This document shows, piece after piece, positions 1 through 64,000 of a DNA stretch of 64,000 nucleotides. The DNA is taken from the NCBI GenBank assembly GCA_017630405.1, contig JAGBVH010000025.1:12352-76351 (forward strand), read 5' to 3'. The DNA comes from Alphaproteobacteria bacterium. GTDB lineage: Bacteria; Pseudomonadota; Alphaproteobacteria; Rs-D84. A model generated the notes under the pieces. The model searched no databases, was not told the origin of the DNA, and worked only from the letters and a program-made list of their open reading frames with translations. Position numbers and translations under genes: made by a program. Within the stretch, counting starts at the first letter, position 1, and each line of letters opens with the position of its first letter.

Positions 1-141
1 CACATAAATCAAATTATCATGTGCCGCATCACGTTTTGCCTTTGCATAATGCACATCACGTCCCAACTGTTTATATTCATCATAGTCAGCACAAATTTGT
101 GCGATTGGTGTTTTAATCAAATAAGTAAACCAATTTGCCAT
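1..141 (-). CDS. Partial hypothetical protein running off the window start (MANWFTYLIKTPIAQICADYDEY...)
   Basis: ATG at 141 preceded by AAGGAATAGAAA; frame stays open to position 1; co-oriented just downstream of lepA. Confidence 0.6.
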   Translation of the reverse strand, partial: MANWFTYLIKTPIAQICADYDEYKQLGRDVHYAKAKRDAAHDNLIYV

Positions 142-157
142 TTTCTATTCCTTTTTC

Positions 158-1951
158 TTACGATACTTTTAATGCATTGATAAACGCGGACTGTGGGATT
201 TCAACACTGCCGAATGTACGCATACGCTTTTTACCTTCTTTTTGTTTTTCCAACAACTTACGTTTACGTGTTATATCCCCCCCGTAACATTTCGCGGTCA
301 CATCTTTACGATACGCAGCGATAGTCTCTCTGGCGATAATTTTTCCACCGATTGCGGCCTGCAACGGTATTTTGAATTGATGTCTTGGTATTAAATCTTT
401 CAGTTTTTCAACAATCTGACGACCACGTTTTTCAGCAAACGACCGGTGACACATAAAAGACAAAGGTTCCACATTTTCCTCGTTAACCAAGATATTAACC
501 TTGACCAAATCAGATGGCTGATACCCCTGAACCACATAGTCAAATGATGCATAACCCGAAGAAATAGACTTCACCCTGTCATAGAAGTCGAATACAATTT
601 CCGCCAACGGCAACTGATAAACCAATACCGCACGATTACCAATATAAGAAATATTTTCCTGAACACCGCGCCGCTCTGCACATAGTGACATAATTCCGCC
701 CATATATTTATCCGGCATCATAATTGTCGCACGCACCCATGGTTCTTCAATTGCAGCAATCTTGGTCAAATCAGGCATATCCGCAGGATTTTCCAAATCC
801 ATAACTTCTCCACTGCGCAAATGAACCTTGTACAACACGCTTGGAACAGTGTTAATAAGTGTCAGATTAAATTCACGCGACAAACGTTCACTGATAATTT
901 CCATATGCAATAAACCCAAAAATCCGCAACGCAAACCAAATCCCAACGCCGAAGATTTTTCAGTCGTAAACATAAAGGACGCATCATTTAACGCCAACTT
1001 TTCTGCACTTTCACGAAACGCCGGATAGTCATCGGCCTCGACCGGAAAGAACGAAGAAAACACCACCGGCACCGAAGGCTTAAACCCTGGCAACACCTCT
1101 GGATTTTCTGTTCTGGCATCACAAATCGTGTCACCGACTTTACAGTCATGAATTGTCTTCATACCTGTAATAATAAAACCAATTTCCCCAGTATGCAGTT
1201 TATCAACATTAACCATTTTCGGTGTAAAATATCCGATTTTATCAACCACATATTCCGCACCAGTTGCGATAAACTTAATCTTTTGTCCGCGTGAAAGCTC
1301 CCCATCAACAACGCGCACCAAAATCACAACCCCCAAGTAAGAATCATACCAGGAATCAACCAACAGCGCACGTGTTGGTGCATCTTCATTCCCATGTGGG
1401 GCCGGCAATTTTGTCACAATTTCTTCCAACAGTTCTGGCACACCATCACCAGTCTTGCCAGACACCGCCAATGCTTCACCAGCATCCAATCCAATCACAT
1501 CCGCAATCTGTTCCCGCGCAGCGGCAACATCACTTGATGGCAAGTCAATCTTATTCAACACCGGCAACATTTCCAAATCGTTATCCAACGCTAAATACGC
1601 ATTTGCCAATGTTTGTGCCTGAACACCCTGGGTTGCATCAACCAGAACCAACGCACCCTCGCACGCGGCAAGCGAACGCGACACTTCATACGAAAAGTCC
1701 ACATGCCCCGGGGTATCCATCAAATTAAGCTGATAAACTTCGCCATTTTTGGCCTTGTAATTCAAACGCACCGTCTGCGCTTTAATTGTAATTCCACGCT
1801 CGCGTTCAATATCCATAGAATCCAGCACCTGCGCCTTCATTTCGCGCGACTGCAAACCGCCTGTAAACTCAATCAATCTGTCCGACAGGGTCGATTTACC
1901 ATGGTCAATATGTGCAACAATAGAAAAATTACGGATATTAGATTGCTTCAT
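158..1951 (-). CDS. lepA: Translation elongation factor 4 (LepA)
   Basis: [40 protein letters not shown]-terminal [24 protein letters not shown]; start set at MKQSN. Confidence 0.98.
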
Positions 1952-1990
1952 AAAATACACCTATGCTTATGCGGCAATAATAAACCAGTA

Positions 1991-2587
1991 TTAGCGATTA
2001 AGCAAGTTGTATTTCTGCATTTTTTTCAACAAAACTTCTTTATCATGCAGCGCGACTTCTATTCCTGCCCGGCGCATTGCGATAAACATTTTTATAACTT
2101 TTTCACTTGGGTATGAATCCAGCCGTCCAAAATCGGACAAAGACAGATAAAATCTATCATCTTGGTGCAAAATAACATACAAACAAATATAAGGATAAAT
2201 TTCAAACGGATGACCACCGTTATAAGCATAAACCTGATGCCATTTTCTGAATTCAACTGGACAATCTGGTTTTACAATTGTTCCAAAATTATCAATCGCA
2301 TCCCCAACCCATCCAGTCGTATATTTATTGTATGCCCCAACATCATCCGACATAAAAATATCAGGATTCACCCCTTCTCGCAACGCCTTGGTCCCCATAA
2401 CACGACGACTATATTCATAGGTTGCACAATCAGATGACAGTAAACCTTCATCAATTCCAGACAACGCATATTTCACCGCCCGAAAATAATAATTACGCGT
2501 CATATTTTCAATCGGATGCAGACCGCGTTTCAGATTCTCGGCCACGAACACTAAATCTGATTCAGAAAAATTTTTTAATGTATTCAT
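1991..2587 (-). CDS. Hypothetical protein (GGHPFEI motif)
   Basis: 198-aa ORF; ATG abuts the rbfA stop; no recognised domain. Confidence 0.75.
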   Translation of the reverse strand: MNTLKNFSESDLVFVAENLKRGLHPIENMTRNYYFRAVKYALSGIDEGLLSSDCATYEYSRRVMGTKALREGVNPDIFMSDDVGAYNKYTTGWVGDAIDNFGTIVKPDCPVEFRKWHQVYAYNGGHPFEIYPYICLYVILHQDDRFYLSLSDFGRLDSYPSEKVIKMFIAMRRAGIEVALHDKEVLLKKMQKYNLLNR

Positions 2588-2935
2588 TTACAGGTTATTT
2601 AACAACTCGTCAATACGGGCCGCTTTTTCCAATGTATCATCATACGCAAACTTAATATCTGGCACATATTTCTGATTCATACGAGCCGCCAATTCAAAGC
2701 GAACCATACGCGTAATTTCATCCAATCGCTTTTGAACCGCCGCAATATCTGGATTGCGGGTATAATAAAACAGACGCACAAACTGCAAACCACCATGTGC
2801 AACACTGCCCACCAATGACACGCCCGAAACAATAGAATCTTCGGACCAATCATCACGCAAAATTTCCGCAACCAAGGTCTGAACCTTGCTAGCCACGCGT
2901 TCACCACGATTAGAATTAAATTGTCTTTTTGCCAT
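2588..2935 (-). CDS. rbfA: Ribosome-binding factor A
   Basis: RGERVASKVQ...LAARMNQKYVPDIKFAYDDTLEKAARIDELL matches the RbfA pattern. Confidence 0.9.
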   Translation of the reverse strand: MAKRQFNSNRGERVASKVQTLVAEILRDDWSEDSIVSGVSLVGSVAHGGLQFVRLFYYTRNPDIAAVQKRLDEITRMVRFELAARMNQKYVPDIKFAYDDTLEKAARIDELLNNL

Positions 2936-3029
2936 ATGTTTTATCTTTTTTTATCAATTTATATGATTGTAAAATATTAAATATTAAATTACAATCAAGT
3001 AAATTTTTATTTTTGGGAAAGGAAATATC

Positions 3030-3605
3030 ATGAGTTTTTCAGAATGCGTACTCAAAAAAGCCGAATCGCGTGGCTATTCATGGATTGTATTTTTATTAAC
3101 AATTTGCGAATCGATTTTTCTGTTTATTCCACCAGAAGTTTTTATGACACCACCAATCATCGCGAATAAAAAACGCGCACTTCCAATCACAGTCGCTGCG
3201 GCACTTGGCTCACTTGTTGGTGGCGCAATCGCCTATATGATTGGACTGTGGTTATACGATTCGGTTGGCATCTGGCTGATTGAAACATTTTCAAATCCAG
3301 AATTAATCGAATCAACAATTAAACCAATGTTTTCTAAATATGGAATTCTTATAATTGTCCTGACTGCCGTCACACCAATTCCATATAAACTATTGGCAAT
3401 ATGGCTTGGCTTTATCGGATATCCTATGTGGTTATTTCTGGCGGTTTCCGCAATATTCCGCACGGGCCGTTTTGCGATTATTGCCACATTGCTATATCAT
3501 TTTCAGGAACGCGCAAATGCAATTGTCAGCAAATACTTCTGGCCATTAACAATTGGCGCGATTGTTATTGCTGGTCTTGGGATTGGTTTAATAAGTTTAT
3601 TTTAA
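3030..3605 (+). CDS. YqaA/DedA (SNARE-associated, VTT) membrane protein
   Basis: ESIFLFIPPE, GSLVGGAIAY, TPIPYKL, RTGRF motifs; hydrophobic. Confidence 0.85.
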   Translation: MSFSECVLKKAESRGYSWIVFLLTICESIFLFIPPEVFMTPPIIANKKRALPITVAAALGSLVGGAIAYMIGLWLYDSVGIWLIETFSNPELIESTIKPMFSKYGILIIVLTAVTPIPYKLLAIWLGFIGYPMWLFLAVSAIFRTGRFAIIATLLYHFQERANAIVSKYFWPLTIGAIVIAGLGIGLISLF

Positions 3606-4250
3606 TTATTTGAAAAAAGGATTATTTGCCTTTAAAAAACCAATGGTTGTATCCATACCATGACCATGGACAACCATAACATCATTAGGTAAATTTTTAT
3701 TATAAATATTAGATATAGACTTTTTTAGCACTTCTAAATTTCCACCTGGCAAATCATAGCGACCGACAGAATCTTGGAACAAAGTATCGCCAATTAACAA
3801 AATACCGTCATTTGGGAAATAATAAGATACACCACCCGCGCTATGCCCTGGGGTTTCCCAAACCTGCATAATCGTATTACCTAGAATCCGATATTCTTTA
3901 ACCTCCAACACAGTCGGACGCACATCCTGCGCTGTAATAGGTGGCAAATTAAAATAAGCCAACAAGTCATTTCCCCACCCAACCAGACGAAAATCACCAC
4001 TGTGCAAATACCAAGGCACATTGTATTTTTCAGCCAATTTTGGGGCAGCCGCAATATGATCTGGATGTCCATGCGTTATATAAATCGCCTCTGGTTTCAA
4101 ATTATGTTCAGACAAATATTTTTCCCAACCGACCACACTGCCCCAAGGGTCAAAAATCACACAATTTGCCCCATCAGAAACCACCACAGAATTTGTATTC
4201 TGTGGTGCCATCTGAACAATTTGAAATTTATTATTTTTTTGATTTTGCAT
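3606..4250 (-). CDS. MBL-fold metallo-hydrolase (glyoxalase II/YcbL-like)
   Basis: THGHPDH, TPGHSAG, GDTLF, HGHG motifs; start set at MQNQK, overlapping the ftsH end. Confidence 0.9.
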   Translation of the reverse strand: MQNQKNNKFQIVQMAPQNTNSVVVSDGANCVIFDPWGSVVGWEKYLSEHNLKPEAIYITHGHPDHIAAAPKLAEKYNVPWYLHSGDFRLVGWGNDLLAYFNLPPITAQDVRPTVLEVKEYRILGNTIMQVWETPGHSAGGVSYYFPNDGILLIGDTLFQDSVGRYDLPGGNLEVLKKSISNIYNKNLPNDVMVVHGHGMDTTIGFLKANNPFFK

Positions 4251-6138
4251 TTTTACACGCGACAGTTTTTTTGTTTGCTTTTTTCTTTTTCCCAAAAACA
4301 ATTTCGCGAATTTCTTCACCTGTCAGGGTTTCACGCTCCAGCAACTCGTTGGCCAACTTTTCAACAGTCTTCTTGTTCTTGACCAAATGTTTTGTCGCAT
4401 CCGCATGTGCCGCATCCAGCCACGCACGAATTTCAGCATCAACCATTTCGGCTGTTTTTTCGGATGCATTTTCCAACGCGCCCCGTGTTCCAAATGTGCC
4501 AACCTGATTGATTGCCGCCAGACCAACTTTCTTGGACAGCCCAGCTGTTGTTATAGAATAACGCGCCAACTGGGTAGCCATCGCAATATCGCTTTCCGCA
4601 CCAGTTGTAATTTTATCCGCACCAAAGAAAACTTCTTCGGCACTGCGTCCCGCCAGCGCAATAGATAAATTCGCACGCACTTCGGCAATAGTCATAGAAA
4701 CTTTATCATCAATTGGCAAGTGCTGCACCATACCCAACGCACGACCACGTGGAATAATAGTCGCCTTGTGCACAGGATCAGCCACATCTTCATACATCAT
4801 ACTTACAAATGCATGCCCTGCTTCGTGATATGCAGTCAACTTAATATCTTCTGGGCGCATTTTACGAACTTTTCTTGGTCCCATAATGATTTTATCACGT
4901 GCTTCTTCTATATCTTCTGCGGCAATTTCCTTGCGACCATTACGCACCGCATGCAACGCAGCCTCGTTCAACAGATTTTCCAAATCTGCCCCCGAAAAAC
5001 CAGTTGTACCACGTGCCAAGTCTTGCAGATTAACAGACTCGCCAACCTTGACTTTTTTCGCATACAAATCCAAGATTTCACGACGACCAGCCATATCAGG
5101 CAATTCAATATACACCTGACGGTCAAAACGTCCTGGGCGCAACAATGCCGGATCCAACATATCAACACGATTGGTTGCACCAATTACGATGATACCAGTG
5201 TCATTTGAAAAACCATCCATTTCAATCAACAACTGATTAAGTGTCTGTTCGCGGTCCTGATCATTGTACGAATGTGTACTACGACGCTGACCAATTGCAT
5301 CGATTTCATCAATGAACAAAATACATGGAGCATTACGTTTTGCCATTTCAAATATTTCTTTAATCTTGGCAACACCCAACCCAACAATAATCCCTGAAAA
5401 ATCAGAACCAGATGCCGCAAAGAACGGAACATTTGCTTCGCCCGCAATCGCACGTGCCAACAAAGTCTTACCAGTCCCTGGACGACCTGACAACAAAACA
5501 CCACGCGGCACACGTGCCCCCAAAGACTTATACTTATCTTTATTCTTCAAGAAATCGACAATTTCATACAATTCCTGCTTTTCAGAATCAATACCTGCCA
5601 CATCCGCAAATGTTGTTTTTGGCTTGCCCGTTGTGATTTTGGTTGGATTTTGCCCCACCAAAGTACGACTTAAACCACCAGCCGCGCCACCACCACGCAA
5701 ACCACGGAAAATCCACAATATAAACAACACAGTCAACAACATTGGTGCCCAAAAACCAATGTGTTCCATCCATGATTTAGATGTATCGATACTAATAGCA
5801 GTACCTTTATCAGACAACTTGGTCAGCAATTCTGGATCATATGCGATTGTGGCCTGAAATTTTGTACCATCGTTCAAAGTACCAGTCGCATCATTACCAT
5901 TGATTTTCATCGTCTTGATTTCATCGCTACGGCGCAAAACATCCGAAAAAGAAAGTTCAACAGGTCGTGCGGCTTCACCACCCCCAATCATTGGCAAACC
6001 ACTGCCCCCAACAAACGCCACACGCGCAATCATTGCAATAAACAACAAGCCAAAAATAACCAAGAAACTTGTCGCACCATCACGTTTTTTCATCATTGGA
6101 TTTTTCTTATTTTTTTGCATATCTTTTATACTTTTCAT
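4231..6138 (-). CDS. ftsH: ATP-dependent zinc metalloprotease FtsH
   Basis: Two N-terminal TM helices, Walker A GRPGTGKT, FIDEIDA, SRH LLRPGRFDRQ, HEAGH; start (6138 or 6120) uncertain. Confidence 0.97.
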   Translation of the reverse strand: MKSIKDMQKNKKNPMMKKRDGATSFLVIFGLLFIAMIARVAFVGGSGLPMIGGGEAARPVELSFSDVLRRSDEIKTMKINGNDATGTLNDGTKFQATIAYDPELLTKLSDKGTAISIDTSKSWMEHIGFWAPMLLTVLFILWIFRGLRGGGAAGGLSRTLVGQNPTKITTGKPKTTFADVAGIDSEKQELYEIVDFLKNKDKYKSLGARVPRGVLLSGRPGTGKTLLARAIAGEANVPFFAASGSDFSGIIVGLGVAKIKEIFEMAKRNAPCILFIDEIDAIGQRRSTHSYNDQDREQTLNQLLIEMDGFSNDTGIIVIGATNRVDMLDPALLRPGRFDRQVYIELPDMAGRREILDLYAKKVKVGESVNLQDLARGTTGFSGADLENLLNEAALHAVRNGRKEIAAEDIEEARDKIIMGPRKVRKMRPEDIKLTAYHEAGHAFVSMMYEDVADPVHKATIIPRGRALGMVQHLPIDDKVSMTIAEVRANLSIALAGRSAEEVFFGADKITTGAESDIAMATQLARYSITTAGLSKKVGLAAINQVGTFGTRGALENASEKTAEMVDAEIRAWLDAAHADATKHLVKNKKTVEKLANELLERETLTGEEIREIVFGKKKKANKKTVACKNAKSKK

Positions 6139-7090
6139 TTCTCTTCCTAATACTAGTTTTTGCCCCTTCTGGCACCACCAAAATTTTGTCATTCAGACGA
6201 CGCACCGTACAATGCCCCAATGTAAATTGACAATTCGACTTCAAATTACTTAGTGCACGATTTAACGAATTCAAGCGTGGCTGATAACAATCCCCCCCAA
6301 TTTTTTGAATCAAGATTCCAAGAAACTTTAAACCAATATCGGGGGCCACGTCAAATAGAAAAGAATCAGTAAACAACGCATAATCATCACGCAGCACCTG
6401 ATTTACCATCTGAACCGCCTGTCCATCCAGCGCATCGCGCGCACGCCCCAAATTTTCAATCGCCAACAAAATTCGCGCATCACTGATACCAAGTTTGCTA
6501 GCCAACAAATGACGATTTTTTCTGATTTTTACACGCGTATAGTTTTCATCATCATTCATTTCATCTGCAAAGTACTGAACACCATTTGTGTTACACCACG
6601 AAATCAATTCCGCCCTGTATACTGACAACAAAGGTCGCACAATTTTAACCCCATCACGATATGACACGGCACGCATCGCAGACAGCCCTGAAACCCCGCT
6701 GCCCCGCGACAAATTCATCAAAAAAGTTTCAATCTGATCATCGGCCTGATGCGCAACAAATAACGCATCGATATTATTATCCCTACACCAACCCAGCATC
6801 ATATTGTAGCGCGCATCACGTGCCGCGGCTTCTAATCCAGACACAGGCTTTTCATCGGTCCAATAAAAAACCTTACACCGAACCCCAAGTTTTTCACATA
6901 AATCAACGACATATCTGCTCTCCACATCCGCTGCATCACGTAATCCATGATTTACATGCAGCGCCGTCACACTAAGCCCCGCCATCACACACCAATGCAA
7001 CAGACACACAGAATCCACACCGCCACTTACCGCGACCGCAATATGTTGCCCTTGATATTTCCGCACAAAATCATAAAACTTTTCATTCAT
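6107..7090 (-). CDS. tilS: tRNA(Ile)-lysidine synthetase
   Basis: VAVSGGVDS PP-loop, HVNHGLR, AARDARY, AHQADDQIET; canonical tilS-ftsH linkage. Confidence 0.95.
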   Translation of the reverse strand: MNEKFYDFVRKYQGQHIAVAVSGGVDSVCLLHWCVMAGLSVTALHVNHGLRDAADVESRYVVDLCEKLGVRCKVFYWTDEKPVSGLEAAARDARYNMMLGWCRDNNIDALFVAHQADDQIETFLMNLSRGSGVSGLSAMRAVSYRDGVKIVRPLLSVYRAELISWCNTNGVQYFADEMNDDENYTRVKIRKNRHLLASKLGISDARILLAIENLGRARDALDGQAVQMVNQVLRDDYALFTDSFLFDVAPDIGLKFLGILIQKIGGDCYQPRLNSLNRALSNLKSNCQFTLGHCTVRRLNDKILVVPEGAKTSIRKRNEKYKRYAKK

Positions 7091-7138
7091 TATTTGCGTA
7101 TTCTATGCTATAATTTCGAAAAATAAAGGAAAAAGAAA

Positions 7139-7690
7139 ATGACAAAAAAATTAAAATCTATTGCTGTTTATTGCGGTCATCAATTTGGCAACGACCCTCA
7201 ATTTGAACGTGACGCAGCATCTGTTGGCGAACTGCTGGCCAAGAACGGAATCCGCATGGTATTTGGTGGCGGCGATGTTGGGTTGATGGGCACCGTCGCA
7301 ACTGCGGCCCTGCGCGCAGGTGGTGATGTTATCGGTGTTTCCACAGACGAAGTTGTGGCCCGCCAGGAACCTGCCCACGAAGAAATTGAAGTTAGAATTG
7401 TTGACGGCGTGAACGAACGCAAACAGATTATGTTTGAAAATTCGGATGCCTTTATTATTCTGCCGGGCGGCATTGGCACATTAAATGAACTAAGTGACAT
7501 TATGACCATGCAGCAAATTGGCGAAACAAACAAGCCACTGTTTTTCTTAAACACCAATAATTTCTGGTCACCATTATCTGATTTAATCAGACACATGATG
7601 GACAGCGGTTTTATCGAAAACATGAAAGATTACCACATGTTCAACGCAAACAATGTGGCTGAATTGGCGGATCAGATTTTGAAATATTAA
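7139..7690 (+). CDS. LOG family Rossmann-fold protein (TIGR00730-like nucleotide phosphoribohydrolase)
   Basis: GGGDVGLMG, ERKQIM, LPGGIGTLNE motifs. Confidence 0.9.
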   Translation: MTKKLKSIAVYCGHQFGNDPQFERDAASVGELLAKNGIRMVFGGGDVGLMGTVATAALRAGGDVIGVSTDEVVARQEPAHEEIEVRIVDGVNERKQIMFENSDAFIILPGGIGTLNELSDIMTMQQIGETNKPLFFLNTNNFWSPLSDLIRHMMDSGFIENMKDYHMFNANNVAELADQILKY

Positions 7691-7902
7691 ATTTCGAACA
7701 CCTTATCGCGCGAAGTTGCACCGCGCACTAGTTTAATGCTGGTTTTGGGCACCCCGTAATGCTCGGCCAGCATTTTTATTACATCTGCCGTTGCCTTGCC
7801 ATCAGTTGGCGCAGTTGTGGTATGCACACGCACAACACCATCGGGCTGAACTTCGACCCGATTAAGTTTAGCGCGCGGAATAACACGAACGTTTATTTTC
7901 AT
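7687..7902 (-). CDS. DUF167/YggU family protein
   Basis: VRVIPRA...APTDGKA...LAEHYGVPK...GATSRDK. Confidence 0.85.
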   Translation of the reverse strand: MKINVRVIPRAKLNRVEVQPDGVVRVHTTTAPTDGKATADVIKMLAEHYGVPKTSIKLVRGATSRDKVFEI

Positions 7903-7906
7903 TATA

Positions 7907-8278
7907 TCAATGTTCTAAAATAGTAGTTTTTAAATCAACCAGTGGTTGTCCTGCGATTATATGAGTATGAAAATGCGGAACACTTTGTGCAAAGTACACC
8001 CCACGACCAACATTTGCAACAATATTACAATTTTCACATGCATTGATTTTTTGTGCAGTTTGTCTAAAACAATCCCAGTATTTAATTTGTTCATCAGCAG
8101 AAGCATTTGAAACAAAGTCCAGCATATCGGTATATTCGCCCTTGGGGATAACCAATGCGTGTGTTGTTGCGACAGGATTAACATCATAAAAACTTAACGC
8201 ATGTTCATTTTCACAAATTTTGTTTGCAGGAATTTCGCCACGAACTATTTTTGCGAACACATTATTATTATCATACAT
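7907..8278 (-). CDS. HIT family nucleotide hydrolase
   Basis: NVFAKIVRGEIP N-terminus, HALVIPK, QSVPHFHTHI histidine triad; start set at MYDNN. Confidence 0.92.
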   Translation of the reverse strand: MYDNNNVFAKIVRGEIPANKICENEHALSFYDVNPVATTHALVIPKGEYTDMLDFVSNASADEQIKYWDCFRQTAQKINACENCNIVANVGRGVYFAQSVPHFHTHIIAGQPLVDLKTTILEH

Positions 8279-8324
8279 ATTTTTATTCCCCTTGTTTTTC
8301 GATTTTATGATATTAGAATACCCA

Positions 8325-8352
8325 CTTGAAATCAATATTTTTTAGACTATAT
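8325..8352 (+). promoter_or_regulatory. RpoH (sigma32)-type heat-shock promoter for groES-groEL
   Basis: CTTG-N18-CTATAT; the same motif and spacing occur upstream of dnaJ; no CIRCE seen. Confidence 0.7.
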
Positions 8353-8393
8353 CACCGATATAGGTTTAACAACTATGCTAAGGAGTTATTTAT

Positions 8394-8681
8394 ATGTTTA
8401 AACCGCTTCACAATTATGTTTTATTATCAAGAATCGAAGAAGAAAACAAAACAGCCGGCGGCATTATAATCCCAGACAACGCTCGTGAAAAGCCATCACG
8501 CGGTCGTGTTGTTGCGACTGGCGCGGGCACATATTCTGGTGACAAGTTAATTCCCCTGACGGTTCAGGTTGGCGACACAGTATTATTTGCGAAATGGGCA
8601 TCCAGCGCGAACGAGGTTAAAATTGACGGCACTGACTATGTATTAATCAAAGAAACTGATATCTTGGGAATTTTGGAATAA
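8394..8681 (+). CDS. groES: Co-chaperonin GroES
   Basis: [33 protein letters not shown]. Confidence 0.97.
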
Positions 8682-8695
8682 AAGGAAAGACAAAC

Positions 8696-10315
8696 ATGGC
8701 AAAAGAAATCATATTCGACACAGAAAAAATGGCAGCGGGCGTGGACAAACTTGCGAACGCTGTAAAAATCACTATGGGTCCCAAGGGTCGCACCGTTGTG
8801 ATTGAAAAATCATATGGTGCCCCTGTTGCGACCAAGGACGGCGTCACAGTGGCCAAGGCCGTATCACTAAAAGACCCAACTGAAAACATTGGCGCGCGCA
8901 TGGTCCAAGAAGTGGCCAAGAAAGCGGGTGACGATGCTGGTGACGGAACAACAACCGCAACTGTATTGGCGCAAAAGTTAATCCGCGAAGGTCGTCGTGT
9001 AATTGCGGCTGGCATGAATCCGATGGATGTTAAGCGCGGTATTGACCTGGCAACTGCGGCGGTGGTAGCAGACATTGACGCACACGCCCGCCCTGTCCGC
9101 GACAGCGCGGAAATCGCCCAGGTTGCGACAATTTCCGCCAACGGCGACACAGATATCGGCGAAAAAATCGCGAACGCCATGGCGCGCGTTGGCCAAGAAG
9201 GCGTTATCACAGTCGAAGAAGCCAAGGGTCTGGAAACAGAAATCGATGTTGTCGAAGGTATGCAGTTCGACCAAGGCTTTATGTCACCATACTTTGTCAC
9301 CAACAGCGAAAAGATGCTGGCGGAATTGGACGGTGCAGAAATTTTGGTATCAGAAAAGAAAATCACAGGCCTGCAGGCATTGTTACCAATTCTGGAACCA
9401 ATCGCACAATCCGGCAAACCATTGTTAATCATCGCCGAAGACATTGAATCCGAAGCATTGGCAACATTGGTACTGAACCGCCTGCGCGGTGGTTTGAAAG
9501 TATGCGCTGTCAAGGCCCCAGGCTTTGGCGACCGCCGCAAAGAAATGTTAAAAGACATCGCGATTGTGACCGGTGCAACAGTTATTTCGGACGATATGGG
9601 CATGACATTTGACAACATTACACCGGCCGTTTTGGGTCGCGCCAAGAAAGTTGTAGTTGGCAAAGATTACACACTGTTGGCGCACGGCGGCGGTGATGCT
9701 GCGGCGATTAAGGCGCGCGCAGACGAAATCCGTATTGCGATTGCGAACACAACCAGCGACTATGACCGCGAAAAATTATCCGAACGTTTGGCCAAATTGG
9801 TTGGCGGTGTTGCAGTTATCAAGGTTGGTGGCATGACCGAAACCGAGGTTAAAGAAAAGAAAGACCGTGTAGATGACGCATTGGCGGCAACACGCGCAGC
9901 CGTTGCCGAAGGTATCGTTGCCGGTGGCGGTATTGCATTGGTTCGTGCAACTGATGCGCTGAAAGACTTGACTGGCGCGAACAGCGACCAAAATGTCGGC
10001 ATCGACATTGTACGCCGCGCGATTATCGCACCATGCGCCCAGATTGCAGACAACGCGGGCGTATCTGGCGAAATCGTTGTTGGCAAAGTAATGGATTCAT
10101 CGGACTATAACTTTGGCTATAACGCCCAGACTGGCGAATATGTTGACATGATGGTGGCCGGCGTAATCGACCCAGCCAAGGTTGTAAAAACCGCACTTAT
10201 GGCCGCGGCCAGCACTGCGGGCGTGATGCTGACAACTGGTGCGGTAATGACTGAAATTCCCGAAGAAAAACCAGCCACCCCACAAATGGGCGGCGGCATG
10301 CCAGGAATGATGTAA
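8696..10315 (+). CDS. groEL: Chaperonin GroEL
   Basis: [28 protein letters not shown] tail. Confidence 0.99.
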
Positions 10316-10322
10316 ATTGTTC

Positions 10323-10383
10323 AAATCCCCCAGCAATGGGGGATTTTTTTATGTAATAAAAAATCCCATATTCGTGGGATTTT
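10323..10383. terminator. Two back-to-back intrinsic terminator hairpins between convergent groEL and NTase genes
   Basis: AAATCCCCC-agcaat-GGGGGATTTTTTT and AAAAATCCCA-tattcg-TGGGATTTT. Confidence 0.8.
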
Positions 10384-11119
10384 ACAAAAGTTGAAACTTT
10401 TTCGATCTGTCGTGTTTAATATGCCTGCGCAACTTTCGAAAGATACCTGTATTACGCACCATTTTAAATGCCATAGTCATAGAAGTAATTGGCTGGTCAC
10501 GCTGTTGCAACATACCAACAGTTCTTCTGCTTTGCATTGCCGCCAAATATGCCTCGATATAATCTGCGGGCATTTCGTGTTTCAACATATATCGACAATG
10601 TTGCATTATAATTTTGTATCGCTGTTTTGCGATACTTCTAATCTTACGCAATTCTTGCTTTGACAAGCGTTGTGGTGTAACAATCCATTTATCCTTAAAG
10701 ATTGAATAAATTGGTCCAACCTTGCACTCTTTTTCCAAATTAATAATAGAAATATCCACCTTACGCCCAAATATAGATACATCAAACGTTCTCATCCACG
10801 AACTAACAAAAGACCTGTCAAAAAGTTTACGGTTCAGTTCTGGATTTGCCAGATATGGGGACCTTGGATTAACAATAAGAGCCAAGTCAATATCACTATA
10901 CTTATCCCAGTAATAGTTTGTTATCGAACCATGGACCCAAATATCTTGAACATCTTTTTTTGTTATCGGCAAACCAACAATATCATTCATATAACGAATA
11001 AATTCCAGGGCGATTGCCTGCAAAGTATTCACCACCAAGGCATTCATGGTCAAATTATTTTCCCATACCTTTGGCGCAAGTGTCTTATGATATTTAAAAG
11101 TATTACGTCGCCCTAACAT
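10382..11119 (-). CDS. Pol-beta superfamily nucleotidyltransferase, phage-type
   Basis: hGS motif and DxD (HGSITNYYWDKYSDIDL), third Asp in KVDIS, helical C-terminus (AFKMVRNTG). Confidence 0.75.
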   Translation of the reverse strand: MLGRRNTFKYHKTLAPKVWENNLTMNALVVNTLQAIALEFIRYMNDIVGLPITKKDVQDIWVHGSITNYYWDKYSDIDLALIVNPRSPYLANPELNRKLFDRSFVSSWMRTFDVSIFGRKVDISIINLEKECKVGPIYSIFKDKWIVTPQRLSKQELRKIRSIAKQRYKIIMQHCRYMLKHEMPADYIEAYLAAMQSRRTVGMLQQRDQPITSMTMAFKMVRNTGIFRKLRRHIKHDRSKKFQLL

Positions 11120-11128
11120 GCAATGGCC

Positions 11129-11722
11129 TTATTGATATGAAGAACACAATTCTTCTGTGCCATCTTCATCACAACTAAAGAAACATTTATCATCATAACG
11201 ATATGTTCCAACATCGTCCGAAAAATACCCCGCTGGGACAAAACAATCTTCGATAGAATCCGCATCTGCACCACTATTTGCCAGTGCTTCTTCTGTCAAA
11301 GTCGCACAACTGTAGCAAACATCATCTTTTTTAAAATATCCCAAGGCGCAGGAAACGGAATTCCCATCATCACCACCGGAATCCCCCCCATCTTCCGAAG
11401 GAAAATAACAAGAAGACTCAAGCCAATATGCATAATTTACTCCTTCTATGTCATTTTCAGTGTCTTCCTTGACATAATCTTCATAACATGTAAATTTCAT
11501 CAACTGATTCGCATCATCATTACATGTACAAACAACAGTTTGGCCATTTGAAAAAGAACCACTAGCACCAGAATTATAATCTCCATAATCAAGGCATTCT
11601 ACAGAATCATCTGTGTAACTGTTAGTACAAGTAAGATACTGATTCCCCGCCGCATACAACCTTGAAACCGGCAACATTGAAACAGAAAACACCGTTATGA
11701 AATAAGAACGTCTCATTCGCAA
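11129..11722 (-). CDS. Secreted acidic cysteine-rich protein
   Basis: Probable signal peptide, about 13 Cys, CALGYFKKDDVCYSC module, D/E-rich. Confidence 0.7.
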   Translation of the reverse strand: MRMRRSYFITVFSVSMLPVSRLYAAGNQYLTCTNSYTDDSVECLDYGDYNSGASGSFSNGQTVVCTCNDDANQLMKFTCYEDYVKEDTENDIEGVNYAYWLESSCYFPSEDGGDSGGDDGNSVSCALGYFKKDDVCYSCATLTEEALANSGADADSIEDCFVPAGYFSDDVGTYRYDDKCFFSCDEDGTEELCSSYQ

Positions 11723-11957
11723 TCCTTTATTATCTCCACTAAATCACCACATTCTGCGGCAATTACCTGGGCACAAAAGTCAACACAGATACATCTGCAT
11801 TATATCCAAATAACCCTAAACTTATAATATTACTTTGGAATCCTTCCTTACCCATATTACAACATATCGCCATAACAAAGATTATTATAACCGATAACTT
11901 TAAACTATGCAACACCAAGATAAAAATTATTTTAACAAAAACAAAAACGAAAAGTTT

Positions 11958-12058
11958 TTGTCATCCTGCTGCCCCACCCCAGGCCCCAGGTCATAAAATC
12001 TTTTTTTGTGCGCGTGCGCGCAAAACCTGGATTCTGCCATCAAGTGGCAGAATGACAA
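11958..12058. repeat. Palindromic MITE/RPE-like element, copy A
   Basis: Termini TTGTCATCCTG / CAGAATGACAA; inner CCCAGGT...ACCTGG; right hairpin ATTCTGCCA-tcaag-TGGCAGAAT; related copy at 45368. Confidence 0.7.
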
Positions 12059-12146
12059 TTTCACAGAAATTGTTTTTATTATTCCTTTATCATAATAAAA
12101 AAATGCGCAATGCGCATTTAATTATCAACGATAAAAAACAAACACA

Positions 12147-12413
12147 TTATTCAACCCAAATCATAGCATTTGTAGATTGAACAGCACCGTTTACCTTGTA
12201 CGGAATTTCACCCAATTTTGCAACACCCTTGGCATCAATGCTAGCAGAAGCAACAGCAATCTTGCGATCACTTGAAATCGTTACTGTGCTGTTTGCAGCA
12301 GTATATGTCGAAACGCGATCAACATATGTTTTGCCAGCAATTTCTGCATGTGCCGTAACCATCATCAAAACAGGCATCAAAATCGCGGTAAAAAGAATCC
12401 GTTTAGCAGACAT
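12147..12413 (-). CDS. Small secreted fibre-family protein (C-terminal IWVE)
   Basis: Signal peptide AHA|EIAGKTYVD; ends MIWVE. Confidence 0.75.
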   Translation of the reverse strand: MSAKRILFTAILMPVLMMVTAHAEIAGKTYVDRVSTYTAANSTVTISSDRKIAVASASIDAKGVAKLGEIPYKVNGAVQSTNAMIWVE

Positions 12414-12498
12414 GTTATTCTTTATCTGTTGTATTAAATGAACACTATCCGGTGGGGGATGGACATACCACCCCCACCAAGTTTTTTATATCACACAA

Positions 12499-13677
12499 TT
12501 AGCGTGCAATTACTTCCCATTCTGGTGTAACTGCATTTGTAGAAGCATTATACTTCATAACCAAAGTACAATCGCGTGTCAGTTCACCATTTGCATTTTT
12601 TTCAGCACATGTTGCTGGAACCGTTGGAATTGTACCAAATGCTTCAACTTTTGCAAAACCAGCTGCAATTGTGCCACCAGCAGTATAATTAGCTGCATCT
12701 GTCGCTGTTGTCGCTGTTGCCGCATTACCAGAGTAAGATGTAATTGCTGCCACAGTACCATCAGCACCTACAAAAACAGGCACTGTTGCACTACCAACTG
12801 CTTGCGAACCACTATACTTAACGGCTGTTACTTTATCCTGTTTCTTAGCAAACTCTGATGCGATACCACCTTCCGCAGTGTAATTTACCGCCGCTGTAGC
12901 CTTGTTTACACTCAAGCTCGAAACATCGTCAACATCAACTTTTTTATCCAAAGCATCCTTAATCACACCAGATTCTGTTGCTGTATTGATAGTTGTAGTA
13001 ACTTGGGCACCTGTCTGATAGTTTGCATCATTTTCAAAGGCGCTAACCTGTGTTGGCAAATCCTCCGTGTCAAGTTTAGTATTATCCAAATCTTGGATAG
13101 CATTATTTATACCTGGAATTGTGGTAGTATTCAATGTTCCAATTGCAGCAGCATTACCGCTTGCAGTAGTTGCAGCTGTATTGATTTTCTCAGCCAATGT
13201 AGTGTTCAAATCACCTTCAGCAACTGTACCATCCAAGATCTGAGTAGTAGTAACAGAGCCTGTACCCAATTCCAAATTACCACCTGCGACACTAGTAACA
13301 CGAGCATCCAAGTCATTAACAGCTGTTGTCAAAGCGCCCTTTTCTTTAGCATATGACCCTTCAGCAAAAGTACCGATTTGTGTATTATGTTGCTGAATAG
13401 ATTGTCCTTGAGCAGTAATCTGTCCCTGCAAATTTTCTTGAAGACCCGCAACTTCTTGGTCTGTTGCCATATCCTTGATAGCAATCCCAACCCAAGTCTG
13501 TGTTGCCATGTCGGTTGTAGCTGTTTTAATGGCTGTGTCGATGTTACCACCTGACGCCAAACCAGTTGTTACGGCACCCGCCGCCGTCTTGTCAACATAA
13601 GTTGTGGATGCGATATCCGCGTTTGCTGCCGAAACAGCCATAATTGCCAATACTGACACTGTTACGATTTTTTTCAT
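12499..13677 (-). CDS. Secreted tail-fibre-like protein
   Basis: Signal ANA|DIASTTYVD; GSVTTTQILDGTV, VSAFENDANY and GSATVPVFV modules; Thr/Ala-rich. Confidence 0.8.
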   Translation of the reverse strand: MKKIVTVSVLAIMAVSAANADIASTTYVDKTAAGAVTTGLASGGNIDTAIKTATTDMATQTWVGIAIKDMATDQEVAGLQENLQGQITAQGQSIQQHNTQIGTFAEGSYAKEKGALTTAVNDLDARVTSVAGGNLELGTGSVTTTQILDGTVAEGDLNTTLAEKINTAATTASGNAAAIGTLNTTTIPGINNAIQDLDNTKLDTEDLPTQVSAFENDANYQTGAQVTTTINTATESGVIKDALDKKVDVDDVSSLSVNKATAAVNYTAEGGIASEFAKKQDKVTAVKYSGSQAVGSATVPVFVGADGTVAAITSYSGNAATATTATDAANYTAGGTIAAGFAKVEAFGTIPTVPATCAEKNANGELTRDCTLVMKYNASTNAVTPEWEVIAR

Positions 13678-13795
13678 TTTTTTTCCTTTCTTTCTTGTCT
13701 TGTTTTTTTTTGGTTTTTTAGTTTTTTTTCCTTAAAACTCTTGTCTTGTTATGCTGTCCCCCAACCCCAAAGTCAGGGGAACGGCATATTTTTAA

Positions 13796-15190
13796 TTAGA
13801 ACTGTTCAACACCGTCAACAACGGCACGTTCGATCTGTTCCCAGTAATATGTTGCACCGGCTTCTGTTTTATCAGCGGTCAAAACATATTTACCATATGC
13901 AGCATCGGATGCTGTCAATGATGGAATATCAACCTTTGATTCCAATCCAGATTCGATTGTACCACCAGAAGCATAATCAGAAGCGGTTGTCGCTTTTGCA
14001 ACTTCTGTTACCGCAACTGGCTGGCCATCGGTACCAATATAAACTGGGGTATCAGTCGAACCAGCAGCATTCAATTTATCCTGTTTATCCGCCAATGCTT
14101 CAGTTACTGTACCCTGATATTCTGTCAATGTCGTAGTATCAACCTTGCCAGCCAATGCCTGACCAATTACACCATCTTCAGCTGTCACAGCATTTGAAAT
14201 CGCTGTTTCAACTTCTGCATCTGTCGCCATATCTTTTGTTGCTTCACCAATCGCTGTTTGAACCTGACCGGCATCCTGATAACCAGCATTTGTGATTTCA
14301 GTCTTGGTCGCGTATGTCGTTGTGATTACATTACCTGCCGCATCTTTCTCTGCCGAGCCTGCTTCATCTGCATAAGCTGCTGCATCAGCTTCGCCTGCTT
14401 TTGTCGCATAATCAGCACTTGTTGCTTTTGCCGCTTCATCCGCACTGGCCGCTGTTGTAGCACTGTCTGCAGTATCAGCATGTGTTGCCGCCGCTACTTT
14501 TTCAATCGTATGTACTACGCCATTTGCATCGATATAGAAAGCATGTGATTCATCACCGGCGCTCTTCAACTTAGCAGCCGCAATTGCATTCGCTACTTCC
14601 GCGCCAGTCATTGTTTCTTCTTTTGTATAATAATTCGCTAATGCCCCTTCCAACTCTGTGGTATCAACATACTTTTCAACTACATCAACACCCAGCTTTT
14701 CCAACGTAACAGATTTGTCACCCAATTTATCAGCAGAAATTTCACCGCCAGCAATTGTTTCAACGCGTGTATTCAACGCATCAATAGCCTTGGTCAATGT
14801 GCCCAAACCTTCCTGTGAAACATAGCCAGACATATCACCAATCTTATCATCAACTGATTTAATACTTGCCTGCAAAGCCTTCAGGTCAATTTCATTACCT
14901 TGGGCATCAACGAATTTTTCTTGTAAATCCTCAATATCGCCTTCCAAAGCGGCTTTCAATTGTTCAACATCAATTGGGTTGCCTTCTGTATCATAAACTG
15001 CACCCTTCAACAGTTCTACAACTGCATCCAACGTTTCAACGTCTTGTTGCAATGTCGCCACTGTTTGCTGATCTGCCTTGGCACCCAACTGCTGATTCAC
15101 CCAGCCTGTGGATGCAACATTTGCATCTGCCGCCCCCATGGAGACCATCCCCAAAATACCGGCAAATATACCTGCTGTCATTTTTTTCAT
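13796..15190 (-). CDS. Secreted tail-fibre-like protein
   Basis: Signal ADA|NVASTGWVN; coiled coil; ISADKLGDKSVTLEKL, A-x-x-A-D repeats, DAAGNVITTTYATK, GSTDTPVYI. Confidence 0.8.
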   Translation of the reverse strand: MKKMTAGIFAGILGMVSMGAADANVASTGWVNQQLGAKADQQTVATLQQDVETLDAVVELLKGAVYDTEGNPIDVEQLKAALEGDIEDLQEKFVDAQGNEIDLKALQASIKSVDDKIGDMSGYVSQEGLGTLTKAIDALNTRVETIAGGEISADKLGDKSVTLEKLGVDVVEKYVDTTELEGALANYYTKEETMTGAEVANAIAAAKLKSAGDESHAFYIDANGVVHTIEKVAAATHADTADSATTAASADEAAKATSADYATKAGEADAAAYADEAGSAEKDAAGNVITTTYATKTEITNAGYQDAGQVQTAIGEATKDMATDAEVETAISNAVTAEDGVIGQALAGKVDTTTLTEYQGTVTEALADKQDKLNAAGSTDTPVYIGTDGQPVAVTEVAKATTASDYASGGTIESGLESKVDIPSLTASDAAYGKYVLTADKTEAGATYYWEQIERAVVDGVEQF

Positions 15191-15254
15191 TTTACTTTCC
15201 TTTCTTTCGTTTTTGTTAATTCTTGTTTACACCCACAAGGTTTTTTGATTTGAA

Positions 15255-16388
15255 TTACTCGTCCACTGTTGGCATCTGTAATTCAATCCACTTATATTCC
15301 GTCCCGTTATAGGTCAGAACACAAATTCCACTGATTCCGTCGCACGCACCAGGATTGGAAATCTTTCCTTCTAATGCATCTTCCACTGTCTTGATGCTTT
15401 CAGTCAGCGCACCAACAGAACCAACCAAGCCTGCTGTTGCATCCGTACCCAAAACAACATCTGTCAACGCATCCATATCCTTGTTCAAAGTTTCCAGATT
15501 TTCGGATGTCATCGCATTGTCGGCCTTGGCCTTCAATTCGTTAATCGCCGCAACGATTGATTTTGCTTCGGTCTGTAACTCACCAGCAACCGCTGATTCA
15601 ACACCCGCCAAACGATCTTCCATATCGGCCAAACCTTCGGCCAAACCTGGAATCATAACATCGTTCAGCTTCTCTTCCAATTCTGACAACTTGGCGGCCA
15701 TTTCGTCCAAATCACCAGTTTCAGGAACTGTAATCAAATCAACCCATTCACCTTCAGCATCCTTGTACTGAATATAACCGGTTTCAGTGTCGTATTGCAT
15801 TTCGACATTACCCGCCAACTGACCCGACAAATCGTCCTTAATATGTTCAACCAATGTTGGAACACTAAGTTCAAACTTAAAACCATCTTTACCTGGTTCA
15901 TCATCTGCGATAACAAAACCCGCATTATCTTCATCATCGGCAGCCGCAACAAAGCTTTGATGCAAATCAACAATCTGCTTCTGCAAAACTTCAATCGCCT
16001 GATTCAAACTATCAACACTGCCTGCCAATTCACCACTTACGTTATCGCCTTTGGAAATTGTAGAGCCACCAGCCGTCACCGCACCACCAAGATATTTACC
16101 AATAGACAAACGTGGCGTTGACGCAACGCGTGTGGATGTCGTATCCGTTGCTGTCGACTTAACCGAGCCCAAATTCGCAGCAGTACTGCGAACCGCACTT
16201 GCACGGACAGTCTTGGCCCCTGTTGACGAAGTCCCATTTGCCTTGGCCGCGGTTGCACTGGACACACCAGAATATGTCCCAGCACCCCCCAGAGAGCGTA
16301 CAGCCGGTGCAGCAAATGCAGGACTAAAAGTCGCAGCACACACCCCACACAACAAGGATAATAATGATATCTTTATTTCTTTTTTCAT
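15255..16388 (-). CDS. Secreted coiled-coil fibre-family protein
   Basis: Signal ending PAFA; S/T/A-rich N-region; heptad-like segments; C-terminal CVLTYNGTEYKWIEL; start at MKKEIK. Confidence 0.8.
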   Translation of the reverse strand: MKKEIKISLLSLLCGVCAATFSPAFAAPAVRSLGGAGTYSGVSSATAAKANGTSSTGAKTVRASAVRSTAANLGSVKSTATDTTSTRVASTPRLSIGKYLGGAVTAGGSTISKGDNVSGELAGSVDSLNQAIEVLQKQIVDLHQSFVAAADDEDNAGFVIADDEPGKDGFKFELSVPTLVEHIKDDLSGQLAGNVEMQYDTETGYIQYKDAEGEWVDLITVPETGDLDEMAAKLSELEEKLNDVMIPGLAEGLADMEDRLAGVESAVAGELQTEAKSIVAAINELKAKADNAMTSENLETLNKDMDALTDVVLGTDATAGLVGSVGALTESIKTVEDALEGKISNPGACDGISGICVLTYNGTEYKWIELQMPTVDE

Positions 16389-16467
16389 GACTCCCTTCCT
16401 GACATACATTTTATCATTTTTTGCGAATCGGGTCAAGACCTTTTATCCTACAGAAATCCAGCACTTT

Positions 16468-17178
16468 TTAAAATTCGTAACGAACACCTAATGAAATAGA
16501 ATTATCCAAAATCAAACCCATTTCATTTGTGAATTCAAATACGGTTTCATCATACACAAAATCACGCACATGTTCTGTACCACCAAAGACCGCCAAGCGA
16601 TAACGCAAATCCAATGTCAGATTATAATCCAGCTTGTATGCCCAACCCAACATTACGGCACCCATTGCCGACACTGCACGTTCACTACGATCCCCCGGCA
16701 CAAAATTCAGTGCATCAAGTTCCGTCTTAGGCAACGCAATACCCGCACCCAAACCAACATATAAACCATTTGTAAAATCATAATAACCATTGGCCAAAAC
16801 ATATGGAACAGTCATCTTAAATTCAACACCTTCATCCTGATCGTCAAACTGACCAATAATACCAGCTTCTACTTCCGCACGCCAAAAATAGTTAAATGTA
16901 TGACCAACAAAGAACGAACCACCGAATACAGACTCATAAGAATATTTGTCACTACTATACTCAGGCACTATATCCCCATAATCACTAGTATATTCATTTT
17001 CCCAATTCAGGAAACTTAATTCTGCACGACCACCAATATACCAACCTGTTTTCGCCTTGTCGTTATAATCATATGTAACATTATATCCACCGTCTTTGGT
17101 ACGCGACAAATAACTTGGCGCAGCAATTGCAGGTGTTGTCAAAGCCGCTAAAACAGCCAATGATACGATTTTTTTCAT
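16468..17178 (-). CDS. Outer-membrane beta-barrel protein (Omp25/Msp4/OmpA-TM-like)
   Basis: Signal MKKIVSLAVLAALTTPAIA; WRAEVE, ANGYYDF, YVGLGAG, LDLRYR; terminal LGVRYEF beta-signal. Confidence 0.85.
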   Translation of the reverse strand: MKKIVSLAVLAALTTPAIAAPSYLSRTKDGGYNVTYDYNDKAKTGWYIGGRAELSFLNWENEYTSDYGDIVPEYSSDKYSYESVFGGSFFVGHTFNYFWRAEVEAGIIGQFDDQDEGVEFKMTVPYVLANGYYDFTNGLYVGLGAGIALPKTELDALNFVPGDRSERAVSAMGAVMLGWAYKLDYNLTLDLRYRLAVFGGTEHVRDFVYDETVFEFTNEMGLILDNSISLGVRYEF

Positions 17179-17314
17179 GATAATCTCCCTTATTTTTCTG
17201 ATGCTAAGTATATCATAAATTCCCAACCAATCCAAACACAAAAAAATTGCTGTTGACGGCGCAAACAAAAATTTGCTAAACTCAAAGACAAAGAATATCG
17301 AAAGGGAAAATATT

Positions 17315-17710
17315 ATGAAAAAACTGTTACTTACATTAACTTTCCTGGGACTGGCCGCCTGCAGTGGCATACCAAGCAATATCGAAGGTCGTCAGGCTTA
17401 CTTCGCCTTTGACTCGGCCGAAATTTCCAAGGACGCAAAAAAAGAATTAACAAAACAGGCCCTGTATCTGAAAAAAAATCCAGATGTAAATATCACTGTT
17501 CAGGGGCGCTGTGACGAACGCGGAACAATCGAATATAATTTGGCACTTGGTGCGCTGCGTGCCGGCAATGCCGCACATGTCATGGTACACGAAGGCATCG
17601 AACCAGAACGCATCAAAACAATTTCCTATGGTAAAGAAAATCCTCTATACCCAGGGACCGGTGAAGAAGTTTGGGCAAAAAATCGTAATGCCACGACGGT
17701 CACAAAATAA
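17315..17710 (+). CDS. pal: Peptidoglycan-associated lipoprotein (OmpA-like domain)
   Basis: Lipobox LAAC; YFAFDS, GRCDERGTIEYNLALG, ISYGKENP. Confidence 0.9.
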   Translation: MKKLLLTLTFLGLAACSGIPSNIEGRQAYFAFDSAEISKDAKKELTKQALYLKKNPDVNITVQGRCDERGTIEYNLALGALRAGNAAHVMVHEGIEPERIKTISYGKENPLYPGTGEEVWAKNRNATTVTK

Positions 17711-17719
17711 GAAAAATTT

Positions 17720-17742
17720 AATCCGCCAATGGCGGATTTTTA
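17720..17742. terminator. Intrinsic terminator after pal
   Basis: AATCCGCC-aat-GGCGGATTTTT. Confidence 0.75.
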
Positions 17743-17778
17743 TTTGACCATAAAATCTTTTTTTACTATATTCAAATC

Positions 17779-18564
17779 ATGGAAGAAAAGACAGCTATAT
17801 CATTTGCAAAAGTTGCCGCAAAGTACGACAACGGACCTGAAATCCTGACTGATGTTTCTTTTAATATCAGTGGCGGCGGCTTTTATTTTTTATCGGGTGC
17901 GTCTGGTGCCGGTAAAACAACATTGTTGCGACTGATTTATCAGTTACACAAACCCTCACACGGCCAAATAAAACTTTTTGGTAAAATCACAAACGATATG
18001 ACGCGTGACGAAATCACACAAATCCGCCAAAAAATGGCCATCGTGTTTCAGGAATATTCCCTGTTGTCACACCTGTCGGTGTTTGACAATGTCGCCCTGC
18101 CCCTGCGCGTGCGTGGCGTGGCCGAGGTTAAGATAAAAAAACTGGTGGCCAAGGTCCTTGATTGGGTCGGACTTGGTAAATACGCCGATGCAAATCCCAA
18201 GGCCCTGTCCGGCGGTCAACAGCAACGCGTATCGGTTGCCCGCGCGATTATTGTTCAGCCTTCTATCCTGTTGGCGGACGAACCAACCGGAAACCTAGAC
18301 GATGAAAACGCATCCCGTCTGATGGAACTGTTTATCCAGATGAACAAAATGTTTGGCACGACTATTATTTTGGCCACACACAGCAAAAAAATTATGGACA
18401 CTTACAAGTTCCCTGTTATCAAGGTTGAAAATCATCGGATCTCATTTACCAGCACAGCCGCCGAACAGCCTAAGGCCGAAACAACCAAGATATGGAAAGG
18501 CCCAAAACCACAAAGTTATTTCTCGGAATTATCAAAACAATTTGACGACATCGGAAACGCATAA
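17779..18564 (+). CDS. ftsE: Cell-division ABC ATPase FtsE
   Basis: GASGAGKT, LSGGQQQRV, LLADEPTGNLD; upstream of ftsX. Confidence 0.9.
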   Translation: MEEKTAISFAKVAAKYDNGPEILTDVSFNISGGGFYFLSGASGAGKTTLLRLIYQLHKPSHGQIKLFGKITNDMTRDEITQIRQKMAIVFQEYSLLSHLSVFDNVALPLRVRGVAEVKIKKLVAKVLDWVGLGKYADANPKALSGGQQQRVSVARAIIVQPSILLADEPTGNLDDENASRLMELFIQMNKMFGTTIILATHSKKIMDTYKFPVIKVENHRISFTSTAAEQPKAETTKIWKGPKPQSYFSELSKQFDDIGNA

Positions 18565-19400
18565 TGAAAAAATCAACTGTATTTTCACTGGTTCACGACC
18601 AATCCATATTTATGACAATCATTATGGGATTGCTGACATTTTTATCTGTACTGGCATTGGGAATCGCACTGTCCATCGGAACGGGCGCAATGCGTTGGAA
18701 TTCCCAGTGGGAACTTTTTGCCACAATCCAGATTTCTAATCCCGAAAAAGTACAAGAAACAAAAAAAGTCATAACAGATAATTCCAGCCAAATTGATTCC
18801 ATTACCGAGGTCACTCAAAAACAAATGCAGGACTTAATGGCACCATGGATATCTGGCGGTGGCGTACTTAAAAATTATCTGCCACAAATGTGGGAAGTAA
18901 AATTTAAATCAAAATCAGATTTGGAATCTTTTGCTAAAAAATTACCATCCGAAGCCCGCTTTTTAACGCACGCAACCGCCCTCAAGGCCAGCACATCCGC
19001 CGGATGGAAAATGATTTTAATATCGACCTTTATTTTAATTTTGACATTGGGCGCAATCGGGGTTTGTATTTCCTATATCGCGCGAAACACCGCTATGTTG
19101 CATAAACGCGAATTGGAAATTCTAAATCAAATCGGCGCATCAGATAACTTTGTCGCCCGCCAAATGCAAATTATTGTGGCAAAAATATCAATCATCGCAT
19201 GCGGCGCAGGATTTTTGGCCGCGACACCAATATTACTACTTATTCTGGGTGCAGCACACAGCGCCCGCGTTGGCCTGATGGCTATGCTTGGCATATCGGG
19301 TACCGGTTGGTTTACATTGATGCTATTACCAATTTTGATAATCGTATTCTCTATATGGATTACCAAAAAGACAACTATTAAAATACTAGAAAACAGCTAA
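18564..19400 (+). CDS. ftsX: Cell-division permease FtsX
   Basis: Four TM segments, HKRELEILNQIGASDNFVAR motif, coupled to ftsE. Confidence 0.85.
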   Translation: MKKSTVFSLVHDQSIFMTIIMGLLTFLSVLALGIALSIGTGAMRWNSQWELFATIQISNPEKVQETKKVITDNSSQIDSITEVTQKQMQDLMAPWISGGGVLKNYLPQMWEVKFKSKSDLESFAKKLPSEARFLTHATALKASTSAGWKMILISTFILILTLGAIGVCISYIARNTAMLHKRELEILNQIGASDNFVARQMQIIVAKISIIACGAGFLAATPILLLILGAAHSARVGLMAMLGISGTGWFTLMLLPILIIVFSIWITKKTTIKILENS

Positions 19401-19909
19401 TGAAAAATCTTATCTTTCCACTTTTATTGCTTAGCCTGTTTGTATTTGGCGGAATGTTATTCAAACTTTCCGCGCCACGCAGTTGCGATATGATTTTACC
19501 AAACGACAGCATTTTCGTCCTGACCGGCGACCAGCGCAGAATCCCATTTGCGATGAAAACCGTAAACGAATACCCAAACACAGACCTTTATATAATCGGC
19601 GCGGGCGCCCCCAGCCCTTCGGATCTGACACGCCACGCAACGATTGAAACAAGTTCTAAATCCACATATCAAAACGCACTGGCAATAAAAAATATTGTCA
19701 CAGAAAAAAAATTAAACCGAATAGTCATAATCACGACCGAGGATCACTTGCCACGCGCCAAATTCCTTATAAAACAAGAACTGCCAAACACATATATCGT
19801 CACCTGCCCTGCCACATTACGTGGCATGCCGGTTACAAAAAGACTTGAACGCTGGACCATAGAATATATAAAATATATCGTCACATTGTTCGGAATCAAA
19901 GAAGGCTAA
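19400..19909 (+). CDS. YdcF/DUF218 family protein
   Basis: VLTGDQRRI, SKSTYQNA, ITTEDHLPRA, EYIKY; conserved ftsEX-ydcF-plsC order. Confidence 0.85.
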   Translation: MKNLIFPLLLLSLFVFGGMLFKLSAPRSCDMILPNDSIFVLTGDQRRIPFAMKTVNEYPNTDLYIIGAGAPSPSDLTRHATIETSSKSTYQNALAIKNIVTEKKLNRIVIITTEDHLPRAKFLIKQELPNTYIVTCPATLRGMPVTKRLERWTIEYIKYIVTLFGIKEG

Positions 19910-19928
19910 CAAACAAAGGGAAAGAAAA

Positions 19929-20636
19929 ATGATAAGAACCGCTTTATTTAAAATCGCATTACCAATTTATTTTGCATTATGGATGCCACTGTTGCTGATT
20001 GGGCTGGTTTCTAAACGTCTGTCACGCTTTTTTGTATTCACAGACGCTGCGGGCACATTGGTTTTGGCACGTCTGATTTGCGGAATCAAATACAAAATAC
20101 ATTATCCAACTGCTGATGATGCAGATGTACCACAATTGCCAAACGGCAACCTGCGCGAAGACGGCAAAGCAATTATCGCCGCAAAGCATATGTCCATTTT
20201 GGAAATCGCCGCCATATCCAAAGTTGTGCCAAATTCCTTCTTTATTATGAAACGCCAATTATTATGGATTCCTATTTATGGTTGGGCATTTTGGCGCTGT
20301 GGAATGTTAGGCGTAAATCGCGCACGCGGCAAAACAAATATGACTAAATTGGCCAACGACGTGGAAAAACGTGTTCTGGACGGATACACACTGGTCATCT
20401 TCCCAGAAGGCACTCGTGCCAAACCAGGCGAAAAAATTCCTTTGAAACGCGGCCTGCTGTTGTTGGCATATAAATTAAAATTACCAATTTTGCCAGTCGG
20501 CACAGACGCTGGTCTTTATTGGCCAAAACATGGCCGCATGCATCCTGGCACAGCCAATGTATATTTTGAACCACTGCTGCCATCAAACGCATCACTGGAC
20601 GAAATATCCGAAGCAATAAACCGCCACAGCGCATAA
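19929..20636 (+). CDS. plsC: 1-acyl-sn-glycerol-3-phosphate acyltransferase
   Basis: KHMSILE (HxxxxE variant of HX4D), IFPEGTR, LPILPV. Confidence 0.85.
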   Translation: MIRTALFKIALPIYFALWMPLLLIGLVSKRLSRFFVFTDAAGTLVLARLICGIKYKIHYPTADDADVPQLPNGNLREDGKAIIAAKHMSILEIAAISKVVPNSFFIMKRQLLWIPIYGWAFWRCGMLGVNRARGKTNMTKLANDVEKRVLDGYTLVIFPEGTRAKPGEKIPLKRGLLLLAYKLKLPILPVGTDAGLYWPKHGRMHPGTANVYFEPLLPSNASLDEISEAINRHSA

Positions 20637-20693
20637 AAAAAATCCCCCTTTGGGGATTTTTTAATTGGGCATAATTAAATTCTATGAAATAAA

Positions 20694-20740
20694 TTAGAAT
20701 GATTTAGACGCAGAACAGTCCCGACAACGAAGTGTACAGA
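20694..20740 (+). repeat. Structured repeat family, copy 1 (5' half only)
   Basis: TTAGAATGATTTAGAcgcagaacaGTCCCGACAACGaAGTGTAC, homologous to copy 4. Confidence 0.7.
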
Positions 20741-20773
20741 AGTTAGACGAACCAGCAAATATACCATCAGAAT

Positions 20774-21193
20774 TTATTTTCGGCACCATGAGGCACGCTT
20801 ACCAGCCCCCTTATAAATACGCGCCAAATTCTCTTTTATCAAAATTTTACCAATATCGCGACCATCAGAAAGTTTTACGGTCGCATCAATTCGCCCAAGG
20901 TATTTGTCATCCTTGATATCAGAAAGTTCAACAACAGAATCAACCGGCAAAAGTTCAGACAAACGCTTCTTGGCGCGCTTGGCCCCGTCAATTTCAGACT
21001 TACACTTGCCGTTTATTTCCGGCGTATCAATTCCAATTATTCTGACAGATGTGCGAACACTAATATCAGAATCCATCATAACATTGGCATAAAAAGTATC
21101 ACCGTCAACGATATATGTGACAGTGGCCGGAACAGCACACGCCGCCCCGACCACAAGTTCCATCACCAAACCAATCAACACAAACTTATTCAC
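20774..21193 (-). CDS. Secreted thermonuclease (SNase-like)
   Basis: IVDGDT, VRIIGIDTPE, DKYLGRI, LIKENLA; probable GTG start with signal peptide overlapping the ABC transporter stop. Confidence 0.85.
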   Translation of the reverse strand: MNKFVLIGLVMELVVGAACAVPATVTYIVDGDTFYANVMMDSDISVRTSVRIIGIDTPEINGKCKSEIDGAKRAKKRLSELLPVDSVVELSDIKDDKYLGRIDATVKLSDGRDIGKILIKENLARIYKGAGKRASWCRK

Positions 21194-22985
21194 CAACAAA
21201 GCCACCTGTTTGCATATCCCACAGTTTACGATAATTTCCACCCAAACGCAACAGTTCTGAATGCGTTCCAGACTCAACTATCTTGCCCCTTTTCAGAACA
21301 ATAATTCGGTCCATATTACGCAGGGTCGATAACCTATGTGCAATTGCGATTGTGGTCTTGCCACGCATTACTTTTTGTAACGCAGACTGAATTAAAACCT
21401 CGTTCTTGGAATCCAGCGCAGATGTTGCCTCGTCCAGAATCAAAATCGGCGCATCTTTTAGTATCGCACGCGCAATCGCAATTCTTTGTCGCTGACCACC
21501 AGACAGTTTAATCCCACGATTACCAACCAAAGTTTCATAACCATCTGGCTGTGACATAATAAAGTCGTGAATAGACGCCTTTTTAGCCGCTACAATTACA
21601 TCCGCACGCGATGCACTTGGACGCGCATAACGAATATTTTCCATAATCGTTCGATTGAACAAGACTGCTTCTTGTGGCACAAAAGCAATATTCTTGTGCA
21701 ACGAATCCTGTGTAATATCACGAATATCAAGACCGTCTATCTTAATCGCACCAGACTTTACATCATATGCGCGCAGCAACAGATTAACCATTGTAGTCTT
21801 ACCCGCACCACTAAGACCAACCACCCCAACCTTTTGACCGTGCTTGATATCCAGATTGAATTTTTTTATAACATCTGCCTTGCCATAATTAAATGTCACA
21901 TCAGCAAATTCCACATTACCCTGACTTTGCTTGATATTTTTCGCCCCCACAGAATCCATGATTGAACGCGGCTGAATAATTTCAGTAAACGCATGTTTTG
22001 CCGCCACCCTATCCTCGCTATATCCCGACAAGGCCGACATTATATTACCAAAAGACCCCGCAATTGAGCGAGAAGCCGTAAAGGCGAACATACCATCCGC
22101 AACGGTCATCATACCACGTGTTATAAAATACCAGCTTAGCCCAAAAACGGTCAACAACATAGCAAACCAGATCAGGGTTGTTGGAATCTGTTGAACACGA
22201 CGCAAAAACGCAACGTGGTAATCTTGTTGAATTTCGGCTTCCTGACGATTCCAGATATAACGATTTTCAAATTCAACATTACTAAATAATTTTACCATCG
22301 TTGCATTGGCCAAACTATCTGTCCGCACACCGTTGATCGCAGAACGCGTATCCTGCAAAACCTTGATCGCTCGATTAATTGGCTTTTGCGTAGCAAATCG
22401 CCACCCGCCACGCATAACTGCCGCAACAGCAATCACCAGTGCAATCCATTTGTTAATCGCCAACGCCCCCGCAATTAAAATCACAACTGTCATGGTGTTT
22501 TTTATCATACTGGTCCAGAAATTAAGCGCCATACTTTCAAATTTATCCCGCACAACCCCCATCTGACTCATTACCTGACCCGCAGGCCGACTGATAAAGA
22601 AATCCGTATCATTATCATATACACGTCTGTACAGAACAAAACTTAAATATCGATTAATTTGGGGCCGCGCCCACGCATACAGATATTTTTGTACATTTTC
22701 AGTCACAACAATCCCAGCATATACCGCAGCAATCCAATATAATTTATTGGACCACAATCCTTCGGATGCACTTTGAAATATTTCGACCACCCATTTATTC
22801 ACATACGGAAAGGTTGCCACATCAACCAGATAACTTATCACGATAATGCAAAACAAGCAACCAAACACAAATGGGAACTTTTTTATCACAGACCAATAAA
22901 ATTGCCTCAAGTTTTTTGGAAAATTATCCAAACCGACAGTTTTTTCATGTTTTCCTAAATGTTTTTTATTAGACAACCCCAGCAT
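21186..22985 (-). CDS. ABC exporter, fused permease/ATPase (Atm1/MsbA-like)
   Basis: N-terminal TMD; GLSGAGKT, LSGGQRQRIAIARA, ILDEATSALD, IAHRLST. Confidence 0.93.
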   Translation of the reverse strand: MLGLSNKKHLGKHEKTVGLDNFPKNLRQFYWSVIKKFPFVFGCLFCIIVISYLVDVATFPYVNKWVVEIFQSASEGLWSNKLYWIAAVYAGIVVTENVQKYLYAWARPQINRYLSFVLYRRVYDNDTDFFISRPAGQVMSQMGVVRDKFESMALNFWTSMIKNTMTVVILIAGALAINKWIALVIAVAAVMRGGWRFATQKPINRAIKVLQDTRSAINGVRTDSLANATMVKLFSNVEFENRYIWNRQEAEIQQDYHVAFLRRVQQIPTTLIWFAMLLTVFGLSWYFITRGMMTVADGMFAFTASRSIAGSFGNIMSALSGYSEDRVAAKHAFTEIIQPRSIMDSVGAKNIKQSQGNVEFADVTFNYGKADVIKKFNLDIKHGQKVGVVGLSGAGKTTMVNLLLRAYDVKSGAIKIDGLDIRDITQDSLHKNIAFVPQEAVLFNRTIMENIRYARPSASRADVIVAAKKASIHDFIMSQPDGYETLVGNRGIKLSGGQRQRIAIARAILKDAPILILDEATSALDSKNEVLIQSALQKVMRGKTTIAIAHRLSTLRNMDRIIVLKRGKIVESGTHSELLRLGGNYRKLWDMQTGGFVGE

Positions 22986-23168
22986 AGCACCCCCTTTTTT
23001 TCTTAATGCTTTGCGTTATGTACTATTTTCAATATGTTATTTCAACATCAATTTGACAAAAATTGACAATTAAATTCCTTGATTTTTCAAAAAAACGTTA
23101 TATACTGATCGTATCATAAAACAGAACAAGTTTCCAATCTATAAAAAATCCGCCTTGGGCGGATTTTT

Positions 23169-24488
23169 TTACGGTAATTTTGGCGACCAAGTTGGTTCCA
23201 GCCCATTTATTCCATCAGGCAATTCGATATCATATATATTCTGCCCTGTGATATCAACACTTCGGATATGGCTTATACGTCCAATATCATCCAAATCTTT
23301 TTCCGTTTCATAATAAACAATTCTGCGTGACCCCGGCGCCCAAGATGGCGCTTCCATAAACCAACCACCGGCCAATATCTTTTCATTACGGCCCTGCGGA
23401 TTCATAATACCAACATAAAAAGTATCATCCGCAATCTTGGTAAAGGCAATAAATTGACCATCAGGTGACCACGCAGGTGTCGCATAGCGCCCCGAGCCAT
23501 ATGTAATACGCTTTTCTTCACCCGTTTCTAAATCCAAAACATGAATCTGCTGACGGCCCGAACGGTCCGAATTAAACGCCATTTTCTTGCCATCTGGGGA
23601 ATAAGACGGACTGGTGTTAATCGAATTGCCAAATGTTAATTGACGCAGAACCTGATTGTTCAAATCATATTCATATATATGTGTAATTCCGTTTTTAACC
23701 AACGACAACGCCACACGCGAACCATCTGGCGAAAAACGAGGCGCAAAATTCATGCCGCCAAATTGCCCAAGGCGACGCTGTTGCCCAGTATCCAAATCCA
23801 AACTCCAAACCATCGGATCATCATTATAATATGACAAGAAAACAATACTTTGCATATTTGGCGAAAAATGTGGCGACATCACATAAGTATCCGCATCCGA
23901 CAAATAACGCATACCATAACCGTCCTGATCCATAATCGCCATACGCTTTACGCGCTTATCAACAGGCCCTGTTTCGGCAATAAAGACAATCTGGGTATCA
24001 AAATAACCAATCTCGCCGGTCAAACGTTCATAGATTGCATCTGCCATAATATGTGCCAAACGCCGCAAAGATTTACGCGATGCAACCAATGATTGTGCCT
24101 CTATCTGTTCCTGACCATTAACATCCCAAACATAGAATTCCAATTTATATTGATTATCCGCCATACCATATAACTTGGCCTGAACTAAAACCTGTGTCTT
24201 AATCGCCTGCCACGATTTAAAATTTGGCATATCATTCATCTTAACATGTTCCAAAAACGCATCATGATTTACAATTCGGAACAATCCTGTACGTTTCAAA
24301 TCCTCCTCAACCACAGTACGAATTTGATCCGCATCTTTTTGACTGGCATCATCTGCAACCTCGAACCGCTGAACAGCAATTGAAATAGGATTGGCACCAC
24401 CTGCAATAATATCAACCTTTAATTCCGCACGGGCAGGCAATACAGCAACCCAAGCTATCGCAAAAAACATTATTATTTTTTTAAGCAT
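23169..24488 (-). CDS. tolB: Tol-Pal beta-propeller protein TolB
   Basis: Signal peptide; AHIMADAIYERLTGEIGYFDTQIVF; repeated P-x-[FWY]-S-P-D-G. Confidence 0.93.
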   Translation of the reverse strand: MLKKIIMFFAIAWVAVLPARAELKVDIIAGGANPISIAVQRFEVADDASQKDADQIRTVVEEDLKRTGLFRIVNHDAFLEHVKMNDMPNFKSWQAIKTQVLVQAKLYGMADNQYKLEFYVWDVNGQEQIEAQSLVASRKSLRRLAHIMADAIYERLTGEIGYFDTQIVFIAETGPVDKRVKRMAIMDQDGYGMRYLSDADTYVMSPHFSPNMQSIVFLSYYNDDPMVWSLDLDTGQQRRLGQFGGMNFAPRFSPDGSRVALSLVKNGITHIYEYDLNNQVLRQLTFGNSINTSPSYSPDGKKMAFNSDRSGRQQIHVLDLETGEEKRITYGSGRYATPAWSPDGQFIAFTKIADDTFYVGIMNPQGRNEKILAGGWFMEAPSWAPGSRRIVYYETEKDLDDIGRISHIRSVDITGQNIYDIELPDGINGLEPTWSPKLP

Positions 24489-24619
24489 CTAAATTTCCTT
24501 TCCATAATATAAGCCAATTTTATATTCACAAAACACAAAAAGCAAATTTAATTACACACCATACAAACGCCATCACATCCGCCATCACAAACATAAATAC
24601 AAGTGTAAATATATTTGTA

Positions 24620-24647
24620 TTGACAATTGTATTTACAATGGTATATT
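24620..24647 (+). promoter_or_regulatory. Sigma70-type promoter with overlapping inverted repeats, upstream of the RHH gene
   Basis: TTGACA-16-TATATT; TGTAAATA...TATTTACA inverted repeat spans the -35. Confidence 0.6.
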
Positions 24648-24694
24648 ACCTTGTAAAGACTTAAGTATTGTTATCTGTATAGGAGATTGTAAAT

Positions 24695-24919
24695 ATGCCA
24701 AATGTTATGCAGCAACTGTTCATAATGAACATCGAAACACTGCTGCGAGAATACGCCGCATACAAGGCTTTTAATAAATCAGACTGTGTTATCAACATGC
24801 GCATACCACGCCCTGTTCTGGACAAGATTAAAGAACTGGCAGACGCACAACATGTGCCATACCAATCACTGATATCATCAGTATTATTTTCACTGGCAAA
24901 TATCGAAGATAAAAAATAA
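24695..24919 (+). CDS. CopG/BrnA-like ribbon-helix-helix protein (orphan antitoxin-like)
   Basis: AGGAG RBS; INMRIPRPVLDKIKELADAQHVPYQSLISSVL. Confidence 0.7.
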   Translation: MPNVMQQLFIMNIETLLREYAAYKAFNKSDCVINMRIPRPVLDKIKELADAQHVPYQSLISSVLFSLANIEDKK

Positions 24920-25009
24920 ACACCGACTTCACAAATCAGCAATAAAAAAATCCGCATACGCGGATTCAAAAATTAAGCAAATAAAAAAAATCCGCCGAAG
25001 CGGATTTTT

Positions 25010-25375
25010 TTAACTGTCCTGAACAATCGTTCCCCAATCATTAAATGCATCCGGACATTGGAACGAACCACCAACATCTGCTGCACCCAACAAGAAATTA
25101 ATCAGGATACCAATCGAGAACAACAACAAGAAGCCTACAAACATACCCATACCCTTCTTCTTGACATCATCCATCTTAACTTCACCCTTGGCGATAAAAT
25201 CCCAAGCCCATGCCGCAATAATAAACGCAGCACCAACAAACGCCAAATTGCGGATCCAGCCAAAAATGTGTCCCAAACGTTTTACCAGATCACACATAGG
25301 ATTATCAGCAAACGCAGGTGTTGCTACCATAACCGCAACCAGCGCAAAATTAAATTTGTTCATAAGCTTTTTCAT
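25010..25375 (-). CDS. TrbC/VirB2-family pilin-like protein
   Basis: Signal ending PAFA, then two hydrophobic helices separated by a short K/D-rich loop. Confidence 0.65.
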   Translation of the reverse strand: MKKLMNKFNFALVAVMVATPAFADNPMCDLVKRLGHIFGWIRNLAFVGAAFIIAAWAWDFIAKGEVKMDDVKKKGMGMFVGFLLLFSIGILINFLLGAADVGGSFQCPDAFNDWGTIVQDS

Positions 25376-25509
25376 ACAAAAACCCCTTTTACTTTTTATG
25401 ATTATATCATTATAAAAGAACTATTTCAAGACAATAGATTAACATATTTCTATAAAAAATCCAGAAAATCACACTGACTTTCTGGATATTTTTACCTTTT
25501 TTGTGGGGA

Positions 25510-25839
25510 TTATTTTACCAACACATATTTCGCACCCGAACACTTATTGCATCCGCATGTTGTCTTGGCCGCTGGTACAATAATCTTGCGATCATGACGC
25601 GCAGGCTGCCCCGCAACATCTGCATTATACAAATCACGGCACATTGTGTTGCGATAAACAACTTTTTTATTCGCATCCAAGGAACGAACTTCATTTGAAA
25701 AATGACGACCATATTCAGCAGAATAAAAGATACAATCTTCGCCATCTTGAGTATATCTTACCCCGCCCTTGTAATAATCATAATATGTACAGCCAGACAA
25801 AACAGCCAACCCCAAAACAGAAAACAGAATTTTTTTCAT
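25510..25839 (-). CDS. Hypothetical lipoprotein
   Basis: Lipobox LSGC; additional Cys including CGCNKC. Confidence 0.75.
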   Translation of the reverse strand: MKKILFSVLGLAVLSGCTYYDYYKGGVRYTQDGEDCIFYSAEYGRHFSNEVRSLDANKKVVYRNTMCRDLYNADVAGQPARHDRKIIVPAAKTTCGCNKCSGAKYVLVK

Positions 25840-25993
25840 CGCGTTTACCTTTTTATAAGTGCTCTCTGCCTGCTCCCCAAAAAACTTAAGTTAATTGTTA
25901 CACATATATTTACACTGTCAAGCCCCATGGGTTAAAAAAATTCCCACCCAACTCAGAAAATTTATGCTATAATCAACCAAAAGGAAAGAACAC

Positions 25994-26938
25994 ATGAAAT
26001 ACACTGAATTCGGTCTGGTCAATACCAGCACAATGTTCAAAAATGCCATCCAAGGCAACTATGCAATTCCAGCATTTAATTTTTACAACATGGAAACATT
26101 GTCCGCGATTTTATCCGCGGCACGCGAAATGCAAAGTCCAGTGATTTTGGCCGTATCAGAATCCGCCCTTAAATACATGGGCCCTGATATGCTGATGGGA
26201 TTGATACACGGTGCAAATATTAAACCAAGCGAACAAATCGCCCTGCACCTTGACCATGGTGGCAGTTTCGAAGCATGTCGCACTGCAATCGAACTGGGAT
26301 TTTCATCCGTCATGATTGACGCCAGTAAATTGCCATTTAATGAAAACGCCGAACTCTGTAAACAGGTCGTAGATTTTGCACACAATCACAATGTTTCGGT
26401 CGAAGGCGAACTGGGCGTATTGTCCGGAATCGAAGACGAAAACACACAATCAGAATTTTCTTCTTATACAAACCCAGACGATGTTGAAAAATTTGTTCAC
26501 GCAACAAATATCGACTCGCTGGCAATCGCAATCGGCACCAGCCATGGCGCATACAAACGCAAAAGCGAAAACGAACAACTGCGATTTGACATACTGGACG
26601 AAGTCGCACGCCGCCTGCCAGATTTTCCATTGGTATTACATGGCGCATCCAGCATCCCACAGAATTTAATCGAAACAATAAATAAATTTGGTGGCAAAAT
26701 GTCAAACGCACGCGGCATTGATACTACTCAACTGCGCACTGCAACAATGAAAAATGTTTGCAAAATAAATGTGGACAGCGACTTGCGTCTGGCCATGACC
26801 GCGGCAATACGCCAAACAATGTTTGAAAAACCAGAAAACTTTAACCCACGCGATTATCTGGGCGCGGCACGAAAATTAATGATTCAAACCGCCTCGGACG
26901 AAATCACCAATATAATGGGCAGCAATAATAAATTGTAA
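25994..26938 (+). CDS. fba: Class II fructose-1,6-bisphosphate aldolase
   Basis: YAIPAFNF, LHLDHG, VEGELG, AIGTSHG, LVLHG, KINVDSD. Confidence 0.95.
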   Translation: MKYTEFGLVNTSTMFKNAIQGNYAIPAFNFYNMETLSAILSAAREMQSPVILAVSESALKYMGPDMLMGLIHGANIKPSEQIALHLDHGGSFEACRTAIELGFSSVMIDASKLPFNENAELCKQVVDFAHNHNVSVEGELGVLSGIEDENTQSEFSSYTNPDDVEKFVHATNIDSLAIAIGTSHGAYKRKSENEQLRFDILDEVARRLPDFPLVLHGASSIPQNLIETINKFGGKMSNARGIDTTQLRTATMKNVCKINVDSDLRLAMTAAIRQTMFEKPENFNPRDYLGAARKLMIQTASDEITNIMGSNNKL

Positions 26939-26965
26939 TAAAAATCCCCAATCGGGGATTTTTAT

Positions 26966-27030
26966 TTAGAATGATTTAGATAAAAGAAAATCGGACATCG
27001 TAGTGTACTTAACGCTACATGAGATACCCC
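26966..27030 (+). repeat. Structured repeat family, copy 2 (3' arm eroded)
   Basis: TTAGAATGATTTAGA...GTAGTGTACTTAACGCTACATGAG. Confidence 0.85.
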
Positions 27031-27061
27031 ACACACACCACAAAACTGGGAATCAAATTAA

Positions 27062-27152
27062 TTAGAATGATATAGAAGCAAGTAGTGCCGGCAATGTAGT
27101 GTACATAACGCTACATGAATTGCCGGCACCGCTTGCAGATATATTATTATAA
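27062..27152 (+). repeat. Structured repeat family, copy 3 (full length)
   Basis: TTAGAATGATATAGA...GTGCCGGCAAT-GTAGTGTACATAACGCTAC-ATGA-ATTGCCGGCAC...AGATATATTATTATAA. Confidence 0.9.
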
Positions 27153-27153
27153 T

Positions 27154-27723
27154 TTATTTGGCACGTTCAACGTATTCAAGGGTTTCAGTATTAACCACAA
27201 TCTTTTCACCTTGTTCGATAAACAAAGGCACTTGAACACGAACGCCATTATCCAAAATAGCAGGTTTACCGCCACTGGATGATACAGTCTGACCTTTCAA
27301 GGCAGGTTCTGTTTCTTCTACGACGGCAACAACTGTCTTTGGCAAAGTAATTGATACAGGTTGACCTTCGACAAAGTTTGCTTTTACAACCATTTCTGGT
27401 GCCAAGAACTTCATCATTTCACCCAAGGAATCAACCGGCATTGTAAACTGTTCATAATCCGACAGGTTCATAAAGAACGCATCACTGCCGTCCGCATACA
27501 GATACTGACAATCAATATCTTCAACCATCAATTTTTCGACCTTATCTTCTGCGCGCCAGCGGTCGCCACCCTTGTTCCCAGAATCAATATCACGCAGGTC
27601 CGCCTGAACAAACGCACCGCCCTTACCTGGTTTTACCTTGGTAATAGATGTAACAGAATAACGTTTACCATTGTGTGCGATAACCCAACCCACACGCATA
27701 TCATTTGCAATATAAGATGCCAT
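27154..27723 (-). CDS. efp: Elongation factor P
   Basis: VKPGKGGAFV, VQVPLFIEQGE, YVERA. Confidence 0.97.
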   Translation of the reverse strand: MASYIANDMRVGWVIAHNGKRYSVTSITKVKPGKGGAFVQADLRDIDSGNKGGDRWRAEDKVEKLMVEDIDCQYLYADGSDAFFMNLSDYEQFTMPVDSLGEMMKFLAPEMVVKANFVEGQPVSITLPKTVVAVVEETEPALKGQTVSSSGGKPAILDNGVRVQVPLFIEQGEKIVVNTETLEYVERAK

Positions 27724-27785
27724 TTTTTACCCCTTTAAAATTTTAACTTTTGTGATTATAAAAATCCCACACACGAACGCAAGTA

Positions 27786-28328
27786 TTATTGTGCATTGCG
27801 CATATGATTCCAATATCTGTCGATACTGTCCATAATCAGTTTGTCTGCAGTCTCGCGATCAGCCCAACCTAATATCTTGGACCAAGAACCAGCCTGCAAA
27901 TCTTTATAGTGCTGGAAAAAGTATTCGATTTTCGAACGCAAAATTTCCGGCAATTGTTCAACAAACTCTGTATTTTCATAATAAGGATCGATTTTATCCC
28001 GTGGCACACAGATGATTTTTTCATCACCACCGGCCTGATCCTCCATCAACAAAGCACCGATTGGGCGCACTTCAATCAGCACACCTGGACGCAACGGCGC
28101 ATTACAAACAACCACACAATCCAATGGGTCACCATCATCACCCAAAGTCCCTGGGAAATATCCATAGTTCGCAGGATATGCCATTGGTGCATGTAAAATT
28201 CTGTCCACCTTTAACAGGCCTGTTTCCTTGTCAATTTCATACTTAACATGCCCATTTTCAGGAATTTCAATAATCGCATTCATCTTCTTTGGCGGCATTT
28301 TACCCGCTGAAATTTTTTCCAAATTCAT
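27786..28328 (-). CDS. ppa: Inorganic pyrophosphatase (family I)
   Basis: KYEIDK, YPANYG, DDGDPLD, DEKII, FFQHYKDL; start at MNLEK. Confidence 0.95.
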   Translation of the reverse strand: MNLEKISAGKMPPKKMNAIIEIPENGHVKYEIDKETGLLKVDRILHAPMAYPANYGYFPGTLGDDGDPLDCVVVCNAPLRPGVLIEVRPIGALLMEDQAGGDEKIICVPRDKIDPYYENTEFVEQLPEILRSKIEYFFQHYKDLQAGSWSKILGWADRETADKLIMDSIDRYWNHMRNAQ

Positions 28329-28391
28329 ATCTGTACCTTTATCTATTGACGCAGATTTTAACACAAAAAATCCCAATTGCAATTTTTTAAC

Positions 28392-31300
28392 CTAGGCAAA
28401 AGACAGCCCTGTTTTATCGTCAAGCCCACCTTCGGTTATAACAAATTTCATACCAAAGCGTTCTTGTCCCTGTTTTTGGCGCAATCTTTCACGCAATTCT
28501 TCCTCGGCCTTAATCATCTTTTCTGCCTGAACATATTTTTCATCCAAAGGTTTATAATCAACCTTAATCGGATTTGTTGCAGCACTTATTCCGCCACTTG
28601 GCATTTTAAGACCTTTGCGCCAGACAAGCAATTTATCAACAATCTCTTTGGCAACAACTGTCTTTTCAACAGTCTTGTCTATCAAACCACTTTGATATAT
28701 CGCCGCAACTATATTTTGCCAATCATCCGCAGTCAGTCGCTTGGATTCCTGAATAATATTGCCATCCTGGTCCTTGATTTCCTTCTGATATTCCATAATA
28801 TCGGACAACGCTGTCAAGCCACGCTGAACACCATCAATATACGCAGTATCGATATTTAATTTCTCGGCCACATTATCCAAATTCTTGATAACGCGCACTA
28901 AAACATCACCAATTTCCGTACCACCAGACATACCCGCCGCCAACTCATACAGCAAATGTCCCAGCATTACTTTGTCTTTTTTGTTTGGACCTTTGTTCAT
29001 TTGCGCCCCAGTATCAAAGATACCAATCACAACATCGCGGAAAGAATCATTATAAAAATTCTGCTGTCCCATATGCCGGTCGGTATCCCATCGCGCCCCC
29101 GACAACAACAAACACAATTCAAGTGTCACATACGCAACCGCAAATTCATGTTTATCCTGCTCGCTCCACGAATCGGACACAAGGCTTTTTCCAGGTGCTT
29201 CGTCCATAATTTTATACGCATTATCACCATTTTCTGCGCTGCCATATGATATCCAGGTCGCAACATCTGGGCTATATTTTGTACCATCAACTTCAACAGC
29301 AATACTTTCATATTGCTTCTTGGCCCGTTTATATTTCTGATAGTCTTGTTCGATATCCAATTCCGACATCGAAGATTCACGCGCCTGATTTACAATATTT
29401 ATAAGTGGTTTGTACTTGGAATCCGCCTTAACCAAATCATTGATTGTACCCACAATCACCTTCAGACCAGACTCTGTTAATTCGTGTGCAAACGGCCGCA
29501 TTACAGACAACACACACTCGCGCCCTTTATATACAATTCGCACCGTCACATAGAACGAACCCGCCCCCAGTATCTCGCCCACATGACTGATATTCGCCAC
29601 CACATCATTTGGCACCGATTGTGCAATCATATCAAACAACTCGGCACGTGTTGGAATATTTGCCTTGTCTCGCAGCTGCGCCAATTCTTTACGGATATCA
29701 GAATCCAATGTTGGCAAATAAGACAACAACTGACCAAACTTGATAAACGCCGAGCCCTTGGCCTGAAGAAACATACGCAACCCCTGCCCCACCTTTTGAC
29801 CACTGGTCGTTTTAACACTTTCATCGCGCTGACCCGCCGATGCCAACGCCGCCAAATCCAAGTTTCGTTCATAAAGCGGCAGATTCTTATATACTGCGCC
29901 AACAACTAACTTCGCATCTTTATAATATTCTGATTTTTTATCAAAATACATATCAAGAATCAGATTTAATTTTCGCTCGTCGCTTTGAGTGTACGAATTT
30001 AGCAACCGATTCATCATATACGCACGCACCGGTAAATCAGCACTCCAAAACGCCTCATGTATAATAGTCAACTTTTCCTTATTTAAATACACATCATAAC
30101 CAGTTTTATCATTTATATGATTTTCCAATATGATACGCGTCACATCATCCATAGATTTATCAGAAAGTTTTTTTCCAAGAAAGTCTATACACGCACCCGC
30201 ATCCTCCGGCTTTCGCGCTAAGTAACCAAACGCAGCCTCAGCCAAACGAACTGGTTTATCATATTTTTCCACCTGCTTGTCAGTAGCTTTTTCTTCTGAC
30301 ACACTTCCAAGTAGGGCCGCCACACGCCCCTGCGCTATAATTTTATTAGACAATACATTTGCCACATTCTTTTTTACCACACGCGAAAATGCCGGATCAT
30401 CTGTCCAGGGATTTTGTGTCCAGGGACTTTTAGAATTCACCATGAGCAAAAATTCATTCACACTTTCCAGATATTCATCCGACCCATTATCCAGCCCCAA
30501 CCTATTTGCCCAATGCGCAGCATAAAAATCGATCAGTTTTTCCTTCTCGTTCGCAAACTCAAATTCTTCTATTTTACTATAAGGCACAAACTTCGTATTT
30601 GGACCCTTGGTTAAAAAATTAAAGGTATACCTAACCGCCTCGTCATCATTAACTGGTCGCGACACAATTTCATCAACAATTATTCTGATAAACGCATTTT
30701 GATTAGCAGCCTTTTCTGAAAACAAATGACTGTATTTGAAAAATTCAAATAATTGCAACTTATCGTATAACGACAATGCCTTAAAATCATTTACTGTAAT
30801 ATATTGCGCCAGCATTTCGATTACAGAAGCACTTATATAACCTTGGTCAATATGTTCAAGCTTATCCAAAACCTTGGATATATCTGCACGCCTACCATGA
30901 CGCAGATAATCCACCCAAATCCATGTCAAAAGAGTCTTAAAATCAAGAGGCTTCCTTAGTGAAATTTTATCAAGCACAACTAATAAATCCTGTTCATTCG
31001 CAATATTATCCTTGCCAATTAACTGCTTCACAATATTTTTCAGGACTTGTGATTCTTCGCGATATTTAAAATTTTCACCAATCTCTTCGAACAATGACTT
31101 GGGCACTAAATCAAACACATGGTCATTACTAGAAATTTTTTTCAGGGACGATTTTCGATATTGTCTTCGTGTCCGAAGAAATTCTTCATCATGGCTATAA
31201 GCATGCCATATGTTGTACTTACACAAATCCATAAACAACCCAAAAGCATAGACTTGGGCTTCTTTATCATCCGTCTGATTATTCAAATAAGACGCAAGTT

Positions 31301-40859: not shown

Positions 40860-41996
40860 CTAGAACCAGCCTTTTTTATCGGTTTTAGTTTCTGCAAACT
40901 CGTTCAAAATCTTTTTCTGCTTGTCTGTTAATTTTGTTGGAATATTTATCGCAACATCAATATACAGGTCGCCAAAGCCACCTCGACGCGTTGGCATACC
41001 ATGTCCACGCACACGCAACTTTTCACCGACCTGAGTACCCGCAGGAACTTTTACCGCCAATTTTTTATCATCAATAGTTTCAATATCTATTTCACCGCCC
41101 AGTGCAAGTGTAGTAAACGGCACATCCATACGCATAATCAAATTATCTCCCGCGCGTTCAAAACGATTATCCGGACGAATACGAACATCGATATAGAAAT
41201 CCCCCGCCGGCGCACCATTGGCACCAGCCTCGCCCTGACCTGCCAGGCGCAAGCGCGCACCATCTTCGATACCCGCTGGGATTTTCACCTCTAGTGTACG
41301 CTGTTTATTGGTCACGCCACTGCCGTCACACTGACTGCACTTTTTATCAATTTTGCGTCCCAACCCATTACATTCCGGGCACGGTGTTTCCATCGCAAAG
41401 AATCCCTGACGCGTATGAACAAATCCACTACCCCCACAATGCTGACACACAGGCGCAGGCTTGCCATCTGCAGTCCCATGCCCATGGCATTTATCACATT
41501 CAACATTACTTGAAAATTTTACAGTATGTGTTTTACCAAAATAAGCATCTTTCAGGTCAATCACAACTTCATCCAGCAAATCGCGACCACCGCGTTGTGG
41601 TGCTCCACGGCGCGCACCTGCGCCACCAAACCCATCAAATCCGAAACCACGCATAGCCTCGCGCAGGATATCCTCCATTCCAGCGCCACCACCCATATTA
41701 AAGTGGAACGCACCATCACCGAACGGATTTCCGCCACCAAATCCTGCCCCCGCGCCATTACCACCCGCAAACGCAGCATCACCAAAGCGATCATACGCGG
41801 CACGCTTTTGCGGGTCTTTCAAAATATCGAACGCATTATTTACTTCTTTGAACTTTTCTTCTGCGTCCTTATTATCAGGATTTCTGTCTGGGTGATATTT
41901 CATAACCAGTTTATGATATGCCTTTTTAATATCAGCGTCGGTCGCATCGCGCGCAACCCCCAGAACTTCATAAGGATTTTTATTCATATTGTTCAC
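40860..41996 (-). CDS. dnaJ: Chaperone DnaJ
   Basis: J domain HPD, G/F-rich region, four CxxCxGxG repeats. Confidence 0.98.
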
Positions 41997-42017
41997 TCGT
42001 CATTATCGTTAACAAAT

Positions 42018-42045
42018 ATATAGACAATGGCGACAAAAAATCAAG
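42018..42045 (-). promoter_or_regulatory. RpoH (sigma32)-type promoter for dnaJ
   Basis: Minus strand CTTG-N18-CTATAT, same pattern as the groES promoter. Confidence 0.7.
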
Positions 42046-42118
42046 CCCCGAATACGATTTAGGCTTAAATTCTTTGGGCTTGCCAAAATTTGAAAAATGT
42101 TCTAATAATAAGAGCATT

Positions 42119-44098
42119 ATGACAGAGAAAACAACACACACATATGACGCATCCGACATTCAGGTACTCGAGGGTCTTGAACCTGTTCGTCTGCGTCCTG
42201 GAATGTACATTGGCGGCACTGATGAAAAGGCGTGGCATCATTTGCCAATCGAAATCATGGACAATTCGATTGACGAAGCGGTTGCCGGCTTTGCCAAGAA
42301 AATCACAGTAAATTTAATTGATTCAAAAACTATCGAAATTGCGGACGATGGCCGCGGTATTCCTGTGGACGAACACCCAAAATACCCTGGCAAATCCGCA
42401 CTAGAAGTTATTTTAACCACACTGCATTCCGGCGGCAAGTTTAATAATAATGTGTACAAGACCAGTGGCGGTCTGCATGGTGTTGGCTCTGCGGTTGTGA
42501 ACGCGCTGTCATCTGAAATGATAGTAGATATCGCGCGCGACGGCTATAATTGGCACCAGACATTTTCACGTGGTCTGACCACATCCCCGATGCAACAGGG
42601 AACCGCGACCAAATCACATGGCACAAAAATCCGCTTTACAATCGACGACCAGATTTTTGGCGCAAACGCGGTATTCAAGCCTGTAAAAATCTATCGCATG
42701 GCACGCGCCAAGGCTTTCTTGTCCCGCGGGGTCAAGATTGAATGGACCTGTAATCCCGAATTATTGACCGAGGATATGAATATCCCAGCCAGCACAACTT
42801 TCTATTATCCAAATGGTGTTGCGGACTTCTTGGCGGAAAAGACAGATTCCAAGCCTCGCATTTTGCCACGTATATTCAGTGGTGCGGTTGACTTCCCGGA
42901 CGATTCGGGTCGTGTTGAATGGGCTTTGACATTTTTGACCGATGAAAACGGTGCCGCATCTGATGACGGATTCTTTTCATCATACTGCAACACGATTGCG
43001 ACAATCGATGGTGGCACACACGAAACAGGTTTCAAATCCGCCATTACCAAGGGGATTAAGGCATACGGCGAAAAAGTAAATAACAAAGCGGCCGCCACAA
43101 TCATCGGCGAAGACGTATTTGATTCTGTTGCCGCGATTGTATCTGTATTTTATAAAACACCACAATTTTTGGGCCAGACCAAGGAAAAACTCTCTAATCC
43201 CGAGGTTGCACGTTTCACAGAAAACGCGCTGCGCGATCCATGGGAAATGTTTCTGGCATCTGATCCAAAAACCGCGAACGCATTACTGGACTTTGTTGTA
43301 AATCTGGCAAATGCGCGTATTAAAACGAAACAGGTCAAAGAAATTGCCCGCAAAACCCCGACCAAGCGCGTGCGTATGCCTGCGAAATTAGCGGATTGTT
43401 CCAAACATGGTATTGCCGGCACAGAACTGTTTATTGTCGAAGGGGAATCGGCGGGCGGTACCGCAAAACAAGCACGCGACCGCGCGACCCAGGCAATTAT
43501 GCCACTTCGCGGCAAGGTATTAAATGTTATATCCAATTCGGACGAACGCTTTGGTGCAAACAAAGAATTAAACGAATTAATCGACATCATTGGTGCCGGC
43601 ACTGCCAAGGATTGGAACGAAGACAAACTGCGTTATGAAAAAATCATCGTCATGACCGATGCCGACGTAGACGGCAGCCACATAGCATCATTGTTGATGG
43701 CGTTCTTCTATCAACACATGCCCCAGTTAATTTATGGTGGCCACCTGTATTTATCGTGTCCACCATTGTACAAATTAACCTGTGGCACCGAATCGATTTA
43801 TGTTGATACGGACGAAGAATTAGAAAATTTAAAAACAACTAAATACAAGAACAAACGCGTGGAAATTTCTCGATTCAAAGGGTTGGGTGAAATGATGCCG
43901 AACCAGTTAAAGGAAACAACCATGTCACCCAAAACACGCCGTCTTATCCGCGTGGAATTACCACCACGCACAGACGAAGGTGCCGAAGACACAGAAAAAA
44001 CACGCACAATCGTTTCTGAATTAATGGGCAAAAAACCAGAGTTTCGTTTCAAGTTCATCACCGAACACGCCCAATTCGTAAAAGATTTGTTTGTATAA
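42119..44098 (+). CDS. parE: DNA topoisomerase IV subunit B
   Basis: EGLEPVRLRPGMYIGGTD, SGGLHGVG, EGESAGG, PLRGKVLN, MTDADVDG, RFKGLGEM; lacks the GyrB insertion. Confidence 0.85.
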   Translation: MTEKTTHTYDASDIQVLEGLEPVRLRPGMYIGGTDEKAWHHLPIEIMDNSIDEAVAGFAKKITVNLIDSKTIEIADDGRGIPVDEHPKYPGKSALEVILTTLHSGGKFNNNVYKTSGGLHGVGSAVVNALSSEMIVDIARDGYNWHQTFSRGLTTSPMQQGTATKSHGTKIRFTIDDQIFGANAVFKPVKIYRMARAKAFLSRGVKIEWTCNPELLTEDMNIPASTTFYYPNGVADFLAEKTDSKPRILPRIFSGAVDFPDDSGRVEWALTFLTDENGAASDDGFFSSYCNTIATIDGGTHETGFKSAITKGIKAYGEKVNNKAAATIIGEDVFDSVAAIVSVFYKTPQFLGQTKEKLSNPEVARFTENALRDPWEMFLASDPKTANALLDFVVNLANARIKTKQVKEIARKTPTKRVRMPAKLADCSKHGIAGTELFIVEGESAGGTAKQARDRATQAIMPLRGKVLNVISNSDERFGANKELNELIDIIGAGTAKDWNEDKLRYEKIIVMTDADVDGSHIASLLMAFFYQHMPQLIYGGHLYLSCPPLYKLTCGTESIYVDTDEELENLKTTKYKNKRVEISRFKGLGEMMPNQLKETTMSPKTRRLIRVELPPRTDEGAEDTEKTRTIVSELMGKKPEFRFKFITEHAQFVKDLFV

Positions 44099-44151
44099 AA
44101 AATCCCCGAATGGGGATTTTGTTTCTCTCAACTTAATCAATCATAAATCAA

Positions 44152-45261
44152 TTACTGAACAAATGTCACCCTGGGCAAGAATTCATCCCCCCAGTTCGCG
44201 ACCAACTGGCCACCAATGGTACATTGTAAATCTTCAAACCCTTCTTTGACCTGGGCTTTTTTAATCAGATGACTGGACAGCAACGCGCCCGCCGTTCCCA
44301 ACACAACGGCACCGGTTGAATCCGCCATTAAACGATACGCATTAAACTTACCTTCCTTATTTTTCCAAACCGAACCACCAGTTGACAGCCCAGCATAAAT
44401 CGCCTGAACCCGCGCAACCTTTAATTGCAATTTCAAACCTTCCAATTCACTTTCAAAACCATCCACTGTCCCCAAATCAGATGGCAACGCATCCAACAGC
44501 GCTTTTAATTTTCTTTCAAAACCATCAACATCTTCTTGCGTCGCATTCGTTTTACCACCCTCGCAAAAATTGATTAATTCTTGCAACTTTCTTATGACCT
44601 TAGGAACACGATCACCATCATCATAATCATCATCATCATACGTATATCCAAACAACTTGTTCTGCAAATCATTTAACGCATCCCTCACCGTGTCATTACA
44701 AATATTGACCGATTGCCCAACAGGATTCTCATTATAAATCAAAAAGATATACACCGCACGCCCTTGAAATTGACTTCCTTCTTCCCATGGCTGATCACCC
44801 GCAGCAAAACTCGCACACGGACCATCAGAATCAGAAGTGCAGTCATATAGTGCAGAAGTAACTCTTGCAGTGTCCAAGGCATCTTTAACCGCCGTCAATC
44901 GGCCCTGTGCCAAAGTTACATTGTTTTCTGTTGTTCCGGTCTTATCAGCCGTTGCAAACAACAAAATCCCATTCAATTGCGCTTCAATGCTTTTTATGCT
45001 ATTAGCCATAGCAGATACTCTGTCATTGCATTCTCCAGGCACGGCCGAGCTAGCATTATCAAAATAAACGATATAGTGCGCATTTATACCCTGACCTGTA
45101 GAAGTATTATATATACCCTCGGTCTCACCACTCGGAACATTATCAGTCCCTAACGTTCCTGCCACACACACACCAGACGGACGCGGATCCACCGCCCCCC
45201 ATGCGCCGCCACATGCGCCGATAACCAATGCCATAAACAAAAAGAATCTTTTCAAAAACAT
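44152..45261 (-). CDS. Secreted protein with OmpA-like peptidoglycan-binding domain and C-terminal hydrophobic segment
   Basis: Signal peptide; YFDN...ATADKTG...NVTLAQGRLTAV; GAVVLGTAGALLS. Confidence 0.65.
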   Translation of the reverse strand: MFLKRFFLFMALVIGACGGAWGAVDPRPSGVCVAGTLGTDNVPSGETEGIYNTSTGQGINAHYIVYFDNASSAVPGECNDRVSAMANSIKSIEAQLNGILLFATADKTGTTENNVTLAQGRLTAVKDALDTARVTSALYDCTSDSDGPCASFAAGDQPWEEGSQFQGRAVYIFLIYNENPVGQSVNICNDTVRDALNDLQNKLFGYTYDDDDYDDGDRVPKVIRKLQELINFCEGGKTNATQEDVDGFERKLKALLDALPSDLGTVDGFESELEGLKLQLKVARVQAIYAGLSTGGSVWKNKEGKFNAYRLMADSTGAVVLGTAGALLSSHLIKKAQVKEGFEDLQCTIGGQLVANWGDEFLPRVTFVQ

Positions 45262-45367
45262 TTATTTTTCCCCCGCAACAAATATATATTATCAGTACTA
45301 TTTTATCACAAACCAACCCCACAACCAAATAAATAATCCCACACACACAAACAAAACACCCTGTGTT

Positions 45368-45497
45368 TTGTCACCCTGTGGCTTGACCACAGGGCCCAGG
45401 TCATCATTCCGCTATACTAAACGAACTCTCTGACCACCCCACCCTTGGCCCCGCGCAAACATTTGTTTGCGTGGGTGAAACCAAGCGGGAATGACAA
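45368..45497. repeat. Palindromic MITE/RPE-like element, copy B
   Basis: TTGTCACCCTGTGG-cttga-CCACAGGG CCCAGGTCAT ... GCGGGAATGACAA; shares termini and CCCAGGTCAT with the copy at 11958. Confidence 0.7.
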
Positions 45498-45567
45498 GTT
45501 CATAAAAATTGTTTTAATTACTCATATATCATGCGCCATAAAAAAATCCGCCGTCGGCGGGATTTTT

Positions 45568-46845
45568 TTACTTACATTCGTTAATCAACTGTTGAATCTG
45601 GGCATTCAATACCAAATCCGCCGCTTTCTGCTTTTCAATCTGTTTGATTGCATACAATACTGTTGCATGATCACGACCACCAACAAAGTTACCAATTTCA
45701 GACAAAGACAAACTGGTCACTTCCTTCAATACAGCCATCATTGTCTGACGTGCCAAGACCAAGTTACGGCTGCGACCCGCGCCACATACTGCATCATATG
45801 AAACAGCCAATTTTTCACACATTACCTTTACCATTGCCATTGGTGTTTTTACTGTCTGTAATGTATCCGCCAACAAACGGGATGCAACCGCCATATCAAC
45901 CGCAGTACCCATCAAGTCTGCATATGTCTTGATTTTCATCGCAACACCAGAAACCAAATGACCGTCATTTGCGATACGACCCGCCAATTCTTCTGCTACA
46001 TTTGCTGCAACACCTGCACGCTTAAGCATAACAGACTTTACATATGCGTTTGGTGCAACAACATCCGCAACCAAACCAGATGCCAACAAGCCCTGTGCAC
46101 GGCGATCGAAACCAGTCAGGTTGCTTGGCGCTGCATTAGATGTCAAAACAACATTTTTACCTGCGTTGCGCAAATCCATAACCAATGTCAAAAATTCTTC
46201 TGTTGATGCCTTTTTACCAGACAAAGCCTGAACATCATCCAAGATAAATGTATCACAATTACGGCAGAAATCTTTGAATGCGAAAACTGTGCGATCATGC
46301 AGGCTGCGTGTGAATTCGGAAACAAACTGTGCACCGGTCATTTTAACAACACGACCATTTGATGCGCCCTGGATACAATCAGCCAACAAAGACTTGCCAC
46401 AGCCAGACGCGCCATAAATAAACAAAGGTGAAAATGGAACATTACCAGCCGCCAATTTCTTGCAAGCAGATACAACAAACAAGTTTTCATCACATGTAAC
46501 AAAAGAATCAAATGCAACATTGTTTGTCACAGGCGCCGCCGCTGGTGTAAATGTCTGTGTGTTATTATCATTTGCAACTGGTGCTGTGCGAACTGTATTA
46601 CCACGAACAATAACAGATACATTCAAACCGAATTCCGCAACAATCGCATTCAGCGCATTTACATGAACAGAATTAATAAAATCAGCCGAGAACTGATTCT
46701 GGGCCGCCAGAACCAAAGTATTACCAATAACTTCGAAATCCAAAGGTGCAATCCAAGAAGAGAAAGTAGCAGAATCCATTTTTGCGGCGATGGCCCCCTT
46801 GATTGTTTCCAAGTTTGTCATTGTATTTTTTGCCGCTGTCTGCAT
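45568..46845 (-). CDS. dnaA: Chromosomal replication initiator DnaA (divergent)
   Basis: NPLFIYG-like SPLFIYGASGCGKS, ILDDVQ, LARQTMM, SLSEIG, GGRDHATV; AAGGAG RBS before MQTAA. Confidence 0.9.
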   Translation of the reverse strand: MQTAAKNTMTNLETIKGAIAAKMDSATFSSWIAPLDFEVIGNTLVLAAQNQFSADFINSVHVNALNAIVAEFGLNVSVIVRGNTVRTAPVANDNNTQTFTPAAAPVTNNVAFDSFVTCDENLFVVSACKKLAAGNVPFSPLFIYGASGCGKSLLADCIQGASNGRVVKMTGAQFVSEFTRSLHDRTVFAFKDFCRNCDTFILDDVQALSGKKASTEEFLTLVMDLRNAGKNVVLTSNAAPSNLTGFDRRAQGLLASGLVADVVAPNAYVKSVMLKRAGVAANVAEELAGRIANDGHLVSGVAMKIKTYADLMGTAVDMAVASRLLADTLQTVKTPMAMVKVMCEKLAVSYDAVCGAGRSRNLVLARQTMMAVLKEVTSLSLSEIGNFVGGRDHATVLYAIKQIEKQKAADLVLNAQIQQLINECK

Positions 46846-47289
46846 GCCGTTTCTCCTTTCCTTCCCTAAAAGAGTTTCCTGCCCCGCGCAAGGTTGTAAA
46901 AGCCACCTGCACAAAACGCAATTTTATTCCTTCCTTTCAGAACAAACTGCTTTTTTATTGCTTTGTTTTACTCTCTCGCACACCCTTGTGGATTAAACTT
47001 TTTTACCAAAGTTTCATCCGATTTTTCAGAACGTTTTATGTATTTATTTTTTAAACACAACCGCGCCCTGCTTTACTTTCAAAGACAAATCCAAATTCAG
47101 ACTTACCTTTGTTTTTTTGATTGATTTTTTTCTCTCAATCATCTTTTGGATACGTCAAATAATTTATAAGATATTTTTCGGTTTACAACCAAATATTGAA
47201 CAATTTTTTAACATTTATTTTTTGACAACGATTCGTTTTTTTGCCTATTTTCTGCGCCTTGTATATACACTGTATATACATTTAAAAAC

Positions 47290-48312
47290 CTATACTCGCA
47301 CATATCCGCCGTCAACTTTTCGCACCAAACCCTGTAATTCCAAGACAACCAGCTCCGATTTAATTTCCGAAACCGATTTTTTGACAAGATTTGCCAATAC
47401 AGATTCTGACACAGGAATCGTCCCAAGTTTATCAATCAGATTTAATTCCGATTCACTTTTTTCAACAACTTTTTTATTGGCGATCTTTTTCGCATCCACC
47501 GCAAAGAAATCGGACACCCCCATACAAAGTTTGGCCTTTCCAGCCTGAATCAATGAGTTAGGCCCCATCGAACGCAAATCCGATGGATGTGACGGCACCG
47601 CCCAAACAGTGCGCCCCAATTCATTTGCGAATCGTGCAGTCGTCATTGAGCCAGATTTTATGTCCGCTTCGCCCAGCACCAGCGCATCCGCCAATCCGGC
47701 CACGATTCGATTTCGCATAACAAAATTTGTCGCAACTGGCACAAACCCAACCGGCATTTCACTTATGATTGCGCCCCGCTCTACTATTTCCCAATACAAC
47801 GATTCGTTTTCGGTTGGCCAAATATAATCCGCACCACCCGCCAACACCGCAACCGTATTAACATTTCCAGCCGCACGCAATGCGCCCATATGCGCGGCAG
47901 TATCCGTTCCAATCGCCATACCAGATACAACGGCCGTACCATGCGCCGCGAATTCAGTTGCCATATCCGCAATCAATCCCATCCCCGCGGCGGTTGCATG
48001 TCGCGTTCCGACCATCGCGACCATGGGCCGCGCCAAAACATCCAAATTACCACGCACCGTTATTACCGGCGGATGATTTTTTACCGCACGCAACGCCGCC
48101 GGATATCGCGCATCATCATCTGATATATAATATATATGATGCGATGCGGCCAAATCCATTTCACGCAGAACCGAATCGCGTAAATCTGAATCAGCGTTCA
48201 AACTTTCCGCCGCCGCCGCAACCGAACCAAAGCGCGAAACCAAATCATTATATCGCGCCGGCCCAATCTTTGGGGTCCGCAAAATCAATAACTTATTAAA
48301 CAAATCTGACAT
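47290..48312 (-). CDS. dprA: DNA-processing protein DprA
   Basis: VAMVGTR, VVSGMAIGTD, ISEMP, FVMRNRIVAG, SGSMTTA, winged-helix tail. Confidence 0.95.
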   Translation of the reverse strand: MSDLFNKLLILRTPKIGPARYNDLVSRFGSVAAAAESLNADSDLRDSVLREMDLAASHHIYYISDDDARYPAALRAVKNHPPVITVRGNLDVLARPMVAMVGTRHATAAGMGLIADMATEFAAHGTAVVSGMAIGTDTAAHMGALRAAGNVNTVAVLAGGADYIWPTENESLYWEIVERGAIISEMPVGFVPVATNFVMRNRIVAGLADALVLGEADIKSGSMTTARFANELGRTVWAVPSHPSDLRSMGPNSLIQAGKAKLCMGVSDFFAVDAKKIANKKVVEKSESELNLIDKLGTIPVSESVLANLVKKSVSEIKSELVVLELQGLVRKVDGGYVRV

Positions 48313-48386
48313 ATTCGCACTATACGATAATATTCATATATAAATAAAGTACTGATTTAAAAAACCGCCATCGGCGGTTTTAATTA

Positions 48387-49217
48387 TTATTCGCAGTTTA
48401 AATCTTTCTTAACAGCATCGTATATTGTTTTGACTTGACTACAACCAGTCTCCCATTTATCGGCGCACACTGTTTTCAAATCACAAATTGCGGTTCTATG
48501 ACTTTCATAATCTTTATCTTTGCTTGTTCTCAATTCTTCAAGCCTTGACTTAAACAAGTCAGTTCCAGACAATGCTTTTTGGCCCATAACCTTATCGCCA
48601 AATATTTTATTTCCGCCCGCTTCCATCAAACCAAAACCAAGCCCCGCAGACGCAACAGTCGCGCCAACAGTTCCCCATACACGACCAGACTTCTTGGCAT
48701 CTAAAATACGTTGTTCCATTTCTTCATCAGAAACCCATCCACCACATTTAATCGGATCGCGATTCCATTCAAAGTATTTAGCACTTACACCTGACATATC
48801 AATTCTTGGGTCATTAGTGCGAATCTCGACCTTAATAAAGCAGGTATTATTTTCTGGATTAACAAAATCCTCTACCATTGTGGCATAGTCACTTGTGTCA
48901 CTGTTACGCGATGCCCAAACATATGTGTTGCCAACGCCAATATTATTGGCCAAGCAAGCCTCTTTTTCCTTTTGACGAATATCTTTATCAGCAGGCAACA
49001 TTTCTTCTGGGGTCACCGCCAAGGCCGCCTTTTCTGCCGCTGATTCCGCATCTGTATTTTTCGCTGCCATTGCATTTAACTGATTTTTTGATGCAACCGC
49101 GCGCGGTGCCGCCATTACCATCTGGGACGACATAGAACGGCGTGATGTATCAGGCGCGGCATTTGCAATCCCCACAAAACAGACCATCCCCATCAAAAAT
49201 ACGATTGATTTCGACAT
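48387..49217 (-). CDS. Secreted hypothetical protein with Cys pairs and a Gly-zipper-like segment
   Basis: Signal ending ANA; WGTVGATVASAGLGFG hydrophobic segment. Confidence 0.75.
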   Translation of the reverse strand: MSKSIVFLMGMVCFVGIANAAPDTSRRSMSSQMVMAAPRAVASKNQLNAMAAKNTDAESAAEKAALAVTPEEMLPADKDIRQKEKEACLANNIGVGNTYVWASRNSDTSDYATMVEDFVNPENNTCFIKVEIRTNDPRIDMSGVSAKYFEWNRDPIKCGGWVSDEEMEQRILDAKKSGRVWGTVGATVASAGLGFGLMEAGGNKIFGDKVMGQKALSGTDLFKSRLEELRTSKDKDYESHRTAICDLKTVCADKWETGCSQVKTIYDAVKKDLNCE

Positions 49218-49308
49218 ACTCTCTTCCTAATACTATCGCGTGTATTATACCACAAAATGATGAAAAAATAAAGTCAAATATAAATCAAGGGGGCGTTGCC
49301 CCCCGATT

Positions 49309-49896
49309 TTATTTCTTCCACTTCCACTCGATTTTCGATTCGTTTCCACCAATCAATCGTTTGATATTTTCGCGATGTCGCCACATACATAACAACCCAA
49401 TTGCCAGGAATGCCCATCCAACAGATGTGCTAATCAAAAACCCAAGAACAGGTATCAAACAGAAAACAATTACCGCCCCCAAAGACGAAATACCCGAAGA
49501 TAACGCAACCAACAACCACTCAAGACCACACACCACAAAAGACATTGGACTTACCGCCAACAGAACACCGAACAAACTCGATATGCCCTTGCCACCGCGG
49601 AACCGCAACCATACTGGATAACAATGCCCCACAATCGCCGCAAATCCGCACCATGCGCCGAATGCATCACCCGCGACATAGCACCCAATAAAGACCGCTG
49701 CAATTGCCTTGGCCATATCCAGAATCCATACCAACCCAGCCATACGCAAACCACCCACGCGCATAACATTGGTTGCGCCGATATTACCACTGCCCACCTT
49801 GCGCAGGTCACCCTTGCCTGCCAGCTTGGTCAAAAGCAATCCCATAGGTACAGAACCCAACAAATAAGAAACCATTATAGTAATTATATATATCAT
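49309..49896 (-). CDS. plsY: Glycerol-3-phosphate acyltransferase PlsY
   Basis: YLLGSVP, GSGNIGATN, GHCYP, FRGGKG, HRENIKRL. Confidence 0.96.
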   Translation of the reverse strand: MIYIITIMVSYLLGSVPMGLLLTKLAGKGDLRKVGSGNIGATNVMRVGGLRMAGLVWILDMAKAIAAVFIGCYVAGDAFGAWCGFAAIVGHCYPVWLRFRGGKGISSLFGVLLAVSPMSFVVCGLEWLLVALSSGISSLGAVIVFCLIPVLGFLISTSVGWAFLAIGLLCMWRHRENIKRLIGGNESKIEWKWKK

Positions 49897-49969
49897 GTTA
49901 TTTTTCCTTGATTTTGTGTTTGTTTTCTATAAAATATCAAAAACGTGAAGAAAATAAAAGGAAAATAAC

Positions 49970-50230
49970 GTGGCAAATCATAAGTCATCTGAAAAAAGAG
50001 TTTTGGTTTCGGCCAAGAAAAACGCAATTAACACTGCACGTCGCAGCGCGGTAAAAACAGCAACTAAAAAAGCATTGGTCGCAGTTGCATCTGGCGACAA
50101 AGCTGCTGCTACAACAGCTGCACGCAACGCAGAAAGCAAAATTATGAAAGCTGCTGGCAAAGTAATGCCTAAAAAACGCGCAGCTCGCAAAATTTCTCGC
50201 TTGGCTAAAAAAGTATCTGCAATGGCCTAA
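49970..50230 (+). CDS. rpsT: 30S ribosomal protein S20
   Basis: GTG start; ANHKSSEKR, KKRAARKISRL. Confidence 0.93.
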   Translation: MANHKSSEKRVLVSAKKNAINTARRSAVKTATKKALVAVASGDKAAATTAARNAESKIMKAAGKVMPKKRAARKISRLAKKVSAMA

Positions 50231-50295
50231 ATTGCGTAAACGCAAATAATTTAGTGCGCCCGTCGGCGCACTTTTTGTCGTTTTGTATTTTTATT

Positions 50296-50565
50296 TTAAT
50301 CAATCCAAATAAAGGCATGCCCTTCTGGCAATTCACCTTGAGGCCTTTTCAACGAAATTGTATCAAAGCGTCTGTCGCTCAAATCAACCTTGCCGTCCAA
50401 TTTCTCATTAAATTCTTTCTTAACAGCTTCTAATTTTTCCGATGTATATTCAACACTTGCCACATGTGGAACCAAAACTGTTGTCACCGCATCCTGACAA
50501 ATCGCAGGCCCAATCGCCGACACCATTAAGCACAAACAAAAAAACAAGCGTCCAATAACAGACAT
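50296..50565 (-). CDS. Small secreted fibre-family protein (C-terminal IWID)
   Basis: GGAGAG RBS; signal peptide; KLDGKVD...RFDTIS...PEGHAFIWID. Confidence 0.7.
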   Translation of the reverse strand: MSVIGRLFFCLCLMVSAIGPAICQDAVTTVLVPHVASVEYTSEKLEAVKKEFNEKLDGKVDLSDRRFDTISLKRPQGELPEGHAFIWID

Positions 50566-50646
50566 TATCTCTCCGTCCAAGATTCCTTTCATCAACATAT
50601 TAATATCACACTTCAAAGCAACACGCAAATCCAACCCACAACAAAT

Positions 50647-51636
50647 TTAAAATCTATATATTTTTACATAACTGACATCGCTGACATTCTGGACACCACT
50701 GCCACCGGCACCACCATTAACACCAACACCAACGCCCAACAATCCACCGGTCGAAACCGCGCCACCACCGCCACCACCATACGAAGTTATCGTCTGACCA
50801 CCACAGGACCACGATACATTCGCACCACCGGCACCACCCGTTGCGTTTGAAGAACCGAACAATCCGCCCATGGAACTGCTGCCGCCGTCGCCACCACCAC
50901 TATCTGTGGCATCAGCACCAACATTCCCGCGATACAGCAAACCAGATGCGGCTACACCACCACCACCACCAACGGCGCCACCGCCGCCACCACCACACCC
51001 AAGACCATCAGCACCCCATGCATCACCGCCCTTGGCCGCAACACCATCTGTTCCCTGTTCAAAACTGCCGCCGCCGCCGGAACCACATTCTTGTTCAACC
51101 TTGCTACTGTTATATCCACCCTGACCCGCCCCACCGGCACCACCCTGGGACAAGACAAATTCATCACCAACCTGAAAGAAACTTGGTGCGCCCGATGCGC
51201 CACCACCACCGGCCGACATAACACCACTGCTGGCAGAATTTACACCACCCGCATTACCATCACCGCCGCGAAAAGCATAAACGGTTGTCGCCGTGTCAAT
51301 TGTAAAACTATAGATTTCTGGGGCAGCATCCTGACCATTACCTGTTCGACCACCACCATCGCCGCCACAACCGCCAAGAATCTCTACGGTATAACATCCC
51401 GGGCGCAACTCAATAGCCTCGCATGAATTCAAAGATGTTACTTCGTGATAAAGACTGGATTGCCCAACGGTGTACACAACACCATCTTTTTTAATTTTTA
51501 ATGAATCTGGACAACTACCCACCGATACAGGCGCATAATAAATGGCCCCCGTCTGATCTTTAATATTAAGGGCAAACTCAGTCGTCTTAACTGTATCAAC
51601 CGCTATTTGAAGATCAGCAACATTCAGAACTGGCAT
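50647..51636 (-). CDS. Glycine-rich beta-domain protein (tail-fibre/ALK-type Gly-rich), no signal peptide
   Basis: GCYTVEILGGCGG N-strand, many GGGGG/GGAGG turns, closing YVKIYRF strand. Confidence 0.8.
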   Translation of the reverse strand: MPVLNVADLQIAVDTVKTTEFALNIKDQTGAIYYAPVSVGSCPDSLKIKKDGVVYTVGQSSLYHEVTSLNSCEAIELRPGCYTVEILGGCGGDGGGRTGNGQDAAPEIYSFTIDTATTVYAFRGGDGNAGGVNSASSGVMSAGGGGASGAPSFFQVGDEFVLSQGGAGGAGQGGYNSSKVEQECGSGGGGSFEQGTDGVAAKGGDAWGADGLGCGGGGGGAVGGGGGVAASGLLYRGNVGADATDSGGGDGGSSSMGGLFGSSNATGGAGGANVSWSCGGQTITSYGGGGGGAVSTGGLLGVGVGVNGGAGGSGVQNVSDVSYVKIYRF

Positions 51637-51653
51637 TATCCACATCCTTAATA

Positions 51654-52130
51654 TCAATTAAACCAAATAAAAACCTGACCTTCAGGCGGGGTTCCGCTTG
51701 GTTCAGTTGTTGGCACCGTACTAAATCGAACATCATCAGCATCTGCCTTAGTATCCAATTTAGTATCTAGTTGTGTCTTGGTATAAATATCCGGCTTGTT
51801 CGCAATATAATCAGATGCAAATGGATCTGTCTGCTCCCAGTCCGGTGTCGTTACATTACCTCCAGACGAACCAAGAAAACTTTCAACATAGGATTTGTCA
51901 GCCTTGTTATCTAATTTATCATCAATTTCTGTCTTGGTATAAATATCTGGCTTGTTTGCGATATAATCGGACGCTGTTGAATCAGTTTGAGCCCAATTTG
52001 CCTGCTTTTGATTTATACTCGCAACAATGGCATCAACATAACTTTTACTGGCAATATTTGCGTGCGCAAAAGGCACGCACAAAACGGCGTTACAAATTAA
52101 CACCAGTAAAAATATTCGACGTGCTTTCAC
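51654..52130 (-). CDS. Secreted fibre-family protein with a duplicated tail-fibre repeat (C-terminal IWFN)
   Basis: AHA|NIASKSYVD; two copies of W-x-QTD-x-x-ASDYIANKPDIYTKT; ends PEGQVFIWFN. Confidence 0.8.
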   Translation of the reverse strand: MKARRIFLLVLICNAVLCVPFAHANIASKSYVDAIVASINQKQANWAQTDSTASDYIANKPDIYTKTEIDDKLDNKADKSYVESFLGSSGGNVTTPDWEQTDPFASDYIANKPDIYTKTQLDTKLDTKADADDVRFSTVPTTEPSGTPPEGQVFIWFN

Positions 52131-52156
52131 ATCCCTCTCACATAAAACCTAATACT

Positions 52157-52186
52157 ATTATACCAAAAACACGCCCCCTATAGCAA
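52157..52186 (-). promoter_or_regulatory. Sigma70-type promoter for the 52130-50296 operon
   Basis: Minus strand TTGCTA-18-TATAAT. Confidence 0.65.
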
Positions 52187-52200
52187 GCGGCACACAGCGC

Positions 52201-52220
52201 AAAAAAAAAAAAAAAAAAAA
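52201..52220. repeat. A20 homopolymer (T20 on the transcribed sense strand) just upstream of the -35
   Basis: Twenty consecutive A; the longest run seen in the window. Confidence 0.9.
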
Positions 52221-52321
52221 CGAAAAATCAATAGGTTACAGCAGCACCAAACAAACAACCACACATCCTCCAAAAAAAAGATATCGAATAAAAATTTAAT
52301 ACATTCCACCACTAACCCTAA

Positions 52322-52390
52322 TCAGAATGATTTAGATGTGGAACGGTCCCGACAACGTAGTGTACTTAACGCTACATGAGTTGTCGGCCG
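52322..52390 (+). repeat. Structured repeat family, copy 4
   Basis: TCAGAATGATTTAGA...CCGACAAC-GTAGTGTACTTAACGCTAC-ATGA-GTTGTCGG. Confidence 0.88.
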
Positions 52391-52416
52391 CCCCCCTTGC
52401 TTGTCGAAAAAATAAA

Positions 52417-52506
52417 TTAGAATGATTTAGATAAAAACAAATCGGGCATTGTAGTGTACAAGCGCTACATGAGATGCCCGATTTGTTTTTAGATGAATTA
52501 TTATAA
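52417..52506 (+). repeat. Structured repeat family, copy 5 (full length)
   Basis: TTAGAATGATTTAGA-TAAAAACAAATCGGGCAT...GTAGTGTACAAGCGCTACATGAG-ATGCCCGATTTGTTTTTA-GATGAATTATTATAA. Confidence 0.9.
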
Positions 52507-52512
52507 TTTATT

Positions 52513-54141
52513 TTAGTTGAGAGGTGCACCCCAATGCTGTTGAATAGTGCGTTCCGAATCCATCGGACTAATCAGAACCTGCGGAGTCAGGATAACAACC
52601 AAAACTTCGCGTGCCGCCTTGGTTTCACGAGAACCAGACAAAGCCATAAAGTCAGGATCGCCAAGACCATAACGAGTATCTTGATTTGTCTGTTTTTCAA
52701 ATCCAGATACAACTAACATTTGGCCTGATTCCATAATTACTTCCTGCATAAAACTACGTTCTTCAACTTCTGGCAACTGCAGCGTCACTTCACCAATTGT
52801 CTGGGTTGACATACGCAACAATTCACGCACAGACATACGGAACAACAACAGGATTTTGCCGTTTTCCAAAACATTTGGCAACAACTGCATTGTGAAACCT
52901 GTTTCCAAATCGTCCTGATCAACGGTACTTGATTCAACCGTTGTAAAATTACGCGATTCAAAACGTTTGATATAGCCGGTTGTACGAGTGTTGCTGACTG
53001 GCGCGACACGATTACTGCGAGTGGTCACACCCACATTTGTCACCAAGGACACCTTGCCCTGCTTAGCCAAAGCCTCGATAAGCGCGCTGCTGCCAGCCGC
53101 ACCTGACAAAGAACCATTCATAATCTGGTCATTGGTATATGCACCTTCAACCAAAGAACCATTTTCCATATGTGTCGCACCTGTCAAAGCCGAAACCGTA
53201 TTTGACAGAACCGCGATATTCATAGAACTTGCCTCGGTCGAAGCCAAATTATTCTTTGGATTGGCAACAATATTCAGTCCAGATGTGGAATTAATCGCCG
53301 CCGCCAAATTCAAACCAAACGCAGAATCATTAGAAATCGTAACCTGTAATACCTTTACATCAATTGTCACCAACTGGGACAGACGCTTGTTTTGACGATC
53401 AATGTATTCACTGATACGCGACAGAACCGATGGTGATGCGGTCACAGTAATCGTACCCAAACTGCGTGACACCGTGAAATTAGCATTTGAATTTTTACCT
53501 ATAATAGAAGAGATAGCACCTTCAACTTCGTCCCACTCTTTCAAAGTGGATTCCAAAGACACCTGATTACCATCATCCGTTGAAACCGCGGTTTGATATG
53601 CGACCTCGGTCCCCAGGGCATACAATGCAAATGTTCTTGTTTCTGTTTCATAGAACACAATCGAGTTTTTATCATAATACCACAGCAAATCTAAATCTGT
53701 CGCAACCTGAGATAACAAACCAGACAGTTTACCAGTATAGGCAACATTAATTGCCTTTCTTAACTTTTCATCAGAAACCTGACCATCAATTTTTACAGGA
53801 ATACCAGTAATTGAATAAACATCATTTGCAAACACCTGTAATGAGACAGGTTCATTTAATAATAATGTAACACCTGTATCTGTTTCAAACTGTGCTGGCA
53901 AATTATTACGATGTTCCAACACAATTGATTTATTACCCAACCAAACACCCTCGGACATAGAAACAGTGTCACTGCTGGCAACCTTGGCGCGTGGATTCTT
54001 GGCCATTTCAAACGCATCATAGGCATTGATAAAATCCTGATCCACAGATGCCGCAACCTTGGCTGATTCTTGCTTGGCACAACCAACCAGCGCGACACAA
54101 GCCAAAGTACAAACAAACAAGTTTCTGATTGTTTTTTTCAT
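52513..54141 (-). CDS. Type IVb pilus secretin, PilN/BfpB-like lipoprotein
   Basis: Lipobox LVGC; N-domain DLLWYYD...ETRTF; ITVTASPSVL; QLVTIDVKVL; ESGQMLVVSGFE; VVILTP. Confidence 0.85.
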   Translation of the reverse strand: MKKTIRNLFVCTLACVALVGCAKQESAKVAASVDQDFINAYDAFEMAKNPRAKVASSDTVSMSEGVWLGNKSIVLEHRNNLPAQFETDTGVTLLLNEPVSLQVFANDVYSITGIPVKIDGQVSDEKLRKAINVAYTGKLSGLLSQVATDLDLLWYYDKNSIVFYETETRTFALYALGTEVAYQTAVSTDDGNQVSLESTLKEWDEVEGAISSIIGKNSNANFTVSRSLGTITVTASPSVLSRISEYIDRQNKRLSQLVTIDVKVLQVTISNDSAFGLNLAAAINSTSGLNIVANPKNNLASTEASSMNIAVLSNTVSALTGATHMENGSLVEGAYTNDQIMNGSLSGAAGSSALIEALAKQGKVSLVTNVGVTTRSNRVAPVSNTRTTGYIKRFESRNFTTVESSTVDQDDLETGFTMQLLPNVLENGKILLLFRMSVRELLRMSTQTIGEVTLQLPEVEERSFMQEVIMESGQMLVVSGFEKQTNQDTRYGLGDPDFMALSGSRETKAAREVLVVILTPQVLISPMDSERTIQQHWGAPLN

Positions 54142-54167
54142 TTATATATCTCCTACAGCATCCTGTT

Positions 54168-55067
54168 TTATTCTTCGTTTGTAGAAATTACCAACACTCT
54201 ATTACCTTTATAGAACTTTGCATATGGGATTGGTGTCGCACGCCCAAAGTTACGAACCAACGCAGAAGCCACATCAACAAAGCGTCCTTTAAACACAGCA
54301 CTGGCTTCGACTGGATATTCACGTGATGTTGCCCATACCAAATCCCAGCCTTCTTTATTGCACCAGTTCTGTAAAACTTCACGCAAGGTCTGACCATTTG
54401 CCACAACCCAAGAACGAACCTGATCAGTCAGAACAGCTGGCGCTTCCGCATCAGCTGAAACATCAACCGCGATTTCTGTTTCTTCTACCTCGACCGCTTC
54501 AGGTTTTTCTGTCTTCATACCCATTCTGACTGCAAACGCTTCATAACCATCGGCATATTTGCCACAATTTTTACGACCGCTGCGCGATACAGCCAGAACA
54601 TTACCACCATCATCTTCTAAAACCTCGCGATGCAACAAAGGCATTTCGGACTCATTTGCGCATTCATCATCGAACCCAACAGGAATCTGAGTACCATGCA
54701 ACATATTCGCGCCACCAGACCAACCACCAAAATCACCACGCGCCCCCAGATTGATATTATTTTCAACCACCAAATCCGCACCTATTTTGGAAACGATGCG
54801 AATATTATCGGACTTGTCACAGTCTGTGCATTCCACTTCCCTACATTCAACCTCGGCCGCGGCATCCGAACCTGCAATTGGCCACGCTGGCACCTCTGGC
54901 ATTTGGGCGACTTCGTCCTCTACCTGATAAACATCCACATCATCGCGGACAAATTTTTCCTGTTCATAGAACACTTCTGATGTGACAACCTGTGGCAAAG
55001 TTTCAGCCGCAAAGCAATAGCCAGCAGCCGTTGCGAACATCGCTACAATCAAAATCTTGCGAAACAT
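54168..55067 (-). CDS. TcpQ/PilL-like type IVb pilus protein
   Basis: Signal peptide; C-terminal WVVANGQTLREVLQNWC...W.LVW...YP...FYKGNRVLVI TcpQ-type domain; start at MFRKIL. Confidence 0.75.
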   Translation of the reverse strand: MFRKILIVAMFATAAGYCFAAETLPQVVTSEVFYEQEKFVRDDVDVYQVEDEVAQMPEVPAWPIAGSDAAAEVECREVECTDCDKSDNIRIVSKIGADLVVENNINLGARGDFGGWSGGANMLHGTQIPVGFDDECANESEMPLLHREVLEDDGGNVLAVSRSGRKNCGKYADGYEAFAVRMGMKTEKPEAVEVEETEIAVDVSADAEAPAVLTDQVRSWVVANGQTLREVLQNWCNKEGWDLVWATSREYPVEASAVFKGRFVDVASALVRNFGRATPIPYAKFYKGNRVLVISTNEE

Positions 55068-55098
55068 ATCGGGTCTTCCTTTCCTATTTATAGTATTT

Positions 55099-55127
55099 AT
55101 TATAACAATTTGACCGAATCTGTGCAA
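55099..55127 (-). promoter_or_regulatory. Sigma70-type promoter for the pilL/pilN-like operon
   Basis: Minus strand TTGCAC-17-TATAAT. Confidence 0.7.
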
Positions 55128-55242
55128 GACCTAAAACACACATAAAACAAACAAATTTTATTTATCCAAAGATAAAATCGCACGAATCGCGAAAAGATGT
55201 TATACTAGTCCCCAGAAACACATATATGCACAGGAGTTTTTT

Positions 55243-55785
55243 ATGCAAAACACTATCATTTTCAGCCTTTTCAGTCTTGTTGTTATACTTACAGGTGTCG
55301 CACTTTGGTACATATACCGCACAAATTCGCGCATTTCAGACATGAACAAAACATTGGAACACCAGTACAACCTGATTGTAAAGATGCAGTCCATACTGAA
55401 AAACAAGTACGCAACAAACGCAGTTGCTGAAAACGCCGAAATGATTTACCAAGACCTGTTGCAAAGCCTGATTCCAATTATGGCAGCTATTGACATTATG
55501 CCACGCAATACATCCGAGCATCCACTTTGGCGTGCACTTGGCGGAATTATGGACGAATACGCAAAAAATCCCTTTACATTGGAAAAACTTCGTCGCAGCA
55601 TTAAACTGGACACAGAAATTGCCCGCAACGTGGATAACTACATGCGCCGCGCGGACACATTTTTGCATCATTTAACAACAACGGAACCAGACGGATTACT
55701 GGCCACAACATTTACAGACGGACTGCTTGGCAAATCATTAACCTTCTTTGCCCAGGCAAAACAATTGGCCAACCAAGAAAACTAG
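55243..55785 (+). CDS. Hypothetical protein with N-terminal TM anchor and coiled coil
   Basis: AGGAG RBS; 180 aa. Confidence 0.75.
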   Translation: MQNTIIFSLFSLVVILTGVALWYIYRTNSRISDMNKTLEHQYNLIVKMQSILKNKYATNAVAENAEMIYQDLLQSLIPIMAAIDIMPRNTSEHPLWRALGGIMDEYAKNPFTLEKLRRSIKLDTEIARNVDNYMRRADTFLHHLTTTEPDGLLATTFTDGLLGKSLTFFAQAKQLANQEN

Positions 55786-55786
55786 G

Positions 55787-57115
55787 ATGACGGTATTATC
55801 TGAAAATCTTATTCGCGAAATATCTGCCAAACGCAACGAACCAGATTGGCTTTTACAATGGCGTATTGCGGCATATAATGCCTGGAAAAAAATGTCCGAA
55901 CCCCATTGGGCGGAAATAGACTATGCACCAATCGACTATGACAGCCTGAATTATTACAACGAACCTGCCCCCATCGACAATTCTGATTTAGAATCTGTAT
56001 ACGACAAAATGGGCCTACCAGAAAGTGAAAAACGCGCTCTGCTGGGCATGGCAACAGATACTGTTATCGACAGCAAATCCGTACACACTTCATACACAGC
56101 CGAACTTGAGAAATTAGGGATTATATTTTTGCCATTTTCCGAAGCGGTCGAAAAACATCCAGATTTGGTAAAAAAATACCTTGGCAGTGTCGTACCAGCA
56201 ACCGATAATTTTTATGCCGCATTAAATGCTGCCGTTTTTTCAGACGGAACTTTTGTATACATCCCCAAAGACACAAAATGCCCAATTGACTTGGCCAGTT
56301 ATTTTCGCATAGAAACCGCGAAAATCGGTCAATTTGAACGCACGCTTATTATCGCAGATACTGGCTCGACATTAAGTTATATGGAAGGTTGCAGCGCGCC
56401 GCGCCGTCCAAATCATCAACTACACAGCGGCGTGGTGGAAATCATCGCGCACGACAACGCCACCGTTAAATACGCAACCGTTCAGAACTGGTTCGCAGGC
56501 GATTATAAAAACAATAAAAGCACAGGCGGCATATTAAACTTTGTCACCAAGCGCGGCCGATGCGATAAAAACGCGCGTCTTGACTGGACCCAGGTTGAAA
56601 TCGGTTCAGCCATGACATGGAAATATCCATCAACCGTCCTTGCGGGTGATGGCGCACAAAGCGACTTTTATTCCCTGTCAATCACACGCGGTGGTCAACA
56701 GGCAGACACCGGCACAAAAATGCTGCACATTGGCAATAACACAAAATCAAATATTGTTTCATATGGTGTAGCAACCGATGCATCCCGCCAAACATTTCGC
56801 AGTCTTGTATCTTTTACTGGCAACGAGTGTATCAACGCATCCAAATGCGACAGCCGCATCATAGGCGATAACGCTGTGGCAAATACCCTGCCCCGCATTA
56901 TACATATTGGCATAAACAACACCCAAAATCACGAGGCTACAACCGGTGCTATCGATGCAGCGACATTAAATTATTTAAATTCCGCGGGCATAGAAACCGA
57001 CACCGCAATCGCACTTATAGTCGGGGCAACCGCAGCGCCCGTTTTATCAAGACTGCCCATGGAATTTTTGGTTGAGTCAAAACAACTTATACAAATGGCA
57101 TTATCAAAGGATTAA
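55787..57115 (+). CDS. sufB: Fe-S cluster assembly scaffold SufB
   Basis: EPDWLLQWR, AALNAAVFSDGTFVYIPK, GQFERTLII, YMEGCSAP, WKYPS, QQADTG, KCDS, HEAT. Confidence 0.93.
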   Translation: MTVLSENLIREISAKRNEPDWLLQWRIAAYNAWKKMSEPHWAEIDYAPIDYDSLNYYNEPAPIDNSDLESVYDKMGLPESEKRALLGMATDTVIDSKSVHTSYTAELEKLGIIFLPFSEAVEKHPDLVKKYLGSVVPATDNFYAALNAAVFSDGTFVYIPKDTKCPIDLASYFRIETAKIGQFERTLIIADTGSTLSYMEGCSAPRRPNHQLHSGVVEIIAHDNATVKYATVQNWFAGDYKNNKSTGGILNFVTKRGRCDKNARLDWTQVEIGSAMTWKYPSTVLAGDGAQSDFYSLSITRGGQQADTGTKMLHIGNNTKSNIVSYGVATDASRQTFRSLVSFTGNECINASKCDSRIIGDNAVANTLPRIIHIGINNTQNHEATTGAIDAATLNYLNSAGIETDTAIALIVGATAAPVLSRLPMEFLVESKQLIQMALSKD

Positions 57116-57118
57116 ACG

Positions 57119-57796
57119 ATGCTGAAAATAAAAAACTTATCCGTATCTTTTGGCGACAAAGAGTTGTTGCATAACATAAATCTGGAAATAAAATCCGGCG
57201 AACGCCATCTGTTATCCGGCCATAACGGTTCTGGCAAATCCACATTAGCACAAACAATTGCTGGCAACCCAGACTATAAAATAACATCCGGAAACATTAT
57301 TTTTGAAAATCGCGATATTACAAACGAAAACACGACCACACGCGCATTATTAGGAATATTTCTGGGTGCACAAAATGTACCTGAAATCCCCGGGCTTTCC
57401 GTCACCAGTTTTCTTAAACACTCGTGCATTGCGCACACACACTTTCAAACTGGCCGCGACCTGTCTATGGGCGAATTTCTGACAAAACTAGAAGCCGCAC
57501 GCGAACAACTAAACATCCCGCAACAGTGGCTTGGTCGCAGCATAAATGTCGGATTTTCTGGTGGGGAACGAAAAAAATTAATGCTGTTACGACTGTTGAT
57601 GACCGAACCAAAACTTGCCATTTTGGACGAACCTGATTCAGGTGCAGATGCCGAAACCCAGAAACTTATTGCAGACACAATACACAAAATGTCGAACACA
57701 ACATTTATCTTTATCAGTCACCAAAAAAACTTTACAGATTTGGTAAAACCAACTGACATAACAACTTTATCACATGGTGAAATTATGATAAAATAA
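57119..57796 (+). CDS. sufC: Fe-S assembly ABC ATPase SufC
   Basis: GHNGSGKST, PEIPG, NVGFSGGERKK, ILDEPDSG. Confidence 0.9.
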   Translation: MLKIKNLSVSFGDKELLHNINLEIKSGERHLLSGHNGSGKSTLAQTIAGNPDYKITSGNIIFENRDITNENTTTRALLGIFLGAQNVPEIPGLSVTSFLKHSCIAHTHFQTGRDLSMGEFLTKLEAAREQLNIPQQWLGRSINVGFSGGERKKLMLLRLLMTEPKLAILDEPDSGADAETQKLIADTIHKMSNTTFIFISHQKNFTDLVKPTDITTLSHGEIMIK

Positions 57797-57821
57797 TCAC
57801 TATCAAGGAAAGGAGAATCCC

Positions 57822-58679
57822 ATGAAACAACGTACTCGCTCAATTATGTCCCAATGGATATTCTGGACACCATTAAAATTCGCCCTAACATCGTTTTTCA
57901 TGACAACCTTGGCCATAGTAATATCTTTGTTATTGGCACATATCCTTACCATCAGCGGCACACAAATCACTATAATACTTCTTACAATATCGGCATTTAT
58001 CTATTCATTGATACATACTTTCAAAAAATTACCTAAAATAAAACTCGACCAGTACAATTACATCGCGCTGAATAACTCAATAATTATTGCGACATACATA
58101 TTTTTTACTGTGGTTGCCATATTAAACCTCGTGTCAATCGAAGTAATACTTCAAAAGACGCTTTTCTGCCAAATTGTATTTTTATTCTTGGGTGGCATTA
58201 CAATACTATACCTACTCGGGTTGATGGCTCTTGGCATATACACACAGTATCTTCGCGTACGCGAATTAGGTATTTCAAAATGGAAAGCACTATGCAGCCT
58301 GCCTTTTGGCTTTGGTATGTTAAGCACCGCCGGCTATCTGCTGAACGATACAAAAAAATCAAAAAAAGAACAAATCACAGAATCCAAATGGTATTCAAAA
58401 CTTACCGATTGGATTACTGCATCTGACACAAACACAGTTATCACATTTATATTCATTACATTATTCAATGGAATAATCATTGGCTTTGGTACAATTTTAT
58501 GGACCTTAACCTATCTGCTTGTATTTGCTATCTGGACATTAAAGGTTGGTCGCAAACAACTTATGAAAAACATTGGCAAAGGATATTCAACATTGGCAGC
58601 GACAATCAATATTGTATCCATAATCGCATTTATAAGTTTAACAATACTGGCCGCACAACAAATCGCTCTATACGCATAA
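57822..58679 (+). CDS. Polytopic membrane protein (DUF805-like segment)
   Basis: Multiple TM helices; LRVRELGISKW resembles the DUF805 RxxDxGxSxW motif. Confidence 0.6.
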   Translation: MKQRTRSIMSQWIFWTPLKFALTSFFMTTLAIVISLLLAHILTISGTQITIILLTISAFIYSLIHTFKKLPKIKLDQYNYIALNNSIIIATYIFFTVVAILNLVSIEVILQKTLFCQIVFLFLGGITILYLLGLMALGIYTQYLRVRELGISKWKALCSLPFGFGMLSTAGYLLNDTKKSKKEQITESKWYSKLTDWITASDTNTVITFIFITLFNGIIIGFGTILWTLTYLLVFAIWTLKVGRKQLMKNIGKGYSTLAATINIVSIIAFISLTILAAQQIALYA

Positions 58680-58708
58680 TTTTCTGTAACACAAAGGATT
58701 AAACAATC

Positions 58709-59752
58709 ATGAACACACTATTTTCTTTTATAATACTAACCCTGCTGTTATGGATGGGGCGTTCAATATTTATCCCACTGCTAGTGGCATTATTCTTGTG
58801 GTATCTGATTAATGCTGTTGCAGACTATTGCAGAAAAATATTCCCATATAAAAACCCAACCACACGACCACAACGCATTTGGTCACATATATTCGATTGG
58901 ACATCAAACATTATGTCCATTTCGGCAATATGCGGTTTGATATACCTGTTCGCGACACAGGTACGACCAATGTTCACAGAGCTGACAGCATCCCTGCCGG
59001 CTATACAATCCAAACTGACAGAACTTGGCACATATCTATCTTCTTCTATCGGGTTCAAGTTTGACGCATCCATGATACCAAACATAACACAAATTGCGGC
59101 AAACATAGGTTCCTCCCTTGCGGGAATCGCCGCATCCATGGGCATGGTATTGGTATATATGATATTTATGTTTGTAGAACAAAGCACATTTAATAAGAAA
59201 CTAGCAGTATTGTTCCCAAACAAACGCCAATCTAAAAAATCCAAATACATACTTAACAGCATCGACACAAACATGAAGAAGTATTTGTTTGTAAAAACAA
59301 CTATTTCGGCGATTACAGGCGTTGCATCATATTTCTGGCTTCAGTTTATCGGTGTAGAATTTGCAGGCATCTGGGCATTCATTGTATTTGTCACCAGTTA
59401 TATCCCAACAATTGGCGCAATTGTGGCATGCAGTTTGCCAATACTATACTCGCTGGCAACATCTGGCACACTGCAACAACCGATACTGGTTGCAGTTGGC
59501 TTAATCGCATTACAAATCATATTCGGAAACATATTAGAACCAAAATTCACAGGCAAAACATTAAACCTGTCCACACTTGCTATATTGATAAATCTTGTGT
59601 TCTGGGGAATGATTTGGGGCATTGCCGGCATGTTCTTTAGTGTACCATTACTGGTGGCCACATACATCATATGTGCCCAGTTTGATTCAACGCGTCCTAT
59701 TGCGATTTTACTGTCTGCCGATGGCAATATACCGGATAAACGCGAAGAATAA
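58709..59752 (+). CDS. AI-2E family transporter
   Basis: IFIPLLVA, YLFVKT, SYIPTIG, GNILEPK, WGMIWGIAGMFFSVPL. Confidence 0.9.
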   Translation: MNTLFSFIILTLLLWMGRSIFIPLLVALFLWYLINAVADYCRKIFPYKNPTTRPQRIWSHIFDWTSNIMSISAICGLIYLFATQVRPMFTELTASLPAIQSKLTELGTYLSSSIGFKFDASMIPNITQIAANIGSSLAGIAASMGMVLVYMIFMFVEQSTFNKKLAVLFPNKRQSKKSKYILNSIDTNMKKYLFVKTTISAITGVASYFWLQFIGVEFAGIWAFIVFVTSYIPTIGAIVACSLPILYSLATSGTLQQPILVAVGLIALQIIFGNILEPKFTGKTLNLSTLAILINLVFWGMIWGIAGMFFSVPLLVATYIICAQFDSTRPIAILLSADGNIPDKREE

Positions 59753-59788
59753 AAAAACGCGCTATACGCATAAAAAACGGGCTTTTTA

Positions 59789-60238
59789 TTAAGCCCGTTT
59801 TATTAAAGCAATTGCATTTTCAAGTATCACGCGCGCCGATTCAGAATCTAGTTTTTGTTTCAAATCACGCACACGAACCAGCCCCATACTTTCCTGTGCC
59901 GACACCGATGTCAGATTTTCTTCTATCAACACAATTGGCAATTCAATTTGTTGTGAAAGCGTATTAACAAAATCCCGAACCTGCTTGGTTGTTTCAGATT
60001 CCCCGCCGTCATTATAGACCGGCAAACCAACAACTATTGCGGTTGCGCCCTCTTCCTGTGCAAAATTTGCCACCAACTCCGCATGATTTACCGCGTTACG
60101 TGGCAAAACAATCGCATCACGCGCAAAAACAAATTCCTGTGACGGATCAGAAACCGCGACACCAATTCTGCGCAATCCCCAGTCAACCCCAACTATGCGC
60201 CCAGCGCGCGGAAAAGCCTTGAAATCTGCCAAAATCAT
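59789..60238 (-). CDS. ruvX: YqgF/RuvX RNase H-fold nuclease
   Basis: VGVDWGLRRIGVAVSD, VVGLP, EENLTS, LDSESARVIL. Confidence 0.92.
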   Translation of the reverse strand: MILADFKAFPRAGRIVGVDWGLRRIGVAVSDPSQEFVFARDAIVLPRNAVNHAELVANFAQEEGATAIVVGLPVYNDGGESETTKQVRDFVNTLSQQIELPIVLIEENLTSVSAQESMGLVRVRDLKQKLDSESARVILENAIALIKRA

Positions 60239-60275
60239 TGTATAATCCCTTTACTTTACAAATATAGGATTGAAA

Positions 60276-60572
60276 ATGGCATTTAGCAAGCAACAATTAC
60301 AAAAATTCGCAGACCTAATTAAGATTGAAATTTCCGATGAAAAATTGGCTGAAATGAATATCGATTCCGTGGTTGAATGGCTGGATAAATTACAGAAAAT
60401 CGACACAACTGGTGTTGAACCATTATTAAATCCAGTTGAACATAAACTGCCACGCCGCGAAGATATTGTCACAGATGGCGGCATCCGCGACTTGGTCTTG
60501 GCCAACACACCGGACAATTCCGGCACATCACGTGGCTATTTCGCAGTACCAAAGGTTATGGACGGGGAATAA
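60276..60572 (+). CDS. gatC: Asp/Glu-tRNA amidotransferase subunit C
   Basis: LQKIDTTGVEP, REDIVTD, YFAVPKV. Confidence 0.9.
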   Translation: MAFSKQQLQKFADLIKIEISDEKLAEMNIDSVVEWLDKLQKIDTTGVEPLLNPVEHKLPRREDIVTDGGIRDLVLANTPDNSGTSRGYFAVPKVMDGE

Positions 60573-60579
60573 TAAATCC

Positions 60580-61074
60580 ATGAAAAAACCAATCGCAGTA
60601 AATTTTGTAGAATACATGCCGTACGAAGAAATCCCAAATCATGTCATCACATTGGGCATGATATCGACTGACGATGCAATTAAACTGATGGACATATTTG
60701 CGAATCCGCATCAATCAGCATTTCTTGGCACAATTCAAAATTCTCCAAAATTACAAGAATTGCTAAAATCAGGCAATGTTGCACCAAACGCATGTATTAA
60801 AACATTGTGCCTGCGATATCAGGACCAAATAAACTTTGGCCACATGCCGGCCGGCGAATATCGTTATCGCTCGCTGGATATTGATGGTCCGTTCTATTTG
60901 GATACCAATCCACAATGTGTAAAAGACACAAACAACAGAAAATGGAACGACACAGCAAAACTAAAATGCTGCGCGCGCAATTTACGCGACGGCAAATGCA
61001 CTGACGAATTTATAAAAAACACATTGGGTGCAATACTTTACCCAGAACATTATGACACACAAAAAAAGAGATAA
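60580..61074 (+). CDS. Hypothetical Cys-containing protein, paralog 1
   Basis: Start MKKPIA; shares NAC...FG...YR.R.L.I...GKCTDEFI.NTLG.I..P.HY with the next ORF. Confidence 0.75.
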   Translation: MKKPIAVNFVEYMPYEEIPNHVITLGMISTDDAIKLMDIFANPHQSAFLGTIQNSPKLQELLKSGNVAPNACIKTLCLRYQDQINFGHMPAGEYRYRSLDIDGPFYLDTNPQCVKDTNNRKWNDTAKLKCCARNLRDGKCTDEFIKNTLGAILYPEHYDTQKKR

Positions 61075-61076
61075 TA

Positions 61077-64000: not shown

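Follow-up and report, generated by a model that had tools for sequence, protein, structure and literature searches.

What is the role of a cluster of mosaic, exported proteins encoded beside the cell-division and envelope genes of a gut alphaproteobacterium? The 64,000-nucleotide stretch of DNA that we analyzed (the window) contains four ORFs on the minus strand at 12147–16388, encoding P0001–P0004. The first-pass annotation described them as a cluster of four Sec-exported proteins assembled from phage tail-fiber modules, with no known anchor and analogous to the MAT adhesins of Bdellovibrio. The host is Candidatus Enterousia, order Rs-D84; the genomes of this group are smaller than 1 Mb, and its members are found widely in the guts of humans and livestock. 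The Rs-D84 gut Alphaproteobacteria are predicted to be obligate symbionts or parasites (PMC12306168).

The four genes belong to a conserved operon

Across Candidatus Enterousia/order Rs-D84 the chromosome carries a conserved operon, and the four genes make up its variable part. The cluster of four exists as described, but the unit is larger: its first gene (16468–17181, minus strand) encodes a 237-aa outer-membrane β-barrel protein that ends in RYEF (Pfam OMP_b-brl, E 2e-8), and in 69 of 71 species loci this gene is located directly upstream of the gene for a protein of the P0004 type (P4-type). The barrel has the size expected for 8–10 strands. The gene order is fixed, that is, barrel, P4 fiber, one to five class A fibers and, often, a last gene whose product ends in IWVE; the P4-type gene is always first among the fiber genes, no family gene follows the IWVE-ended gene where the latter is recognized (~23 species loci), and the number of family genes per locus varies from 1 to at least 6. 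In at least 70 species the unit occupies the same chromosomal site, with pal/ftsEX on one side and housekeeping genes on the other.

In the window, all of these genes are on the minus strand. P0004 (15255–16388; 377 aa), the P4-type base fiber, consists of a signal peptide, a cationic N-domain predicted to be disordered, a small α/β domain, long helices, and a C-terminal hairpin; its ORF is open up to a TTG at 16436, but every homologue begins with MKKEIK, that is, at 16388, so we set the start there. P0003 (13796–15190; 464 aa) and P0002 (12499–13677; 392 aa) are class A fibers; after the signal peptide and N-terminal motif, P0003 has a coiled-coil half, a phage-fiber-type repeat, and a hairpin, and P0002 has long helices and a hairpin. 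P0001 (12147–12413; 88 aa) is a class B terminal subunit with a signal peptide, the N-terminal motif, and a ...GVAKLGEIP...AMIWVE end. Consensus scans place a promoter-like site (TTGACC-17-TAAAAT with TG) at 16408–16436 (minus strand), just upstream of P0004, and a terminator-like hairpin with a T-run at 12101–12119 (minus strand), 3′ of P0001; the latter is probably the end of the operon.

Conserved ends and reshuffled middles

All four proteins have signal peptides, as the first-pass annotation had claimed, and each leader has an AxA site; the signal peptides were judged by eye (K/R in the n-region, 12–17 hydrophobic residues, AxA site), and the AF2 models, which show a helix at the N-terminus, also back the call. 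The N-terminal motif said to be shared by three of the mature proteins is likewise present: DIASTTYVD follows ANA in P0002, NVASTGWVN follows ADA in P0003, and EIAGKTYVD follows AHA in P0001. The class A proteins (P0003 and P0002) carry [IVL]-A-S-x-x-Y-V-D, located at the mature N-terminus or no more than a few residues from it, together with a C-terminal Trp hairpin. P0004 lacks the shared motif and is a member of a separate, much larger family. The C-termini were also read correctly (CTLVMKY..PEWEVIAR in P0002, YVLTAD..YYWEQIER in P0003, CVLTYNGTEYKWIELQ, and AMIWVE in P0001). We found the motifs of both termini again in more than 100 related proteins; orthologues are 44–47% identical overall, with the first 30 and last ~25 residues invariant, and signal peptides are 60–75% identical between species. 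The hairpins of the P0004 and P0002 families give a marginal profile–profile match (E 3e-4, probability 38%).

Between these ends, P0002 and P0003 share the blocks KDMATDQEV/KDMATDAEV, GVIKDALDKKVD/GVIGQALAGKVD, KQDK...PVFVGADG/KQDK...PVYIGTDG, and ANYTAGGTI/SDYASGGTI, in an order that differs between the two proteins (KDMAT is located at residue ~70 in one and ~318 in the other); their similarity has an E-value of 7e-9 in one comparison and 4e-5 in another. The repeats SVTTTQI/SVTLEKL, SAFENDANY, and DAAGNVITTTYATK are all present. The picture of mosaic, fibrous proteins with Sec-type export is supported.

The claim that no known anchor is visible stands. The four proteins match no known family in Pfam, NCBIfam, or PHROGs. 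Neither Pfam nor NCBIfam identifies a T9SS CTD, SLH, PEP-CTERM, or LPXTG sorting signal, Pfam gives no N_methyl or fimbrial match that would point to type IV or chaperone-usher pilins, and inspection reveals no [LVI][ASTVI][GAS]C lipobox. For a YadA-type anchor, there is no match to PF03895 or a related family up to E 1 in Pfam and none in NCBIfam, and we therefore rejected an autotransporter (type Vc) identity. The proteins do resemble the trimeric autotransporter adhesins (YadA, UspA1, BtaF) as predicted alphaproteobacterial and Gram-negative coiled-coil surface fibers with repetitive, recombining stalks; however, they also lack the head, neck, and stalk Pfam domains, and the barrel is the product of a separate gene and of the OMP_b-brl type.

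Relationship to phage tail fibers

The relationship to phage rests on short repeats and family relatives. P0003 has its ‘ATQDA-GNVIT-TYATK’ repeat in common (56–65% identity over 20–50 aa) with P0047, a 744-aa protein encoded next to a tail-fiber assembly chaperone (Phage_tail_APC) on a 118-kb phage contig, and L110, a 582-aa relative of a fiber encoded elsewhere in the window (P0250, below), matches annotated tail fibers of the phages phiRSL1 and PA5oct (E 2e-36). A profile of the N-terminal motif, [IVL]-A-[ST]-K-x-Y-V-D with a helix after it, finds as its three best matches in the PDB, at weak E-values (0.03–0.4), the ‘ATKxYVD’ necks of trimeric phage tailspikes and HylP (9m4d, 9m4c, and 2wh7); in our proteins the motif is located at or near the mature N-terminus rather than after a particle-binding domain. 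The four proteins and ten relatives do not match the curated tail-fiber families (Pfam PTR PF12789, Phage_fiber, and collar; PHROGs), and P0002 and P0003 have no direct match in deposited phage genomes or IMG/VR. The proposal of phage tail-fiber modules holds for at least some segments.

The MAT proteins of Bdellovibrio bacteriovorus have a ~130-aa β-rich N-domain, β-helix/prism shafts, and a C-terminal tip that varies and is often accompanied by an S74 chaperone-protease (PMC10769870). Like the proteins described here, they are bacterial, Sec-exported, of phage tail-fiber ancestry, and present as many mosaic paralogues, with a proposed role in recognizing other cells. However, the N-terminus here is a 9-residue motif or, in P0004, the cationic tail; the C-terminus is conserved and the middle varies; the genes share a single conserved operon with that for a barrel; and neither Peptidase_S74 nor any other Pfam domain is found in the four proteins. 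With no ~130-aa β-rich N-domain in the models, no S74/variable tip, and models that are mainly α-helical, we rejected membership in the MAT family.

Predicted structures and a candidate anchor

The AF2 monomer models of P0004 and P0002 are mainly helical and of low overall confidence (pLDDT 58–61), with helices of 40–59 residues and a C-terminal hairpin at pLDDT ~85; in the P0002 model the cleavage site is followed by a helix from residue 25. The sub-threshold Pfam matches are all to coiled-coil families, and Foldseek searches with the models retrieve nothing in the PDB or BFVD. The C-terminal L..W.E.I segment, the conserved part of each protein, is predicted to be a β-hairpin; in P0004 it includes a Cys-loop (ACDGISGICVLTYNGTEYKWIEL; 15276–15347, minus strand; AF2 strands 355–360 and 365–370).

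This architecture is reminiscent of T4 fibritin (wac), in which a segmented α-helical coiled coil is likewise followed by a β-hairpin of ~25–30 residues, with a central Gly/Asp turn and a Trp, that nucleates folding of the trimer. By analogy, the hairpin is more likely to be a nucleus for folding and oligomerization than an anchor. We use ‘foldon-like’ as an analogy only because the hairpin profile retrieves neither fibritin nor any other chain in the PDB, that is, no sequence relation is detectable; also, unlike in fibritin, a disulfide-type Cys pair usually comes before the hairpin, and the proteins are chromosomally encoded with Sec leaders.

The best candidate for an anchor is not the C-terminal element; judged from composition and conservation, it is the N-domain of P0004 (residues 27–105; 16074–16310, minus strand; VRSLGGAGTY ... 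R.G..R ... TPRLSIGKYL) together with the co-encoded barrel. The 123 homologues of P0004 are mostly from Alphaproteobacteria MAGs, and the N-domain has invariant columns across 61 species. It occurs in 302 clusters of 1.84 billion representatives, starts at residue 1–22 in all 150 matches listed, and has no Pfam or PDB match. Its mean charge is strongly positive (+8.5 K/R vs 0.6 D/E), with S/T/G/A contributing 66% of its residues, whereas the rest of P0004 (16 K/R vs 56 D/E) and the mature barrel protein (16 K/R vs 33 D/E) are acidic. In the AF2 model the pLDDT of the domain is <50, and residues 22–122 are disordered and of low complexity. The P0004 leader contains two nearly invariant Cys residues.

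Rapid divergence between close strains

The window can be compared with a near-identical strain (L001), in which GroEL, Pal, FtsE, FtsX, and others are 99–100% identical. Between the same two strains P0002 is 89%, P0003 is 82%, and the barrel protein is 78% identical; P0004 is 99.5% identical, so not every component is hypervariable. A contig from a related strain is colinear, yet blocks are replaced inside the fiber genes and the barrel gene. The differences in the barrel between close strains are clustered in a few blocks, presumably loops. The fibers and the barrel have diverged much more rapidly than other parts of the genome, as would fit proteins exposed at the cell surface; we infer this exposure from the variability only.

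The Vsp/Vlp lipoproteins of Mycoplasma have highly conserved signal peptides and ends with hypervariable mature regions; these bacteria lack a cell wall, and the lipoproteins are expressed from phase-variable promoters. The shared pattern is consistent with recombination-driven surface variation, although neither a lipobox nor a switch is seen in the fiber operon.

A second locus with a secretin

The window also holds at least two further proteins with family-type termini, P0250 and P0252, at 50296–52130. P0250 (51654–52130, minus strand; 158 aa) has a signal peptide, NIASKSYVD, DW.QTD..DYIANKP repeats, and a ...PPEGQVFIWFN end; the adjacent segment (50296–51657, minus strand) encodes P0251, a Gly-rich protein of 336 aa with no obvious leader, and P0252, a small secreted protein that ends in AFIWID. 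The C-terminal 42 aa of P0252 and P0250 are shared (E 1e-8), and neither P0251 nor P0252 belongs to a Pfam family. Nearby are genes for a PilN-type secretin (52513–54141, minus strand; Pfam Secretin, 2e-13; NCBIfam PilN type IVB, 4e-72) and a TcpQ/PilL-like protein (54168–55127, minus strand; Pfam TcpQ, 1e-17). Relatives of P0250 are located downstream of the secretin gene in seven metagenome contigs, and the secretin/TcpQ region is 75–92% identical in the 80 retained of 165 related metagenome contigs. The secretin may conceivably offer the fibers a route across the outer membrane.

A proposed fiber system and its alternatives

We propose, with moderate confidence, that the operon encodes an undescribed, diversifying fiber system of the envelope, a variant of phage-fiber-derived adhesins. 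Sec would export each protein, with subsequent removal of the leader, as the sequences suggest; judging from the monomer models and analogy, the chains would then form elongated oligomeric, probably trimeric, fibers in the periplasm, that is, segmented α-helical coiled coils with short phage-fiber-type repeats. The C-terminal Cys-loop/Trp hairpin would nucleate folding in the manner of the fibritin foldon, and the cationic P0004 tail may hold the system to the envelope by binding anionic LPS, peptidoglycan, or the acidic barrel. P0003 and P0002 would be exchangeable, with signal peptide, N-motif, and hairpin kept and middles reshuffled by recombination; P0001 would be the short subunit, ending in IWVE, whose gene comes last at the locus in many relatives. 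The fibers may bind the bacterium to a partner cell or to the surface of a host, may act as a coat under pressure from phages or immunity, or may do both.

A more specific version, which we regard as doubtful, is that the operon builds a modular appendage specific to Rs-D84 for attachment to the cells on which it depends. In this version the cationic tail of the P4 base fiber and the co-encoded barrel would attach that fiber to the outer membrane; it would be followed by one to five exchangeable fibers with the N-terminal ASxxYVD and C-terminal hairpin and by an IWVE-ended terminal subunit that has the N-motif without the hairpin. The complementary ends and fixed order (base, middle, cap) would then mirror an assembly process that is either end-to-end or hierarchical, similar to that of the T4 long tail fiber. 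Export would be by Sec and then by a non-classical step at the outer membrane, for which the orphan PilN-type secretin is a possible route.

The proteins could instead be periplasmic struts, coiled coils that, in the manner of Lpp or a TolA-like element, link the outer membrane to the peptidoglycan or set the distance between them, with the P0004 tail bound to peptidoglycan. The location beside pal, ftsEX, and tolB, Sec leaders with no outer-membrane translocation signal, the cationic tail, and the two leader Cys residues of P0004, which suggest that its N-terminal helix might be retained, are in keeping with this; however, lengths from 119 to 1095 aa are unexpected for a spacer of fixed periplasmic width, as are differences of 11–18% between strains with 99–100% identical housekeeping proteins and loci that contain anything from 1 gene to at least 6, and repeats of the phage receptor-binding type have no obvious periplasmic role. 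We consider struts unlikely.

It is quite unlikely that the proteins are released to the medium or in vesicles as lectin-like binders, phage decoys, or bacteriocin-like targeting modules. P0003, P0002, and P0001 have no anchor in Pfam or NCBIfam, and the conserved secretin adjoins a variable island of secreted proteins that includes family members, as such a role might predict; however, no member scanned has a toxin or enzyme domain, and the strict linkage to the barrel gene and to a fiber with a conserved envelope-type N-domain suggests a cell-bound assembly.

Finally, despite the repeats in common with phage tail fibers and the mosaic evolution typical of them, a remnant of a prophage, tailocin, or gene-transfer agent without a cellular role is very unlikely: the operon has no other phage gene beside it, and its ORFs are intact in every relative. 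The fixed housekeeping site in at least 70 species, the Sec leaders on all four proteins (virion fibers assembled in the cytoplasm need none), and the lack of matches in IMG/VR or phage records also speak against it and led us to reject virion-encoded tail fibers.

Implications for Rs-D84

Members of Rs-D84 are thought to live off other cells, and the envelope fiber operon is a candidate for their contact with the partner. Its presence in essentially every species, its undescribed families, and its fast evolution make it an obvious candidate for the contact apparatus or the main surface antigen; it also supplies targets for antibodies, fluorescent probes, metaproteomics, and strain typing. The system would extend an idea shown so far in Bdellovibrio, that is, the recruitment of phage receptor-binding modules for recognition between bacterial cells, to a different architecture, a coiled coil with a hairpin.

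The four-gene cluster

The region at 12147–16388 contains four co-directional ORFs on the minus strand, separated by spacers of 64–118 bp, that encode, beginning with the most upstream gene, P0004 (377 aa), P0003 (464 aa), P0002 (392 aa) and P0001 (88 aa). Each protein has a leader with a K/R-rich start, 12–17 hydrophobic residues and an AxA-type site. Scans place a promoter-like site upstream of P0004 and a terminator-like hairpin downstream of P0001; we found no RNA-seq run containing the locus. The first-pass annotation had described a cluster of exported proteins built from phage tail-fibre motifs; the motifs it quoted are all found in the translations, the blocks shared by P0002 and P0003 do stand in differing order, and the cluster is both confirmed and extended by a beta-barrel gene upstream. 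P0002 and P0003 are similar in their C-terminal 174 aa (E = 7e-9) and their N-terminal 150 aa (E = 4e-5), that is, on sequence they are paralogues. BLAST detects no similarity of P0004 to P0002 or P0003; a profile–profile comparison aligns the C-terminal Cys-loop/Trp hairpin of P0004 with that of the P0002 family marginally (E = 3e-4, probability 38%).

Gene order and protein classes

The unit starts one gene upstream of the reported cluster, with an outer-membrane beta-barrel protein of 237 aa (16468–17181; Pfam OMP_b-brl, E = 2e-8), for which NCBIfam also returns the Rickettsia adhesin Adr as a weak match (E = 8e-4). We scanned one genome per GTDB species for the P0004 family and kept 80 loci from 100 relatives. 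In 69 of the 71 species loci with sufficient flank, the gene immediately preceding the P0004-type gene encodes such a barrel, and the gene order is fixed: the barrel, one P4-type (P0004-like) base fibre, the class A fibres and, where recognised, a class B subunit last. The number of class A genes ranges from one to at least six (up to five by scripted count; six in one locus, L005); the class B gene is recognised in approximately 23 loci, its product ending in IWVE, IWIE or MWVE.

The differences among the classes are confined to the protein ends. P4-type proteins have a distinctive N-domain and, at the C-terminus, a hairpin; class A proteins have the motif [IVL]-[AT]-S-x-x-Y-V-D at the mature N-terminus or a few residues from it and a hairpin with the consensus P.P..C....C-V-L-[ST]-x(4-9)-W-x-[EL]-[IVL], in which some members have G-[KT]-Y in place of the Cys loop; class B proteins have the N-motif and the terminus G..IP.G.......A.IWVE. 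Of the four proteins in the cluster, P0004 belongs to the P4 type, P0003 and P0002 to class A, and P0001 to class B.

Homologues of the fibre proteins come from gut metagenomes and MAGs. The 80 loci are, by title, overwhelmingly from Candidatus Enterousia or uncultured Alphaproteobacteria/Rickettsiales of the gut of humans, ruminants, pigs, horses and chickens. Enterousia belongs to the order Rs-D84, whose members are predicted to be obligate symbionts or parasites; its genomes are <1 Mb and lack respiration and most biosynthesis (PMC12306168). The window is chromosomal and close to the replication origin, since it contains dnaA, dnaN and gyrB, and in every relative examined the site is identical, with the fibre genes adjoining pal, ftsEX and tolB.

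Between P0001 and groEL the window has two accessory minus-strand genes (10382–11722) that encode a pol-beta-type nucleotidyltransferase (Pfam NTP_transf_2, 4e-6; phrog_36119, 4e-18) and P0253, a Cys-rich secreted protein of 197 aa. Both are missing from the contig of a near-identical strain (L001), and a contig of run X6 joins position 10350 to 11940; thus, these genes are a strain-specific insertion.

Family searches and predicted folds

P0001–P0004 have no match above cut-off in Pfam, PHROGs or NCBIfam, and our literature search found no paper describing them. These databases also bear out the earlier reading that a known anchor is absent: they identify no YadA anchor, T9SS CTD, SLH, PEP-CTERM, pilin leader or Peptidase_S74, and no lipobox is present. 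Pfam searches of ten relatives and ten long members of the P4 family return only stray sub-threshold or marginal matches; Phage_XkdX exceeds its cut-off in one member, and PTR (PF12789) is matched solely in a phage protein, P0034. We rejected PTR as a link to phage; the match in P0034 (residues 315–349) lies outside the repeat it has in common with P0003. Against the PDB, phmmer with P0002, P0003 and P0004 gives zero matches, and profiles of the C-terminal hairpin and the IWVE tail retrieve nothing meaningful and nothing, respectively.

AF2 models were calculated for monomers of P0004 (66-sequence alignment; mean pLDDT 61) and P0002 (26 sequences; mean pLDDT 58). The P0004 model has a leader helix, a disordered N-domain, helices at 227–339 and a hairpin at 355–370; residues 159–220 (15729–15914; segments …FELSVPTLVEHIKDDL…GYIQYKDAEGEWVDL…) form a small alpha/beta domain in the stalk with pLDDT 84–91, without a structural counterpart in the PDB. 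The P0002 model is helical from residue 25 to approximately 246, where individual stretches reach 59 and 47 residues, is of low confidence at 247–330, and has a hairpin at 369–390 (pLDDT ~85). Such long helices standing alone imply that the chains form a coiled-coil oligomer. Foldseek searches of the PDB and BFVD with both models give no match with E ≤0.001, as expected because the models are low-confidence monomers of fibres. The L..W motif previously noted as a C-terminal strand is predicted to be a hairpin, and it is probably a folding element. By analogy, the predicted plan, that is, a segmented coiled coil followed by a terminal beta-hairpin with a central turn and Trp, resembles that of T4 fibritin; however, the hairpin profile does not retrieve fibritin.

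The N-domain and leader of the base fibre

In P0004 the N-domain occupies residues 27–105, and its motifs VRSLGGAGTY, R.G..R and TPRLSIGKYL are invariant in 61 species. When 1.84 billion representative proteins are searched with a profile of the domain, 302 clusters are identified; in all 150 matches listed the domain begins at residue 1–22, in proteins of 119–1095 aa, and neither Pfam nor the PDB (searched with the profile) contains a relative. AF2 predicts that it is disordered (pLDDT <50). Its composition is strongly cationic (on average 8.5 Lys/Arg vs 0.6 Asp/Glu, with Ser/Thr/Gly/Ala making up 66% of residues), in contrast to the remainder of P0004 (16 K/R vs 56 D/E) and the mature barrel (16 vs 33). 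Among candidates for an element that binds the envelope, the N-domain is the strongest; its partner might be LPS, peptidoglycan or the barrel.

Cys14 and Cys17 in the hydrophobic core of the P0004 leader (16338–16349) hardly vary within the P4 family (at least 90% conservation), and the P4-type leader may do more than target the protein, or may be retained. A lipoprotein reading of these cysteines was rejected; the preceding residues do not fit a lipobox.

Relationship to phage fibres

The repeat A.KD/ATQDAAGNVITTTYATKTE of P0003 is 56–65% identical to repeats in P0047, a 744-aa protein named tail repeat-like from a Caudoviricetes MAG; on its 118-kb contig a Phage_tail_APC chaperone gene comes directly after the P0047 gene, and a Phage_tail_fib gene lies ~8 kb away. 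A 582-aa relative of P0250 (a fibre protein at a second locus, vide infra), with the same leader and N-motif and a WVWFD end, matches annotated tail fibres of the phages phiRSL1 (Ralstonia) and PA5oct (Pseudomonas) with E = 2e-36. With an N-motif profile, the best three PDB matches are to trimeric phage tailspikes/depolymerases and to the prophage hyaluronidase HylP; these are weak (E 0.03–0.4) and fall at the "ATKGYVD + helix" neck. A scan of IMG/VR with P0003 gives no match, nor does a tblastn search of 50,697 phage records with P0002, P0003 and P0125 (a long class B relative). As judged from these comparisons, the phage link is real but limited.

Variation between strains

Between the window and L001, GroEL, Pal, FtsE, FtsX, DUF218 and the acyltransferase are 98.9–100% identical and P0004 is 99.5% identical; the values for P0001, P0002, P0003 and the barrel are 93%, 89%, 82% and 78%. 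The barrel is the most divergent protein in the region, and its changes are concentrated in a small number of acidic blocks that are presumably loops. A further related strain is represented by a 9.85-kb contig, colinear with the window but with blocks replaced inside P0002, P0003 and the barrel. In P0002 orthologues that are 44–47% identical overall, residues 1–30 (leader and motif) and the last ~25 are invariant and the middle is rearranged; leaders are 60–75% identical even between species. In three unrelated gut metagenomes, read depth peaks over the conserved ends, at 13614–14014, a stretch that runs from the hairpin of P0003 through the intergenic spacer into the leader of P0002. Such a pattern, in which the ends are conserved, the middles shuffled and the hotspots confined to the fibres and the barrel, would be expected if the structures are exposed and recombine under diversifying selection.

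A second fibre locus beside a secretin

A second minus-strand locus (50296–52130) encodes P0250 (158 aa; family leader, NIASKSYVD, two DW.QTD..DYIANKP repeats, FIWFN end), P0251 (336 aa; Gly-rich, no obvious leader) and P0252, a small secreted protein with an FIWID end whose last 42 aa are common with P0250. It is directly downstream of a PilN-type (type IVB) secretin and TcpQ/PilL-like gene (52513–55127, minus; secretin Pfam 2e-13, NCBIfam PilN 4e-72). The secretin is an orphan, with no other pilus genes among the ten large ORFs scanned at 33–48 kb. In the 80 loci retained from 165 related metagenome contigs the secretin is 75–92% identical, and between it and plsY lies an island of variable content that encodes secreted proteins (fibres, Cys-rich, helical); a P0250-type gene follows the secretin in only ~7 of the 47 usable loci. 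The link between the secretin, a candidate export route, and the fibres is weak, and the secretin could equally serve DNA uptake because dprA is nearby.

Elsewhere on the minus strand, an isolated small ORF between rluA-like and uvrC genes (37493–37957) matches the type IV pilin N-methylation motif weakly (Pfam N_methyl, sub-threshold at E = 0.005), and a 1566-aa ORF (28392–33092) has an HExxH motif (AHECGH) near its N-terminus and a long helical body.

Proposed assembly and function

We classify the system as phage-fibre-derived bacterial fibres of undescribed, lineage-specific families. The proposal of exported mosaic fibres with phage modules and without a known anchor stands; the suggested kinship with the mosaic adhesive trimer (MAT) fibres of Bdellovibrio does not, that is, P0001–P0004 are not MAT-family members. 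A role for the fibres as periplasmic struts is unlikely given lengths of 119–1095 aa, a varying number of genes and the divergence of close strains, and their release as soluble products seems improbable. We rejected the idea of a prophage remnant on genomic context and leaders: the proteins have leaders, the genes keep one chromosomal position, and phage genes are absent.

For the exported fibres, the sequences point to Sec export followed by leader cleavage; folding in the periplasm would then start at the C-terminal hairpin and yield coiled-coil fibres, probably trimers. Folded fibres would not fit through the barrel, which is too small. The base fibre would be held to the envelope or to the barrel by its cationic tail, and, as the variability and the lifestyle of the lineage suggest, the exchangeable fibres would be displayed for binding or shielding.

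Follow-up and report, generated by a model that had tools for sequence, protein, structure and literature searches.

Phage long tail fibres of the T2/T6/S16 type are described as ending in a tip made of a gp37 trimer and a separately encoded gp38 adhesin, whose N-terminal domain attaches to the distal end of the shaft (PMC12032242; Dunne et al. 2018 cited therein); in T4 itself, gp38 is a chaperone (PMC12032242). Cellular proteins can likewise be built from phage-fibre-like parts, as in the Sec-exported MAT (mosaic adhesive trimer) fibres of Bdellovibrio bacteriovorus (PMC10769870). Each MAT is one polypeptide, in which the signal peptide is followed by a conserved, beta-rich N-terminal domain of ~130 aa. 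Another cellular precedent is provided by TcpF and CofJ, which are Sec-exported, encoded beside type IVb pilus genes, and carry an export signal at the mature N-terminus that includes a critical aromatic residue (PMC10120004, PMC6048534, PMC9565799); in TcpF, the mature protein's N-terminal segment acts as the signal, for which Tyr5 is critical (PMC10120004). For protein fold, the closest described group is the extracellular TNF-like plus glycine-rich (TG) domain of ALK/LTK with its microbial and viral relatives (PF12810, PF21722; 7n00, 7mzy, 7nx0, 7nx1, 7ls0).

Candidatus Enterousia is a gut member of the Alphaproteobacteria; it and its order, Rs-D84, have genomes of <1 Mb and a predicted partner-dependent lifestyle (PMC12306168). 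In the window, i.e., the whole 64,000-nucleotide stretch of DNA analysed here, we compared an operon of three minus-strand genes with the systems above. Independent gene callers returned proteins of 158, 329, and 89 aa, termed the shaft (gene 1), the head (gene 2), and the small protein (gene 3) herein; listed ORFs of 336 aa (from TTG 51657) and 112 aa are the same frames as the head and the small gene, respectively. The three genes are real and form a single unit between a promoter and a terminator (Table 1), the promoter-like site scoring 10/12 in a scan that reports consensus matches only. A search for transcript evidence found no RNA run containing this region. A first-pass annotation had described two exported, tailed products flanking a Gly-rich protein without a signal peptide, and the ORFs and signal peptides were confirmed: the Gly-rich protein starts with Met-Pro, and an in-frame TAA lies just upstream of its longest ORF. 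Housekeeping genes near the replication origin (dnaA, dnaN, gyrB, rpsT, plsY, and suf) flank the operon.

Table 1. Features of the shaft-head operon and its upstream neighbours (window positions, or residues of the named protein).
Feature	Position	Strand	Description
TcpQ-domain protein	54168..55067	-	299 aa; secretin partner, context only; PF10671 at 1e-17
PilN-family type IVb secretin	52513..54141	-	candidate outer-membrane exit and at most a putative member of the unit; upstream neighbour, 382 nt away
T20 homopolymer	52201..52220	-	~14 nt before the promoter's -35 element; from sequence
Promoter-like site	52157..52186	-	TTGCTA-18-TATAAT with TG extension; 27 nt upstream of shaft start; consensus match only
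Shaft gene (gene 1)	51654..52130	-	158 aa; GTG start behind GAGAGGGA
Shaft signal peptide	residues 1-24		cleavage between ..PFAHA and NIAS
Shaft N-motif	residues 25-33		NIASKSYVD
Shaft modules (two)	residues 43-84 and 95-136		DWxQTD..DYIANKPDIYTKT
Shaft Trp tail	residues 132-158		
Trp tail, coding segment	51657..51737	-	27 C-terminal residues, DDVRFSTVPTTEPSGTPPEGQVFIWFN; most conserved part of the shaft-head module
Head gene (gene 2)	50647..51636	-	329 aa; no signal peptide; ATG behind AAGGA
Head domains	residues ~1-66, then remainder		N-terminal beta domain, then TNF-like plus glycine-rich (polyglycine-type) domain
Small gene (gene 3)	50296..50565	-	89 aa; signal peptide, short helical stretch, tail ending IWID; ATG behind GGAG
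Bidirectional terminator	50253..50272	.	G+C-rich hairpin with T runs on both strands; common to the operon and convergent rpsT

The layout resembles gp37-gp38 in that a separate, putative adhesin gene comes right after the shaft gene, with a gap of 17 nt in the window and of 2-34 nt in related loci. Besides the window, 17 loci from related strains or genomes (L005, L008, L011-L018, L033, L039, L041, L042, L048, L049, and L053) show this spacing between a Trp-tailed gene and the head gene downstream of it, and the shaft-head pair, not the triad, is the conserved unit. The pairing persisted despite changed neighbours (FtsK in L008, an unrelated 366-aa gene in L014), and the downstream neighbours of the pair differed in L011, L033, L041, and L042. 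In rearranged paralogous loci, a Trp-tailed gene again stood beside head genes, lying upstream of them in L039, 84 nt downstream in L031, and 1.7 kb away in L026. Trp-tailed genes without an adjoining head were found in L050 (a shaft followed by rpsT), L046, L047, and L052, and many head genes, in tandem pairs, had no Trp-tailed neighbour. Recoding that would fuse shaft and head was rejected: the window frames are one base apart, a TAA precedes the head ORF, and the gaps of 2-34 nt fall in all three frames.

Only very close relatives carry gene 3, which formed 2 clusters among 5.8 billion proteins. It was absent from the conspecific strain L005 and stood alone, without shaft or head, in two contigs (L046 and L047). 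Its product carries a degenerate N-motif, HVASVEYT, which protein P0068 keeps as RVASVEYT. Gene 3 is a shaft-less paralogue of the shaft and not an adaptor. The order of stalk, adaptor, and tip that had been proposed for the three genes is not conserved; the two-gene shaft-head order is. The stalk and tip parts of that proposal were supported by an exported fibre-like family, a fibre-tip fold, and a conserved adjacent pair, and the adaptor as a third part fell away.

The shaft and ten close family members are built alike, from a signal peptide, the N-motif, one or more modules, and the tail. Length in the family was very variable (106-526 aa) and the Trp tail was constant, the window protein ending 27 residues past its last repeat. 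Its internal duplication, already noted at first pass, shows 27/42 identical positions between the two modules. The DWxQTD..DYIxNKPD module gave weak PHROG matches (phrog_5004 at 1.4e-5, phrog_12519 at 1.5e-4, and a tail-fibre PHROG at 0.024) and is also present in the signal-less fibre-like proteins P0011-P0013. Directly after the signal peptide, the N-motif recurs in other exported window proteins, as had been claimed, and the pattern [DNE][IV]A[SG]xx[YW]V[DN] holds for four of them (12147, 12499, 13796, and 51654, the shaft itself). The claimed kinship of the tail with the IWVE end of 12147 did not hold: the tail HMM was silent at E<10, BLASTP of 12147 with the 89-aa protein gave no alignment, and 12147 and the 158-aa shaft have in common only the signal peptide and the N-motif. 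No YadA-type C-terminal beta-barrel anchor, as in trimeric autotransporter adhesins, was found in the shaft, which had no Pfam or NCBIfam match.

The operon is similar to the MAT fibres in joining a common N-terminal element, presumed in MAT to bind the cell surface, to exchangeable C-terminal tips; the likeness extends to the several paralogues per genome and to an organism that must attach to other cells. It differs in its shared N-terminal element of only ~9 residues, in much shorter proteins, and in a tip that is a polypeptide of its own.

Conservation was concentrated in the tail, with a mean pairwise identity (14 sequences) of 0.74, compared to 0.27 for the shaft and 0.52-0.57 for the head. 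The tail pattern in the shaft reads ..DDVRFxTxPTxxPxGTPPxGQVFIWFN, in which D, R, F, P, P, G, and W never vary. The C-terminus that shaft and small protein were said to share was upheld (BLASTP of the 158-aa with the 89-aa protein: 18/42 identities within the final 42 residues, E=1e-11), and a tail HMM made from other species matched the 89-aa protein at E=2e-8.

The AF2 model of the head was confident (pLDDT 92.4, pTM 0.83). Against the PDB, its only significant fold matches were to ALK/LTK: Foldseek ranks 1-21 were all TG or GRD chains (E from 1.7e-4 to 1e-3, probability 0.97-1.0), and the next match had E=0.36. The head matched the beta-sandwich with glycine-rich insertion of the solved TG domains, at TM-scores of only 0.25-0.29 and 14-18% identity. 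A sequence search of the head against the PDB gave no match, and against Pfam it hit 0 families at E<=0.1; weak PF21722 matches occurred in 6 of the 46 members of the head-family alignment (A2), the best at E=0.0093. Viral fold matches comprised glycine-rich-domain proteins, mycobacteriophage minor tail proteins, a tail fibre, and giant-virus collagen-like fibres, in which the head-like domain and the fibre form one chain. The window head differs from these relatives of the TG domain in standing alone, not at the end of a longer chain, and from ALK/LTK in its additional N-terminal beta domain. By DSSP, the Gly runs of the model are neither helix nor strand, which is compatible with, and non-diagnostic of, polyglycine-II helices. 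Here, the TNF-like plus glycine-rich domain would be a stand-alone, exchangeable head beside a separately encoded shaft, which makes the pair a simple, testable system for target binding by a widespread, unstudied microbial domain.

The head family is small, with 62 cluster representatives at E<1e-10 among 1.84 billion. Its start, MP[VA][IL]x[IV]xDxQ, is strongly conserved, and C72 and C278 are invariant. As in gp38, conserved Gly-rich motifs alternate with variable segments and alleles are shuffled among relatives. There is no sequence kinship or detectable fold kinship with gp38, which was absent from the PDB fold matches, and the head had no PHROG match and no phage tblastn match; gp38 combines a beta-helix with a polyglycine sandwich, whereas the head here is a TNF-like plus glycine-rich domain. 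The genes are also cellular and chromosomal, and the shaft bears a Sec signal peptide. Head homologues of other lineages carry a classical signal peptide, with cleavage right before the strand that begins the Enterousia proteins, whereas no head in any Enterousia-type locus has one. The loss of the signal peptide throughout one lineage, in a family that is Sec-exported elsewhere, raises a specific question of export. The shaft passes Sec unfolded, and therefore Sec co-export of the head is not possible.

Comparison with the conspecific strain L005 revealed a mosaic. The flanking proteins were 99-100% identical to those of the window, the shaft 85%, and the head 64%. At the DNA level, positions 51969-51610, spanning the 3' part of the shaft gene, the tail, the junction, and the first head codons, were identical at 357/360 sites, whereas identity was ~65-70% in the body of the head gene and <50% in the 5' part, which includes the promoter. 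A third locus, L053, combined a 106-aa shaft with one module and a head that was 99% identical. The pattern is a cassette-type exchange of the sort typical of receptor-binding proteins.

We consider it about an even call that the operon specifies a surface adhesin of Candidatus Enterousia that resembles phage tail fibres and consists of two parts, with the head docking on the Trp tail. Gene 1 would supply a Sec-exported, probably trimeric shaft of phage-fibre modules, and the mature N-terminal motif that it shares with three other exported fibre proteins of the window may serve attachment or export, the latter possibly via the neighbouring type IVb secretin. Gene 2 would supply the binding head, in which the TNF-like plus glycine-rich domain comes after the small N-terminal beta domain. 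Where gp38 attaches through its N-terminal domain, the head here would dock on the tail, perhaps through its first strand, paired with that of the tail. Strains could then exchange head alleles and shaft lengths independently, and gene 3 would be a minimal, shaft-less version of gene 1 bearing the same tail. The pair would be located at the cell surface, and its adhesin role would most likely consist in sticking to partner cells. Several observations count against an adhesin: the shaft is Sec-exported and the head signal-less, with no known route uniting both; solitary Trp-tailed genes and solitary head genes exist; and the head has low TM-scores to ALK and no Pfam match. We found no experimental work in the literature on any member of the shaft or head family. 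A fibre operon retained in a tiny genome and swapped between strains like a phage cassette is a candidate attachment or partner-recognition device.

A more specific form of the docking is hinted at by a read-through pseudo-fusion model built on the natural in-frame junction of L013 (alignment A4), in which the tail strand (47-54) pairs with the head strand (57-64), at a pLDDT of 57-66 at the junction and across an 8-residue linker that is short and could itself force a hairpin. For the first-pass idea that the terminal Trp strand is an assembly signal, this model is likewise a weak hint. We speculate that GQVFIWFN of the shaft and MPVLNVAD of the head form a split beta-hairpin in trans, with three heads per trimer and the head reaching the surface by an undescribed route, possibly via the type IVb secretin machine; this joint we hold to be unlikely in its full detail. 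If it exists, heads and shafts are freely exchangeable cassettes on a constant joint, and a bacterium obligately dependent on partners possesses a modular cellular receptor-recognition system whose fibre joint is of a new kind and whose export step no known route explains.

Other readings give the tail, the secretin, or the head a different part. The Trp tail could be an autonomous fibre element, either for trimerisation or capping like the fibritin foldon or as an anchoring or sorting signal, and the Gly-rich protein a separate product that merely sits in the same variable locus. The solitary tailed and head genes fit this, as does the foldon-like core P-x-[DE]-G-Q-x-[YF]-[VI], and with a signal peptide on the shaft and none on the head the two proteins may never meet. 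The close pairing, however, is retained in the window and the 17 loci although flanking genes and gene order vary. Homology with the foldon was also set aside as not significant: with the T4 fibritin foldon as query, only PRDGQAYV aligned with PPEGQVFI (shuffle p 0.05 for the window tail, 0.009 at best), the second hairpin strand of the foldon is missing from the tail, and a search of the PDB with the tail profile found no foldon chain. We regard an autonomous tail as rather unlikely. A further proposal concerns the exit route and is compatible with a two-part adhesin: the shaft and the other N-motif proteins could be type IVb pilus exoproteins that, like TcpF and CofJ, pass Sec, are recognised by a minor pilin at the N-motif, and leave through the PilN/TcpQ secretin. 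In most loci, the pair is immediately preceded by the genes for TcpQ and the secretin (PF00263 at 2.3e-13; TIGR02520 at 4.3e-72, below its cut-off), a TcpA-like pilin gene is present in the window 14 kb away (37493-37957; 8uhf_A, E=2.6e-4), and four exported fibre proteins start their mature chain with an aromatic-containing motif. Against this, repeat elements within the 382 nt and the operon's own promoter separate the secretin from the pair, the linkage is lost in L008 and L014, and housekeeping genes are syntenic as well, so that the adjacency may reflect an inherited gene order. Within the 64-kb window, where only secretin and TcpQ adjoin the operon, no assembly ATPase, platform, or minor pilin turned up, and the proteins are fibre-like and not globular as TcpF and CofJ are. 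Export of this kind is doubtful, though a real possibility.

The signal-less head, encoded immediately 3' of a fibre gene as tail-fibre assembly genes are, and the conserved tail could also point to a cytoplasmic, dedicated shaft chaperone that holds the Trp tail before export, in the manner of T4 gp38 and tail-fibre assembly proteins. We find this improbable: conspecific heads differ by 36% while the tail is identical, a variation unexpected for a chaperone; homologues elsewhere are Sec-exported; and the fold is of the fibre-end or ligand-binding type, with its two Cys invariant. Phage-type shaft modules, a phage-type head fold, and mosaic exchange like that of phage fibre genes would also be expected of a remnant prophage, tailocin, or gene-transfer-agent tail-fibre module, and not a cellular surface structure. 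Such a remnant is highly improbable here, given housekeeping flanks, the absence of phage structural genes nearby, the Sec signal peptide of the shaft, and a pair that remains intact across many species of a reduced-genome lineage; with shaft and head as tblastn queries, 50,697 phage records gave no match.

Two further candidates were set aside. Tat export of the shaft was considered for the RR in the window signal peptide (KARRIFLL), but RR is not conserved among relatives. Alignment A3, of the read-through from the window head across the TAA into the small protein, was left unused, MAFFT having placed the tails on the C-terminal strand of the head. Upstream of the promoter-like site, the T tract comprised 18, 19, or 20 T among otherwise identical assemblies, and these length differences may be slippage or assembly error.

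The fibre locus comprises three tightly packed genes, here termed shaft, head and small gene, for which independent gene callers gave the same three products. The window belongs to a metagenome-assembled genome of Candidatus Enterousia (order Rs-D84), a gut alphaproteobacterium that has a genome of <1 Mb and is predicted to depend on partners (PMC12306168). The locus is surrounded by housekeeping genes near the replication origin, namely dnaA, dnaN, gyrB, dprA, plsY, suf genes and gatCA.

Features of the fibre locus and its upstream region
Feature	Position	Strand	Remarks
TcpQ-domain gene	54168-55067	minus	upstream of secretin gene
PilN-family secretin gene	52513-54141	minus	upstream of fibre genes
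Spacer, 382 nt			between secretin and shaft genes; contains repeat elements, T20 tract and promoter-like site
T20 tract	52201-52220		within the spacer, upstream of the fibre promoter -35
Promoter-like site	52157-52186		within the spacer
Shaft gene	51654-52130	minus	158 aa
Head gene	50647-51636	minus	329 aa
Small gene	50296-50565	minus	89 aa
G+C-rich hairpin	50253-50272		common to fibre genes and convergent rpsT

Two copies of a ~90-nt hairpin-forming repeat (52322-52506) fill the stretch from the secretin stop to the fibre promoter, and one copy is kept in the related locus L047 though the fibre genes are missing there. The T tract has 18, 19 or 20 T in L001, L002 and the window/L003/L004, respectively, assemblies that are otherwise identical here; these differences may be homopolymer errors of the assemblies or may come from slippage that adjusts expression. 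Elsewhere in the window, a 154-aa ORF (37493-37957, minus strand) resembles the toxin-coregulated pilin TcpA (8uhf_A, E=2.6e-4); this type IVb-like pilin gene is isolated, between rluA-like and uvrC genes and 14 kb away from the secretin.

Comparison with related loci, 35 found from the head side in species-representative genomes and five more from the tail side in metagenomes, revealed a recurrent gene pair. A head gene is preceded, at a distance of 2-34 nt, by a gene ending in the shaft's C-terminal 27 residues (the Trp tail) in the window, L005, L008, L011-L018, L033, L039, L041, L042, L048, L049 and L053. The pair is intact despite upstream change (FtsK in the secretin's place in L008, an unrelated gene in L014) and despite other downstream genes in L011, L033, L041 and L042. 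More distant paralogous loci carry tandem head genes, with a Trp-tailed gene after them in L031 and L026 or before them in L039; many tandem-head loci have no Trp-tailed gene, and Trp-tailed genes without an adjoining head occur in L050 (shaft, then rpsT) and L052.

The first-pass annotation had proposed a fibre unit of three genes, of which the shaft-head part is conserved and the small gene is not a constant member. The latter is represented by only two clusters in a database of 5.8 billion proteins. Together with the pair it is found in the window's strain group and L053; the conspecific L005 lacks it, and in L046 and L047 it stands alone beside rpsT, with no trace of shaft or head seen there. 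This patchy distribution makes the shaft-head pair the conserved unit. At the secretin-rpsT site, a variable spot, at least four arrangements occur: the pair with or without the small gene, the shaft alone, and the small gene alone.

In the shaft protein, a typical signal peptide (..PFAHA|NIAS) is followed by NIASKSYVD at the mature N-terminus and by a duplicated module with two DWxQTD..DYIANKPDIYTKT copies (27/42 identical), consistent with the first annotation. Also borne out was the C-terminus common to the 158-aa and 89-aa proteins (18/42 identical over the last 42 residues, E=1e-11); a tail HMM from other species likewise matches the 89-aa protein (E=2e-8). The proposed match of this tail to the IWVE end of 12147, another exported fibre-like protein of the window, was not recovered, with no relation found by HMM or BLASTP. 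The N-terminal motif does recur directly after the signal peptide in 12147 and in two further such proteins, 12499 and 13796, and a degenerate form, HVASVEYT, is present in the 89-aa protein and kept in its sole homologue. The DWxQTD module has weak PHROG matches and occurs also in signal-less fibre-like proteins with GLSTNDYT-type repeats.

Ten close shaft relatives in the 5.8-billion-protein database follow one plan, with a signal peptide, N-motif, one or more modules and a Trp tail, and have in common the C-terminus ..KADxDDVRFxTIPTxxPSGTPPxGQVFIWFN. In the genome loci, proteins that end in this tail range from 106 to 526 aa and have completely different middles, some with SGTVAYGRLPVG-type or TGDYATNTAL-type repeats. 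Mean identity across 14 sequences was 74% in the last 27 residues, 27% in the rest of the mature shaft and 52-57% in the head, and residues D, R, F, P, P, G and W of the tail are invariant. In one MAFFT alignment (window 50647-50700 and 51657-51700), the shaft tail PSGTPPxGQVFIWFN was placed on the head C-terminal strand GSTGTSxxSYVRIYRF, both being aromatic-rich, alternating and preceded by a Gly/Ser/Thr/Pro stretch.

The Gly-rich head protein begins Met-Pro shortly after a stop codon and, as the first reading had it, lacks a signal peptide; none was present in Enterousia-branch heads at any locus seen. An initial search returned 48 relatives. When 1.84 billion cluster representatives were searched exhaustively with a profile, only 62 matched at E<1e-10, which makes the family small and lineage-restricted. 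Pfam did not recognise the window protein, and PF21722 gave weak matches only, in six relatives. Homologues of other lineages carry classical signal peptides (P0070, P0077, P0078, P0046-P0049, P0055 and the L037 protein), with cleavage immediately ahead of the strand at the start of the Enterousia heads; together with two Cys invariant in the family, these signal peptides indicate that it is extracytoplasmic elsewhere. Divergent head paralogues form tandem pairs (~335 aa + ~325 aa) in L019-L031, L036, L040, L044 and L045, the second member being without the first two strands, and MAG SIG46 has up to six tandem-head loci.

An AlphaFold2 model of the head (46-sequence alignment; pLDDT 92.4, pTM 0.83) includes an extra beta domain of ~66 N-terminal residues. 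Its only significant Foldseek matches in the PDB, ranks 1-21, were the TNF-like plus glycine-rich domains of ALK/LTK, with E from 1.7e-4 and probabilities reaching 1.0, though TM-scores were 0.25-0.29; the first other match had E=0.36. By predicted fold, the head groups with these domains. Among predicted viral structures, it matched phage glycine-rich-domain proteins, mycobacteriophage minor tail proteins, a tail fibre and giant-virus collagen-like fibres. In sequence, variable segments lie between conserved Gly motifs.

Between the window and L005, SufB, TcpQ, secretin, RpsT, PlsY, DprA and DnaA are 99-100% identical, the shaft 85% and the head 64%, a head divergence equal to that from species whose housekeeping proteins are 69-90% identical. 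At the DNA level, 51969-51610 (the 3' two-thirds of the shaft gene, tail, junction and first head codons) is identical at 357 of 360 positions, the head body at ~65-70%, and the shaft 5' part and promoter region at <50%; the small gene is an insertion/deletion with sharp edges. L053 has the signal peptide and N-terminus of the window, joined to only one module and to a tail that differs slightly; its head is 99% identical. This mosaic is the pattern by which receptor-binding cassettes are exchanged. Adjoining plsY in all relatives is a gene for a 276-aa secreted protein of unknown family (48387-49217, minus strand), which is 92% identical between conspecific strains (flanks 99-100%) and 40-56% between species; by these identities it ranks as a second fast-evolving exported protein of the locus.

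The reading that we find most likely, at about even chances, is a two-part surface adhesin, in which a Sec-exported, probably trimeric shaft of variable length would carry, on its constant Trp tail, a separately made and exchangeable binding head. We infer physical docking of head on tail from the gene pairing, from how extremely conserved the tail and the first residues of the head are, from the identity of the tail-junction block in the mosaic, and from the position of the domain at the end of fibre chains in viruses. In L013 the two genes are in frame, and reading the two intervening stops as residues gave a natural single chain (last 50 shaft residues, 8 linker residues and head), which was aligned with three other natural in-frame junctions, 34 heads and 10 tails. 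In the resulting model, tail strand 47-54 pairs with the first head strand, 57-64, at pLDDT 57-66 and with a linker short enough that it could force a hairpin; residues 1-30 have pLDDT <50. The main objection to the adhesin is topology: the head lacks a signal peptide, nor is it fused to the shaft by recoding.

A clearly less probable reading is that the Trp tail serves on its own for trimerisation, capping or anchoring, with the head independent of it. That the head is a cytoplasmic chaperone seems improbable, since it is hypervariable between strains whereas the tail is invariant. Still harder to credit is a prophage or tailocin remnant: the genes lie in a housekeeping context, a signal peptide is present, and no phage matches were found.

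For the two-part adhesin, the N-motif common to four exported fibre proteins is a candidate attachment or export signal; in type IVb pilus exoproteins, the mature N-terminus is the export signal (PMC10120004). Export by a type IVb pilus-like route is conceivable by analogy, given the neighbouring secretin and the TcpA-like pilin gene. Secretin linkage to the fibre genes is not universal, and the rest of a type IVb machine was not seen within the 64-kb window.

In working principle, the closest system would be the gp37-gp38 tip of T2/S16-type phage long tail fibres, where a separate glycine-rich adhesin is attached via its own N-terminal domain (PMC12032242), although gp38 has no homology with the Enterousia head. 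The nearest described cellular use of phage-fibre parts, the Bdellovibrio MAT fibres, consists of single chains with a 130-aa N-terminal domain, unlike the separate genes found here (PMC10769870). What is new is that shaft and head are encoded by separate genes, that the Trp tail is conserved, that the head signal peptide has been lost throughout the lineage, and that allele exchange is documented among conspecific strains.

Directly after the head/Trp-tailed genes, L031 (8551-10593), L041 (7181-9058) and L042 (7034-9472) encode a Cys-rich exported protein of 625-812 aa with CxxC-type repeats, e.g. GYSCPAYKKYTSCNAGYYLNG.
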